From Octopus vulgaris (Eukaryota), in NCBI GenBank assembly GCA_951406725.2, contig OX597820.1, forward strand, positions 62,062,001-62,126,000: a stretch of DNA of 64,000 bases. Reading direction: 5' to 3'. The position numbers and the translations under genes are program-made. This document shows, one piece after another, positions 1 through 64,000 of this stretch. The notes below the pieces were generated by a model. It did not search any database. It saw only the letters and a list, made by a program, of their open reading frames with translations, and was not told the origin of the DNA. How positions within the stretch are numbered: the stretch's first letter is position 1; every line of letters starts with the position of its first letter.

Positions 1-475
1 GTGAAAAGTCCTGGGTTTCGAGGGGGATCAACTGGTCGGTCTCTTCCGGAGGACTTTCGGGCTGGGAACTATGGATAACTTCTAGAAATCTGTGGCCTAG
101 CAGTGCTGCGGCTTTTTCACCTGAAACGAAAGTGAGGCTGGAGAGGGAGGTACCGTTACCCAGTAAGTTCGTTGAAAGGTGGGTGAACGTGGCAAGAATG
201 ACCCGCGCGAATAGGCCTATCTAAGTGTGTATCTGTAGGCTGGATGGAAAGGAGAAGAGAGGGTGCTTTCCAGAGGAGCCGTTGGTGTTAAGGGTCCAAA
301 GTGCGTCAAGTCTCTTTGGTCAGCTTACGGTAGACACCTTGCACCTATTGGGGAAGCATATTCTTGATTTAATCTTTTTGTTAATCGTTGTGCTTGAAGG
401 ATGTTTACACGTTTACTCGTCTGTGTATCATCCTCTTTGCTTTGTGTTCGACACTGTTGGCCAATTAAACAAAGA
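1..475 (+). mobile_element. 3' end of a Tx1/L1-like LINE, degenerate and internally deleted, ending in a (TTA)n tail
   Basis: Manual translation gives LGFEGDQLVGLFRRTFGLGTMDNF*KSVA*QC and KVRLEREVPLPSKFVERWVNVARM, resembling Tx1-type ORF2 C-termini; followed by a 3'UTR and (TTA)n at ~476-545. Confidence 0.6.
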
Positions 476-479
476 ATTA

Positions 480-547
<68 letters not shown>

Positions 548-549
548 AA

Positions 550-760
550 GGCGACGAGCTGTCAGAATCGTTAGTAATGCGGGCGAAATGTTTAGCGGTC
601 TTTCGTATGACATTGTGTTCGGAGTTCAAATGCCGGGGTCGACTTCGCTTTTCATTCTTTTGGGGGTCGATAAATTAAGTATCAGTGAAACACTAGGACC
701 GATGCAATCGATTTGTCCCCACCCACCAAATTTCAGGCCTTTAGTAGACAGGATTATTAT
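550..760 (+). mobile_element. SINE family B (tRNA-like head GGCGGCGAGCTGGCAGAATCG), degenerate
   Basis: Matches the other family B copies, including the GTTCAAAT B-box-like motif and the GGGGTCGATAAATTAAGTA core. Confidence 0.75.
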
Positions 761-1716
761 TAATCGGTAAAGTTAGAGGACGAATCAAAGGCGTGAGGTA
801 ACTTTGTAACTCATGCGGATTGAAACCTTAAAATATATACACATATGCATTTAGTTCTATTTGTCCTACTTGTTCTACAAAGAAACATGTATGCGTGTGC
901 GTGAGAGAGAGAGAGAGAGAGTGGGGGGAGAGAGAGAGTTCGTGTATGAATGAATATCATCGTGTTTATTTGTTTAGTTTTATATTCACGAAGCTGTACA
1001 AGAAGTAGAGATATTGACCGAACAGAAACAAATGATTTTATCATGTCTATTTTACATACAGAAAGGAAATTTAATAAGATGTATTTACATTTTCTGATTG
1101 GAAGATTGAAATGGAATTTGATAAGTCTGCTAAAATGCCAAAATTTAACTGCTGCATACGTACGCGAATAGGTAACTACACATTGTAAAGACACACACAC
1201 ACACTCACAGACACAAACTCATACGCATACACACATGTATATATGTTTGTATAAACGTACACACAATCATTCAAACAGAGACATACATATATGCCTGCAT
1301 ACTTACAGAAGCACAATTATTTGTATATGTGTGGTGTATGTTTATATGCATATATCTACATATGATATTGCCGTATTATATAATGCTTGAAAGTAGTATT
1401 ACAATACATTATATATAGTTAAAGTTTTCTTCTTTTCCATTACTTTGAGTTTCTTGCCAAACCGCAAACTTCAAATTGTGGCACGTCATTGTTGACTGTT
1501 GTGTGTTTATGTGAATTTATGCTTTATTCACGATAATATATCATTAAGTTTTGTGAACCAACGAATCTAACAACTTACCCCTCACTCTTCCTTACATATA
1601 TATATATGTGAGCATGTAAGTGCGTGCGCTTCTGTGTGTGTGTATGTGTTTCTGTGTGAGTGTGTCTTTATGTGTGCGTGGGTTGGTGTGTCCATATATG
1701 TATGTATTATGCATGG

Positions 1717-1793
<77 letters not shown>

Positions 1794-1854
1794 ATCTATC
1801 TAATCTATCTATCTATCTATATATCTATCTATTTGTGTGTGCGCGTGTGTCTGC

Positions 1855-1927
<73 letters not shown>

Positions 1928-1949
1928 ATGTTACATTACTCGGTAGTCA

Positions 1950-2012
1950 AGATAAAACTCTGAGTTTCAGATGCCGAAGTGGAAATCCACAACACCATCT
2001 CTTCGGTTATCT
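1950..2012 (-). ncRNA. Mirror copy of the type I hammerhead-like motif
   Basis: Reverse complement of 4294-4356. Confidence 0.7.
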
Positions 2013-2206
2013 GGCTATTTGAAAACGTTATGAAAAAATACCGTTAAAAATGAAGGGAAATTACTCTGTTATAACTCTGCTTTGCCTGCGTACTTATACA
2101 TCGCTCGCATTTTTCGTCATAAAAATTATATAAAAATACATAAAAATATATAAAAATATATAAAAATATATAAAATCTTCTTGGGACATAACACAGAAAG
2201 CATGTT

Positions 2207-3394
2207 CTATCCGTTTTCTTTAGGGGACCAAAAACGTAACAGAAATTTAGTCACATGTGGGCATGATCCGAAAAGCTCTGTCCTTGTATTTAGACATGTG
2301 GTAGGGTCTAAGCTGCTTTTCCAGATAAGCCATCTCTCCATGTCGCATAAACCGCACCTTCCGCTGCCGTTAGTATAGGGCTTACATCTGGCCAAAATCT
2401 TCCATTGTATGTTATAATCGACACCTTTATCTCTTAAAGACCAAATATGATTGGATAATTGTGTCGCTTTTCTTTTGTTCCAGTGCCTAAAGCTCAAAGT
2501 GTGGTTATTGAACCTGGCCTTGAAATTACCCTCTGTCAGGCCCACGTATTTCTTCGTCGAAACGGTGTCTTTAGTGGTTATAGAGTTTACGGTAGCTTCA
2601 TATATGATGGTCTTGGACATGCAAGCTCCATTTAGCGGGCACAATTCTTTATTCCTGCATGAACAGCTGTTTTCTTCTTGTGTTTTTTGTATGTTATGAT
2701 TGATTATGTTTTTAAAATTGGTAGTTGAACTAAAACTAATTTTTAAATTGTGTCTATTGAAGAGTTTCCTATAAGCATGGTTAACTGGAAAATGTCTATC
2801 TATCAGTGCTAGGAAATATTTACCTATATTGAAGGCCACCTCGGGTGAGTAAGGGGGCGTAAACCAGATGACCTTCCTAATTCTATTATTCCTTTTCCTT
2901 ATTGTTGGGCTGGTGATAGGTGTATATTTTATTTTTTCGCTAAAACCACTATCTTTTAAAGCTTTATTATAAACTGGGGCAACGCTATTGAAGATGTCCT
3001 CATTAGATGAGAGGCTAGAAATCCTCTTACTAATATTTTTAACTAAATTTTTGAATACTATAGGGGGATGGCATGAACCCACATTAATATAACTTAGTCT
3101 ATCATTGGGCTTCCTATAAGGCTTATAAATATTATTATTAAGATCTAAGGAAACGTCTAAGAAATTGACAACCGTCAGGTTAGTGTCTATAGTTATACTA
3201 AGTCCGAAGTGTTTCATTAACTGGATAATATCCTTCCTAAAACGATCTTGTGCTGGTCCATTTGTATTAGCTGTTAAGGCGAGGGCATCATCTTTGTAGA
3301 TGGCGAAATGTACGTTAGGGAATGTCTTACCGAAGGTATCTAGGAGAAAGAGTCCAATTAGATCACAGATGCCTGCCCCATCATATGAACCCAT
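2207..3394 (-). CDS. 5'-truncated PLE ORF: RT C-terminal half, thumb, linker and GIY-YIG endonuclease (probably Hydra-type PLE)
   Basis: MGSYDGAGICDLIG, IYKDDAL, VNFLDVSLDL, PYRKPND, SCHPP, RKVIWFTPPYS, CSCR..CPLNGAC, IIYEA...YVGLTEGNFKARFNNH, CGLC, CPH; no stops. The ORF track extends it to 3439 through the inverted arm. Confidence 0.9.
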   Translation of the reverse strand: MGSYDGAGICDLIGLFLLDTFGKTFPNVHFAIYKDDALALTANTNGPAQDRFRKDIIQLMKHFGLSITIDTNLTVVNFLDVSLDLNNNIYKPYRKPNDRLSYINVGSCHPPIVFKNLVKNISKRISSLSSNEDIFNSVAPVYNKALKDSGFSEKIKYTPITSPTIRKRNNRIRKVIWFTPPYSPEVAFNIGKYFLALIDRHFPVNHAYRKLFNRHNLKISFSSTTNFKNIINHNIQKTQEENSCSCRNKELCPLNGACMSKTIIYEATVNSITTKDTVSTKKYVGLTEGNFKARFNNHTLSFRHWNKRKATQLSNHIWSLRDKGVDYNIQWKILARCKPYTNGSGRCGLCDMERWLIWKSSLDPTTCLNTRTELFGSCPHVTKFLLRFWSPKENG

Positions 3395-3399
3395 GCTCA

Positions 3400-4100
3400 C
3401 AACAATAAGGAAAAGGAATAATAGAAATAGGAAGGTCATCTGGTTTACGCCCCCTTACTCACCCGAGGTGGCCTTCAATATAGGTAAATATTTCCTAGCA
3501 CTGATAGATAGACATTTTCCAGTTAACCATGCTTATAGGAAACTCTTCAATAGACACAATTTAAAAATTAGTTTTAGTTCAACTACCAATTTTAAAAACA
3601 TAATCAATCATAACATACAAAAAACACAAGAAGAAAACAGCTGTTCATGCAGGAATAAAGAATTGTGCCCGCTAAATGGAGCTTGCATGTCCAAGACCAT
3701 CATATATGAAGCTACCGTAAACTCTATAACCACTAAAGACACCGTTTCGACGAAGAAATACGTGGGCCTGACAGAGGGTAATTTCAAGGCCAGGTTCAAT
3801 AACCACACTTTGAGCTTTAGGCACTGGAACAAAAGAAAAGCGACACAATTATCCAATCATATTTGGTCTTTAAGAGATAAAGGTGTCGATTATAACATAC
3901 AATGGAAGATTTTGGCCAGATGTAAGCCCTATACTAACGGCAGCGGAAGGTGCGGTTTATGCGACATGGAGAGATGGCTTATCTGGAAAAGCAGCTTAGA
4001 CCCTACCACATGTCTAAATACAAGGACAGAGCTTTTCGGATCATGCCCACATGTGACTAAATTTCTGTTACGTTTTTGGTCCCCTAAAGAAAACGGATAG
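3400..4100 (+). CDS. Inverted second copy of the PLE linker plus GIY-YIG domain (open frame from 3300)
   Basis: Same peptide as the C-terminal part of the minus-strand ORF apart from RNRKV versus RIRKV. Confidence 0.85.
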
Positions 4101-4293
4101 AACATGCTTTCTGTGTTATGTCCCAAGAAGATTTTATATATTTTTATATATTTTTATATATTTTTATGTATTTTTATATAATTTTATGACGAAAAATGCG
4201 AGCGATGTATAAGTACGCAGGCAAAGCAGAGTTATAACAGAGTAATTTCCCTTCATTTTTAACGGTATTTTTTCATAACGTTTTCAAATAGCC

Positions 4294-4356
4294 AGATAAC
4301 CGAAGAGATGGTGTTGTGGATTTCCACTTCGGCATCTGAAACTCAGAGTTTTATCT
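4294..4356 (+). ncRNA. Type I hammerhead-like motif in the PLE 3' repeat
   Basis: AGATAA-CCGAAGA-GATG..CATC-T-GAA-ACTCAGAGT-T-TTATCT: stem I AGATAA/TTATCT, near-palindromic stem III; non-canonical C4 and an extra T before GAAA. Confidence 0.7.
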
Positions 4357-4454
4357 TGACTACCGAGTAATGTAACATATTGTATAGATAAATTTCCTCT
4401 ATTTACATAATATTGAGGTCTCTTTCTTTCTTTTGTTATCTTACCGTTTTATCA

Positions 4455-4499
<45 letters not shown>

Positions 4500-4502
<3 letters not shown>

Positions 4503-4715
4503 TGGAGTGCTTTTTTCCTATTGAGGTTTCTAACTAGCCACTAGACATTCCTTATTTTCTCTCCGTGTTTCTTTCTGTGTTCCTTTCCGCGGAAGAACGT
4601 AGGCTCGAAACGCTAAAGACTTTTTCGCTTCCTGAGCGTTATACTAATACATCTGTTTGTTGTCTACACCACCTGTCTTCGTCTTTTGTTTTTTTATTGC
4701 GAATTTTCCCTATAT
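4500..4715 (+). mobile_element. Solo PLE terminal-repeat fragment with a degenerate minimal HHR (4583-4619)
   Basis: CTTT-CCGCGGAA-GAAC GTAG GCTC-GAAA-CGCT-AAAG; homologous to 49320-49500 (-); lies between microsatellites. Confidence 0.6.
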
Positions 4716-4736
4716 GTATGTGTGTGTGTGTGTGTC

Positions 4737-4767
<31 letters not shown>

Positions 4768-4810
4768 ATGTATGTACGTATGTATGAATGTGTATATATA
4801 TATGTGTGTT

Positions 4811-4845
<35 letters not shown>

Positions 4846-4849
<4 letters not shown>

Positions 4850-5069
4850 ATAAAACGGTAAGATAACAAAAGAAAGAAAGAGACCTCAATATTATGTAAA
4901 TAGAGGAAAATTATCTATACAATAATATGTTACATTACTCGGTAGTCAAGATAAAACTCTGAGTTTCAGATGCCGAAGTGGAAATCCACAACACCATCGT
5001 TCGGTTGATTTCCACTTCGGCATCTGAAACTCAGAGTTTTATCTTGACTACCGAGTAATGTAACATATT

Positions 5070-5076
<7 letters not shown>
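4846..5076. mobile_element. Mini fold-back derivative of the 1919-4455 PLE: 70-bp arms 4917-4986 and 5007-5076, tail 4846-4916, within (TA)n
   Basis: Direct reverse-complement match between arms; nearly identical to the 3' end of the large element. Confidence 0.9.
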
Positions 5077-5164
<88 letters not shown>

Positions 5165-5817
5165 ATATACATATGTAGTAAAAATGCACCCGCACACGTT
5201 ATTGCTTATCATTGTTTTGTTAATTCCGCATTCTATAAGCCCATAACCACTACATTGTAGCAATGCCAGCGAGAAGGCCAACATTTGACTGAACACCTCG
5301 AGAGATGTGCAACATGAACAAATATTTTAGAAAGTCGCTGACCATCAACAGTATCATCCATATGAAAAGTAACAATAAGATCTTCGGTAAACAAAAGGAC
5401 GGATGTAAAGCACAAGGTCTGTACACATGTTCTTAAATGGCTTATAAATAATAGTGTACACCTGAATTTCTAAAAGTGGTTTTGGAAGGTAGGTTCAACG
5501 ATAGAGTACAAATTTACTGCTGATGATGTGGCCTATGCTGTGTAGATACTCTATATAGAGTGTGCAAAATGAACGCCTTATGTTGGAGAAGTATGAATGT
5601 GATTTCCCCTTTTGTATTACTTTCGATAGAGGCGACGTGTGGATTTTACCTCTATGTATGTAGGTATGTATACAGAAACACATACAAAGCCTTACATATA
5701 TGCAGATATACATACATACTCGATGGCGATGTAGGTGTGCTTTTATATTTGACATTGCCATTCATGCTTCATTCAGATCTGTCCACAACTAATTTCTTTT
5801 TAAAATGAGAAACAGGG

Positions 5818-5870
<53 letters not shown>

Positions 5871-6296
5871 GAGAGTGAGAGAAGGGTAGAAAGAATTGAT
5901 CCTAGTATAAAACTTTTCGCTTTCTTTTATCAACAGAGTAAAGATGAACGCTAAAATTTGACGACGGTGCAATGAACGAATTTTGCAAGGCAATCTATCG
6001 GACGTTCTAACGACGCTATCAATTCAAACTTTTCTAAAATAAATAATAGTAAAATTCCAATACAAGAATTCATTATATTTTAGATAAATTGCTTTAAAAT
6101 GATTTTGACTGTCTCCAGTTCGTCTTGAAACATTGATTCATTGAGAATTATTGCACCAAAATAATGCAGAAGATAGTTTAAGTGGAGCGTCATAAAGTGT
6201 GTAAAAAAAACAAAACAGAAATGGTACATGAAATTAAATCTTACTGTTAACGTACTTTAAAATAAATATTCCGCATTTAATAATTACTCTCCCCTC

Positions 6297-6354
<58 letters not shown>

Positions 6355-6390
6355 TGTATAATTGTGAAACGGGACGTCAATATATGTATG

Positions 6391-6598
6391 TATAATTGTT
6401 AAACAGGATGTCAATTGATATATACCATTCTAATTTGCCATATTTTACCCCCGTTTTGTCTCTGATGACAGAATAACCCATACTCGAGGATATCCCAGAA
6501 ACAGCTGTAAGATTTTGAATTTCTTCCTGTAATAATATTGTATATGACTTGAGATGTTTGCCTTGCCTTAATGTTTGGTGTCCTGTTTAACAATTATA
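6391..6598 (+). mobile_element. PLE-type terminal fragment with ~24-bp inverted ends and an HHR motif at 6458-6513
   Basis: GTCT-CTGATGA-(degenerate stem II)-GAAA-CAGCTG-TA-AGAT with palindromic stem III ACAGCTGT; inverted ends 6391-6414 and 6575-6598; next to (TA)n. Confidence 0.6.
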
Positions 6599-7093
6599 TA
6601 TCCGCTGCATCGGAAATCTATAATGGCTCTATTACTGCCGTTTCGGCTGTAACCTTTGAGCCCTAGTAATGCGTTACAGCACTTACCTAGCGTACCTAAT
6701 CGTTTAGATCACCTGTGAACTAAGACCTCATACTTTGTATATATGTATGTATGAATATATATACACATAAATATATGCATATATATATATATATGTGTGT
6801 GTGTGTGTATTTATATATATATATATATATATCACTTTTAGGTTTGTAAATTGTTTTTATAGAATTCAGACACATGCATTGTTTACAGAGATGAATTCGT
6901 ATATGAAAGGTAGTAACTTGAAGTAGTGGGTCTAAATTCTGTAGAACATCTATAAACACAAACTTAGAAACGAGAATATCGCACTGTTAACACAAGAGAC
7001 AAAATATTGACTTGTAAACCTTTATAAAAATTAATATAGTATGTTGTGGTCGTAAGACGAACTAATGTGTCTTTGCTAGTAACATATATATAT

Positions 7094-7390
7094 GAAACTG
7101 AAAGAAGCCCAACGTATATATATATATATATATACACACATATATATATGTGCGTGTGTGTGTGTGAGTATGTTTGGGGGGTGTATTTTTGTGTGTGTGA
7201 TTGTCCCCCACAATCACTTGATAACCGATGTTGGTGCGTTTACGTCCTCATAACCTAGCGGTTCAGCAAAAGGGACCGATAGATAAAGTACAAGGCTTAC
7301 AAAGAATGAGTCCTGGGGTCGATTTGTTCGACTAAAGCCGGTGCTCCAGTATGGCCGCAGTCAGATTGACTGAAACAGATAAAAGAGTAA
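7094..7390 (+). mobile_element. SINE family A, 5'-truncated
   Basis: GAAACTGAAAGAAGCCC, internal microsatellite, 3' half ending AAAAGAGTAA. Confidence 0.8.
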
Positions 7391-7401
7391 CAGTGTGAAA
7401 G

Positions 7402-7436
<35 letters not shown>

Positions 7437-7495
7437 TTATATGTATATTGATACACACATACATACATACATACATACATACATACATACATACA

Positions 7496-7526
<31 letters not shown>

Positions 7527-7883
7527 GTATATGTCTGTGTCTTTTATTTTCCGATGGAGGACCAGTTGTAAGTGACATATTCCCTGAAGCAAAAACACTT
7601 TCCCGGTCTATGTTTATCTACGAAACTCTATACTTCCTCTTTTATTCTGTGTATATTTGTACATCATTGTCCTGTTGACGTGACAGATTATATCGAAAAT
7701 TTGTTAAACGTTATTTTCTTTACAATCAACACCATTTTATTTTGTTTTCTGCTTTCATGTCCGTTGTACGTAAGTTTTATTTGTTTAAGTATATCTCTAG
7801 TACTAAATCTGTCTGTCTCTCCGCCTGTCTGACTGTCTGTCTATCTCCGTGCGCGCAAGTGTGTTCTTGCGTGTTTTTAAGCG

Positions 7884-8080
<197 letters not shown>

Positions 8081-8869
8081 TATAGATAAACTAACGATAG
8101 GATGAAGAGTAAATCATAAGTGAATGGTGCGCTTAATGGGATTAAAGTTGAGCATCATCTCATACAATTTAATGTCTATAACAAATACGCAGACGTGTTG
8201 GAGCATCACGGATATCCATGGTGCTCCAATCCTCAGTCTGACTGGACCAATCGGTGTCGGATGAAAAATATGAGGGGGATATTGACGTGGGTTGAGGTTG
8301 TATGGATATATTTCAGAGATACGGAAGGTTTTGTAGAAATGATAACTCACTGTCCTTCCGTTTACGGACCATTTTCTCTCTCACCGAATTTTAATTTTTT
8401 CTTAATCCTTTAATTGCCAAATATGCATATTTAACATTAAACATTAATCTACTTTAGCTGCTTGTTATCCCTAGATTCTGGGACTCGAAGATCTTGATAA
8501 AGCTATAGAGATTTCCATTCACATTCTCTTCTACATTTTCTCTTATCTCTTTTCATCTTCTCTTTTTTTTCTCTACGGTTCATTATCATCTACAAGCATC
8601 AACTCTTGGAATCTGGACAGGAATTTTTAACTTCCTAGTAGAGTCTAATCACGTTACTGATACTTCAAATATTGTCAGTAGTCTCACACGAATAACCTCC
8701 AATACATGACTGATGTTTTCTTTATAGATCCAGAAAGGATGAAGCCCAAGCCATCCTCAGCGGGATTTTGATTCACTGTGCTTAGAACTAGGGCAAGAAC
8801 AAGAAGATACTCTATTTAGAGATCTAATGAATATGTAATTAAGCTGCCATATCCTAAAACTAGTAAATG

Positions 8870-9075
8870 TTGGTTTCAAATTTTGGCACAAGGTTACTTA
8901 AGTTCTATGGATGGTCTAAGTCGATTACATCGACTCTAATGCTCAACTGAGATTTATTTTATCGACCCCACACAAAATAAAAACCTCAGAACCATGTGAA
9001 CTCGGAACGTAAAATCTGAAGGAATGCCACCAAGCATTTTCCCCCGGCGCGGTAAACGATTCTGCCAGCTTGGTT
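8870..9075 (-). mobile_element. SINE family B, degenerate (another fragment at ~8700-8790)
   Basis: TTTATCGACCCC core and AACGATTCTGCCAGCT head in reverse orientation. Confidence 0.65.
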
Positions 9076-9846
9076 CCTTAAAACTAGTAAATATTAAAAG
9101 GCACAAATACTTCTAAATACCTTAGCTCGACATGTTTTTAGAAAGTTACCTGGGGCTGGAGTTTCTTTTTCTCTACTGTGTAATTTCACACCTAGTGATA
9201 GTGACTGAATATCGATTCCGGCATTGTTTTCCCGAGCTTTTGTAGGAGATGGTACCATCTCAGTGGGTAAATTATGAGCCATTACTGATTTAGTGTATGG
9301 AGTGTCAGCCTAGCAGCTGAAAGATCTACGGTTTGCACTCAACCAATATCACTATATTGTATCCAACGAGCCTATAAGAAACTAGCCTATATAGTATAGG
9401 CCTAAACCCATTTTTCTACAGTGTTCTCGACTCTGGGGTGCCTTCTCTGAGGACAAATGTTGCTTTCCCAGGCCTTGTTGGTTCTGAATTACCATTGATG
9501 GTTCTGTATCTTTGCTTTCTTTCTAGGTATAGGTATTGGCCCTAGGCACATTCACTTTTATCTGTGGGATGATGTAGTTCATTGTAGCGTGGCCTCTATC
9601 TTTTGACCTATTCAAAGTGAGAAGTCCTACAAGGCCTTTGCTCTCCGCTGGCAAGCTCTTAGGATCATTGAGACGCACCAGCCGTTATACCGCAACAAAG
9701 AATGAATATTGTTGGGGTTCTAATAGACATAACAGCCAAAATTTCCTCATATCACAGAACAACGTTTGAAAAAATGTAAGTCTGAATATACAAGTATGGT
9801 TGCAACTGAATAAATCTTATTTTTCTGTTTAAGAGATGTGGCTTAA

Positions 9847-9909
<63 letters not shown>

Positions 9910-9921
9910 CAGCAACAACAG
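9847..9921. repeat. (CAG)n/(CAA)n microsatellite
   Basis: Direct. Confidence 0.95.
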
Positions 9922-10805
9922 TATTGCTTTCGTGTCTTCTGCTATCCGAATCTCATTGATGTTTGATCTATCGGTAAATAGGAACGACAAATGACCGATA
10001 TGTGTATTGCATAAGTGATCATTATTTCATTAAATTACATTTTATGACTAACCACAAATCTTCCTGTTGTTAAAATTGGAGATGGCCGGATTTCACTCAC
10101 TTGATTTACGCAGACGTGATGGTCATATATTTAAGAAGTTCATCTCACAATCATGTTTCTACCTCTTTGGACTCCCAGCGGAGTACCTTTATAAGTTTTG
10201 AATTGATTAACAAGTGTTGTTAATTGTGGAAAGGCCAAATTTGAAACGGTGCATCATTCGGACGGGTTGCTTGAATTTTTCCGGAAATTCTTCACAGGAG
10301 TTCAGGGATTTGCGATGCATTCGAACCAGATCTCCATTCTTTTCTACTTCTCGCACCAGACTCACGGATCCTGAAAAGAAGTTATAAAAGCTGTCTTTTC
10401 CTCTCTGGTTGAACTACAACAATATACGAATGCAAAAACTTCATTGAGGGAGGAGGCAACGATCCAGGAACCTCTAGGGATTGATTTCCCCATCAGCACA
10501 GTCATTTAGTTAATACAATTAGTTTGGTTGACCTGGAAATGGGAATAACACATTTTTCCACTTATCCTTATCCTATCAATTACTGCCTATGCCTCAGCTC
10601 ACAAGGAAGACAAAAAGAAGCATACATATCTACAAACATACACTCTTACATACATACATACAAACATACACACATACATACATACATACATACATACATA
10701 CATACATACATACATACATACATACATACATACATACATACATACATACATACACACGCATATACATATACAAATATATATATGTACATGTATATGTATA
10801 TTTGT

Positions 10806-10836
<31 letters not shown>

Positions 10837-11025
10837 GGCGTGTGTGTATACAGAAGAGGTAATTAGCATTGCAGACAACGTGTCGTCAAGAAAAGATTCT
10901 TTCGCATTATATATATATATATGAATGTATATATGTACATAAAGAAACATACATACATACATACATACATACTTACACACACACACACACACACACATAC
11001 ATACACACATACACTCACACACACA

Positions 11026-11066
<41 letters not shown>

Positions 11067-11259
11067 GCACAGACAGTAAATTTCTATCGTAAGTGTGGGG
11101 AACTTCACATTCTTTTACACTTTATCCTTCATTTCCTCTTCAATTGTTTGTATATTTATATATTTATTTATTACCTATGTCTTAGGGTATCGGATACCCA
11201 CCCTAAACATACATAACTGGTGTACTGTTCAAAGTCCTTAGCATCAGTGCTCTATTTTT

Positions 11260-11463
<204 letters not shown>

Positions 11464-11647
11464 AGAAGCAGTTCTTGACGTATTTTACTGAAATTATCTA
11501 TGACAGAATTTAAAGGTTCTGAGTAAATTTCGGACGAAAATCTACAATTTCGTTGCCTGCGTCCAACCGGTGCTGGGAAGTCAAGGTACTACAACGAAGT
11601 AGTCAACTTAACTGAATATTTTAAAAATAATATAATGGCACTTGTAG

Positions 11648-12915
11648 GGCGGCGAGCTGGCAGAATCGCTTGCACGCCGGGCGAAATGCTTAGCGGCATT
11701 TCGTCTGCCGTTACGTTCTGAGTTCAAATTCCGCCGAGGTCGAATTTGCCTTTCATCCTTTCGGGATCGATTAAACAAGTACCAGTTACACACTGGGATC
11801 GATATAATCGACTTAATCCGTTTGTCTGTCCTTGTTTGTCTCCTCTGTGTTTAGCCCCTTGCGGGTAGTAAAGAAATAGGTATTTCGTCTGCCGCTACGT
11901 TCTGAGTTCAAATTCCGCCGCGGTCGACATTGCCTTTCCTCTTTTCGGGATCGATTAAATAAGTACTGGTTACGCACTGGGGTAGATGTAATCCACTTAA
12001 CCCCTTAATGGATTATCCCGAGTTTACTCGTGCATCGCAAATATATCTTTTTGGAACTAGACGAGTATACTCAGTCAAAATTAACTTTTAATTTTAGCAC
12101 TCAAACGACTTTGTTTTGTGTCGTTTCATTTTTGAGCAATCACTAATTTACTCGCGTTATTTTAAAAATAATAATTATTTTTTCATTTGATGGGTTTGGC
12201 TATCTGGAATGCCTATATTTTATATAAAGCATCTTTGGAAACTTCAGCTTCTGCTATTAAACCGCTAAATTTAGAATGCATATAATCACAAAGATTATTG
12301 AAAAATTTGGGCCCTTATTGCCTCCCACGAAACCAGGAAGACCATCATCGATCCCACATCCAACAAGATTTGTCCCAGCTGGTCATTTCCCATGGAAATA
12401 CCAAGTGATAAGGAAAAGAACCCTACAAGACAGTGTGCAAAATGCGCAGAGAAGAGAAACGCTAAAGGAAAGAAAATTCGAAGAGGAAGCAGATAAATGT
12501 GTGATGTCTGCAAGATAACTTTGTGTGTAACTCCTTATTTAAAAATTATCATTCTAAATAAACTCAGTTTTTAAAAATTGTCCTTTGATTTAAAATCGAT
12601 ACATCTTATAAAAAATCGAAGATAGTTAAGTTATATGTATTTTTCTAAGTCCGAGTTAACTCGTTTAAATCAAATGAGTAAAAGTACATTTTAATTTCTA
12701 TGATAAAAAATAAAAGAAACAAGATAAAAAAAAAAGCAGCTTCCTTTGTAATTAACACAATGTATATAATTAAAAAAGGAAAAAAAAAATGCTCTGAAAT
12801 GAAAGGCCATGTCAAAATAATTGATTCATTAAGGGGTTAATCTCTTTGTCTATCGTTGTTTGTACCCCCCCCCCACCCGCTATGTTTAGCTCCCTGTGGG
12901 CAATAAAGAAATAAA
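11648..12915 (+). mobile_element. SINE family B dimer; the second unit is interrupted by a piggyBac element
   Basis: Head at 11648, body restarts at ~11880, and the SINE resumes after TTAA at 12841. Confidence 0.85.
12001..12836 (+). mobile_element. Non-autonomous piggyBac transposon (internal deletion)
   Basis: TTAA duplicated at 11997-12000 and 12837-12840; TIR CCCCTTAATG/CATTAAGGGG; transposase C-terminal remnants FFHLMGLAIWNAYILYK, GRPS, GHFP, RQCAKC, CDVCKITLCV. Confidence 0.92.
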
Positions 12916-13484
12916 AGTAATTGCACTTGTATTTAAGTCTTATGTTAGAAACTGCAGATAAACCTCCTCCAAATCACAACCGCCTTTCTTATAAAAAGTA
13001 TATCATATTTGGTAAATGTTGATTCGAGATATGAGAAAATGACCGTGTGATCACGGTTTGAACACCGTTGATCATATTAACGAAGGCTGTGAGCTGCTTG
13101 AATGCTTAGAGAGTTAGACAAATGTGTCATTGCATTTCTTCCAGCCCTTTACGTTTTCAGCTCAAACCCCGCAGAAATAAACCCCACAAAATAAAGTAGC
13201 AGTCAAGTATTGTGCACGATGTATTCCACTTATCCCTATTCATGCTTAAATTTCCGGCCCGGTACTTGTATTAAAAACAAAATAATAATAATAATCTGTT
13301 TTCTGCTACAGGCACAAGACTTGAAATCGGGGTAGGCTTGGGTGGATAGTCGATTACTACTACTACTACTACTACTACTACCACTACTACTACTACTATC
13401 TTTTTGAAGACAGTAGACTGTGATTTAAAGGAAATTGAAGAATAGGCTATAGTTCGTGTGCTTTAAGGGAAATTTCGACGATAT

Positions 13485-13860
13485 ATTCTTTTATTCTTTT
13501 ACTCGTTTCTGTCATTTGACTGTGGCCATGCTAGGGCACCGCCTTTAGTCGAGCAAATCGACCCTAGGACTTATTCTTTGTAAGCCTAGTACTTATTCTA
13601 TCGGTCTCTTTTACCGAACCACTGAGTTACGGGGACGTAAAGACACCAGCATCAGTTGTCAAGCAATGTTGGGACGACAAACACTGACACATACACACGA
13701 CGGGCTTCTTTCAGTTTCCGTCTACCAAATATACTCACAAGGCTTTGGTCGGCCCAAAGCTATAGTAGAAGACACTTGCCCAAGGTACCACGCAGTGGGA
13801 CTGAACCCTGAACCATGTGGTTGGTAAGCAAGCTACTTATCACACAGCCACTCCTACGCC
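13485..13860 (-). mobile_element. SINE family A, full length
   Basis: Head GGCGTAGGAGTGGCTGTGTG...GGTTCAGTCCC and (AAAAGAGT) tail. Confidence 0.9.
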
Positions 13861-15329
13861 TATAAATAAAATATGGTGAATGAGTTGACTTGATATTATA
13901 AAGAAATTCTTTTGATGGGAGAATAGTAGCGAAGAATAGAAAAAAATCATGAAAAAAAAATGGCAAAAGAGAGATTAGCATCGCCGACTTCAAAAATGAA
14001 GGACTGCCTAGTGAGAACTAAGGGACCTGTTTTGAAGGTTGAAGACCCATAAATCGTCTTTGATATTAAGTGAAAGAGTTACAACAATACAGTCGATATC
14101 AAACCATATCAGGCATTTAAGTAAGTAGAAATTTCAGATATAATTTCCTCATCATTTTCGAATATAAATATAACATTGATAAAAGGTGAGAAAATATTTG
14201 ATATTCATGAAATAATAATACCTCCCGGGAAAAAGGAAAAAAAGAATAAAACAAAGTCAAGTTCCTTTCGACAAAATAAATCTCCTGATAAATTTCATTT
14301 TTGTTGTAGTTATTACATTCGACAGAAAAATTTGTCTGATGATCACTACGAAAATAGATTCTGGAACACACCCAAATCTGTTTATTAACTTTCACCTCTC
14401 GTTAAACATTACAGTGTTTAGGAGAATAGTTGTGATCTGCGTCAGCAAAAATCGGTTCAGTAATAAGTTCAAAAGTCATAATTAATCAACTTATTGAGGT
14501 TCTTACTTTACTTTGATCTCTGTGTTTACTGGATTAGTAATGATAAAGTATGCATGTACACGCACCTCATACAGATACACAGTCGTACGTACACACACGT
14601 ACTCACATGTACAGGTATACGTATATGTAGACGTATATACGTAGACACATATATACGCATTTTTTACCTACGTACACGCATAAATGGTTATATATACAAC
14701 TACCTCCATCTTCATATGAGCTCATCTGCGAGACAAAGAGAGAGGCTCTATGTGGTTTGCTCGGTCTGCTAGAAATAGCAGGCAATGCTCCCTCAGATCA
14801 CACAATAGTCTTAGAAATTCACATGAAATTATGCCAAATTATGAAAAAAATAGGTGTGTGTGTGGGGCGGGGGGAGATAGGACGGTTATGGCTGGAATGC
14901 TTTTGATTGTAAATCAGGAAAATATAGAATGATCAAAGAGGGAGATATTAAGTTATGTAGCCTTAAATAGATTATGCAAGAAGTAAAGCCAAGATGGTTG
15001 TGGTTCGGTAGTCTTTAACAAGATATATGCTGAATGAGGTCTGGCTTGGAGCTAAAGATCAACAGTATCACAGTCACTGGCTCGTACTGGACAATTCTTA
15101 TGTCCGAAACCGAAAATTTCAGCCTCAGGCTCATTGTTATTATTGTTTAGCACCTGTTCAACCTTAATTGAACAAGCTTGCATGGCCATCCTTTGTTACA
15201 GTTCAGCAGGGTCTACACTGCTGAATATCATTCGATTTTTTTTTTTACTTAAGTCGGTAGTAAGTCGAGGGATATTTGGAGATTTGGCTGTTCTCTCTAG
15301 CAAATCGAGAAAGCGTGTAAAGTCTCATA

Positions 15330-16300
15330 TTTACAGTTGCTGTCACATTTTACCCATGGTTTTATTTCATCTTCAACCACACTTCAAGCTCGGTTCCATC
15401 CTAACATCGTGATCTTCAAAACCCCTTCATTCAACCCCACCGTCCACAGATCCGTGTTTAGTCTATTTTCCTTGCATTCTTCCATCAGCACTTCCTTCAG
15501 TCCGACTTTTTCGTCTCATGCTCTTCCTCTGCCATTATCCCTAACTCACAACATGGTGAATTTCACGGATGTCAAGGTTCACCACTTCTATCCCTCTTCC
15601 TCTACTAATGCTCCCAATGTTTTTTACTCCTGCTAGCAGTTCACATAACCTACAAACAGTTCAATTTCCCCAAATGTTTTCATTTATCACTCCTTCAAAA
15701 ATGTGATGCATTTCCCCTACTGTGATCCCTTTTCGGCCCATGTTTGCACCACTTTGCAAGTAATCTCTGCCAGCTGAGTAATCTCTAAGAATGGGCTGAA
15801 AGAAAAAGTCAGTAACAATACAAAAAATGATCTAAGGACACAATGATTACAGAAATTGCACAACTTACTTTGGTCGATTTCACCTTCTTCATAAAACTCA
15901 CTGAAGATGGTCATATATAATGAGGAAGCAATGACAAACCGAATCGGTATTGCTGACATCGAAAATAGATTGTTCTATGAGAAATCTTTCTAATTCACTA
16001 CTTTCCTCCGTATTCAAGCGCAATTAACTCACCGCAGTGCTGCCTTTGTAGTACTTCCTCTTTTTCTCTGACGGCTTTCAGCACCCAGTCTCGTCTGCAC
16101 TTTTGGTTTTGCTTTCTGAACCACCACTTTGTGGGTACAAAAAAACTATATTGCAGTCAAAATCTCCTTCAAACTCGTGAGTATGAATTGAAGGTTTCGT
16201 CTTGGGAATAATTCTACCCCAAGACTCTGAATTCATTACCTCATAGTCATCATTATAACCAACGCTCTGTATTCATCACACTAAATGTTCACTCCAAATT
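15330..16300 (-). mobile_element. Highly degenerate LINE (RTE-like) 3' region
   Basis: Purine-rich minus strand with weak traces of RTE-type motifs (GRGR); no clean frame. Confidence 0.3.
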
Positions 16301-16646
16301 CCTTTCCCTCCGTAGATATTAATGACGTCTAAAATTAGCCTGAATCGCTAAACAGTCACATTGGTTGACAATCATATCACGCCGAATCCCATCCTATTTG
16401 CTGCATGCGTTAGACAAACTACTATTGCTAGCAACACCACAGCATTGTCTTTTCCGGACTCAATGTAACATCAATCTGCTGCAGACACTCTCTGACTGCC
16501 CAGCGGTCTCAAATTTTTCTCTATAGTCGTTGACCAACATTAACCACTCTGGTCACTGAGATTCTTCTAAGACAATAGATATTCTTCTTCAAGAGTAGAG
16601 GTAACCATTAACCAGTCTCTCATTCCTTTAAATATGTGCGCGAGTC

Positions 16647-16732
<86 letters not shown>

Positions 16733-16800
16733 AACATACATATATACATGTATATATGCATATATATAAACATACATATATACATATATACATGTATATA

Positions 16801-16851
<51 letters not shown>

Positions 16852-17532
16852 TATATATATACGTATACATATATAATATACACATATATATTATATATAT
16901 ACACACGCAGATAAACAGACACACACACATATATTATAAGCACACGCGCACACGTACGCATTTAATGTTTGAAAACAGCTTAAAAATCATATTTTATACG
17001 TGATAAAGATGGATCCTGGTTTTGAGACAACAGTTTAGATGTTCAAATGGTGAAATAGAAGTAGTTATGAGACAGAGACATTGGTTATGAAAATCGACAG
17101 CATATCATGGTGAGTTAACCCTCGACAGCTTTCTGTACATTAAATATAAATAGGGCTATGCCTTAATTATGCAATATAACGAATTGAAAAACATACATGA
17201 AATAAATTTATCTAAGTAATTTGTACATTGTAACTCTCTCAAGAAGTGTTTAAAATTTCAAAACAAGAAGCAAAGATTATTTAATAAAAACAGTTGACAA
17301 ATTTTACAAACAACGATGATTCTGAAGAATGACTAATGAAGACGTGTTTGGAAGTAAAAGACATGTTTCCGTCTTAACAAAACTCCTCAGAGAATCATGT
17401 CCTACATAGCTTGTAAAATTAGGAAGTGATCTACTTTCACCAATGTTTTTTGCTGTGGTCTTTTAGTATACAAATCACACTCTTGAGCTATGTACTTTCA
17501 GCCATATTATGGTTTTCACATGAATATAGGTA

Positions 17533-17759
17533 TACTCTTTTACTCTTTGAACTTGTTTCAGTCATTTGACTGCGGCCATACTGGAGCACAGCCTTTAGTC
17601 GAGGAAATCGGCCCCAGGACTTATTCTTTGTAGGCCTAGTACTTATTCTATCGGGTCCTTTTTGCCGAACCGCAAAGTTACGAGGACCTAAACACACCAA
17701 GCTATGTTGGTGGTGGCGAGGGGACAAACACAGACACACAAACACACACACACACACAC

Positions 17760-17802
<43 letters not shown>

Positions 17803-18017
17803 CACACACACACTAACACACACACACTCACACACACACATATATATACATATATACGGCGGGCTTCTTTCAGTTTCCGTCTACCAAATCCACTCAAAAG
17901 GCTTTGGTCGGCCCGAGGCTATAGTAGAAGATACTTACCCAAGGTGCTATGCAGTGGGACTGAACCCGGGACCATGTGGTTGGTAAGCAAGCTTTTTACC
18001 ACACAGCCACACCTGCG
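17533..18017 (-). mobile_element. SINE family A
   Basis: Matches other copies; internal (CA)n. Confidence 0.9.
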
Positions 18018-18433
18018 TATGTATATATATATGTATGAATGCATATGTATGTAAGTATGTATGTATATATATGTATGTATGTATGTATGTATATGCGTCT
18101 GCGTGTATGAATGAATGTATGTGTGTATAAATGATATGCATGTCGGTATGTGTGTGTGTATGTATTATGATCCCTTCTGTTTTTAGTTATTTAAATTCTT
18201 CCTCTCAAGAAGATTATTTCTGACAGCTACAAATCTCCCCTGTTGGCATGTACATAACAGCTATGCCACATTTTAAACTTGAGAAAATTCTTGCATATTT
18301 TTACTGTCCCACTTACTCATTGTATTTGTAATGTGCAAGTTAGTGGTTGATTTCTTTTCCTGAAATCCCTGATTTATAATTATTGTTAGTATAAACAGGA
18401 GGTTACAAAACCAAGCGCACTAATTATTATTAG

Positions 18434-18816
18434 TGATGCGAATTTGTGGCTTCCTGACATCAACTCGTCAGTAACTTGGAAACTGCACGCCTGCCCGGTG
18501 AGCCAACTTGCTTAGAGAGGAAGAAATAGTCGTACCCGACTGTAATGTCTTGTGTAATGGGATACTTAGTCACCCGGGTTCACTTCGACCTTTACACCGA
18601 CTGTGTTCGTAGCCAACTGCACACTGAATATCTTGTTACCGTTTCTTTACGTTGCCATCTTTACATTCCACGTTCTTCACGCCACCAACTGATACTGCAC
18701 GTTCCTTTACCGGTTCAAATCGTCCACCGCAGCAAAGACGTACAAAACAAAGAAAAACGAGCAGCATGTTTCAGATTAGTCACGTGATCCATAAATTTAT
18801 TGTTTCCTTCGTAACA
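18434..18816. mobile_element. Probable solo LTR (Gypsy-like)
   Basis: TG...CA termini (TGATGCGAA...TTCGTAACA, imperfect inverted ends), 4-bp duplication TTAG at 18430-18433 and 18817-18820, GC-richer than flanks. Confidence 0.6.
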
Positions 18817-19133
18817 TTAGTACAAATGTGAATTTACAATCTGGACATAGAAGTTGGAGGTTTCGAAGCAGTTGTGCTCAGCTATCCTACTTCTCTGATT
18901 TTAAGAGATATTCACAGAAACAAGACATCTGACCTCTACTATGGGTACATACATTTTGTTTTCTGTTTCAAACAACGACATCGTGGCTGTTATATTTATC
19001 TTGACAGATATTTTGATGGGAATGTTCCACTTGTATTCCTTGTGTTGATGTTTGCGTATGTATTCAATAATCGGGGGGAGTCTGTATATATATATTCCAA
19101 AAGTGTCTTCTCTCGGAATGGCACTGTAAATTG

Positions 19134-19550
19134 GGATCTTTTCGGTTTGAACAGCAGTTTTGAACATAATTTCTAGGTAACTAAAAAATTTTAAACTTCG
19201 TATACTGGTAGCATGTGTTTATAAAACATCTTTTTCTCTTGGCTTTATTGGGAAAATTCTATAGTTTGTAAGATATTTGTTGTTTTTTCTTCAATTTCAA
19301 CCAATCAATGACGTCTATTGAGGTAAAACACATTCTGTGCCATATGAATATGTCCCTCGTTTAAGAAACAGATTCGGTTTATTTACATTTGTGAAGAAAA
19401 AAGATACCCTTCCCCCCACCCCAAACCCTAACCCTAATCCTAACCCTAAAACAGATTGAAATGCAATAGATCGATACTAGGGTCATAATTATGGGGGACA
19501 ATTTCATATGACACCGCTAGAAAAAACTGCCGTTCAAACCGAAAAGATCC
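19134..19550. mobile_element. MITE with ~28-bp TIRs and an 8-bp TSD (Merlin-like or hAT)
   Basis: GGATCTTTTCGGTTTGAACAGCAGTTTT / AAAACTGCCGTTCAAACCGAAAAGATCC; GTAAATTG duplicated at 19126-19133 and 19551-19558. Confidence 0.92.
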
Positions 19551-19988
19551 GTAAATTGTTTTTGCGACAACATTGTGTCGCACAAGGAGTTAGTACCTTG
19601 ATATTCTCGAGCAGGTGATAATCACACGTGATGCCTTCCACAGAAATATGACAATCTTCAATTTCAGTTGCATGCTTGGGGCTCTAAGTGATTACCAGTC
19701 TGTTTTGTTTATTAGGTATTTCGTAGCAATTACCAGTCCTTGGATAGCAAATGCATAGCCTTCGAAGTGTGATGTGAAGTATCTGTCAAGAGTCAAGGAA
19801 AGTCTGCGCTTCTTATTGGATCTTATTGCTTTCTTCAAGCCCTCGGGAAACATATTAATGCATACCCTTTCTATGTATGTATGCTGTAATTTCATTTTCC
19901 GAATTTACATCAATAAAGGATGAATCGTTTTCTGCTAAACAAGCAAGACTCTTTCATTGGAATTATGACAATATACATATTTCTACGT

Positions 19989-20026
<38 letters not shown>

Positions 20027-20121
20027 TTCGTTTTTGGATTTGGTTTGAATATATATTGATAAAGAGAGATAGAGAGAGAGATGTATACATATATACATGT
20101 ATATATATATATATACATATA

Positions 20122-20153
<32 letters not shown>

Positions 20154-20333
20154 TTGAGTGTCTGTGTATGTATGTATATTCAACTGCTAGTCTAATTACC
20201 GCCACACATTCTCTCTCACAACTCCCTTTCCCCCTCTCTCTCTCTATATATATATATATATTTATACATATTTATACATTTATGTATATATATGCCTACA
20301 TATATACATATATGCATACATATATATATACAT

Positions 20334-20428
20334 GTCTGAGAAGAAATATTGTGAATATAATTAGGATTAACTGATTCTCCTGTGTTTTCTTTTATCCAAA
20401 GCCAGGGACTTTTCAGCACCCTCTTGTA
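20334..20428 (-). mobile_element. One end of the mariner-type MITE seen at 53539
   Basis: AAAGCCAGGGACTTTTCAGCACCCTCTTGTA TIR plus homologous internal sequence. Confidence 0.6.
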
Positions 20429-20449
20429 TCTGAGTATGAGCCATTGAGG

Positions 20450-20729
20450 GAGACTTCTACATGGTAGCTAGAATTGGTAGAAATAACAGCTAAATCTCCC
20501 TCAAATCACACGATAATGTCCTAGGTATTGCATGATCCAATGATAGAGAGCTCTAAACAGGAGGTAGACCTGTTAAAATAGCAGCCAAATCTCCTTCAAG
20601 TACCACATATGTATGTATGAACCAATAAAACCTCTGCACGGTAGCTAGATCTGGTTAAAATAACAGCCAAATCACCCTCAAATCACACTCATATATATAT
20701 ATGTCTCATATATATATATATATATATTA

Positions 20730-20770
<41 letters not shown>

Positions 20771-20860
20771 TCATATGTGTGTGTGTGTGTGTGTGTGTGT
20801 GAGCCAATGAAGGAGACCTGTTAGAAACAGCAGCCAAATATCCCTCAAATCATACTCTAC
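20450..20860 (+). repeat. Four degenerate copies of a ~50-bp dispersed repeat (TAGAAATAACAGCCAAATCTCCCTCAAATCAC)
   Basis: Copies near 20465, 20565, 20642 and 20815; related sequence at ~14765. Confidence 0.65.
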
Positions 20861-20874
20861 TCTCTTATTTATGA

Positions 20875-21030
20875 GGCTTGGCTGTATGGTAAGAAGCTTG
20901 CTTCCCAACAAAATGGCTCCAGGTTCAGTCCCACAGCGTGGTACCTTCAGCAAGTATATTCTGCTATAGACTTCAACCGAACAAAGTCTTGTAAATAGAT
21001 TTAGTAAACAGAAAATGAAAGAAGCCTCTC

Positions 21031-21033
<3 letters not shown>
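20875..21033 (+). mobile_element. SINE family A, 5' half
   Basis: Head and GAAAGAAGCC..CGTATATA motif. Confidence 0.75.
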
Positions 21034-21115
<82 letters not shown>

Positions 21116-21118
<3 letters not shown>

Positions 21119-21524
21119 TCTCTTTTACTCTTTTACTCTTTTACTTGTTTCAGTCGTTTGACTGCGGCCATGCTGGAGCACCGCCTTTAGTCGAGCAACT
21201 CGACCCCGGGACTTATTCTTTTGTAAGCCCAGTACTTATTCTATCGGGCCCTTTTTGCCGAACCGCTAAGTGACGGGGACGTAAACACACCAGCATCGGT
21301 TGTCAAGCAATGCTAGGGGGACAAACACAGACACACAAACACACACATATATATATATATACGACAGGCTTCTTTCAGTTTCCGTCTACCAAATCCACTC
21401 ACAAGGCATTGGTCGGCCCGGGGCTATAGCAGAAGACACTTGCCCAAGATGCCACGCAGTGGGACTGAACCCGGAACCATGTGGTTGGTTAGCAAGCTAC
21501 TTACCACACAGCCACTCCTGCGCC
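21116..21524 (-). mobile_element. SINE family A, full length
   Basis: Close match to other copies. Confidence 0.9.
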
Positions 21525-21789
21525 TATATATATATATTTCAAGGATATCCAGAGGTAATGCAGTATCATCGTTTCATGCAACTCCATTTAATTGAATAAT
21601 GCAATCATTACATCAATTTAAAATGCAGAGCAAACTTCAGCTGCACAAAGATAACAAATGGACACATTAGTATAATTATACCTAAAATCTCGAAGAAGTT
21701 AAGGAGACAGACAAAGAACTTGAGTAACTTCTAAACTGGAGTGAGACGGCATGTTCTTTATCTCCTTACCTTCTTAACTCCTTAACTCC

Positions 21790-22100
21790 TTAACTTTGTC
21801 TATCTCCTTAACTGCCCTCTTTTGAGTCTCCTGCCTTGATATTGGTTCATCCGGGAGTTTGGATAGCAGAAGGTCAAGTTCTTTCTTGAAAACGTTTTCG
21901 CACCTTCATGGTGATACCTCAGATGTTTTGGCGGGGCGTCAAATAGGTATGCGCACTTGAACCCCAAGCTATTGCAGTGCATGGTCCTCATTCTAGACGA
22001 GATAGCTGGGATTTTTGGGACAGTGCAGTGTAGTCCTGTTCGGGTTTTGGTATAGCTCTCGATTCCGAAGTTTGATGACAGCCCAGTAGTAGTCCAGACA
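21790..22100 (-). mobile_element. CR1-like LINE ORF2 C-terminal fragment
   Basis: RTGLHCTVPKIP...TMHCNSLGFKCAYLFDAPPKHLR fits the CR1/L2-group tail pattern (SL...LFN.LP..LR). Confidence 0.6.
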
Positions 22101-22145
22101 GCTGATGACAAATTTTCTCCATAGGACCACCACAGTTTCCTGGTT

Positions 22146-22190
<45 letters not shown>

Positions 22191-22754
22191 ACTTATGAAA
22201 ATTAATAATCTTTCAATTTAATTGCTTACTCCTGTAGATACGCATGAACTAAAATAACATACACATGTCTTAAAATGAGTATATATATATGACCGAAAGA
22301 CATAAGAAATTCCTTAGTTATGAAATATCAAATGAAAGGCTAAAATCAGTGAAGACGGCTGTAGTCTGCTAATAATTTGTTAAGAGTCAAAATATAAGAA
22401 ATTATGCTGACTTCGATGCCATACATCATCAACATTTTACAAAAGGAAAAAAATTCATGAAAAATATAATTCTAAAATGAGAAATTTATAATTTTTTTAA
22501 AATTCAGAACAAGAAAGAAAGAACAATGCTGAAAATAGTAAAAGAAAGAAATTTGGAGTTACAAATCAAATAAAAATATTGTAAAAAATTCAACAAATAT
22601 AACAAGTAACAATATTGTTAGAGTAACTCAACAAATAACAAACGTCTATATATCTATGTACATGTACTGCAGGAGATGAATAACAAAATGTCCACTAGGC
22701 AGTTGTAATCACAAGATTGATGTTTTATTCTCCAGAATTTAGTTATGGCCAACA

Positions 22755-23350
22755 AATGGATGTTAGAATTTCCCAAATGTAGTATGAACACAAAACAGAT
22801 TTTATAGTCACTACAATGTTAAGATTACAGGAAGGATGGTAAACGTTCTACAATTAATTATGTTCACGAAATGATGTTATAGTCTGTACAATGTAGTTTA
22901 GGTCCCGAAATGATGTGATAGTCTCTACAATACAGTAATGATCACGAAATGATGTTATAGTCTTTACAATACAGTAATGATCACGAAATGATCTTATAGT
23001 CTCTGCAATGCAGTAATGATCTCGAAATGATGTTATAGCCTTTACAGTGTAGTTGTGATCCCGAAATGGATGTTGCAGAGTCTACAATGTACATATGATC
23101 AGAAGGTTCGTGTTATAATCTTTACAATGTAGTTATGATCCGGAAATAGATGTTATAGTCGTTACAGTGTGGTTACCCTCACGGAATAACTGTCACAGAT
23201 TGTAGAATGTGGTAATTACCACGAAATTGATGTTATAGTCTCTACAATATAATCATAATCACGTGATAGATTTTATAGTCTCTGCAATATATGTGTGATC
23301 ACGAAAGATGTTATTGTCTCTACAATGTAGGTGTGATAACGAAAGATGTA
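22755..23350. repeat. Diverged minisatellite, about 15 units of 38-40 bp (ATGTTATAGTCTCTACAATGTAGTTATGATCACGAAATG)
   Basis: Units aligned by eye. Confidence 0.9.
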
Positions 23351-23559
23351 CTAAGATCAGGAGAATGTTGTTGTCTCTGTCAAGAGTCAAGGAAAGTAGA
23401 ACAACTTTGATCATGGTCTGCCATCATGTGACCGGGTTGATCCCTACCAAACAAGACAACATCGAGCTGTACTGTTAGTAGTGTTGTGAGTGTTGTTAGT
23501 ATAATACCACTAATAAGCCTTCCCCATTATACTAACAAGTAGTATTAGCTGTACTGTTA

Positions 23560-23740
23560 GTAGCGTTGTTGACTCTGCTGTAAAACTGAGATCTCGACCT
23601 CGTTGTTGTTACCTCTTCTGCAAAACAGATCTTGACTTGGTTGTTGTTATCGCGACTGTAAAAGTTTGATTTCGACTTGGTCGTTGTTATGTCTACTGTA
23701 AAACAGATCTGGATTTGATTGTTGTTATATTTATTGTATA
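23560..23740. repeat. Second ~39-bp minisatellite, about 4.5 units (GTTGTTGTTA..TCTACTGTAAAACAGATCT.GACTTG)
   Basis: Units aligned by eye. Confidence 0.8.
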
Positions 23741-24703
23741 TTTAAGATGAGGACCGAGTGAGTAACTCAAATGTAGTATTGAGATTAGGATCGCTGTTCC
23801 AATGCGTTGATATTAGTTGAAGAATGAGCTGGATATTATAGAGCAAACATTAGCAAACATTTTTATTCAAGCTCATGGGTTGCTGTTGATGCCGATGGAA
23901 GCTGGTTTCATAAATTTTCATCATGATGCTGGAAGCCCAATCCTGGTTCTTCAAACGTATCAATGTTGTCATTGGGGGCGTGTGTTGTTTTCCAAAGTCT
24001 CATAGATATTCCTTAATAGCTGGTTCATAAAGTGACTGCATCCTGGAGGAGATCGGTGTTGAAAATACTAGGCAATAGTATTTAGAAAGGATGATTTATA
24101 GTTTGCCATGCTAAATTTCTCCAACGCTGGCTGTTTTAAGAAATAAGTCAAATGTCGTTCTTCAGAGACGCTGGCCGTTATGCATAATCGTTGGGGCTGA
24201 GTGTTTTTGTCCCCGCATTATTATGGCATATATTTGGAGGGTGGTGCAAATAATATTGTCTTTACATTACTGACAAGACTAGCTGGGCGTTATTGTTGCT
24301 GTATTCCCAATGTGCAAACAAAGCTGAGTGCGTGAAGTAATTTCCATGTTGTTGGTAACAGGAACTGAGTATTAGAATTGGAATATCCATACTATTGTGA
24401 ACAATAGCTGAATGTATTATTTGTAGCCTTTATGTTTGATAACTGTAGCTATGTTTCGCTGTAACTAAGTTAATTTTAGCAATAGGCTGATGTTACATAT
24501 ATGATACATAAACCAGGTGTAGTTAGAAGTTTTGTAAATATGATCTTCATTACAATACAGGTGTTATATACAGCCTCCAGATTATTGTTAACAAGAGCTG
24601 GTTACTGGAAGAACTCTAGATGTTGTTGTTAACATGCGTTAGTTGTTAAAAGCATATTCCTCACATATTATTGGTAACAGCTGATGTCCGAAATATTGTT
24701 GCT

Positions 24704-24971
24704 TCAGTTAATATCAGCTGCCTGTTAAAAGAGTATTGCATGGTGCTGTCGACTATCGCTTGTTGTTAAAAGGCGTCTCTAATGTAATATTTACTGGTGT
24801 CTGGTGCTATATTAAATACAAAATTGAGAGAATATTTCGGACATCAATCCAACAGCTGGAGAATATAGCACAAGACACCAGTAAATATTACATTAGAGAC
24901 GCCTTTTAACAACAAGCGATAGTCGACAGCACTATGCAATACTCTTTTAACAGGCAGCTGATATTAACTGA
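24704..24971. repeat. 110-bp inverted duplication (24704-24813 / 24862-24971)
   Basis: Near-perfect reverse complement. Confidence 0.9.
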
Positions 24972-25862
24972 GCATGTTCGCTGCTGGAAGGGGTTTCGCA
25001 GACATTTTTTATAGGGTTTCTGGCGTTATTTTCTCCATTTTACTGTTAGCAGTTGTTGGCCGCTGCTATTCAAAATATTACTTTCTATCTGTAATCTTTA
25101 AGATGAGCTAAACGTTACAGGAGTGTTAAGTTTTACGCTCGTCTATTCCTTGTGATGTTCAATAGACACCTGGTGTTAGGCATACTCTTCTTTATATGTG
25201 AGAGGAACTAGATGTTACAGCGTGTTCCTGCGTTAATATTACAAGCTGTACTTTGTCCAAGTATTGAATACTTATGCTGTCGCTGAAATCACAGCATAAT
25301 TACACGCTAATCAATTTCCTTTGAATAAGGCTGAGGTCTTTAAAAAAGAAAGGGCATTAAGTAATGTAGGCAGACATATAATGTCAGGATAAATGTAAGT
25401 GGAACAGCTTTGATCATCGTCTGCCATCATGTGACCGAGTTGATCCCTACCAAACAAGTTCAACACCGAACTATACTGTTAGTAGTGTTGTTAGTGTTGT
25501 TAGTATAATGGGGGGAAGGCCTGTTAGTTGTATTAGTAGGGACATTAGTGATGTTAGTGGTATTACAGGTCGAGGGAAATGGGGAGTTAGTGTGTTAGCC
25601 GTAGTACTTGAGTGTTGGCGTTGTTTAGTCTCGAAATCAATCTCTGTCTCATATAGACTTGCCTATAATTAAAGGCATTCCAGCCACACGAAGCCCTTCA
25701 TTGGACACCAGGCTACATTATTCAATGTGATCTTCCTGTTTAGATGTTAGGAATGTCGTTATGTATGAGATTTAGCCTTTATATCAATGGTTCACCATAC
25801 AGCTCTCTATTGATTATGCAACGCCATAGGCCATTTAGAGTATCTCCGACGAAGTGTTATCT

Positions 25863-28800
25863 TCATAATTTTAGATGTTTCTTCATACTCAAAACTTCAC
25901 AAAAATGTATTTCACCTGCTTGAACACGTTGTTCCTTGTAATACAACAGGTTTACGACCAGTGGGCGTAATATTGTGTGATGGCAATCATCACATTGTCT
26001 TGTAAAGGAAAATCTGAAGAATATGATGAGCCCGGCATATATTTTTTCCTTGTCATTATAGTTATACAAACACTAATTTATTAGTGAAATCTGAAACCAA
26101 GATAAAGTCAGTATGAACGAAACAAGTCAAAAATAAAGTCATAATTCTAAGAAACATTTAAATTATTATAATGTTAATTTCTAATTTACATATTCTCTAA
26201 TTAAAATTTCTATAAATATTTTAGTTTCGTTATACTGTTTATTTTTTCATGTCTGTGCGTGTACATTTTGTTTTGTCATATGATATAATTGTGTGTGACG
26301 TTTGTGCGTATATGGGATTGTCATAAATAATATACAATAAATTATACGTCACCTTCTCCATGTTGAATGTATATGTTCTGTAAGCGGCAAGGCAGAAATC
26401 TTTCCACTCTGGGCTCCATGTGTCATTACGTAAAGTTTCAACCATGTTGAATTCAAAGAATGTTTTCAAACACTAAAACAAAAAACGATTTTAAGTTTAG
26501 CTTACAAAAGCTATTAACCTTTTGTGATATGAAATTCATTAGGAATTAAATGTTACGTTTCTATTTCAGGAATATATAATTTGCATTATAGATAGATAAC
26601 TTGATATAAATTTAACAGGAGTTACATATTAAAGATGTATTCTTTGTTGTATTTTCAGAACTGAGAGATATGAAGTCGCTCTTTGTATTTAAAAGTGGGA
26701 TTTTATAAATTGTTATAATATCAATAATTATTTAATAAGTATGGCTTTGATTGTATTTTAATATTTCTCTTACATTTCATCTCATGATTATTATATTGGT
26801 TATCTCAATTTACTTGACAGTTCTTTCAACTGTTATCGGTTAATGTCATTGCTGCATTTTTCGTAAATCTGATGTCAGGATTTTACACATCCAGCTATAT
26901 ATATATAATTGCTATCAAATGCTTTATTGTATTAAAATTACCGAACTCTATCTGTTACTGGAGCTAGTTCCTTTCACCTCTTAAATCATGTATTTGTAAA
27001 CATTATTTCAGTTCGTATGAATTCCTGGTTGTAAATTATATTCTCTTAACGTTTCAACACGTCACTCCACTGAACTGAAAATTCCCCTAAATGACGTGTC
27101 TGAAAATCGTAGACGATTTCGTCTCATTCAACATTAGGTATCATCGTCCAGCTGTCCTATTAATCCAGACACACTTGACTAAGTCAGGGCTTGCATCTAT
27201 ATCAGCAACAAGTCATGGGCATTCCCATTTTATCTAATATATGATAGCTTCCTCTGTACTTTGCTGCACAAGGGGATTCTAAACCATTCGTGGAAGAATG
27301 AGCAAACCATTTTAACTAGCTCTCAGTATTCCTCTGTAATTTGTTTGCAGCAAGTCTACTTGCATTTTTCTGAACTGTTCTACTAGTTTCTGGCATGTAG
27401 AGAACATTATCAGCAATATGAAACCCTATTATAAGTATCCCAGTTCTACCAAAATGCAATACACACGGCCTGCTCCCATTGCACTAGGGCATCCGGTCAT
27501 GATGTTCTTCACAGTGTAAGTAGTTGCTCTGCACAGCTAGTAGGGTGGATCTTTTTCTTTATCCCAAACTTTGAGGTTGTTTGGGGAAAGTGGTCAGTAA
27601 CATCACGAACGAAGAAGGAAAATATTCCCTGGTGTGTACTCAGGTTCTGGTCCCACCGATCCATTGGCCCTTGAGGGAAAGTCCTAGTGCCTTCATTCGG
27701 TCTTCCTTCTCAGCTGAATCACGGATCCTTTTGCACAATGAGCGTTCTCTTGCTCTTGGTATTGGTTCTTTTCCATCTCTTAGTGCTGTAATGGCCAAGT
27801 TCTAGACGTCCTTGACAGATAGCTCCAACAATCTTCTGGGGTTTCCAGTATATCACTGTTTCTTTCACAGCTTCCTGGGGTTTCAACTAACAAGATCATG
27901 AAGTGTACTAGAAAACCGGTATACTTCATGGTCGTTTTAGCGTGTTTGACCTTCTTATTCTCAAAAAAGCAATGTGGAGATTGATGTTGCATTTGTGTCT
28001 TGAACTTTTTCTTGGATTGCTGAAGTCTCAGAGGCCTGAATGTTGACCAAATATTGAGGCGCGCCCTTCCACCATCCACTGCCTCTACCCGAATCATAGA
28101 AAACTCATAAAGTAAAATGGCCACTGCAGTCTGGGAATGATGCCATATAGAAGCACCATTATTTGAACCCAAGTAGCTCTTATCAATTGCCCTGTGATCG
28201 TAGCTATTCTCGAGTAAGAACCTTAATGTCCGCCTGCATTGACTTAGATTGATGGATTTGTCATAGCTGGATTTACGTGTTCATGTATGAAAGCCTAATG
28301 TCCAAACTAAATGGTGTCATGAGTTACGTGATGTATGAAAGCCTTTTCCTGTGTTACCGTTAGTTTCGGTACCTCTCAACTGCATTCCCACTACCAATAG
28401 CATTAGGTTCATGGGCACTACAAACAGCGCTACGGAAATTGTGTATCCTACCACAGTGCCTTTTTCCAGTCTCTATCTCTTAGTGAGGTAATTTCCCACG
28501 GTGAACTTCATCTTCAGTGAAACCATGTAGGACATTATGAATCTGACCACTTCTGTTGGTACTTCGTAGTACACAAATGCACTTTGGAGAAGCTGGTGAG
28601 TCACGTTTGAGTACGCTTTGGCAAGAACCAACCATACAACGGACAGTGAATTCTTGTTCCACTTTACTTCCTTAACGACACGACTGATCGGTGATGTGTG
28701 CTCGAGCCATACACAGTAGCCTGGGACTCCTCCTTTGTGGTTACTGGTGTCAATGTACACGTTGGCCAAGATATATGATGTTATCTTTTTGGAAATGATG

Positions 28801-29956
28801 CCCCAAATGATCTTCCTCTCAACTTCTAAAAGAGGGATCTCTCGAAACTATTCAAGTCCAGCTGAGGTTTCTCCTTTGGAACAAAACAGCCCTCCGCGAG
28901 TGTCCATTGCCAGAGTTCCAGCTTCTTCCAGATCAAACATAAAAGTCTTGCTAGCCTCCTCAACAGTAGTGGGCAATTCTGTAAATTTTGTAATTACTGA
29001 CATTTCGATTTCTTTATTTGGTGGAGTGTGTCCTCCGAGGGCATTGTAAATCCGATAAACACTAACCACTAGGAGAATTAGCGGATATCTTGAAGTTGAA
29101 ACTCATAAAACTTTGAAGGATAAAAGGCGCAGAAACAAAGATCCTTAGAACCATTAACCGCTATTTCCCTGACTTTTGCTTTTCTATGGAAAAAAAAAAC
29201 AACTGGAAATCTTGAATACCCAGCATACGCAATAAACACTTATCTATGACAAACTCTGAGCGATACTGCCAATACGAAATGCTGTTATGCTCTGCATGCC
29301 TAACAAATGTTTCTAGCATAAATGAAACTAAAATGACACCCAGAATGTTATTCAAAAATCAAGATATTTTTTCTTTGCTCACTCAATACATCCCCTATAA
29401 ACCTTGTCCTTGACTCCTCTAATAACTGTGAAAGATTCTGAAAGGGATCATACTGGAGATTGAAATATTGCTAGCCAATGGATGGATAGGGAGTATGTTT
29501 GGGTATCCAAAGAAAACTAAGAAACTCTAAAAAGCTCATAGTTTACAAATCCCCTCACCAATCAGAGTAAAAGCAAGAATATTATTTTCACCATCTTGTC
29601 TTGACAGTGGAGAAAGTTCATCCCAAACAATGATTACATTGATAGAGTAGCACACAAACGTGGGATCTTTGGAATACTTTGTAGCTTATACTATACAGTT
29701 ATTGCAACTGCATAACTCAGAGTTTAATAGACAAAATGATGGTATCGTAGACATGGCAGTCTAGTAGTGAGATCCTGGAAAATCGATGTTCTTACTCCGG
29801 TATATTCTTACAATTTCTGGATTAAAATTACTAGTAAATATATTATAGTACCGAACGAATGAAGCTTTCTTCAATGTTTAGTTCTTATTTCTTCTAATTT
29901 TCTCGATTGAATATCAGAATATTTTATGTTCTAATAATGCCTGGTATTGTTGTTGT

Positions 29957-29996
<40 letters not shown>

Positions 29997-30840
29997 TGTG
30001 TGTGTGTGGTTCTGTAATGTGCAGTCTCTATTAGTGTGTGGTTGACCTGATGCAATTAATATAAACATTGCACTTTACCTCCACCATTTATAATTCATTA
30101 TTCAAGGCAGAAATGCAGCACTGTTATAATTTCCTCAGTTTTTGCTCATACTGCCATTATTTCCAGATTTCCATTTCCATGTGTCTTTAGTCATCGTTCT
30201 CATCAGATCTCCAGACTGGAACAGAAAACATTTTTCTCTTTAGCGAAGATATATTTTTAACATGTGAATTGAAATTCTGATATTTATATTCTAGGATCCT
30301 AAATAATCAACAGATTATTAATCTACATTGTTTATACTAAATAGGTATTATGTACCATTGTTGTTTTAACTGCTATCCTTTCACCGCATTTTTACATGAT
30401 TTTTATTGTTATATATTTTCTCCGTATCAGCCATTTATATAATAATGAATGCTTCTTTTAGATTTGTCATTTCATTCTATTTTTCTTACATTTATTGCTA
30501 TAAATTTTCTCCGTAATCATATGAACAATGTTCTTTGCACACATAATTTTAGTGTTCTTGTTATTTTAGTCTAAATTATAGAAACTCAAAATACTTACCA
30601 CTTATTTGTGTCCCTTTCCCCAGCGAATGCTTTTCACGAAAGCATCGCCATTGGAATTTTTTGCATGATATTGATAATCATTTCCGGCTGGGCTGTAAAA
30701 GGTATTTTCACTGTTAACGTGTATCACAGTCGGGGTAACAGAGGATTTCCGCAGCCGAAGAAGCGATGTACGCGGTCGCAGAATTTTCTCATTCTACTTG
30801 GGAATATATTACAATTCAACAAGAGAAATATATGAACTAA
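25863..30840 (-). pseudogene. Candidate three-exon pseudogene of unknown family: exons 30840-30599, 26472-26353 and 26090-25863
   Basis: Polypyrimidine-AG acceptors, GTAAGT and GTGACG donors, phase-0 joins, an open 120-nt middle exon; disablements are a frameshift near 30748, TAA at 30602-30604 and TAG at 26073-26075. Confidence 0.5.
27290..29150 (-). mobile_element. Degenerate non-LTR retrotransposon of the restriction-like-endonuclease group (HERO/NeSL/R2-like)
   Basis: FREIPLLEVERKII, HKGGVPG...LEHT, VVWLVLAKAYSNVTH, LEKGTVVGYTISVALFVVPMNL, degenerate AFMDD-like motif, C-terminal LC...IMTGC..AMGAGR knuckle remnant; many stops; may extend to ~29700. Confidence 0.85.
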
Positions 30841-31613
30841 CTGAATGCAAGCAATCAAAGAATTATATATTATTCTCAAGAAGTTGAATGGTATACGTCA
30901 TAATCTTCTTGTTGATTATGATTTCAGAATGTAAGCGAATAAGTAGAATCGTCGTAACGTTGGCTGGAATAGCATTATATACTTTTAGCGATGCTTTGTT
31001 ATCTGATTTCGAATTCCAGCGATGCCAACGTCATTATTTTCCTTTTTATATTTTGAGAAATAAAATAGTTAGTACTAAACTAAACTACAGAACTGGTTGT
31101 ATTTCACCATTATTGCAAATATACATAGTAACGCATGAAACTTTTTATAGTGAATTGGTGTGTGCAAAACAAGCATTCCCGTATTAAATAAAACAAAATC
31201 ATTCCCGTTGGAACAAATGTGTTTAGAACTAGATTTTGAACAAGCCTTCACTTTGATCTGAAGCTAACTCAGGTTCTATCACAGCGCTTGTTCTGAATCT
31301 AAAATAATTTACGTTCTGGTGGATTAACGTTAGAGAATTGTTGACAGTGAGCTGGGTTAATCTGTCCATTTGATAGGCCTGATTTACTTGCAATCTTCTT
31401 CAAGATACTAGCATGTCTGAAGATCTGGCTATTCAACAAGGGTCCTTGCAGCTAACAGTTTGTAATGGAGAACATATTTTAATACTCAGAAAAACCTGGG
31501 AGACCTGAGGCAACACACGCGCTAATATCTATTTACATGCACATATATCGTTGAACAAGCATTTACAGACAGGAATCAATTAGTACTCATTTAAATTTAC
31601 CGGGTCCCTTTAA

Positions 31614-31715
<102 letters not shown>

Positions 31716-31827
31716 GCCTGCATGTCTGTCTGTCTGTCTTTCTCTCTCTCTATCTCTCTATCTCTCTATCTCTCTGTCTGTCTGTCTATCTATCTCTCTA
31801 TCTATTTACCTATTTATGTATACGTGT

Positions 31828-31879
<52 letters not shown>

Positions 31880-31890
31880 ACACACACATA

Positions 31891-32736
31891 CAGGGTGGGT
31901 GGAGAATAACTAGGAACTAGAAATTGCTTATAGAATTTTTAGCATCATTAAATTCATTAGGAAAACATTTTTTAATCAGACATCACTAATGGAGATTTTT
32001 TATTCTCTTGTTTCTTTTCTTATTTTCTAGGTGGCCGGTCTTTTGACTGTTGATGAGCGAGCTAAGATAGCAGTACGCTATGAAATATGGAATTCCATTG
32101 TTTTGGTTCAGAGATGGTGGCGTGCATGGAAAGATAAGCATGCTACACTACGTCCGGAGTTAATAAAAAGTTGTCATGCAAATCTGATGACCATGGGCTC
32201 TGTGAACGATGCAGGAAGACGTGGTCGTCTAACAACATCCTGTTCAACGGAAAAGGGGATAAAAGTGCTGGAAATGTATAATCGCAGCCCGCAAAAGTTA
32301 ATACCTCAAGCAACTCGTGAAAGTGGACTACAAGACACAATACGTACGGTGTTACATAAAGAATTGAATTTTCGTCCGTGGAAACTTGAAGTTAAAACTT
32401 GAAGGCTGTGATCGTAGAATTCCAGAAGTCCACATACCACCTCATGTGATTTTTATCTGTGGGCTTTCAGAAAAGAGGAGGTGTACAAGACAAAACCTCG
32501 CACACTGGATAACTTGTAGACACGGATTCAGGAGGTTCGCAATGGTATCTCAGACGAAGTCTTCAGAAAGTTCTTCATTCCACCCCTGGCCGTTAGAGGA
32601 CATTGGTTGTCGCTACCAGTGCTTAGGTTGAAATATGAAGATTTACTTTCATTTTCACATGTAATAAAAAACGTATCATTTGTTATAAGGAATATGGATT
32701 TTATTATCAATGTTCAATACCTACTTACTTTTCGCT

Positions 32737-32740
<4 letters not shown>
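31891..32740 (+). mobile_element. Tc1/mariner-superfamily transposon, internally deleted
   Basis: TA then CAGGGTG TIR; ORF 32031-32402 with HTH (VQRWWR, GSVND..RRGR, RSPQK) joined to a PRSPD..CDFYLWG-like remnant; degenerate right TIR. Confidence 0.85.
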
Positions 32741-32798
<58 letters not shown>

Positions 32799-33900
32799 CG
32801 CATATATATATACATATGTATAAATACATACATATATATATATGCAAAAAACATATATATGCATATGCTTATATAAACGTATATACATGCAAGTATTCAC
32901 GAAATCATACATAAAGTTTTAACTCTCAACAGTATTTAATGATCAAACTCGAGGAACGTCCTATGCAGCCGTAAATATATGATGATACTAAAAGCTGTTA
33001 TACAACATACTGAAACAACCGATATTCCAATAATAATTAAATCGCAATTATCTTTTCTCAAAGAGTATATATTCTATTTAATATTGAATATTTTAATTGT
33101 TGTTTATACAGATATATGTATTATGTAATTATAAGAACTCATTATTTATGTATGATATTAGAAATTACGCATAAAATTACCCTTTCAAAATTTCGGCTTG
33201 CTAAACGTGGCCAATTCAGCCGTTCGAAACCTAGGCCGTGTATCATTAGTTGTATTTGTCTCTTACACCGTTTGGCGCCTGCTTAGCAAATAGATGAATG
33301 ATTCAGTAGCAACGATTGCGGATTTATGGCAAGGCCGTCTTGGTAGGTTATAACGTGGAAGATATTTATGCAATCGCAAGTGCTGCTGTGAATATGAATA
33401 GAAATATCATACTATTTGCCATGTCATAATAAATAGGATATACAGTCATGGTTATGTATATAGGTATTCGCCTGGAAGTCTACGCTTACAAGCGTGCACA
33501 CACACGAGTGAATATACACATGTATACAACTACATTCATAGACCCAAATCAACGATAACATTATACATGAGGTAGACCTAGCGACATAGATAATAAATTT
33601 ATCATATACGTTTATATGGGTGTGTGTGTTAATCAACATATATATATGCATGTACTTATGAATGTATATAGCTATATGAATATAGACAGAGACATGTATG
33701 TCTGCATGTGCACATATATATGCGCCATATATCTTAATTAACTACGCTTATAACCTTAAGTTAGATTCAATAAATGTAATATAATTTCAGAACATATTTG
33801 AATACGTACGTATATAAATATGCATTACATACATACATGTTTATACACACACACACACTCATAGGCAGACAGACAGCTACACACACACATATGTATACAT

Positions 33901-33977
<77 letters not shown>

Positions 33978-33983
33978 TACAGA

Positions 33984-34022
<39 letters not shown>

Positions 34023-34347
34023 TGTATATTTATATATATATATAGTCATACCGAGAAAGGGAGAGAGAGAGTGAAAGAGAGAGAAAGAGAGAGAGAGTGA
34101 AAGAGAGAGAAAGGGAGGAGAGAGAGAGAGAGAGAGTACTATAGAATATGCGAATAGGTTTCCAGTCAATACTGCGTTGCGTGAGTTGCGGCCGATTTGC
34201 CTCTACGATATAAATTCGGAGTAGGGGTGTGGAAAAGTGTGAACATTTCCAATGTTTTTTGAAATTTTATTTTATGAGTCTTCGGCAACAGATGTATAAC
34301 AACTTTAACTACTGTCTATATATTAACTAATATTGGAAATTAAATTA

Positions 34348-34522
34348 AGGCAGCAGAGTGCCGGCAGAATCGTGAGCACGTCTGACTTTAAGTCATGAGA
34401 TCAAATTACGCCGATCGATAAAATAAGGGATTCGATAAAATGAGTATCAGTTGGAGACTGTGAGTCGGTGTAATTGGCTTCCCACTCCCCTAGAATACTG
34501 GCCTTATACCAAAATTTGAAGC
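34348..34522 (+). mobile_element. SINE family B, degenerate
   Basis: GGCAGAATCGTGAGCACG head and TCGATAAAATGAGTATCAG core. Confidence 0.6.
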
Positions 34523-36026
34523 CACTAAATTATACTGGATTGCCCCTTTGTAATGTTTGATAATTTTTTGGCTGCAAGAATCAACATTACATTCGGTGCG
34601 TATTCAGTGTTTCACTTCTTTATTATAACAATAGCAGAATATGTGTATTCGTTTTTTATTCCTCACTGCGGGTTACTAATGTGGTTACTAAACAAATTTG
34701 TATGAGCAATATGTGAGCTGGGGGAAATGCGTGAACAGCTGCACATGTGCTTTGACTCCTATTGTAAAGGGCTGCGAAAAAGGAGAATAAAGACGAAAGG
34801 AATGAATTTTCTTTAAATTCGAAAGAGTTAAGATGATAAGGAAGAAAACATTATGATGGAAGAAAGTTCCAAATTCTGACAGTTCGAGGAAAAAAGGCAA
34901 TGACTGTAGAAAGACTTCCTAATTCATGGAAGCACAGCGGCATTTTGGGGAAGACGCGGTGAATTTTGAATCAGATAACATGGTATAAAGTTATCTGGAA
35001 CAAAGAAAGTTCATCAGGATAAGAATATGACTTGCGACGTCACATCAAAGGTTGAGGAGTTGAAGCCTCGACACCTTGCCTAAAATAATTATAAACTAAT
35101 TTGTATATCATACATTATTCAGTTACGTGATTAAGTGCTTAATGGGTATTTTTATGTATAAACGACGTGCGTTAGAAAATCAAAGATGAATTAAATATAT
35201 AATATAGACTAGACTTCATAAAGCTAAACGCCAACGCACTAGAAATAAACGAATGTGAAAAGCTCTTTGGACCCTTCTCAAGAGCAGAAAAATAAAGAGA
35301 TTGCTAGATGTGATTCATGGATGTCAAACCAGACTTCTACAACAAAACCATAAGTCAATGAGTGATGCCCTGTCTCTGCTTGGAACCTGTTTATTTTTTT
35401 TAATAATTGTTAAATAAAAATAGAGAACCGATATTCGATTATACCAATCACAGAACCAGGCCGGTACAACACTTGATTGACGCCAGTGGCATGAAAGGCG
35501 AACGTGGCCTCAGCTGAATTTAAGCACAGAACACACAGGAAATGAAAAAGAAATACTGTAATATGTAAGTTCAACCCACTGATAAATCTGCCATCCGTTT
35601 GCTTTCAAAAATAAGAAAAATGCTTCGAGCAAAATAATAATGGGTAAACGAGGATGTTTCTACAGGGTTATTTCGCCTACCAGAAATAAGAGCAAAATGA
35701 CATTCAAATCCTGTACAGCAACTGTCTTGCGAAAATTAAGGACCAATTGAGCAGCCAGGTTCTGAATAGATGAGACGACGAAAAGGCAACAGCTAGTGTG
35801 TCGATCACGTAAGAATGTTTGACTAGATTTCAATAATGATATAAAGAATGTATTAGGCGGGCAACAATGGCGACAATCACAACAACAATAACATCTATAG
35901 AAAGGCAGCGCATCATCGGATGAAACATGAAGTGAAACATCTAAATTTTACATACAACCGTCTGTGCTAAATTGACCGTCCTAATACGGTAGACAACACT
36001 AGTAGTAAAAATAACTTCAGAAGCAT

Positions 36027-36111
<85 letters not shown>

Positions 36112-36441
36112 GTATATGTGTGCGTGTATATATATATCTATATCGTCATATGTATATGTATATATATGTATATATACAAATATATTTATTGTATGTATGG
36201 AAACATATCTATGTCTATGTGCACGTTGAGTGTATATATTTTGTGTATGTGGTAAGTTATATAACAGAAGGAAACTTTTAATGTATTATGCAAGCTGCGC
36301 GTATATGTGTATGATGGATTGGCCCTTTGGTGTCAGTTGCGTGGTGAGATCATTGTGTACAGGGGCGAATTGCGAATTGTGCATAAGTCTCTAGGTAGTA
36401 TGTGTGACAAGAACAGGAATTATGCTTATATAATCACTCAG

Positions 36442-36505
<64 letters not shown>

Positions 36506-36628
36506 GTATATATATTTATAAATATATATATATTTAAGTATATATGTATGTATATAAATGTATATATACAGATGTATATATAGATACGTATTTGTATGTA
36601 TATATGCATATATATATGTATGTGCCCT

Positions 36629-36681
<53 letters not shown>

Positions 36682-36784
36682 CAATACATTAATACATATG
36701 TATGTATAGAACACAACTAGTGTGTTCTCGATTGAGAATGTGCTAATATAAGTGTAAACCTAAATTTAAGTTCATATATCTATG

Positions 36785-36824
<40 letters not shown>

Positions 36825-36825
36825 C

Positions 36826-36898
<73 letters not shown>

Positions 36899-37279
36899 CA
36901 GATATAGCTTCAGACACAGAGAAATACAGATCAGAAGGAGAAATAACTTTGGTAAAGAGAGAGATAGAATTAAAATAATGAAAGTAGAAATTAGAATTAA
37001 TAGAAAGAGAAGTCGAGAGGGGATTATAAAAAGTTTTTTTCTTTTTTTAAACAATATTATATTATAAAGTCGGAAAACAAATTAAGTGTGAATCCAGTTA
37101 TTTTTCATAAAAATTCTCCATTAGAGTTTTATTCGCTAAATTACGCAATAACACTACCGAATGGCGTTTGTCTTGCTTTATATAACCAATTCCATACGAT
37201 CTTCAATATGAACTATTTTAACCTTGGTATTATTTAATTCGTTTCATTTTTGGACGTTTTCGTTTTAGCCGTTCTTTTT

Positions 37280-37832
37280 TTGTTATTTTTTTCGTTGCGT
37301 AAATAAATTTCTGTCTTATTTCGTCGTTCTATAGATGGTGTGAGTGTCTGGATGCAAACACTCGGAAACAATAATGTGGTGGTCACAAATGGAATGCCTT
37401 CAATATTCAGTTCAGCAGTTCTTCATTTGATTCATCCAAATTCACGCTACGGACTCGTTTCAGTTCTTATTCTTTTTCGTTTAATTGATTTTATTATTTT
37501 TATATTTTCCATATTCCAATTATTAGTCTGCGGCCGTGCTGGGGCACCGATTTCAAGCTTTTGTTATTTTTTTCGTTGAGTAAGTAAATTTCTGTCTTAT
37601 TTCGTCGTTCTATAGATGGTGTGAGTGTCTGGATGCAAACACTCGGAAACAATAATGTGGTGGTCACAAATGGAATGCCTTCAATATTCAGTTCAGCAGT
37701 TCTTCATTTGATTCATCCAAATTCACGCTACGGACTCTTATTCTTTTTCGTTTAATTGATTTTATTATTTTTATATTTTCCATATTCCAATTGTTAGTCT
37801 GCGGCCATGCTGGGGCACCAATTTCAAGCTTT
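37280..37832. repeat. Recent tandem duplication of ~280 bp (37280-37560 / 37561-37832)
   Basis: Near-identical copies with a short deletion in copy 2; includes a SINE A 3' end. Confidence 0.9.
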
Positions 37833-38160
37833 TGGTTGAACAAATTGACACCAGTGCTTATCTTTTAAGCCTGGCACTTATTCTATCTTTGTATTTTGCC
37901 GAATCTCTATGTTACAAAAACGTAAGCAAACCAACACCGATAGCCAAGTGGTGGTGGAGTAGAAGCACAACTTAAGTACAAAAACGAACACAGGTACACA
38001 CAAACACATACGACGGGATTCTTTAAGTTTCCGTCGGTCAAATGCACTCACAAGGTTTAGCCAGCCCAGGGATATAGTAGAAAACACCTGCCTCAAGTGC
38101 TGTGCAGTGGGACTAAACCTAATACCACAGAGCGAGAAAATAAGCTTCTCAACCTGCACC
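37796..38160 (-). mobile_element. SINE family A, degenerate
   Basis: Similarity to other copies. Confidence 0.7.
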
Positions 38161-38369
38161 TCAAATTATACAAAATATTACCGGACGAAAATTATTCGTA
38201 ATTCTGTTTCTGTATACAGAAATCTTTTGCGAACTGATCAAACAGCTTGAATTGAGTAATTTATAGAAAACGGATGGAGTTATATGGACCGAAACAGGTT
38301 CATTCTCGTCCTTCTCATACTAACAAAGACCATGGTATCGCTCCCGTAAACCTATAAATTATCATATGC

Positions 38370-38565
38370 ATTTATTCTCTTAGTTGTTACAGTCATTTGA
38401 CTGCGGCTCTGCGGGAACACCGTTTCTAAGTTTAGAAACCGACACCAGGTTTTATTTTTTGCCGAACTGCAAAGTTACTGGGACGTAAACACACCAACAC
38501 CACTTGTCAAGTGTTGATAGGGGTTGGGACAAACACAGACACACGTACCCATAATGCCTATCTTA

Positions 38566-38613
<48 letters not shown>

Positions 38614-38629
38614 ACTAGCTTAGATTCTG

Positions 38630-38678
<49 letters not shown>

Positions 38679-38821
38679 GTATATGTGTGTGTGTGTGTAT
38701 ACGACGGGATTCTTTCAGTTTCTGTCAACCACATCTACTGACAAGGCTTTGGTCGGCCCCAGGCTATGGTAGAAGACAGGTTCCACACAGTAGGACCGAA
38801 CCCAAAAAACTATGTAGTTGG
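38370..38821 (-). mobile_element. SINE family A, truncated by the fold-back element
   Basis: Similarity to other copies; stops at GTAGTTGG. Confidence 0.75.
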
Positions 38822-39019
38822 CCGGCAGAGTTTAATTGTCTTTCTTTAGTGATGAAGAAGAAGAATATATCAGTTAAGTTAGCATTATTCCGAATATGTT
38901 TCATGCACTGCCGAACTAGGAAACAAGCTACTCACTGCATTTTCTCACGGAATATATAACCCGTTTGTTGACAAATAGTGTGTATACATCCGTATCAGCT
39001 CGCAGCGTCACATACCCAG

Positions 39020-39063
39020 ATGAGATGCTAGCATTTCGGAGTAGTTATCTCCTCTTCGGTCAT
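39020..39063 (-). ncRNA. Minimal type I hammerhead ribozyme motif
   Basis: ATGA-CCGAAGA-GGAG ataacta CTCC-GAAA-TGCTAGCA-TC-TCAT; palindromic stem III ATGCTAGCAT. Confidence 0.8.
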
Positions 39064-39318
39064 AGACATTAGGCAGGCGGCGCTACGAGCTGATTGAAGA
39101 GATTGACTCTCTTACGCTTTCCCAGTCACCATACGGTGACGGGTAGCCCCCATACTGCGATTCACCGTAAATAAATTAAAGAGGGGGAACGCTCAGCAGT
39201 AATAAGTAAAATTGTAACGGCGAACTGCCTAATAGTGCTACCAGTCACCGTATGGTGGCTGGAAATGCATAAGAGAGTTAATCTCTTCAATCAGCTCGCA
39301 GTCCCGCCTGCTTAGTGC

Positions 39319-39366
39319 CTGTGGCTGAAGAAGGGATAATTACTCCGAAATGCTAGCATATCACAG
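39319..39366 (+). ncRNA. Minimal type I hammerhead ribozyme motif
   Basis: CTGTGG-CTGAAGA-aggg ataatta ctcc-GAAA-TGCTAGCA-TA-TCACAG; stem I extends to ATCAGCTCGCAG/CTGCGAGCTGAT. Confidence 0.8.
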
Positions 39367-39857
39367 CCTTTGGTAGGTGGTGCTGCGAGCTGATCTAGGT
39401 GTATACACACCATTTGTCAACAAACGGGATATATATTCCGTGAGAAAACGCAGTAAGTAGCTTGTTCCCTAGTTCGGCAGTGCATGAGACATATTCGGAA
39501 TGATGCTAACTTAACTGATATATTCTTCTTCTTCATCACTAAAGAAAGACAATTAAACTCTGCCGGCAACTTTTAACGAGATCCCAAATGTAAGGGGAAG
39601 TAATTTCAAGAAAGTGCTTCCCAACTACATAGTTTTTGGGGTTCGGTCCTACTGCGTGGAACCTGTCTTCTACCGTGCATCGACCATATTCGGAGTGATA
39701 ATAACATTAGAATTTTACTTATCACTGCTTAGCACGCCCCCTCTGTACAATTAGTTAAGATAGTCGTGATCCGGCATTCAGTGCCTCACACCTTAACTTA
39801 TTTATTATCCAAAAATACGTCACGGGCGTATTTGATTTACTCCTCCAAGATAATATT

Positions 39858-39911
39858 ATTTTGTTAAAATACTATTTTTTGTTAAAATACTATTTTTTGT
39901 TAAAATACTAT
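39858..39911. repeat. 19-bp unit repeated about three times (TTTTTTGTTAAAATACTAT)
   Basis: Direct. Confidence 0.85.
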
Positions 39912-40254
39912 GTTCTAAACACATTTGTTCCACCGGGAATGATTTTGTTTTATTTAAAGCGGGAACCTATTTTTTGCACACTCCAATTCACCATAAAAAA
40001 GTTTCATGTTCATTTGCAGTAATGATGAAATACAACCAAACCAATTCTGTAGATTAGTTTAGTAGTAATTATTTTAGTAGTAATTATACTACAGCATCAG
40101 CATCAACATCAACGATGAGATCTATATGAAGCAATGATAGATGCTGAATAACAACACAGATAATAAGACGTCAACTTTGGTCTGCCGTCTCAACCACACG
40201 GGTGTGCTTCCGTTTTAATCATGCATGCATGTTATGTATGTATGTTATTGTTTT

Positions 40255-40282
40255 TAATGATGATGATAATGATGACGATGAC

Positions 40283-40319
<37 letters not shown>

Positions 40320-40570
40320 CGAATATTATGTGAACGATGACTGTCATCACCATCATCATCTACATCGTTGAGGTCGTCATCTTCTTCGTGATCTTCATGA
40401 TAATCTTCATATCATACACACCACCACCACCACCACCACCACCACCACCACCACCACCACAACCACCAGCCTCACCACCACCACCACCACCACCACCACA
40501 CCTATCATCATCATCATCATCATCATCATCAACAACAACAACAACAACAACAACAACGTCATCATCATCA
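40255..40570. repeat. Compound (ATG)/(CCA)/(TCA)/(CAA) microsatellite
   Basis: Direct. Confidence 0.95.
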
Positions 40571-40939
40571 GAATTTACCATTCAGTGTTTTCCTTGCTGT
40601 TGCCTTTATTTTTAGCTGTTCTTCGAGAAACTACTCATCTTAATTTATATTTACAGCAATAATACACACAAACACACACATACTAAAAACAAACTAATGC
40701 ACTCACATATATTTTTAAAAAATCGAAATATTGATATGCCTAGCTTACAAAGTAATTAGAGAATTAACTTCTACCAACATTTTAATGCAGCCATGGATTT
40801 TAGACCACAAATATGTTCCTTATGAACTAGTTTCTCTTAACCCTTATATCCTTTTTACAACTAATTTCCGCTAGTTTCCGCTAATTTCCGCCGAATTTTA
40901 TCATTCAGTTCATGCACGTGAAACAACTTAGAATATTAG

Positions 40940-41387
40940 TTTCAAATTATGGTACAAGGCTAGAAAGTTTAGTGGGAGGGAGTAAATCGATATATCGACG
41001 CCAGTGCTCAACTGGTACTTATTTTATCGACACCCACAAAATGATGAAAGGCAAAGTCGACCTCAGCGGAATTTGATCCCGGAACAAGATGCCGCTAAGC
41101 ATTTTGCTTGGCGTGCTAACGATTCTGCAAGCTCCCCACCTCGATGCAACTTAGTATACTAAGGGCGGTGAGCTTGCAGAATCGTTAGCACATATGGCGG
41201 AATGCTTAGCGGTGTTTCGGCTGCCCTTATATTCTGAGTTCCAATTCCGCCGAGGTCGACTTTGCCTTTCTTCCTTTCGGGGTTGATTAAATAAGTTACG
41301 CTGGGTTCGATGTAATCGACTTAATCCGTTTGTCTGTCCTTGTTTGTCCCCTCTGTGTTTAGCCCCTTGTGGGTATTAAAGAAATAG
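40940..41387. mobile_element. Two SINE family B copies head-to-head (40940-41140 -, 41164-41387 +)
   Basis: Match to family B. Confidence 0.85.
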
Positions 41388-41563
41388 TTGAGATGCTATC
41401 AGATGCTATCAGTCGTGTTGTAGATGGAGGATGGCAGCTGCAACCTAGATTTCTTAATAAAGGCTATGGCTGAGCAGTTCGAAATGGAGAAATCTACTAT
41501 CATACTCTTGCTGTACGTTAATGTCAGATAAATGACATTTAGTATAACATAGAGTTTAATATA

Positions 41564-41728
41564 GGCGTCGGAGTGAATGTGTGGTAAGTAGCTTGTTTAC
41601 CAACCACATGATTCCGATTTCAGTCCCACTGCGTGGCAACTTGAGAAAATGTCTTCTACTATAGCCTCGGGCCGACCAAAGTCTTGTGAGTGGATTTGGT
41701 AGACGGAAAATGAAAATGAAGCCCGTCG

Positions 41729-41826
<98 letters not shown>

Positions 41827-42059
41827 ATGTGTGTGTGTGTGTGTGTGTGTTTATACGTTTGTATGTCTGTGTTTGTCAACCCAGCATCGATTGACAACCG
41901 ATGCTGGTGTGTTACGTCCCCGTAACTTAGCGGTTTGGCACAAGAGACCGATAGAATAAGTACTAGGCTTACAAGGAATAAGTCCTGGGGTCGATATTCT
42001 CGACTAAGGCGGTGCTCCAGCATGGCCACAGTCAAATGACTGAAACAAGTAAAAGAGTA
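41564..42059 (+). mobile_element. SINE family A, full length
   Basis: Head, internal (TA)(TG) tract, AAAAGAGTA tail. Confidence 0.9.
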
Positions 42060-43470
42060 ATAGAGCTGGTCATGTCCTGCAAGTTCTGGGAGATCTCACC
42101 ATATGTATATCGCTTCCAAGTTGTCCTGATGTGAAACGCCTTCAGTACAGTATCGAAGGTAGATTGTAATGTGGAATAGCCGGCTGGAGAATCCGCGTAG
42201 TCTCGTCTGTAAAGCTGTCGTGATCTTCTTGGGCTGTACAGACAGCATGAGCGGCATTGGGGGATGGCACCTGAATCTAGGTGCAGAAGCATCCGTTTCA
42301 ACACCGAAGTCACCATTAGGAATACAGGGGGTTTTGTTGATAACGGTGGTTTTTCATGTGTCTTGTTCAATGTGGAAATTGATTTTTATTTTACGAGCGT
42401 TATGTTATATTTTCATTATATGTGTTTTTTTCTTATATTTTCTTCTATTCCCGGTTGCATGGCGTTTCCTATGTATATAAGTGTACATATAGATATAACG
42501 TCTTCCATTTATTTAGGTAACAGAATTTATATCTCAGTTCGTGGTGTTTATTGTAAGTCTTTGATATTACACTTATTCATCACATGAGTATAAACCGTGG
42601 TTTTGACTGAATTAATTAGTGCCAAGTCATACATACTTTAACATCTATAATTTTATTTGCTATGTTTATGCAACCGAAATCTTCTTTCATCAATTTAACA
42701 GCGGTATCTTTGCAAATATCTCAGTTCTTGACGTATGTGGCCAAATTATAACGGATAAATTATAATTTAACCTTTTCATTTGGATAGAAACATCAAAACC
42801 TAATGAGAAATTAGGACAGATTTAAGAGCTAAATTGTCAATACTTAATGTATCAATGAGAAATATCACTTTTGAAATAACTGTTCAACCCGCTTAACCTC
42901 ACTTTGTTTATCTGTTTCGCAAACTAAACGTTTTGGATATATTGATTTCGAATTTTCGTTTTTATGTGCCACGTGCCAAATTTCGTTTATAGTTATTATA
43001 GTTTAATCTCTGTTTAGCATTGATCGAACAATCCATGATGATCAGAGACGTTCCATCCAAGACTATCCAGTCAATGTCTTCTTCGGACTACATTGTCCTT
43101 CCTTTTAGAGAAAGGAGAGAGTGAGTTTAACATTATTTTCACTGCTATTCCTAGCAAATATTTTAAGACAAATGAGATTCCTCGCTGGTTCGGGATTTCT
43201 TTGAGTATCCAAATATATTTTGTTTATTATGTATTTGTCCGCATAAACATATTAAACCCGCAAACATTTCTTCCAGACAGGAATACAAAACCTTTATTCA
43301 TTAAGTCACAGTCTTTCTGAGAAATCCTTTATGGCAGCCAAATTTACTTGACGTCAGTGTTAGTTCTACATGTTTGTTGTTTTTTGTAACCCTAAAACCG
43401 TTTAGGAGTAACAATGTATTTAATATGATAGCTTCATGCATGATGAGATTGTCAAGAAGTTGGTCTTATA

Positions 43471-43945
<475 letters not shown>

Positions 43946-44749
43946 CATAATCACGAGATCTCGATATCGATCCAATTCCACAGGATCTCGAATAAACCTC
44001 ATCCACCATAATTTAGCGTAGAAACAAACACTTTACGGTAATTCTGTGGAAGGAAAATCATTTGATGGAATATATATCTGTATATCTGTAACTCAATGAA
44101 CCAGTTTGCCAAGCATATAATTGTACTTAATGTGTCTGAGAATTGTGTTAAGTGTCAGGAAAATGTTCATTCATTAACACAGTAACTACGCGCCTTCATT
44201 GGTCAGTTAGAGTTGAGACAGTGTCATGTGACAACTTGCTGGGGCTGCCTGCGGGAGTCTAGGAGCAGGTATTTAAAGGGAAAATATTTGACAAGGCAGT
44301 CAGTCGCCCGCTGACACTCGCTGACGCTACATCGAAGAGGCCAGGGAACAGAAGAAAGAAGACATGCACCCAACACCAGAGTTGAATACACCTCTGAAGG
44401 GGGGGGGGGGCACGTCAAAACGGTAGAGAAGTAAGGGCCGAAACCGGACGTGGTTCCTTCTGATGATGTCTTGAGCTAACTGGATTCTATAAAGGAGCTG
44501 TTGTGATAGCAGACCACGAAACACGGCTGAAATTCCTCAGATTCTGTTATATATTCTTGTTGAGATCTTATTGTCCCTATTAGCAGTTCCTCGCTAGACA
44601 TTTCTTCAGGCGACAGTTATGGAATACGTCCTTCCACTTTTGTAAGTCCGCCTGTTACAACTCGTGGGTGTTGTTGCAGTTCGACTGTAACCACTTATAC
44701 TGCTTTTATTTGTGCTATTGTGTTGGTGGCGGTATTGATAATTTACTAA

Positions 44750-44982
44750 GGCGGTGAGCTGGCAGAAACGTTAGCACGCCGGACGAAATGCTTAGCGGTG
44801 TTTTGTCTGCCATTACGTTCTGAGTTCAAATTCCGCCGAGGTCGACTTTGTCTTTCATCCTTTTGTGATCGATAAATTAAGTACCAGTTACGCACTGGGG
44901 TCGATGTAATCGACTTAGTCCGTTTGTCTGTCCTTGTTTGTCCCCTCTGTGTATAGCCCCTTGTGGGTAGTAAAGAAACAGG
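44750..44982 (+). mobile_element. SINE family B, full length, flanked by a duplication (GGTATTGATAATTTACT)
   Basis: Close family match; the same 17-mer occurs before and after the element. Confidence 0.9.
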
Positions 44983-45973
44983 TATTGATAATTTACTGAT
45001 GCTTTTTTCGATTACATTGCTCATCCTAAATTAGGTGGTTAAGCATACAGAAAGCTTTTGTGATTTGTTTCAGAGCGACGTCTCAAGATGCTGGCTTTGT
45101 AATAACTAAATGACAAACGGCAGATAAGGCACAAAGACTCTCTTTATCTTTCTCTTATTTTATTTATTTGTTTATTTATTGAAATATGGTACATCTTGGG
45201 ACATTATTTGAGGTGATTTGGTTTTTGAAGGGAGTGGTTTTCGAGTCAAGGAAATAATGACTGGAAATTCTTGTAGATCGAGAGATTGAGAGGTAAGTTT
45301 TTCAGGTAGCAACATATGTTAAATGCAGAAAGATAGTCTGGTAGTTGTATGTTTATATGAAAAGAAATTTATTAGTATTGATTGTATCATAAATTATTCT
45401 ATATATTTCATGAAATGAACGAACATAAATTATGTTATTAAGCTATGTAGAAAAATAGCAGACTCATAAAACAGTAATGAGTTCATTATTTTATATTTTT
45501 TATATTTTTTCGTTATGTTTTAATCTTCGCAATATTTTAGTTTTTACTTTTTTTTGTTTTTCTACTTATTGATTTAATATTTTGGTCGTTTCTCTAATTA
45601 TCAGCCGATGCTATTAATGCATTGCAAGATGTTTCTATTTAGGTGTGGATATATATCCAAAATGATATTCACTATTGAACCCAATTGCCTTGTTGTTTAA
45701 AAGTAAATGAAAGTGCCTTTGTGTTTGAAACCTATGCGTACATGAGGGTGAATCAGAGAAAGCGTGTCTTACAAACATTGTGCAGTGTAAAGTTAGATCC
45801 AAAGTGATCAGAAAATGTAGGGTGCTGTTTTAAGCGTATATACAATTACTGAACCGTCATTGAAAACTATTAAGAATATATTATGAAGTTGGTAGAGTCA
45901 GAATTGCTTAGGAAGCATATGTAACGGCTATTATCTATGAGAAGGGAGAATATATGAGCTGTGTGATGTACAA

Positions 45974-46539
45974 TTGGGTTGTTCGGAAACTTCGTGCCGA
46001 TTTTTAAATGAAAGAAAATAGTCAATAAATACTTGCCATTACATGTTTAATCAACCAAATATGAACCATTTTTTTGCACAATGCGTCTCCATCTTTCTTT
46101 TAGCTTGAAAATACCCTCTTCCCAGAATTGAGGTGGTTTCATGGCAAAGAATTCATCAACGTATCTTTTTACCTCATCCAAAGAATTGAAATTTTTACCA
46201 TGAAGACTATTCTGCAGAGACCCGAATAAGTGGAAATCCGAAGGAACAATATCTGGTGAATATGGAGTGTGGGATAACACATCCCAGCCGAACAGCAGCA
46301 ATTTTTGTCTGGTTCCCAAAGCATCAAGTACCGAAAATGAACTTTCTTATCTTCCATTTTAAAGGAATACAGAATTAACACAGGTTATAGGAATATAAAC
46401 CCTCTTCCACGTAAAGATAGCTTAAACTGTGCTCTAAATGAAGGTGTAGTAATATCCTTTTTTATGGACTTAACCATGTTCTAAAATAAGTCGAAAGGGA
46501 AGCTACTAAAAATCGGCACGAACTTTCCGGACAACCCAA
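45974..46539 (-). mobile_element. Mariner transposon, internal-deletion derivative
   Basis: TIRs TTGGGTTGTTCGGAAACTTCGTGCCGATTTTTA / TAAAAATCGGCACGAACTTTCCGGACAACCCAA followed by TA; N-terminus MEDKKVHFRYLMLWE joined to GWDVLSHTPYSPDIVPSDFHLF...GIFKLKERW. Confidence 0.95.
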
Positions 46540-46619
46540 TATAAATATCGTTTGACTTTAGAAAGATAATCAAGCAGGGATTTCATGTGGTGAATAAAAT
46601 CCATGAGATGTATAGTAAT

Positions 46620-47055
46620 ATTGGTTTCACATGTTGGTATGAAGCCCGCAATTTCGAGGGAAGGAGTATGCCCAATACAACGATCCCATTGCTTGACTGG
46701 TACTTGTTTTATCGACCCCGAAAGAAGGAAACACAAAGTCGACTTCGGCGAAATTTGAACGTGTAGACAGACGAAATGCTTCGAAGCATTTTGTCCGGCG
46801 TGGTAACCATTATGCTAGCCTGTCGCCTGGAGATATATAATAGTAATGATTTCAAATTTTAGCACAAGACCAGCAGATTCATGGGTGGGGTACATCGGTT
46901 ACATCGACCCCAGTGTTCAATTGGTACTTATTTTATCGACCTCGAAACGATGATGTGAAGCAAAGTTGACCTCGCGCAATTTGAACCCAGAATGTAAAGA
47001 CAGACAAGATACCACTAAGCATTACGCCCGGCATGCTACCGTGTTTGCCAGGTTG
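46620..47055 (-). mobile_element. Two degenerate SINE family B copies
   Basis: TGGTACTT.TTTTATCGAC core occurs twice. Confidence 0.7.
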
Positions 47056-47056
47056 C

Positions 47057-47839
<783 letters not shown>

Positions 47840-47861
47840 TATAAAAATATATTATAATATT

Positions 47862-48427
47862 CTTTTCTACACTAGATTTTGGAGGTAGGTGCCAGTCGAT
47901 TAGATCGATCGCAGTACGCAACTGGTACTTAGTTTATCGACCCCGAAGGATGAAAGTGAAAGTCGACATCGGCCGAATTTGGACTCAGAACGAAAAGACA
48001 GACGAAATGCCTATTTCTTTACTACCCACAAGGAGTTAAACACAGAGAGGACAAACAAGGACAGACAAACGGATTAAGTCGATTATATCGAGCCAGTTTG
48101 TAACTGGTACTTATTTAATTGACCCCGAAAGGATGAAAGGCAAAGTAATCATCGGCGGAATTTGAACTTAGAACGTAGCGGCAGACGAAATACTTATTTC
48201 TTTACTACCCACAAGGGGCAAAGCACAGAGAAGACAAACAAGGACAGACAAACGGATTAAGTCGATTACAACGATCCCAGTGCGTAACTGATACCTTAAT
48301 TTATCGGCCCCTAAAGGATGAAAGGCAAAGTCGACCTCGGCGGAATTTGAACTCAGAACGTAACGGCAGACGAAATACAGCTACGCATTTACCCCGGCCT
48401 GCTAATGTTTCTGCCAGTTCGCTACCT
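47862..48427 (-). mobile_element. SINE family B trimer (one head, three bodies)
   Basis: Body restarts near 48010 and 48190. Confidence 0.85.
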
Positions 48428-48587
48428 TGAAGTATATTATAATATTGTCACAAGATATTTAGGGTACGCGCTGCGAAGCTGTTTTATTCTAGTAGACGGT
48501 AATTGCATTACTTTTGACTTTTACTTTGAATAATATCTATTTTAGCACCGAGAAGTGAGCATGGTGGAAGTACTGAGGGAGCAGTCC

Positions 48588-48730
<143 letters not shown>

Positions 48731-49319
48731 ACAAATTGAAAAGTTCTTTTATACCTTGTTCAGTTAGTATTTTATACTGGTATAATTATGTATTCATGTG
48801 AATCCCATACTGTTTTCGTATTCGTTCACATTCTTTAATAAAGAAAATCCTAAAGCCACAATTATTGATACTTTGTTTCATACTCCCCATTCCGCTAATT
48901 TCCATTTCAAGATCATCTTTTTTTTTTCTTTTCATGAAGGTAAAGAATAAATAAACTGCAACTCTATTATTGAATATGATAGGTTGGTTTTCTTTGATAT
49001 GATTATCAATCTTATCAGGCAACGTTGCAGATTACTATGTTGAATTCCGTACAATGCATTTACTTCTTTATAATTCTAACTCTATTCTCATACTGATATC
49101 ACTGCTGAATAAATTACGAGATTTTTGCAGCTTCAAGTAATAGAAGAGGAAGTAGTAGTAGTTGTGGTAGTAGTAGTAGTAAGAGGAGGGGGAATCTTCT
49201 AAGCTTTTTTCTACGTTTACACGGGTCATGTAGCAAACACAAATACTCAAGGCACATATACACGCAGGAACACACACATACATACACATTAAAGCACATA
49301 TTTATAAAAGTGTGTGTGT

Positions 49320-49500
49320 ATACAGTTCAAATTTACAGAAAACAAAAGACGAAGACTGTTGCAGGTACAAGAAGCAGGTGTATTAGTTTAACGCTCTGGA
49401 AACAATGGAAAAGTCTTTTACGTTTCGAGCCTACGCTCTTTGACAGAAAGGATTAGGAGAAAGTAAAATGAAGAGAGAATAAAAATACTGAGAGTTCAAC
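49320..49500 (-). mobile_element. PLE terminal repeat with a minimal HHR-like motif (49415-49450)
   Basis: CTTT-CTGTCAAA-GAGC GTAG GCTC-GAAA-CG-TA-AAAG; homologous to 4500-4715. Confidence 0.65.
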
Positions 49501-49549
49501 GGTCCAATATGGGGATATGAATGGAAAAATGAGGCTGAATGAAAGGGAG

Positions 49550-49628
<79 letters not shown>

Positions 49629-49815
49629 TAATAATAATAATAATCCTTTCTATTATAGACACAGGGCCTGAAATTTTGTGGGGAGCTGACTAGTCGATAA
49701 TATCGACCCCCAAAGTTTCACTGGTATTTAATTTATCAATCTTGAAAGTATTAAAGGCAAAGATGACTTCGGCAGAAATTGAATTCAACGCAGAACGTAG
49801 CGGCAGACGAAATAC
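49550..49815 (-). mobile_element. SINE family B fragment with an (AAT)n tract
   Basis: Family B body plus microsatellite. Confidence 0.7.
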
Positions 49816-50289
49816 TACTACTACTAATAACGGTAACGGTGACCCCAATGATCTAAGATGCGCAAGTGTGTGTGTGTGGATGGTGTGCGCCTGTATATGT
49901 GAATGGAGCGAGTGTGTGCGTTTGTGTATGTGTGTGTGCGTGTGTGCGTATGGACGTGTGTATATGTGTGAGGCTAACTTGTGTGTATGTGTGGGTGTGA
50001 GGCTAGTGGTATGTGTGGTGACGCTATTGAGGATTGTGTGCTGGAGTGTGGATAATGGTGTGAGGATGTGTAAATAATGGTGTGTGGTGTGGGTGCTGAG
50101 AAGTGTTCGGTGCAAGTTTGTGTGGAGTGGGAAGGTATTTGTGTCTGAGTAATGGTGTGTGGAGTGAATAATGAGTTGCACAGTGTATATAGGTGTTTGT
50201 GTGGTGAGGGTACCGACGTAGGCAGTATGCTGGTATTTGGGTGGAGGGGCAGTTGATTGTTGGAGGTATGTGGGAATCAGAGCGTGGTA

Positions 50290-50740
50290 GGTATTAAATG
50301 AAGAGAGGTAGGGAGTTGAGCCCATATGGCGCAAAGGAACGAAAATTGATTCTTGTTAACGGTGTAGGTGGTAGTCCGTGTGGCCCTTGTGCAGAGACAG
50401 ACCGAACACAGACAGGTGATGTAACGAATAACCAGTAGAGCGGCAGTGACATGAAACCGAGGTGTCATTGCTGAATCTGATCTGTCGGAGGTGCTCCGTG
50501 AAATGGTCAACCAGGTGGCGTCACATTTGACCAATGTACAGGGAAGGACAGAGAGAGCAGGAGATGCAGTGAATAAGATTACTGGGGGTGCAGATAAAGG
50601 AGTTGGTGATGTGATAGGGACGGTGTTGGGCGCCAGTGAAGATGGTGGGGTTAGAGAGGTAATAGCAGGTGCGACAGCGTGGGCAAGAGCAGAGGAAGAC
50701 CAGAGGTCTGCAGATGGTGCCTGGGCGAGGGCAGCGGAGA
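50290..50740 (-). mobile_element. Neptune-type PLE GIY-YIG endonuclease pseudogene fragment, with an AC-rich 3' region to ~49855
   Basis: A frame missing from the ORF track reads CSCPRCRTC...ITNSFICTPSNLIHCISCSLCPSLYIGQM*RHLVDHFTEHLRQI...VSCH. Confidence 0.85.
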
Positions 50741-51279
50741 TAATAGAGATATCCATGTAGGATGATGTGTGAGCATACGTGTGTGTATGTGTATAGAATG
50801 TTAGGTGTGGTGTACAGATATTGAATATTGAGAAAAATGGTCGCCAGAATTTTGGAAAAAATGTTTTTACTTATTCATTATTATTTACGCTTTCGTTCTT
50901 TTCTCGAACTTGTTAAATAGAATTTTTTGTTCATTTATATAAAACAAATTTTGGAGAGGGGTTATTTTTGTTTTTGGGGTGAGGTTCCATGACAATCGAG
51001 ATAGATAGAAAGATAGGTAGGTAGATAGTTTGATAGATAACTAGATAGATAGTCAGACAGATAGATTGATAGAAAAGTTGCGAGAGGAGAAGGGAGATCA
51101 CCTTCCTCTCCCCCATTCATTTATTTATTTAGTCATTTACCATTGTATTCAAATGGGTTTAAAGATGGTGACCTCTTCAAGAAAAAAAAGATATGGTGTG
51201 GTCATCACTGAAAGTCTTTTTGCTTTCTTTCTCTCTTTTATCCCTTCTTCCTTTCTCTTTTTCTTTCGTTTTCTCCTCT

Positions 51280-53110
51280 TAGAATACAAAATGTACTGTC
51301 TCTGCTTTTCTTTCAAACATTGAATTTGGGAGAGAATTTCTTGATGCAATGGAGCTCTGCATGAAAAAAACATTAGTACAATATTTATAAATTAAAAAAA
51401 AATATGTATATAGGCAAAACTAGAACACCCCAATGCTACTATGTTTATACCCGAACATTTGCAGAGATGAGAACATTTGGAATAAAAAATGCAAATTCTC
51501 CGCTTTACCTTCAAACATTCAATTTGTGTGTGTGTGCGTGTATGTGTGTGTGTTTGTGTGTGTATGTGTGTGTATGCTTGTGTGTGTGTATGTATGTTTG
51601 GGAATATGTCTATGTTTATACTGTGTAACTTCAATGTTTTGCATTTGAAAAACAAAGTCACGCTTCTTTCAAGTTCATGTTTTTCCATTAGAAAACATTA
51701 GTACAACACTTGCAAACTAGAAAAACACGCAATGCTCAGAACATCTCAATGCCACACATATACGCCTAAATATTTACAGAGATGAATATTATATTTCCAA
51801 TATTTGAGTTATTCTTAGAATGCAAAATATACTGTCTCTGCTTTTCAATTTTAGAGAGAAATTTTTGATGAAACGTAGTGTCATTGCTTTTCGGTATTGC
51901 GGATTGTCACGTGCAAATTTGTAAAAGGAAAAAATTTTGAATTTTCCGTCGCTGCTTATTTCCAGATGCTTACTTAATGGAATCTTGTGCAATTCCTCTT
52001 GTCGGATATGCTGCCTGTAGATTCTTGCACGTTGGCGAAGGGAATTATTTGTGTCGCCTATGTTACATAGTTTGGACAGGTAATGCAGTATATAAGGTTT
52101 TGCGCTTTGCAATTCATATCTGCCTTTATTTTGAAAGGGATCCACTCTTGAATTTTATGTGAGAACCACTTTATAATTATTTAAAGTTGTTGTTGTTGCA
52201 TGTTCGCCATCTGTCTCCACATTCTTTTATTAAGAATTCTGATTCATTCTCCGATTTGAATTCTGCCCTTGCGAGGTGGTTTTTAAGATATTTTGGTTGG
52301 CGTCTACTATTCTGTAAGGTATTTTTTTGCAATAAGATTTTTCATTTTAGGGCTTTGTAAGAGTATAGGTAAGTTCGATTTTATGGCGTGAAAAATGTCG
52401 TTTATTCCAGGTCAGTGTGTGTTTTCATTAACTTTTTTCTTTAGGTGTCCGGAGTAGGGTGATGTTCAGTTTTATCGGATTTTTAATTCCCTCATTAATT
52501 AATCCTAAGGTGTATTTCTACATTGTGAGGAAGCCTTTGAGTTTGTTGAGTCGGATTTCACGTATTCTGAGGTCAGTCACTATAACACAGATGAACCTTG
52601 CCATGCTGTGTGGGATGTTTCTGTTAATGTGTAATGGATGACAAGAATATAAATTTAAATATTGGTGTGTGTCAGTTTTTTTGTAAAATATGTCTGTTGT
52701 GACTGTGGAGTTCTGTATTTTTATGTGAATATCCAGGAATGGTAGTTCATTGCAACTGGATTATGTCGTGAATTTGATGGATGGGCGAAATGTATTCAGT
52801 ATATTGTTAAATATACTTAGATCTTCAGTCGGTTTTTCCCAGAAAATGAAGCAATTATCAAGGAAGCGTTTCCCCTTTTTAATGATATATTTCTTGTATT
52901 CCTGATCAAAAGCTTTTTCTACTTACTCCTGAAGTTTTTCTTCCAAGTATGCCATAACAAAGTTTGCTTATGAGGGCGCAAACCGCGTACACATAGTCGT
53001 ACCCTTTATCTGTCGGTATGTTTTATTGTCGAATCTAAAGGTATTTTCCTCTAGTAGTAGGCGTGTGGCCTTGGTGATGAAGTCAGTCTTGAAGCGTGAC
53101 CAATTTCCGC
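51280..53110 (-). mobile_element. Degenerate PLE (RT plus GIY-YIG), an older relative of the 55.8-58.2 kb element, with a partial direct repeat of its ORF end
   Basis: RQIKGTTMCTRFAPS*ANFVM, GKRFLDNCFIFW, SLRQRARIYRQHIRQEELHKIPLSKHL; 51288-51358 repeats 51824-51880. Confidence 0.9.
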
Positions 53111-53435
53111 AGCACGATTTCTCGTCAAATTAAATATAAATCTTGAAGTGAATCTAACGGTTTTTGTGTGTTTTTAATTGGCTTATAAGCACCTTCCACG
53201 CTGCAATTGTTTTCGTTCCAGCACACGATCTCAGATTAGGTCACTTGCTATGCAAGTACATCTCAGTAATTACAATACAATTAATATATAATAAAGCTGA
53301 AGCAAGGGAACACCAAATATATAGTGCGTGTGTTTTTATTGACTAAACTGGTAACACGAGCATTCCCATATACAACAATATCTGTTTCAACACAGGAATT
53401 CACATCAAGAATCTTGCAAAACGAATATATAAACG

Positions 53436-53482
<47 letters not shown>

Positions 53483-53538
53483 AGATACATGCACGCACAA
53501 ATACGCACACACACATACACACACACACACACACACAC

Positions 53539-53758
53539 ATGAGGGGATCCTGAAATGTTCCTAGCTATGGGTAACAGAAAATACAGGTGGATCAGTTAAT
53601 TATGATTTTATTCAATATTTTCCCCTCTCAGATTCACACACTTATTGCAGCGGTCCTTCAGTTTTTCTAAGCCCTGTAAAAGAACTCGGAAGGTTGGACC
53701 TCCAACCAAACCTTTCGAGATGCCCTCAGTGCCTGGAAATTATCAGCACACCGTCGTG
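53539..53758. mobile_element. Mariner-type MITE, degenerate
   Basis: Imperfect TIRs ATGAGGGGATCCTGAAATGTTCC / GGAAATTATCAGCACACCGTCGT. Confidence 0.65.
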
Positions 53759-53766
53759 TTTAAAAC

Positions 53767-54249
53767 GTTGGTACAAAACCATTAATTTTGGAGTGTCGGT
53801 TTGGAGGTGCTCATAGATTACATCGAGCCCATTTCTTAACAGATAATTTTTTTCCTATCGCTTCAGAAAGAACGAATGGCAAATTCGACTGAAGCGGAAT
53901 TTGAACTCAGAACATGAAGCCGGATAAAATGCCGCTAAGTATTTTTCTAGGCAAGCTAACGATACTTATTTTTATTTTTATTTAATTTTTATTTATTTTT
54001 TGATTTTTAAAAATTCTTTCTTTATTTTTTTACTGACCACAAGGGACTACACACAGAGGGGACAAACAAGGACAGACAAACGGATTAAGTCGATTACATC
54101 GACCCTAGTGCGTAACTGGTATTAAATTTATCGACTCCGAAAGGATGAAAGGTAAAGTCGACCTCGGTGGAATTTGAACCCAGAACGTAATGGCAGACGA
54201 AATACGGCTAAGCATTTCGCCCGGCGTGCTAACGATTTTGCCAGCTCGT
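53767..54249 (-). mobile_element. Two SINE family B copies (53767-53963 and 54020-54249)
   Basis: Family match. Confidence 0.8.
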
Positions 54250-54683
54250 TTTCTTTACCTTGGTTATGTATATTGACACGCGTATATACTGTGCCAGATC
54301 TTATGTAAAATACATTATACAGTAAATTCTTATTTTGTTTAAAATAAGGTAGATACAACGAAGGATCCAGGTAGTTTCGTTGTCATTTCTAGGAGAGCTA
54401 GTGACCAGTTAGATGTTTGTCGGTAAAGCAAAATATAAATAAACAAACCATAAATGAAATATTGCGTTGACTTTTAGATTTTCTCTGAGATGATTATTTG
54501 ATTGACCGATTGCCATTTCAAATATGGGACATGAGGAAAATAAGAATGTCATTAGGTTGAAGATGGTTTGGCCTTCAATTTTTCTTTATCCTATATTCTT
54601 CGTTGGTCCACTGCGTTTGAGTGTGCTTGGTGTGGTACATATGTGTATGTGTGTTTATATGTGTTTATGCATAGCAGTTTGTG

Positions 54684-54723
<40 letters not shown>

Positions 54724-54844
54724 GCACGCTCAAACACATCACACACACACACACAGACATACACACCCACCCTCTGTCTATGTACCTATTATTTATCTAT
54801 TTACACACAGATACACCAACCCGACCAGACACACTCACCCAGCC

Positions 54845-55391
54845 GCGAAATTTTTACCCACGAGAGTTCCGGACCCCAATAACGAACGCATTTGCATACA
54901 GCCAATCAGAGCTCATCTTGACCTTGTTGTCAAGTTAACAAACACACTCTACCAAGTAAACTCCAGACGAAGAACAGTGTTACAAGTCTACCGATCGCCG
55001 AGTTATGCCTGATTTTAGAAGGAGAGAAGTAATTAGATAGATTGCCATTTATACCTATTATCGGATTTTGTTAGGGCACCATATGGTAAAGATATGGATG
55101 GGAAAATGGTGTTAGAGGATGATGTGCTAGTAACCCTCTCTCCTTACTGTTTTACAAAGTAAACAAGAACACAAATGACTACGCAGAGGAAGCCATGATT
55201 GAAACAAGAACAAGAACAACAAGCATTATTAAAAGAGAAAAGAAGCATGGTCATTCCTTACCTAAGTGGCCTTATTTTATCACTCATCACTTGTTATGCG
55301 CTCATAAATTAGTTTAATAGTTGAGCTCTGATTGGCTGTATGCAAATAATTTCTGAACTGGGGTCGGGAACTCTCGTGGGAAAAATTTCGC
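54845..55391. mobile_element. MITE with ~70-bp TIRs and a possible 9-bp TSD (MULE-like)
   Basis: 54845-54915 is the reverse complement of 55322-55391; flanks CACCCAGCC / CACTCAGCT. Confidence 0.7.
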
Positions 55392-55656
55392 CACTCAGCT
55401 AGATGCAACCCACCGGACTGGACACACTCACACTCACCCAAGCGCAAACACACAGATACATGCATATGCGCAAAGCTGCGAAGTACGCTAAACACTTGTC
55501 CTAGGTACCGACTTCGGTACCTAGGACAAGTGTCTTGTATTATAACCCAGATATAGCAATGTTACGTGAACGAATTTAATAGAGAGGAGTTTTTTGAAAC
55601 ACATCATGAATATTCATGTGTATGTGTGTGTGTAATATGTATACTAATACAGAGTC

Positions 55657-55803
55657 GGGCGTGGCAGTGTGCTAAGAGGTTTACTTCCCAACCACGTGGT
55701 TCCAGGTTCATTTTCAATGTGCAAGTATCTCCTACTATAGCTTCGGACTGACGACAGACTTATGAGTAGATTTCGCAGATGAAAATGGAAAGCAGCCCGT
55801 CAT
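55657..55803 (+). mobile_element. SINE family A 5' half, degenerate
   Basis: Head and GAAAGCAGCCCGTCATATA, ending at the (TA)n where the PLE begins. Confidence 0.7.
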
Positions 55804-55812
55804 ATATATATA

Positions 55813-57597
55813 TATATATTAGAAAAATTGAGGTAATCAGATCAGATGGTTCATATTTGTAGATATTTATTTATATATTACATTTTTTACATATATATCA
55901 TATCATTCGGATTAGCGCTTGCTCCCATTCTAGTGGGTTTTCAAATCAAATCAGTTGTGGGTAGTTTGAACCTTTTTATAGTTTCGTAGTAGCGGGTGAG
56001 GAGAAAAAGTGGAAACGCTACCTCGATGACTGTTTCATCTTTTGGAACAGATCAGAAGAGGACCTACAAACATTCCACAACATCCTCAATACGCTGCACC
56101 CATCTATCAATTTCACAATAGATACCAGCCACAACGAACTTCCCTTCCTAGACATCAACATCAAAATACACAACTCCATCGTCACAACAGACATCCACTA
56201 CAAAAAAACTGACACACATCAATACTTAAATTTCCACTCCTGCCACCCATCCCACACAAAAAGAAACATCCCATATAGTATGGCACGACGAATATGTAGC
56301 ATAGTAACTGATTCACAAATACGATTAATAAGACTAGATGAACTCAAAAGCTTCCTCCTAGAGCAAAAATACCCCCTTAAACTAATAGAAAATGGAATCA
56401 CAAGAGCATTAAAACTAGACATCACACAACTCAGGACACCCAAAACAAAAAACAAAGAAAACACTATCCCTTTTATAAACACACACAACCCTGGAGTTAC
56501 CAACATCTTCCAAACCATACATTCAAACCTACCAATAGCCTTACAGAGCCCCAAAATGAAAAACATATTAAACAAATATAGCATAAAAAACAGTAGACGA
56601 CAGGACAAAAACCTAAAAAAACACCTAACAAGAGCGAAATTCTCTTCAGAAACTAAAACGGAATTCTTTGCAAAAGAGTGCGGAGATGGTAGATGTGGGA
56701 CCTGCAGCAACCCCACCTACAAATACATAGAGAGCAACAGAGAGATAAGATTTAAAAATGGTGTCATATTCAAAGTAAATGCAGATATGAACTGCAAGAC
56801 GCAGAACGTCATATACTGCTTAACCTGCCCCACATGCAAGGAGAATTACGTAGGAGAAACTGGTAATTCTTTGTGCCAGCGAGCCAGGATCCACCGACAA
56901 CATATTCGGCAGGAAGAACTACGCAAAATACCACTAAGCACACACCTAGCTACATGTGGAGAAGGAAAATTTAAGATATTTCCCTTCTACAAGTGTCCGA
57001 AGAATGACACCCCCTTCAGGAGGAATATGGAAAAACATTTCATAGCTAAGTTCTCCCCCAAATTAAATGGCTGAAACTTTACTCAACATACATTGAAGGA
57101 AAAATCTGTGTGTGTGTAGATGTGTGTATTGCCTGTTATATACATCATATTATATTATTATCTTTATAATTCACTTCCATCTTTACCCTTTAATTGTCAC
57201 TTTAATTTTAACTTTCCTATGACATACAACTTTCAAGATGGTATAATTTGGTTGTTCATTTTGAACCGATAAAAAGGTTTTTTCAAATATTTTATGTATA
57301 AGTCTGTGTGTGTGTGTATATATATGTGTTGGTATAAATATCAACACACAAAAATATTTTTTCTTCTCCACTTCCTCCCTTATTTTTATTTTTATTTTTA
57401 TTTTTATTATTTTTTTATTTTTATTCTTTATATTTTTATTTATTCTTTATATTTTTTTATTTTATTTTTTATTTTTTGTTTTTATTTTATTTTATTTTTT
57501 TTATTTTTTAATTTTTTATTTTTATTATTATTATTTTTATTTTCCCTTTTCTCTTTTTGTCTCTCTCCCCTTCTCCAAACACACAGACACACACACA

Positions 57598-57635
<38 letters not shown>

Positions 57636-57843
57636 AAAACACACACAGACACACAGAGACACACACACACACACACCTCCACAGAATGATCATAGAAAGT
57701 GTGACCCCAAATGACATTTGCCAGGCCAACCTATGCACAACACACACTCAGTGACATTGAAATGGACAGCCAAAGTTCTTATAAAACCACAGGGGGTCCA
57801 GCAGACCAACGGAAATAACACTTCTTCACTCTCAGATATAAAT

Positions 57844-57911
<68 letters not shown>

Positions 57912-58154
57912 ACATATTTTCTCTCTGTCTCACTTCCTCCTCACCCACTACTACGAAACTATAAAAAGGTTCAAACTACCCACAACTGATTTGATTTGAA
58001 AACCCACTAGAATGGGAGCAAGCGCTAATCCGAATGATATGATATATATGTAAAAAATGTAATATATAAATAAATATCTACAAATATGAACCATCTGATC
58101 TGATTACCTCAATTTTTCTAATATATAATACCTGTACATCATCTCCAAACCTTC

Positions 58155-58158
<4 letters not shown>
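55813..58158 (+). mobile_element. 5'-truncated PLE with an inverted terminal repeat (55813-56003 / 57937-58127), ~30-nt tail and (TA)n flanks
   Basis: ~190-bp arms with one mismatch seen; RT and GIY-YIG frame inside. Confidence 0.95.
56004..57074 (+). CDS. PLE ORF fragment: RT catalytic motif, thumb, Cys-rich linker and GIY-YIG (Naiad/Neptune-like)
   Basis: Uninterrupted frame WKRYLDDCFIFW...LPFLDI...YKKTDTHQYLNFHSCHP...CGDGRCGTC...MNCKTQNVIYCLTCPTCKENYVGETG...QRARIH...PKLN. Confidence 0.92.
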   Translation, partial: KKWKRYLDDCFIFWNRSEEDLQTFHNILNTLHPSINFTIDTSHNELPFLDINIKIHNSIVTTDIHYKKTDTHQYLNFHSCHPSHTKRNIPYSMARRICSIVTDSQIRLIRLDELKSFLLEQKYPLKLIENGITRALKLDITQLRTPKTKNKENTIPFINTHNPGVTNIFQTIHSNLPIALQSPKMKNILNKYSIKNSRRQDKNLKKHLTRAKFSSETKTEFFAKECGDGRCGTCSNPTYKYIESNREIRFKNGVIFKVNADMNCKTQNVIYCLTCPTCKENYVGETGNSLCQRARIHRQHIRQEELRKIPLSTHLATCGEGKFKIFPFYKCPKNDTPFRRNMEKHFIAKFSPKLNG

Positions 58159-58216
<58 letters not shown>

Positions 58217-59857
58217 CTAGATTATTTTTCTTTTCTGACCTAAACAACTATATCAGAACTGTTTTGCTTGAACATGTCGGAAGTTTAGATGTGAGAGTTT
58301 CACCAATATTTCATATTCTTATATGTTTTGATGCATCCAATAACAGAGGATTTGTCAATATTTATCCAAAGCCGTCTTTTCAGCGGATGGTATTGTGCAT
58401 GTTCTATTTTAAATGTTTTAAGAATAGCATGCATTAATTGGTTGTAGTATTTAAGGGCCAGTTTCTGAACATGTGTTATACTATCCACAGATGTGCGCAA
58501 AATTCAAATAATTTCTGTTTTTGCTGTTCATTATGCATTTTGTATCATTATTCCATTCCTGAACTACATAAACATAATCTTCGAAATGTGGTGTTATATA
58601 ATGGTTGTAAGTTCAAGACAGGCTACACTTTATAGGAAAATCGCCATGCTGAAGATTGCAGGAAACATGCATCTTCATAATATTTTTTTGCCATGCAGTA
58701 TATTTTCTTTCTTGTTCTACTTTGAGATACACTGATATTAACTGTCTTTCGAGGTGTTCACTAGCAACGTTATTTTTAGGACGTTTTATCTTTTCACTTT
58801 CGAAGGATTGGTTTACGTATTCATTTCTTTCTGTCACTTGTTAGCAAATTCTAACCGAGTTAAATCATACACTCAAAAACTGTTTGTATTGCTTTTCTCC
58901 TTTATTCTGAGATAGTCCTTATCAATAGCACTGCTTCTGTAGAAGCTTCCAACTGTTGTTAGAACCTGACAGGTTTTAGTAAATATGGAGTAGATTTCCT
59001 TGATAGACCAATCAATTATTCCTAATATCGGTATCAGTACAGCTACTGCAAGAGCACTATTGGGTATTGTCTTGTAATAGGAAAGCCTCGACTGCCATGT
59101 GTGTACGCACACATGAACGTCTACCTCTTTAAATCATTTCACTTCTTCCTACTAAGAAAATAAATTGCTAACAAACTAAAATAGAAATTACATCGCGGAA
59201 TTTAGATAACAACAGCGGTGAATAATTATATATCAAGTTTTAGAAAATTCTTGCATCTTCTTAATGTTCGGCTTATTGATTGTCGCGCGTGTTAGCTGAT
59301 CACTTCCAAACCAAAGCACTAACTTCTTCAGAACACTTCTTAGACTGAGCGAAGACGAACCAGTGCGCTCAAAATGCTCTCTACACAGCCACACGCTAAC
59401 TAATTTGTGTGTATAGAAAATGTGCATAGATGTGGGTACCTGATGTCTATGCATACGCGTCAGCTATGCGTATGTGTACGGCGACACCAGACGCCGACAT
59501 GCTCGCATTCATATATCTGGTGTACACATACATATACGCGCAAAAACACAGACACACACGCGCATGCGTACACACACACGCATATACTCATATATGCACA
59601 CACAAATAATAATATATATACGTACATATATACACACGTACATATAAATGCACACGCATACACACACACACAGACACAAACACGCGGAGACGCCCAAACG
59701 CACACATATATACAACACAGTATGTATGTACATGTACACGCACCTCTAAACGCGCATATACACACACCTACACATACATTCTCTCACATCTATGCGGGTG
59801 TGCATGCGCATAGCACCATGCACGTACTATTGTTTATATCATTATTTATATCATATC

Positions 59858-60524
59858 AAACGCCACGCATCCATTTACAAGTAAGTTATATAATAATTCT
59901 GATGCCCACTCTACAACTATCTGTATTATTATTCTTTCTTTCTGTTTTTCTTCTCCTCACCCCTTCACCGTTTTCTTTCCCACTCTCCCTCACACTTCCT
60001 CCTTGACTCTCTCATTGCTCACACGTATCCAGCGGCTATCTTCTTTTTCCGCTTGCTTTACAAGAGACAAGACAAACTTTTGCCTGTCTCCTGTCAAAGC
60101 TCGTTTCTCCAGCGTTCATCACTTCACCTCGTTATGGCTCAACAGCCCAAACCATTTGTTTTTACCGTTTTTTTTTCTTACTGTCCTGCTTTTGTTACCA
60201 CTTTAAATTTCCGCAAATCCCAAATTTTATTTAATTTGCTTTGCGGGAACGAAGCCGAGTCTTGTCTCAACGTGGAGTAGATAAAGTAGGGGACAACTGA
60301 TTGAGAGATTGCTGTTTATGTTGCCTGTCTCGTTTCTCTATTTGTTTCCCTCGTTGTTCGGAAGAAAGTTCGTTTTCCATGTTTTTGTTTGCATGTTCTT
60401 GTTTTTTCGTTCTCGTTTTTCATTTTGCTCACGGTTTTTGACGTCCTGTACTCATATATGCATGTATATATACATATATATGTAGGTATGTACATATGCA
60501 TATATATATATATTATCTATATTA

Positions 60525-60564
<40 letters not shown>

Positions 60565-60581
60565 AAATATATTATATATAT

Positions 60582-60654
<73 letters not shown>

Positions 60655-61470
60655 TATTCATATTATTTATATTATTATTTGATTGAACGCTACACATCCA
60701 TTTCCAAGTAAGTTTATCTTAATATTTTTGATGTGACTCTACGTTATATTGTTTCCCTCTCATCATTTCTCTAATTCCCTTCTTCTCTCCCCTTCACTAT
60801 TTTCTATCTGTCTCTCTGTCTGACTGTCTGTCTGTCCGTCTGTCTCTCTTTCCTTGTTTCGCTCTCTCGTTGCTCACACGTGACTATCGTTCATCTTTCT
60901 CTTCCTCGCGTAACCATCTTTCTATTTTTTCAGGACTGCCCTAAGGATAGCACGTATCCTATCTCTCTCTTCTATCTTTTCTCTTCTCAAAGAAAATATA
61001 TCTCCGGCGTTCGCTATTTTGCTCTCGTTTTGGTCTATCGACTCTCCATGTTGGTATTCGTTCGGTTTCCTTGTATGTCCCCACTGCTCTATTTTTATTC
61101 CCAACTTTGACCCTCCTTAAATCCCAAATTTTATTTGATATTTACGGGTGCAACTGTCTTCGAAGACTCATATTGTCGTTCAGTGCTCAAAATGAAGAGT
61201 AGACAATTAGCCGACAAGTGATGAAGTGTCGTGCTTTATGTTACTTTCCTGTTTGGCATTTATTTCTCTTGTTGTTTGTGTATTGAACCCATTTGTTTTT
61301 GTATTTCATGTTGTTTACTGTTGGTGACGTCCTGTATTCATATATGCATGTGTTTATATGTATATATACATGTGTTCGTGTGTGTGTATGTGTATATGCA
61401 TATATATGTATTATTTGTATTATTATTTGATTAAACGCCACGCATCCATATCTAATTAAGTTTATATATA
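59858..61470 (+). repeat. About two diverged tandem units of ~750-830 bp, probably PLE-type terminal repeats
   Basis: AACGCCACGCATCCAT..AAGTT recurs at ~59858, 60685 and 61433; AAATCCCAAATTTTATTT and TGACGTCCTGTA.TCATATATGCATG each occur twice. Confidence 0.7.
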
Positions 61471-62646
61471 CATGTATATATATGTATATATATACGTACT
61501 CACGTGTATGTATGTAATAATATGTATATATTCGTATATGCATGAGGTAATGCAGACTTCTTAACTACATAGTTATGTCTGCGCCTAGGTACAAATATAT
61601 TTAAAATTTAGAGAATGTATCTATAGGTTAAAACGCAGTTTTCCATAATTTTCCCCATTCCCGTCAGTTGAGAAAGAAATGTTCACATCTGTAGGGTAAC
61701 TTACCTCTATAAAAGTGTATATATGTTTTTTCTTTTTCGTCTTAAGGAATTACATCTGGCCCATTATGTTAAAATCAATCAGAAGTTTTGATGGAAATGT
61801 TCTACCAATAAACATTTGTGTTGTAGCATTTGCTATCTATTTTTATCTATTTTTATTCAAGGACACTTTTTTTTCCCTGAACGCTCACAATGTGTAATAT
61901 ATTAATTATATTAGCATCGACTTCATGAAGCACTGGACGGTAGTAACTTAATTACATTTGTGGGCAGCTGATGATTAAATGTGACATAATTGACATTTTG
62001 CACGTATTTTATCAGGTTTAAGCATAAATGACTCATTTGTTCGATATGCACTTTTGAGTTATCACCTACTCTTGACTTCAAAAGTTTTACCTTCAAATGC
62101 GTCGTAATATTATCGAGTCCAAAAGAACCACACTCACTGTCGATATTACCACCAGCTTTATGTTTATGGGAGATACGCGCATCTTTTATATGTACCCTTC
62201 ATCTAATCTTGAATCTTTTCCTTGTGACATTCATTAGATTGTGGCCATGCTGGGGCACTGTCTTGAAAGATTTTAGTCAGCCACATTGACCTCAGTGCTT
62301 CTTTCATTTTTAAGCCTGATACTTATTTCGTCGATATATTCTGCTGAATCACCAAATTACGGGAATGTAAACACACCAACTCACATAACTAAGGTGGGTG
62401 TGAGGAATACGTAGCTGTAAGGAGAGAGGGAAAGGTTGCTTTTCTGCTGTCCATCACAAAGAAACAATCACACACACACATACATCCATCCATACGTGCA
62501 TACATACATGTCTACTACATACCATTTTAAACTCGTGATTACCTGTAAGTTTTTAAATGTGTGTGTGTGTATGTGTGTGTGTGTTTTAGTGTGTGTGTAT
62601 GTAACTGTCTGTCTCTCTACTTCTGTAGGATCATCCTTGTTACTGT

Positions 62647-62684
<38 letters not shown>

Positions 62685-62708
62685 TAAATATACATATATA
62701 TATACTAT

Positions 62709-62872
62709 TACTCTTTACTCTTTTATTTGTTTGTCATTTGACTACGGCCATGCTGGAGCACCGCCTTTAGTCGAACAAATAGAGTCAAGGACTTATTCTT
62801 TGTAAGCCTAGTACTTATTCTATCGGTCTCTTATGAGGAACCGCTAAATTACGGGGACGCAAACACACCAGC
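62709..62872 (-). mobile_element. SINE family A 3' half (a further degenerate piece at ~62230-62380)
   Basis: Family match. Confidence 0.85.
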
Positions 62873-63380
62873 AAGCATTTTGCCTGGTCGATGAGACACT
62901 AAAAGAAAACACTAAAGTGTTAACGGGAGTGAAGATTAACCCGGAAAAGTCAGTGGGCTTGCGGCTCAGTACCTGGAGAAGCAAGCCCATGCCGTCTAAC
63001 AGCGTCTCCATCATAGGACACTGGACTGACGGACCGGTTAAATTGCTCGGGGTCTCGTTCGGTACAGATCTCCAAAAGAACTGGGACGAGATAACTAGTA
63101 GGGTAGCCACTCTCACCCTGAAATGGGTTGAGAGGAAGCTATCGCTAAAAGGTCGGGCTGTGGTGGGGAATGCGTATATCGCATCGGTCATCTACTACCG
63201 TCTGACCATCGTGCCTTATGCCGACCTTAATACCACGAAACTGGACCGCATACTCTTCCGCTTTTTGTGGAAGGGAAACGTTCAAATAGTCAGGCGATCC
63301 ATTTGCTGCGAACATCCGCTAAATGGAGGGCTGGGCATGCCGTGGTTGATGATGTGCAGACATGCGCTGAGACTGTGACA
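62873..63380 (+). mobile_element. Tx1/L1-clade LINE RT fragment
   Basis: TGVKINPEKS, VKLLGV, W..RKLSLKGRAVV.N, FRFLWKG, GGLGMP. Confidence 0.9.
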
Positions 63381-63498
63381 CCTCCATCGTTTCATAGACA
63401 TCTCCAAACGTTTTCGATCCCTTTTGATCGTTTTCGGAAAGAAAAATTCTACAGTGTATTGTCTCCTCTCGGTTCGGTCCTTCGTCGCTAATAAAGAG

Positions 63499-63599
<101 letters not shown>

Positions 63600-63619
63600 C
63601 AGACGCACAAATACGGGTA

Positions 63620-63830
63620 GCATATAAAAGCAAAACAAGGTGGTAAAAATAGTATCTGAATACCGAAAGTAGAGTAATATTATTTTGATTGAAGCCGAAA
63701 AAAGTCTTCACAAAATATGGCTAAAGCTTCACGTTACTGTTCGTCGGACAGTTATGATCATAATTGTCCGACGAACGGTAACGTGAAACCCTGAGTTACA
63801 ATTTGTGAAGATTTTTCGAGTTTAATATAA
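63620..63830. mobile_element. Mini fold-back element (core arms 63728-63757 / 63758-63787) with a tail on the left
   Basis: Loop-less palindrome with 2 mismatches, extending imperfectly to ~63697 and ~63817. Confidence 0.85.
63764..63801 (+). ncRNA. Minimal type I hammerhead motif
   Basis: TTGT-CCGACGA-ACG gtaa CGT-GAAA-CCCTGAG-TT-ACAA. Confidence 0.75.
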
Positions 63831-64000
63831 GTAGGTACACGCGCGCGTACACACACACACATACACGGTATCAGCTATAATCTGTGTATTTATATTTATA
63901 TATGTATCTGTAAAATACATGGGGATACGGTGATAAATCACCTTAACTTGTGGTTCAACACTGGTATATTTATAAAGTCCCGAAAGATATCTATATCTCG

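What the first reader, a model, noticed from the sequence alone, without database searches (positions are those of the whole stretch)
4846..5076. Mini fold-backs turn around at the 5' edge of the hammerhead (case 1, and the general rule)
Seen: this 230-bp element consists only of the 3' end of the neighbouring PLE; its longer arm stops 2 nt upstream of the HHR core. The unrelated elements at 47449 and 63620 also invert within 0-10 nt of the core, and all three have a one-sided tail with a similar CTCTA...TATT(G/C)AG motif. Inference: reverse transcription stalls or templates end at the ribozyme fold and then snap back, producing HHR-tipped hairpin elements. The core upstream of the cleavage site is retained, so the apex is not simply the self-cleavage site. 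These may be a non-autonomous class.
Basis: partly seen in the sequence, partly recalled or inferred. Interest (0 to 1): 0.75.

Follow-up and report, generated by a model that had tools for sequence, protein, structure and literature searches.

The report
Penelope stubs mark the transcript start
This 230-base hairpin is one of hundreds of short back-to-back stubs of a Penelope-type jumping gene whose ends pile up just ahead of its ribozyme motif, likely because the gene's capped RNA starts there and is likely copied twice onto the two sides of one DNA cut, which offers a readable record of how these poorly understood elements would insert.

Summary
4846-5076 is two 5'-truncated arms of a Hydra-type Penelope-like element (PLE) joined head-to-head; only one arm has the 3' tail. 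The pile-up is real: 30 of 88 sampled arms end within 45 nt upstream of the hammerhead core, against 4 of 58 and 1 of 54 in the next two bins. Stalling at the ribozyme and a self-copying class are not supported: this junction is unique in 2.8 Gb, and in 33 of 87 pairs each arm holds sequence the other lacks. In the 47449 family, arms end at an A 29 nt after TATAAA, and 44 of 82 arms joined to (TA)n there carry an extra G, against 1 of 42 ending nearer the core. That is the known footprint of a copied RNA cap. Best reading: run-off copies of the RNA's 5' leader, primed at two start sites. The G signal is weak in this element's own family (4 of 19). Inverted copy plus tail is published; this scan reached the run-off reading before on other genomes (AI notes); the cap-G test is added here.

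The parts
4846..5006 (-). Mini element, tailed arm (positions -2 to +156 relative to core C3)
5007..5076 (+). Mini element, short arm (+19 to about +81/+90; end blurred by (TA)n)
4955..5004 (-). Hammerhead remnant in the mini: core altered, 5' strand of helix I mostly missing; predicted inactive
   Evidence: G8C inactivates the Anolis PLE ribozyme (PMC11167929 main text)
4846..4911 (-). One-sided tail (+91 to +156) with the CTCTA...GAG motif
3400..4456 (+). Neighbouring long fold-back, tailed arm (-897 to +156)
1916..3401 (-). Neighbouring long fold-back, short arm (-1391 to +90)
2207..3454 (-). 5'-truncated RT + GIY-YIG reading frame of the neighbour (415 aa stop to stop)
4294..4356 (+). Intact type I hammerhead motif: core from 4300, predicted cut after 4350, 6-bp helix I, 3-bp helix III
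4257..4286 (+). Predicted start region of family 1: TTTTAA at -43 (TATAA at -44 in the older subfamily) and A at -14
   Evidence: weak G signal; inferred
47449..47510 (-). Family 2 mini, short arm (ends at position 0)
47511..47646 (+). Family 2 mini, tailed arm (from -2)
63612..63757 (-). Family 3 mini, tailed arm (to about -10; older, arms about 82% alike; outer end approximate)
63758..63828 (+). Family 3 mini, short arm (outer end approximate)
38820..39566 (.). Hammerhead-bearing fold-back that turns about 87-89 nt upstream of its cores: exception to the rule

Best explanation
The element is a pair of short 5'-truncated copies of a Hydra-type Penelope-like retrotransposon joined head-to-head in a (TA)n tract, likely made when the element's enzyme copied the first 100-170 bases of its own likely capped RNA onto both ends of one DNA cut and ran off the RNA's start. 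Steps. (1) Shown: insertions are pairs of arms with two fixed 3' ends (+81/+90 and +156) and independent 5' ends that peak just upstream of the hammerhead. (2) Shown in family 2: the peak is an A 29 nt after TATAAA and is often preceded by a G absent from the parent. Inferred: that A is the capped transcription start. (3) Inferred: because the priming sites lie only 90-160 nt behind the start, priming on the RNA's 5' repeat gives short run-off cDNA, while priming on the 3' repeat of a read-through RNA gives the long arms. (4) Inferred: both cut ends are extended, one from each priming site, and the two cDNA ends are joined by microhomology or with filler. The hammerhead marks the place only because it sits right behind the start. 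A small class (3 of 25 very short pairs) begins exactly at the predicted cut and likely comes from self-cleaved RNA.
For: Cliff, not decay: exact-motif counts 2976 at the core, 1435 at -60, 1514 at -102; family 2, 5426 at the core against 1722 at the TATA; 30 of 88, 4 of 58, 1 of 54 arms end in successive 46-nt bins. Extra G: 44 of 82 loci at -6 (hand tally) against 1 of 42 at -4..0, Fisher p 1.8e-9; the parent has G at -7 in 1 of 100 listed long copies; 16 such loci were read and 15 hold one arm each in unlike flanks, one holds a local duplicate. An untemplated 5' G is read as a copied cap for L1 and SVA (PMC4859970, passages). Same 29-30 nt spacing in family 1. Two priming sites: 87 of 92 pairs have one tailed and one short arm; single arms with the G end at either site, 7 short and 9 tailed of 17; the Anolis PLE enzyme cuts and extends both strands and starts at two sites that bound the tail (PMC11167929). 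Short arm longer in 33, equal within 4 nt in 33, tailed arm longer in 21 of 87; fillers of 50-200 nt between arms in several loci.
Against: No RNA 5'-end data: only assembled contigs were available and they cannot show a start. In this element's own family the G signal is weak, 4 of 19 at -14 (p 0.029 against the family 2 control), ends are spread over 45 nt, and G before non-overlapping ends was 20 of 54 without clear position specificity. The window's own minis end at -2/+19 and -2/0, short of the predicted starts, so trimming must be assumed. The 54 pairs with equal ends or a longer tailed arm fit snap-back equally well, and the short end resembles (TA)n. Arm variants were 138 shared and 230 unshared over 15,172 nt, so one RNA molecule for both arms is not shown. 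An extra G could come from terminal addition rather than a cap. Motif counts mix subfamilies. D. virilis Penelope has a TATA-less internal promoter (PMC2377424, passages), so the TATA link is not general.
Confidence: 0.68

Rival explanations
1. Run-off at the RNA start, but the second arm is made by the cDNA folding back and copying itself (snap-back); where the tail-less arm is longer, the tail is added by a second short priming.
For: 54 of 87 pairs have equal ends or a longer tailed arm; long pairs often end close together (-1430/-1450, -341/-353); arms share subfamily tags; palindromes at many apices.
Against: Needs a second route for 33 of 87 pairs; long fillers between arms; single short-ended arms show that the short site primes by itself.
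Confidence: 0.15
2. One reading: reverse transcription halts at the folded hammerhead and then folds back.
For: The family 2 peak (-6) is also the 5' end of helix I; 20 of 108 family 1 arms end inside the ribozyme region, +1..+62.
Against: An enzyme moving 3' to 5' meets the helices on their 3' side, yet the main peak is beyond their 5' side (inference); a stall does not predict a G at one position only or the TATA spacing; the computed fold of family 1 is not the hammerhead fold.
Confidence: 0.08
3. The hairpins are a self-propagating non-autonomous family.
For: Identical simple junctions recur in family 2 and among the shortest family 1 pairs (6 and 4 of 25); minis are numerous (348 with both 13-mers exact).
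Against: This junction occurs once with up to 1 mismatch; recurring junctions sit on palindromes or short overlaps and occur in three subfamily backgrounds each; no filler-bearing family 1 junction was seen twice among those printed.
Confidence: 0.05
4. Self-priming on an antisense template, as proposed for rotifer PLEs, or a splice acceptor at the start of helix I as in D. virilis.
For: Proposed in PMC3846280 (discussion passage); D. virilis intron ends at the 5' end of helix I (PMC4209133, passage); family 2 has AG at -6,-5 in nearly all listed long copies.
Against: Arms keep the AG and gain a single G, with no shared upstream exon; a G at the sense 5' end points to a sense, capped template.
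Confidence: 0.04

Closest known systems
EN+ Penelope-like element insertions with an inverted 5'-truncated copy and one-sided tail (PMC8557442 passages and Fig. 2 legend; Pen2a_Av in PMC3846280 passages; paired opposite-strand minimal hammerheads 100-700 bp apart in PMC4209133 passage)
   Same: Head-to-head truncated arms, tail on one arm only, hammerhead in the terminal repeat, partial tandems, TATA-like box in the repeat (Pen2a_Av).
   Different: Tail is 66-75 nt rather than 30-40; the passages seen do not describe a peak of ends at the transcript start, an extra G, or ORF-less pairs as a third to two thirds of all arms.
Hydra clade of C-terminal EN+ PLEs (PMC8557442 section 11)
   Same: 2.58-kb unit, single 708-aa ORF, RWK, DKT, CxCX5C and CxxC motifs, hammerhead, (TA)n target.
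   Different: No tree was built; family 2 has a 3' region of about 2.4 kb rich in microsatellites, beyond the stated size under 3 kb.
Anolis Poseidon PLE in vitro mechanism (PMC11167929, main text read)
   Same: Two RT start sites bounding the tail, AT-rich target, both strands cut and extended, ribozyme cleavage not needed.
   Different: That work does not address the inverted arm or the 5' ends; there the ORF starts inside the ribozyme, here about 240 nt behind the core.
L1 twin priming and untemplated 5' G (PMC4859970 passages)
   Same: Inversion from priming on both cut strands; cap read as G at full-length 5' ends.
   Different: L1's second priming is internal and the arms do not overlap (recalled); here both arms copy the same stretch from two fixed sites.
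Non-LTR retrozymes (bioRxiv 10.64898/2026.07.22.740005, part 1 of 5 and passages)
   Same: ORF-less, PLE-derived, type I hammerhead.
   Different: Retrozymes are head-to-tail tandem repeats with intact ribozymes; these are head-to-head, mostly one-off, and often lack a complete ribozyme.

Membership tests
EN+ Penelope-like element | Single ORF with RT and C-terminal GIY-YIG endonuclease in the parent | tested here: met
   708-aa ORF in tandem copy L031 with a YKDD motif; Pfam GIY-YIG only weak, E 0.017, below cut-off, and no Pfam RT hit; 98.7% identical to the window neighbour
EN+ Penelope-like element | Tandem or partial-tandem and inverted arrangement with one-sided tail | tested here: met
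   Tandem period 2579-2585; 87 of 92 pairs one tailed plus one short arm
EN+ Penelope-like element | Type I hammerhead motif in the terminal repeat | tested here: met
   Descriptor scan 4300-4350; not among the Rfam rows shown; activity not tested
Hydra clade | RWK, DKT, CxCX5C linker, unit under 3 kb, (TA)n target | tested here: met
   Read in the translation against the definition; family 2 has CxCX5C but a longer unit
Hydra clade | Phylogenetic placement with reference Hydra proteins | not tested
   No reference set fetched, no tree built
Non-autonomous self-propagating element | Many copies sharing one internal structure and junction | tested here: not met
   Junction unique; recurring family 2 junctions cross subfamily backgrounds
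Non-LTR retrozyme | Head-to-tail tandem units each with an intact hammerhead | tested here: not met
   Head-to-head, altered core, helix I strand missing
Run-off copy of a capped transcript | Untemplated G at a fixed 5' end about 30 nt behind a TATA-like box | tested here: met
   Family 2: 44 of 82 against 1 of 42
Run-off copy of a capped transcript | Same signature in family 1, the finding's own family | tested here: inconclusive
   4 of 19 at -14; 20 of 54 overall
Run-off copy of a capped transcript | RNA 5' ends mapped at that position | not testable with these tools
   Only contigs were offered

The most novel reading that the evidence does not exclude
PLEs integrate by symmetric twin priming: a dimeric enzyme extends both ends of a double-strand cut from two fixed sites on a capped sense RNA, so the inverted repeat and the one-sided tail are one event; the commonest product is a strong-stop-like copy of the 5' leader, which lets PLE transcription starts, and rare in vivo ribozyme cuts, be mapped from genome sequence alone.
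Probability: 0.5. Interest if true: 0.72.

Novelty: new variant of a known kind. Interest (0 to 1): 0.52.

Why it matters
How PLEs make their inverted repeats is open: one paper proposes self-priming on an antisense template (PMC3846280), another leaves the steps after priming unvalidated (PMC11167929). Thousands of young arms in this genome carry positions and junction letters that discriminate between these models, and point to a capped sense template read from two sites. The element itself is an ordinary by-product, not a new mobile class.

Tried and rejected
DNA similarity search of the own genome returned nothing (the tool skips common words). Counts of fold-backs with wider inner gaps could not be obtained, so the mid-length range rests on anchored motif counts and sampled loci. 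Rfam gave only microsatellite-driven miRNA matches in the rows shown. No RNA holder listed on record; contigs of guessed RNA runs and DNA runs were laid twice: depth rises across -45..0 and loose ends occur at the -6 position of family 2, but contigs cannot show starts, so not used as evidence. A lenient alignment tally over-extended some arms and dropped others through a faulty duplicate filter; replaced. '-7' calls are mostly -6 ends read through the AGCT palindrome. L216 (family 2, 6-kb spacing) held no PLE ORF; L256, L258 and L259 did. Cleavage site as main apex rejected: 3 of 25 very short pairs. Target-site duplication cannot be read in (TA)n. Literature searches listed no paper whose title or abstract start describes a start-site peak, cap-G or twin priming for PLEs; most listed papers were not opened, the library lacks most subscription papers, figure images of PMC11167929's supplement (Fig. 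S2 coverage) could not be seen (0 text hits), and bioRxiv supplements are closed.

Full report
Numbering: 0 is the first core base (C3) of the hammerhead; window 4300 for family 1. Family 1 is the finding's family, family 2 that of 47449, family 3 that of 63620.

1. The element. 4846-5076 lies in (TA)n and consists of a minus-strand arm 4846-5006 (-2 to +156) and a plus-strand arm from 5007 (+19 to about +81/+90). It differs from the neighbouring long element by a TAT insertion in both arms, one substitution and an altered core, so it comes from another copy of the family; the TAT variant recurs in other loci. The neighbour is the same design at larger scale: short arm -1391 to +90, tailed arm -897 to +156. 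The other two minis turn 2 and 20 nt between cores. All three tails share CTCTA; in families 2 and 3 it is computed to pair with a downstream GAGTA or GATA, in family 1 CCTC with GAGG.

2. The parent. An exact 24-mer has 4095 matches in the 2.8-Gb genome. A tandem array gives a 2.58-kb unit with an intact 708-aa ORF bearing RWK, DKT, CxCX5C and CxxC, the marks of the Hydra clade (PMC8557442 section 11); Pfam gives only a weak GIY-YIG match. Long family 2 copies encode a related protein, about 40% identical, followed by about 2.4 kb of microsatellite-rich sequence. Family 3's parent was not identified.

3. Is the peak real? Yes. Arms holding an anchor plus a 12-mer number 2976 at 0, 1435 at -60 and 1514 at -102: a halving and then a plateau, though subfamily differences add to the drop. 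In loci around 86 of the first 100 listed matches, with two subfamily references, 30 of 88 arms that reach 0 end in -45..0, 4 of 58 in -91..-46 (three at -75, probably a further subfamily) and 1 of 54 in -137..-92; 20 of 108 end at +1..+62. 348 fold-backs have an inner gap up to 260; the 50 listed span 38-232 nt and none 233-286. Family 2 is sharper: 5426 arms at the core against 1722 at the TATA; 27 of 33 listed head-to-head pairs within 3 kb have gaps of 49 or less (hand count); 76 of 113 arms read end at -7..0 (sample enriched for minis). Family 3: 14 of 28 loci have cores 4-78 nt apart. So the rule is a strong tendency, about a third of arms in family 1 and two thirds in family 2, with exceptions in this window (1916-4456; 38820-39566).

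4. What sets the position? Family 2 parents have TATAAA at -35 and an A at -6, 29 nt later; family 1 has TATAA at -44 (older subfamily) or TTTTAA at -43 with an A at -14. I asked for family 2 arms joined straight to (TA)n at -6: 92 rows, 82 loci after removing 10 overlapping rows; the base before the A is G in 44, T 15, C 14, A 9. The parent has G there in 1 of 100 listed copies and the target has none. Control, arms ending at -4..0: 51 rows, 42 loci, G in 1; p 1.8e-9. Sixteen G loci were read: unlike flanks apart from one local duplicate, both helix variants, and either 3' end. An untemplated 5' G is the accepted sign of a copied cap in L1 and SVA (PMC4859970, passages). In family 1 the same test at -14 gave 3 of 9 and 1 of 10, weak; G also precedes A(-25) in 3 of 5 arms. 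The D. virilis start also lies in the terminal repeat, but with a TATA-less promoter and an intron ending at helix I (PMC2377424, PMC4209133, passages). A stall at the fold would put ends on the 3' side of helices (inference), and the computed fold of this region pairs the tail with -40..-33 and -6..0 instead of forming the hammerhead.

5. How is the second arm made? Of 92 pairs (enriched for minis), 87 have one tailed and one short arm. The short arm reaches more than 4 nt further 5' in 33, the ends are equal in 33, the tailed arm is longer in 21. In the 33, neither arm can be a copy of the other. Junctions show 0-13 nt overlaps, short templated repeats or fillers up to about 200 nt. Single arms end at either 3' site, so both sites prime. 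This matches the Anolis enzyme, which cuts and extends both strands, starts at two sites bounding the tail and is predicted dimeric (PMC11167929, parts 1-2 of 4 read). Against: 54 pairs fit snap-back too; variants were 138 shared and 230 unshared, the latter largely singletons or alignment shifts in repeats by inspection; arms share subfamily tags in family 2 with one exception. One source locus is likely, one RNA molecule is not shown.

6. Self-propagation and cleavage. The window's junction is single-copy. The three commonest family 2 junctions each occur in three subfamily backgrounds, as expected for repeated formation at the AGCT palindrome. Among 25 very short family 1 pairs, 3 on three contigs have both arms starting exactly at +51, the predicted cut, with no overlap; 6 and 4 share other junctions at the helix III palindrome. 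This is a modest hint of in vivo cleavage.

7. Known and new. Inverted truncated copy, tail and opposite-strand hammerhead pairs are in print (PMC8557442, PMC3846280, PMC4209133; passages). My searches found no account of the start-site peak or cap-G in PLEs, within the limits stated. Earlier AI notes of this scan reached the run-off and two-sided reading in other genomes; I had written that reading before opening them, and they are not independent support. Verdict: real feature, by-product of a known insertion pattern, with a testable and partly new mechanistic signal; interest 0.52.

Noticed in passing
window 4260-4451 (+): The family 1 tail end is computed to pair with -40..-33 and with the 5' strand of helix I (z -2.18), an alternative fold that would switch the ribozyme off and bring the RNA start next to the priming site.
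   Followed up: no
L256 (G000:C1:22942000-22947200); L216: Family 2 long copies carry kilobases of TA/TG-rich text between ORF and ribozyme, copied with the element, so it may spread microsatellite-like DNA.
   Followed up: partly
window 55809-58160: Another RT + GIY-YIG fold-back (ORF 55965-57074, Pfam E 1.2e-5) with a one-sided tail and no hammerhead in my scan; its inverted arm is about 198 nt; a related older copy lies at 51846-52868.
   Followed up: partly
window 38768-39674: Older hammerhead fold-back of a fourth family, apparently inserted in a common short repeat with a duplicated flank; turns far from the core.
   Followed up: partly
window 24700-24974: 275-nt near-palindrome (88%) with no hammerhead found; nature unknown.
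   Followed up: no
L126 (G000:C1:16309300-16310600): Two family 2 arms ending near -6 with about 200 nt of unrelated repeat DNA captured between them.
   Followed up: partly
L265 (G000:C5:106237900-106238900): Two G-led leader copies in tandem, as if the enzyme jumped from one capped RNA end to another template.
   Followed up: no
L019, L053, L058 and G000:C3:138287956: Family 1 arms ending at -14 are several times preceded by GA rather than G, perhaps slippage on the AAA start.
   Followed up: no
window 62848-63378: Fragment of another, LINE-like reading frame on the opposite side of a (GATA)n tract from the family 3 mini; family not tested.
   Followed up: no

What the first reader, a model, noticed from the sequence alone, without database searches (positions are those of the whole stretch)
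38821..39607. Non-coding inverted element whose two hammerhead copies covary
Seen: each ~330-nt arm encodes a structured RNA: hairpin CCAGTCACC-GTAT-GGTGGCTGG, hairpin AAGAGA..TCTCTT, then a long stem (ATCAGCTCGCAG/CTGCGAGCTGAT) capped by a type I HHR. The copies differ in a structure-preserving way (stem I ATGA/TCAT versus GTGG/TCAC; sites AUC versus AUA), and divergence looks higher around the HHR than in the outer arms. Inference: the arms derive from two distinct functional RNA variants, as in a retrozyme-like or PLE-dependent non-autonomous element. This is the best candidate here for an undescribed ribozyme retroelement.
Basis: partly seen in the sequence, partly recalled or inferred. 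Interest (0 to 1): 0.75.

Follow-up and report, generated by a model that had tools for sequence, protein, structure and literature searches.

The report
Aged retrozyme copy, Penelope-style insertion
This is one decayed copy of an abundant 344-base non-coding repeat that carries a predicted self-cutting RNA motif and was likely pasted in back-to-back by Penelope-type retrotransposon enzymes; its kind (a retrozyme) is known, and the differences between its two arms are mostly ordinary decay.

Summary
The inverted arms, both hairpins, the long stem and both type I hammerhead motifs are real. They belong to a 344-nt repeat family, studied here at 77 loci, with head-to-tail unit junctions and no linked reverse transcriptase found: an animal non-LTR retrozyme. 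Insertions show Penelope footprints: back-to-back truncated arms (36 of 77 loci), two fixed 3' ends about 45-55 nt apart, and target-site duplications (16 of 77, control 2.6). The true element is 38879-39752, flanked by a 7-bp duplication. The 'two functional variants' reading is not supported. The arms show no double compensatory change in family register, the stem I 'covariation' comes from a private 3-nt deletion, and inner-arm identity (80%) is the family norm. The outer arms are unusually alike because a later DNA-level event likely copied the left arm's end plus 165 nt of unique flank into the right arm. Real covariation exists between subfamilies. The family's ancestral core is CCGA (U4C), so the right arm's canonical CUGA is probably CpG decay. 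Copies decay neutrally (median 13% from majority); cleavage and circular RNA are untested. This scan found this class before on other DNA, in the same genome too.

The parts
38768..38878 (.). Left host flank (part of an abundant interspersed repeat plus about 58 nt of unique DNA); template of the inverted copy at 39510-39674; likely lost 54 nt later between two CAAC repeats
   Evidence: 109 of 111 aligned bases identical to the inverted copy; unique part has 2 matches in the genome, both here
38872..38878 (+). Left target-site duplication AGTTAAG
38879..39218 (-). Left arm: nearly full unit (unit positions 3-344), 3' end at the unit-end site, no tail
39018..39065 (-). Left type I hammerhead motif: core CCGAAGA from 39059, helix II GGAG/CTCC, palindromic helix III, predicted cut after 39024 (AUC); helix I shortened by a private 3-nt deletion
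39206..39509 (+). Right arm: 5'-truncated unit (about position 42-68 to 344); back-to-back junction with the left arm near 39206-39232
39241..39262 (+). Hairpin A (9 bp); one pair covaries A-U/G-C between subfamilies
39271..39287 (+). Hairpin B (6 bp); no subfamily-level double change
39290..39394 (+). Long stem (about 25 bp distal helix I, then an internal loop) capped by the hammerhead
39319..39366 (+). Right type I hammerhead motif: helix I CTGTGG/TCACAG, core CTGAAGA 39325-39331, helix II with G10.1 changed to A, palindrome ATGCTAGCAT 39350-39359, predicted cut after 39360 (AUA)
39400..39509 (+). Tract of the right arm homogenised with the left arm (unit positions about 235-344; first rare shared variant at position 270)
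39510..39674 (+). Inverted copy of the left host flank (165 nt, including the 54 nt now missing on the left)
   Evidence: bridged by an 812-nt contig of an independent run
39668..39752 (+). Likely original 3' end of the right arm: unit positions about 308-344 plus the tail (positions 1 to about 47); lacks the variants shared by the two outer arms
39753..39759 (+). Right target-site duplication AGTTAAG

Best explanation
The locus is an old, decayed, two-armed copy of a 344-nt non-coding repeat family with a type I hammerhead motif, likely a non-LTR retrozyme inserted by borrowed Penelope-like (PLE) reverse transcriptase-endonuclease and later likely rearranged at the DNA level. Shown: the unit, the head-to-tail junctions, the two fixed 3' ends, the back-to-back arms, the target-site duplications, subfamily covariation, neutral decay, and the inverted flank copy. 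Inferred steps: (1) a master tandem copy was transcribed and cut itself once per unit, probably as a dimer because helix III is a short palindrome, giving 344-nt monomers and perhaps circles; (2) a PLE protein cut AT-rich DNA on both strands with a stagger of about 7-12 nt and primed cDNA from both ends at two fixed internal RNA sites, the unit end and about 46-55 nt further on, copying across the unit junction; (3) the two truncated cDNAs were joined 5' to 5', giving one tailed and one untailed arm; (4) long after insertion, a break in the right arm was repaired by copying the left arm's outer 75-110 nt plus 165 nt of flank and rejoining to the old tailed end. This locus is predicted to be inactive: each strand carries only one ribozyme in sense, both are damaged, and the arms would pair with each other.
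For: Unit length 344; 66 of 87 segments that begin at the unit start directly follow another unit's end. 3' ends: 63 at positions 337-345, 33 at 39-65, 20 elsewhere; 36 of 77 loci are back-to-back pairs, of which 16 have one tail and one unit end, 6 have two unit ends, 14 are other, and none has two tails. Direct repeats of 7 nt or more flank 16 of 77 loci against a shuffled mean of 2.6, maximum 7; the window copy was scored as a miss in that count because its right boundary was set 6 nt too far out, and its 7-bp duplication was read afterwards from the same output. Covariation: 74 double-change cells against 37.5 +/- 6.0 shuffled, 0 of 500; helix III palindrome C-G 40 / U-A 17, hairpin A A-U 44 / G-C 11, long stem U-A 21 / U-G 20 / C-G 16. 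Majority unit folded as a circle: z -8.0 sense, -3.3 antisense, 40 shuffles each. Outer arms form a 100/100 clade and share nine variants found in 5% or fewer of other copies; the third piece lacks them. Young intact PLE reading frames exist in the genome. In a transcript across the element, 34 of 36 (plus) and 32 of 36 (minus) ribozyme nucleotides pair with the other arm. Literature match: PMC7229834, PMC4209133, PMC8557442, PMC11167929, bioRxiv 10.64898/2026.07.22.740005.
Against: No partner PLE was found: 94 PLE loci gave no hit to the family profile below E 1.8. RNAalifold returned no consensus structure for the 65 copies. The two covariation measures that resist relatedness were not significant (pairs with a double change 21 against 17.7, 70 of 500; pair types 79 of 500), so the signal rests on about three subfamily-level events. 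Rare G-U and A-C cells are balanced (121 against 134), as expected for decay. The ancestral core has C at position 4, which lowers activity in vitro according to PMC3088659. Only 18 of 102 copies that span the ribozyme keep core and helices. Arrays are short (mostly under two units) and 5' ends are not clearly concentrated at the cut site (6 segments start within positions 190-203). The tail (39-65 nt) is longer than the 30-40 nt reported for PLEs.
Confidence: 0.8

Rival explanations
1. The unit is the pseudo-LTR of an extinct or unsampled autonomous PLE, and the copies are 5'-truncated stumps of that element rather than a separate non-autonomous RNA.
For: Inverted arms, tail and hammerhead are all pLTR features (PMC8557442, PMC4209133). 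Loci were picked by similarity to the non-coding unit with about 1.5 kb flanks, and only two PLE families' proteins were used as queries.
Against: Upstream of a unit start lies another unit's end (66 of 87), an inverted arm (8) or other DNA (13); many of those 13 end in a short unit-end remnant and none gave a PLE protein hit at E 0.05. The three PLE fragments near copies (L018, L023, L144) are separated by microsatellites or by 380-1360 nt of unrelated DNA. The majority hammerhead has the canonical 6-bp helix I and 4-bp helix II, not the minimal PLE form.
Confidence: 0.13
2. One reading: the two arms were reverse-transcribed from two distinct functional RNA variants, and their differences record selection on the ribozyme.
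For: The left inner arm is 93% identical to L005 but 84% to the right arm; subfamilies with real covariation exist; 3 of 4 copies with G next to the core also have CUGA.
Against: No double compensatory change between the arms, preserved fraction at background; both arms in one subfamily polytomy; the stem I change is a private deletion; the right arm breaks G10.1-C11.1; inner identity lies inside the range of 22 inverted pairs, 0.70-0.90, median 0.82.
Confidence: 0.1
3. A MITE or foldback DNA transposon, or an assembly artefact, with a chance hammerhead-like motif.
For: Long inverted arms; no Rfam hammerhead hit.
Against: 40 of 77 loci are single-orientation, arms are variably truncated at the centre, and ends are asymmetric. 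The motif has 0.1 expected chance hits per window and sequence variation sits at the free core position 7 (A 54 / T 50). Contigs of two independent runs cover the junction and the flank copy.
Confidence: 0.02

Closest known systems
Metazoan non-LTR retrozymes (Cervera and de la Pena 2020, PMC7229834: passages, results parts 2-3 of 6 and discussion read; Li, Clavereau and Pollet, bioRxiv 10.64898/2026.07.22.740005: parts 1-3 of 5 read, supplements not seen)
   Same: Type I hammerhead in a non-coding unit of 150-450 nt (344 here; mussel 350-390, axolotl 330/350), head-to-tail repeats, GC below 50%, target-site duplications longer than 4 bp, short palindromic helix III, strongly self-paired predicted circle, co-existence with PLEs.
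   Different: Ancestral core CCGA rather than CUGA; mostly dispersed one- to two-unit insertions with back-to-back arms and a tail, which the passages read do not describe for retrozymes; the family looks extinct here; no cephalopod family in the literature searches.
Insertions of endonuclease-bearing Penelope-like elements with inverted pLTR and tail (PMC8557442: passages; PMC11167929: main text parts 1-2 of 4; PMC4209133: parts 1-2 of 4)
   Same: Inverted 5'-truncated copy, tail at one end only, two internal reverse-transcription start sites, AT-rich targets, pairs of hammerheads 100-700 bp apart on opposite strands.
   Different: No RT or GIY-YIG frame attached; tail 39-65 nt rather than 30-40; hammerhead is canonical in helix sizes rather than minimal.
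Natural U4C hammerhead variant of a viroid (mentioned in PMC3088659; passages read)
   Same: C at core position 4, reported to lower activity in vitro yet suffice in vivo.
   Different: There a single variant; here the inferred ancestral state of a multi-copy animal repeat family.

Membership tests
Metazoan non-LTR retrozyme | Type I hammerhead motif in each unit | tested here: met
   with the U4C departure from the consensus core
Metazoan non-LTR retrozyme | Unit of 150-450 nt in head-to-tail repeats | tested here: met
   344 nt; 66 of 87 unit starts follow a unit end
Metazoan non-LTR retrozyme | Non-coding, no LTR structure | tested here: met
   no stop-to-stop frame of 120 aa or more overlaps the locus; PBS and PPT were not searched for
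Metazoan non-LTR retrozyme | GC below 50% and target-site duplications longer than 4 bp | tested here: met
   majority unit 46.5% GC; 16 of 77 loci against control 2.6, and 7 bp here
Metazoan non-LTR retrozyme | 'Active' copy: two consecutive same-strand units with complete hammerheads (Li et al. criterion) | tested here: not met
   at this locus the two motifs are on opposite strands and both are damaged; this concerns the copy, not the family
Metazoan non-LTR retrozyme | Self-cleavage in vitro | not testable with these tools
   bench assay needed
Metazoan non-LTR retrozyme | Monomeric linear or circular RNA in tissues | tested here: inconclusive
   only assembled contigs of runs guessed to be RNA were available
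Autonomous PLE (pLTR of one) | RT and GIY-YIG frame directly flanked by the repeat | tested here: not met
   0 of 77 loci contiguous with a PLE frame; 0 of 94 PLE loci carry the unit; limited sampling
PLE-type insertion | Inverted 5'-truncated copy next to the 5' end | tested here: met
   36 of 77 loci
PLE-type insertion | Optional tail at one end only | tested here: met
   16 of 36 inverted pairs have one tail and one unit end, none has two tails; tail ends cluster at 45-55
PLE minimal hammerhead | Extra base between positions 9 and 10.1, long helix II, helix III absent or minimal | tested here: not met
   majority has G10.1 directly after A9, 4-bp helix II and 3-4-bp helix III; L009 and L012 carry one extra G

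The most novel reading that the evidence does not exclude
A cephalopod retrozyme family spread to hundreds of loci with a non-consensus U4C catalytic core, copied by PLE enzymes from two fixed start points on a circular or multimeric 344-nt RNA and primed from both cut target ends at once; its insertion footprints are direct sequence evidence for the proposed PLE-retrozyme partnership, and CCGA-core hammerheads are a recurrent design in this genome that CUGA-only searches miss.
Probability: 0.5. Interest if true: 0.45.

Novelty: new member of a known kind. Interest (0 to 1): 0.3.

Why it matters
The class is published and the PLE link is already argued in a 2026 preprint from co-occurrence and pLTR homology, so this locus adds a family, not a kind. 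Two modest additions: the insertion footprints (tail on one arm only, duplicated target, back-to-back arms) support PLE mobilisation mechanistically, and an ancestral CCGA core warns that descriptor searches requiring CUGA miss whole families. It also shows that covariation read from two decayed arms can be an artefact.

Tried and rejected
Rfam: no hit at gathering score, no hammerhead at E<=10. RNAalifold on 65 copies: empty structure. L023 looked like unit plus PLE frame; the wider stretch shows a separate truncated PLE after a TA microsatellite whose 3' end does not match the unit: rejected as partner. The two young PLE families of the window and 30 GIY-YIG loci carry no copy of the unit. 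Post-insertion selection on the core: rare-change rate 65/900 against 2062/26525 elsewhere, no sign. G-U over A-C excess: none among rare cells, 7 against 3 among common types, too few. Expression: no RNA holder listed; four runs guessed to be RNA gave 3-24 family-like contigs each, mostly under 90% alike and running on into other sequence, none spanning the stretch; contigs cannot show circles, ends or levels, so this is no evidence either way. An exact 32-nt ribozyme pattern matched 7 places, in line with an aged family. Look-up of earlier scan notes by this sequence gave nothing. Lunse et al. on PLE hammerhead variants (PMC5785218) was not held, so whether CCGA cores are already listed there is unchecked. 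Supplements of the bioRxiv preprint and of PMC7229834 were not seen and may list related families. Rows dropped: 32 of 109 family loci as duplicates of the same place, 30 of 235 profile hits as nested antisense self-matches; L125/L126 and L163/L164 are near-identical duplicated segments kept as separate loci; the structure alignment used the 65 copies spanning unit positions 72-242.

Full report
Observation. The region holds two inverted arms. Both hairpins and the long stem are at the stated places and fold far better than shuffles (z -6.2 and -4.0). My descriptor finds a type I hammerhead on each strand, against 0.1 hits per control window. Helix III is the palindrome ATGCTAGCAT in both. The left core reads CCGAAGA; the right reads CTGAAGA but has A in place of G10.1 and an AUA site. 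Rfam reports nothing relevant.

Family. The genome (G000, 2.8 Gb, 227 contigs) gave 543 first-look candidates for the right arm, of which 40 were scored; this is not a copy number. From, 109 loci reduced to 77 distinct ones and 205 segments of a 344-nt unit. The animal is probably an octopus; that label is recalled from genome size and repeat content and comes from no call of mine, though earlier scan notes use it too. The 109 segments of 150 nt or more differ from the majority by a median of 12.9% (range 3-26%). Core positions mutate as fast as the rest (7.2% against 7.8%), and 18 of 102 copies keep an intact-looking ribozyme. The family looks extinct in this genome.

Architecture. Of 87 segments that begin at the unit start, 66 directly follow another unit's end, 8 follow an inverted arm and 13 follow other DNA, none with a PLE protein hit. 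Arm 3' ends fall at the unit end (63), at 39-65 nt into the next unit (33) or elsewhere (20). Thirty-six of 77 loci are back-to-back pairs; 16 have one tailed and one untailed arm and none has two tails. Direct repeats of 7 nt or more flank 16 of 77 loci against 2.6 in shuffled pairings. These match the PLE features in PMC8557442 (inverted truncated copy, tail at one end) and the two internal start sites of PMC11167929. Opposite-strand hammerhead pairs 100-700 bp apart are described in PMC4209133.

This locus. The element spans 38879-39752 between two copies of AGTTAAG. The left arm is a near-full unit without tail. The right side is a truncated unit, then 165 nt of inverted left flank, then a third piece carrying the tail. 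The unique part of that flank occurs only at these two places in the genome and its two copies differ at 2 of 111 bases. The outer 110 nt of the arms are each other's nearest relatives (93.6% against at most 84% for any other copy), form a 100/100 clade on a long shared branch and share nine rare variants that the third piece lacks. I infer a normal tailed/untailed pair, later repaired by copying from the left arm into the right. Contigs of two independent runs cover the junction and one bridges the flank copy, third piece and right flank, so it is not an assembly error.

Covariation. Between the two arms there is none beyond background: 16 of 54 pairs differ, 6 keep pairing by one change, 10 are broken or gapped, none changes on both sides; the preserved fraction equals the median of 1952 copy pairs. 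The ATGA/TCAT helix arises from a deletion absent from all 111-116 other copies covering it. Inner-arm identity (0.80) lies within the range of 22 inverted pairs (median 0.82). Across 63 distinct copies there is subfamily-level covariation: 74 double-change cells against 37.5 shuffled (0 of 500), mainly the helix III palindrome (40 C-G, 17 U-A), hairpin A (44 A-U, 11 G-C) and one long-stem pair. Against this, the pair-count measures are not significant (70 and 79 of 500) and RNAalifold finds no structure. The evidence is a handful of events in the master RNAs, not many.

The core. Position 4 is C in 80 and T in 24 of 110 copies. The CpG it forms decays symmetrically (CG 0.51, TG 0.19, CA 0.18), like the other 18 CpGs, and T is not tied to subfamily markers. 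CCGA is therefore ancestral and the right arm's CUGA probably a deamination. A natural U4C viroid variant is weaker in vitro but viable (PMC3088659). Other CCGA-core motifs of different sequence turned up in the window and in PLE loci; they were not tested further.

Partner. Young intact PLE frames abound, two truncated copies with inverted arms lie in this window, but none of 94 PLE loci carries the unit, and the three PLE fragments near family copies are separate insertions. The search was limited to two families' proteins and the top GIY-YIG hits.

Comparison and verdict. It works like, and meets the sequence-level features of, a metazoan non-LTR retrozyme (PMC7229834; bioRxiv 10.64898/2026.07.22.740005). 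Cleavage and circular RNA are untested. It fails the test for the pLTR of an autonomous PLE on present sampling. Searches for a cephalopod family listed no paper describing one. The scan has noted the same class several times on other DNA; those notes are unchecked and came after my reading was fixed. New member of a known kind; interest 0.3.

Noticed in passing
window 1913-4393: Young 5'-truncated PLE with 99-100% inverted arms; RT-end and GIY-YIG-like frame 2207-3454 on the minus strand; many identical copies with 717-aa frames in the genome.
   Followed up: partly
window 55813-58127: Second young 5'-truncated PLE (Pfam GIY-YIG hit, frame 55965-57074) with a 194-nt inverted end; full copies have a 775-aa frame overlapped by an upstream frame of 481 aa or more.
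   Followed up: partly
window 63762-63803: A different type I hammerhead-like motif with a CCGACGA core; near-identical motifs in L082 and L179, so probably another repeat family.
   Followed up: no
L007:1268-1857: Another family locus with unusually alike outer arms (101/109) and an inverted match beyond the unit end, possibly a second late templated repair.
   Followed up: no
L098:4440-5890 (G000:C18): Older truncated PLE of a third family (42% protein identity to the window's second PLE) inserted in a TA microsatellite just after a family copy.
   Followed up: partly
L125/L126 and L163/L164: Pairs of near-identical loci 13 kb and 281 kb apart on one contig: segmental duplications or assembly duplicates.
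   Followed up: no
window 52433-52880 and 56004-56451: A 71% inverted match to the PLE frame, probably an older PLE fragment.
   Followed up: no
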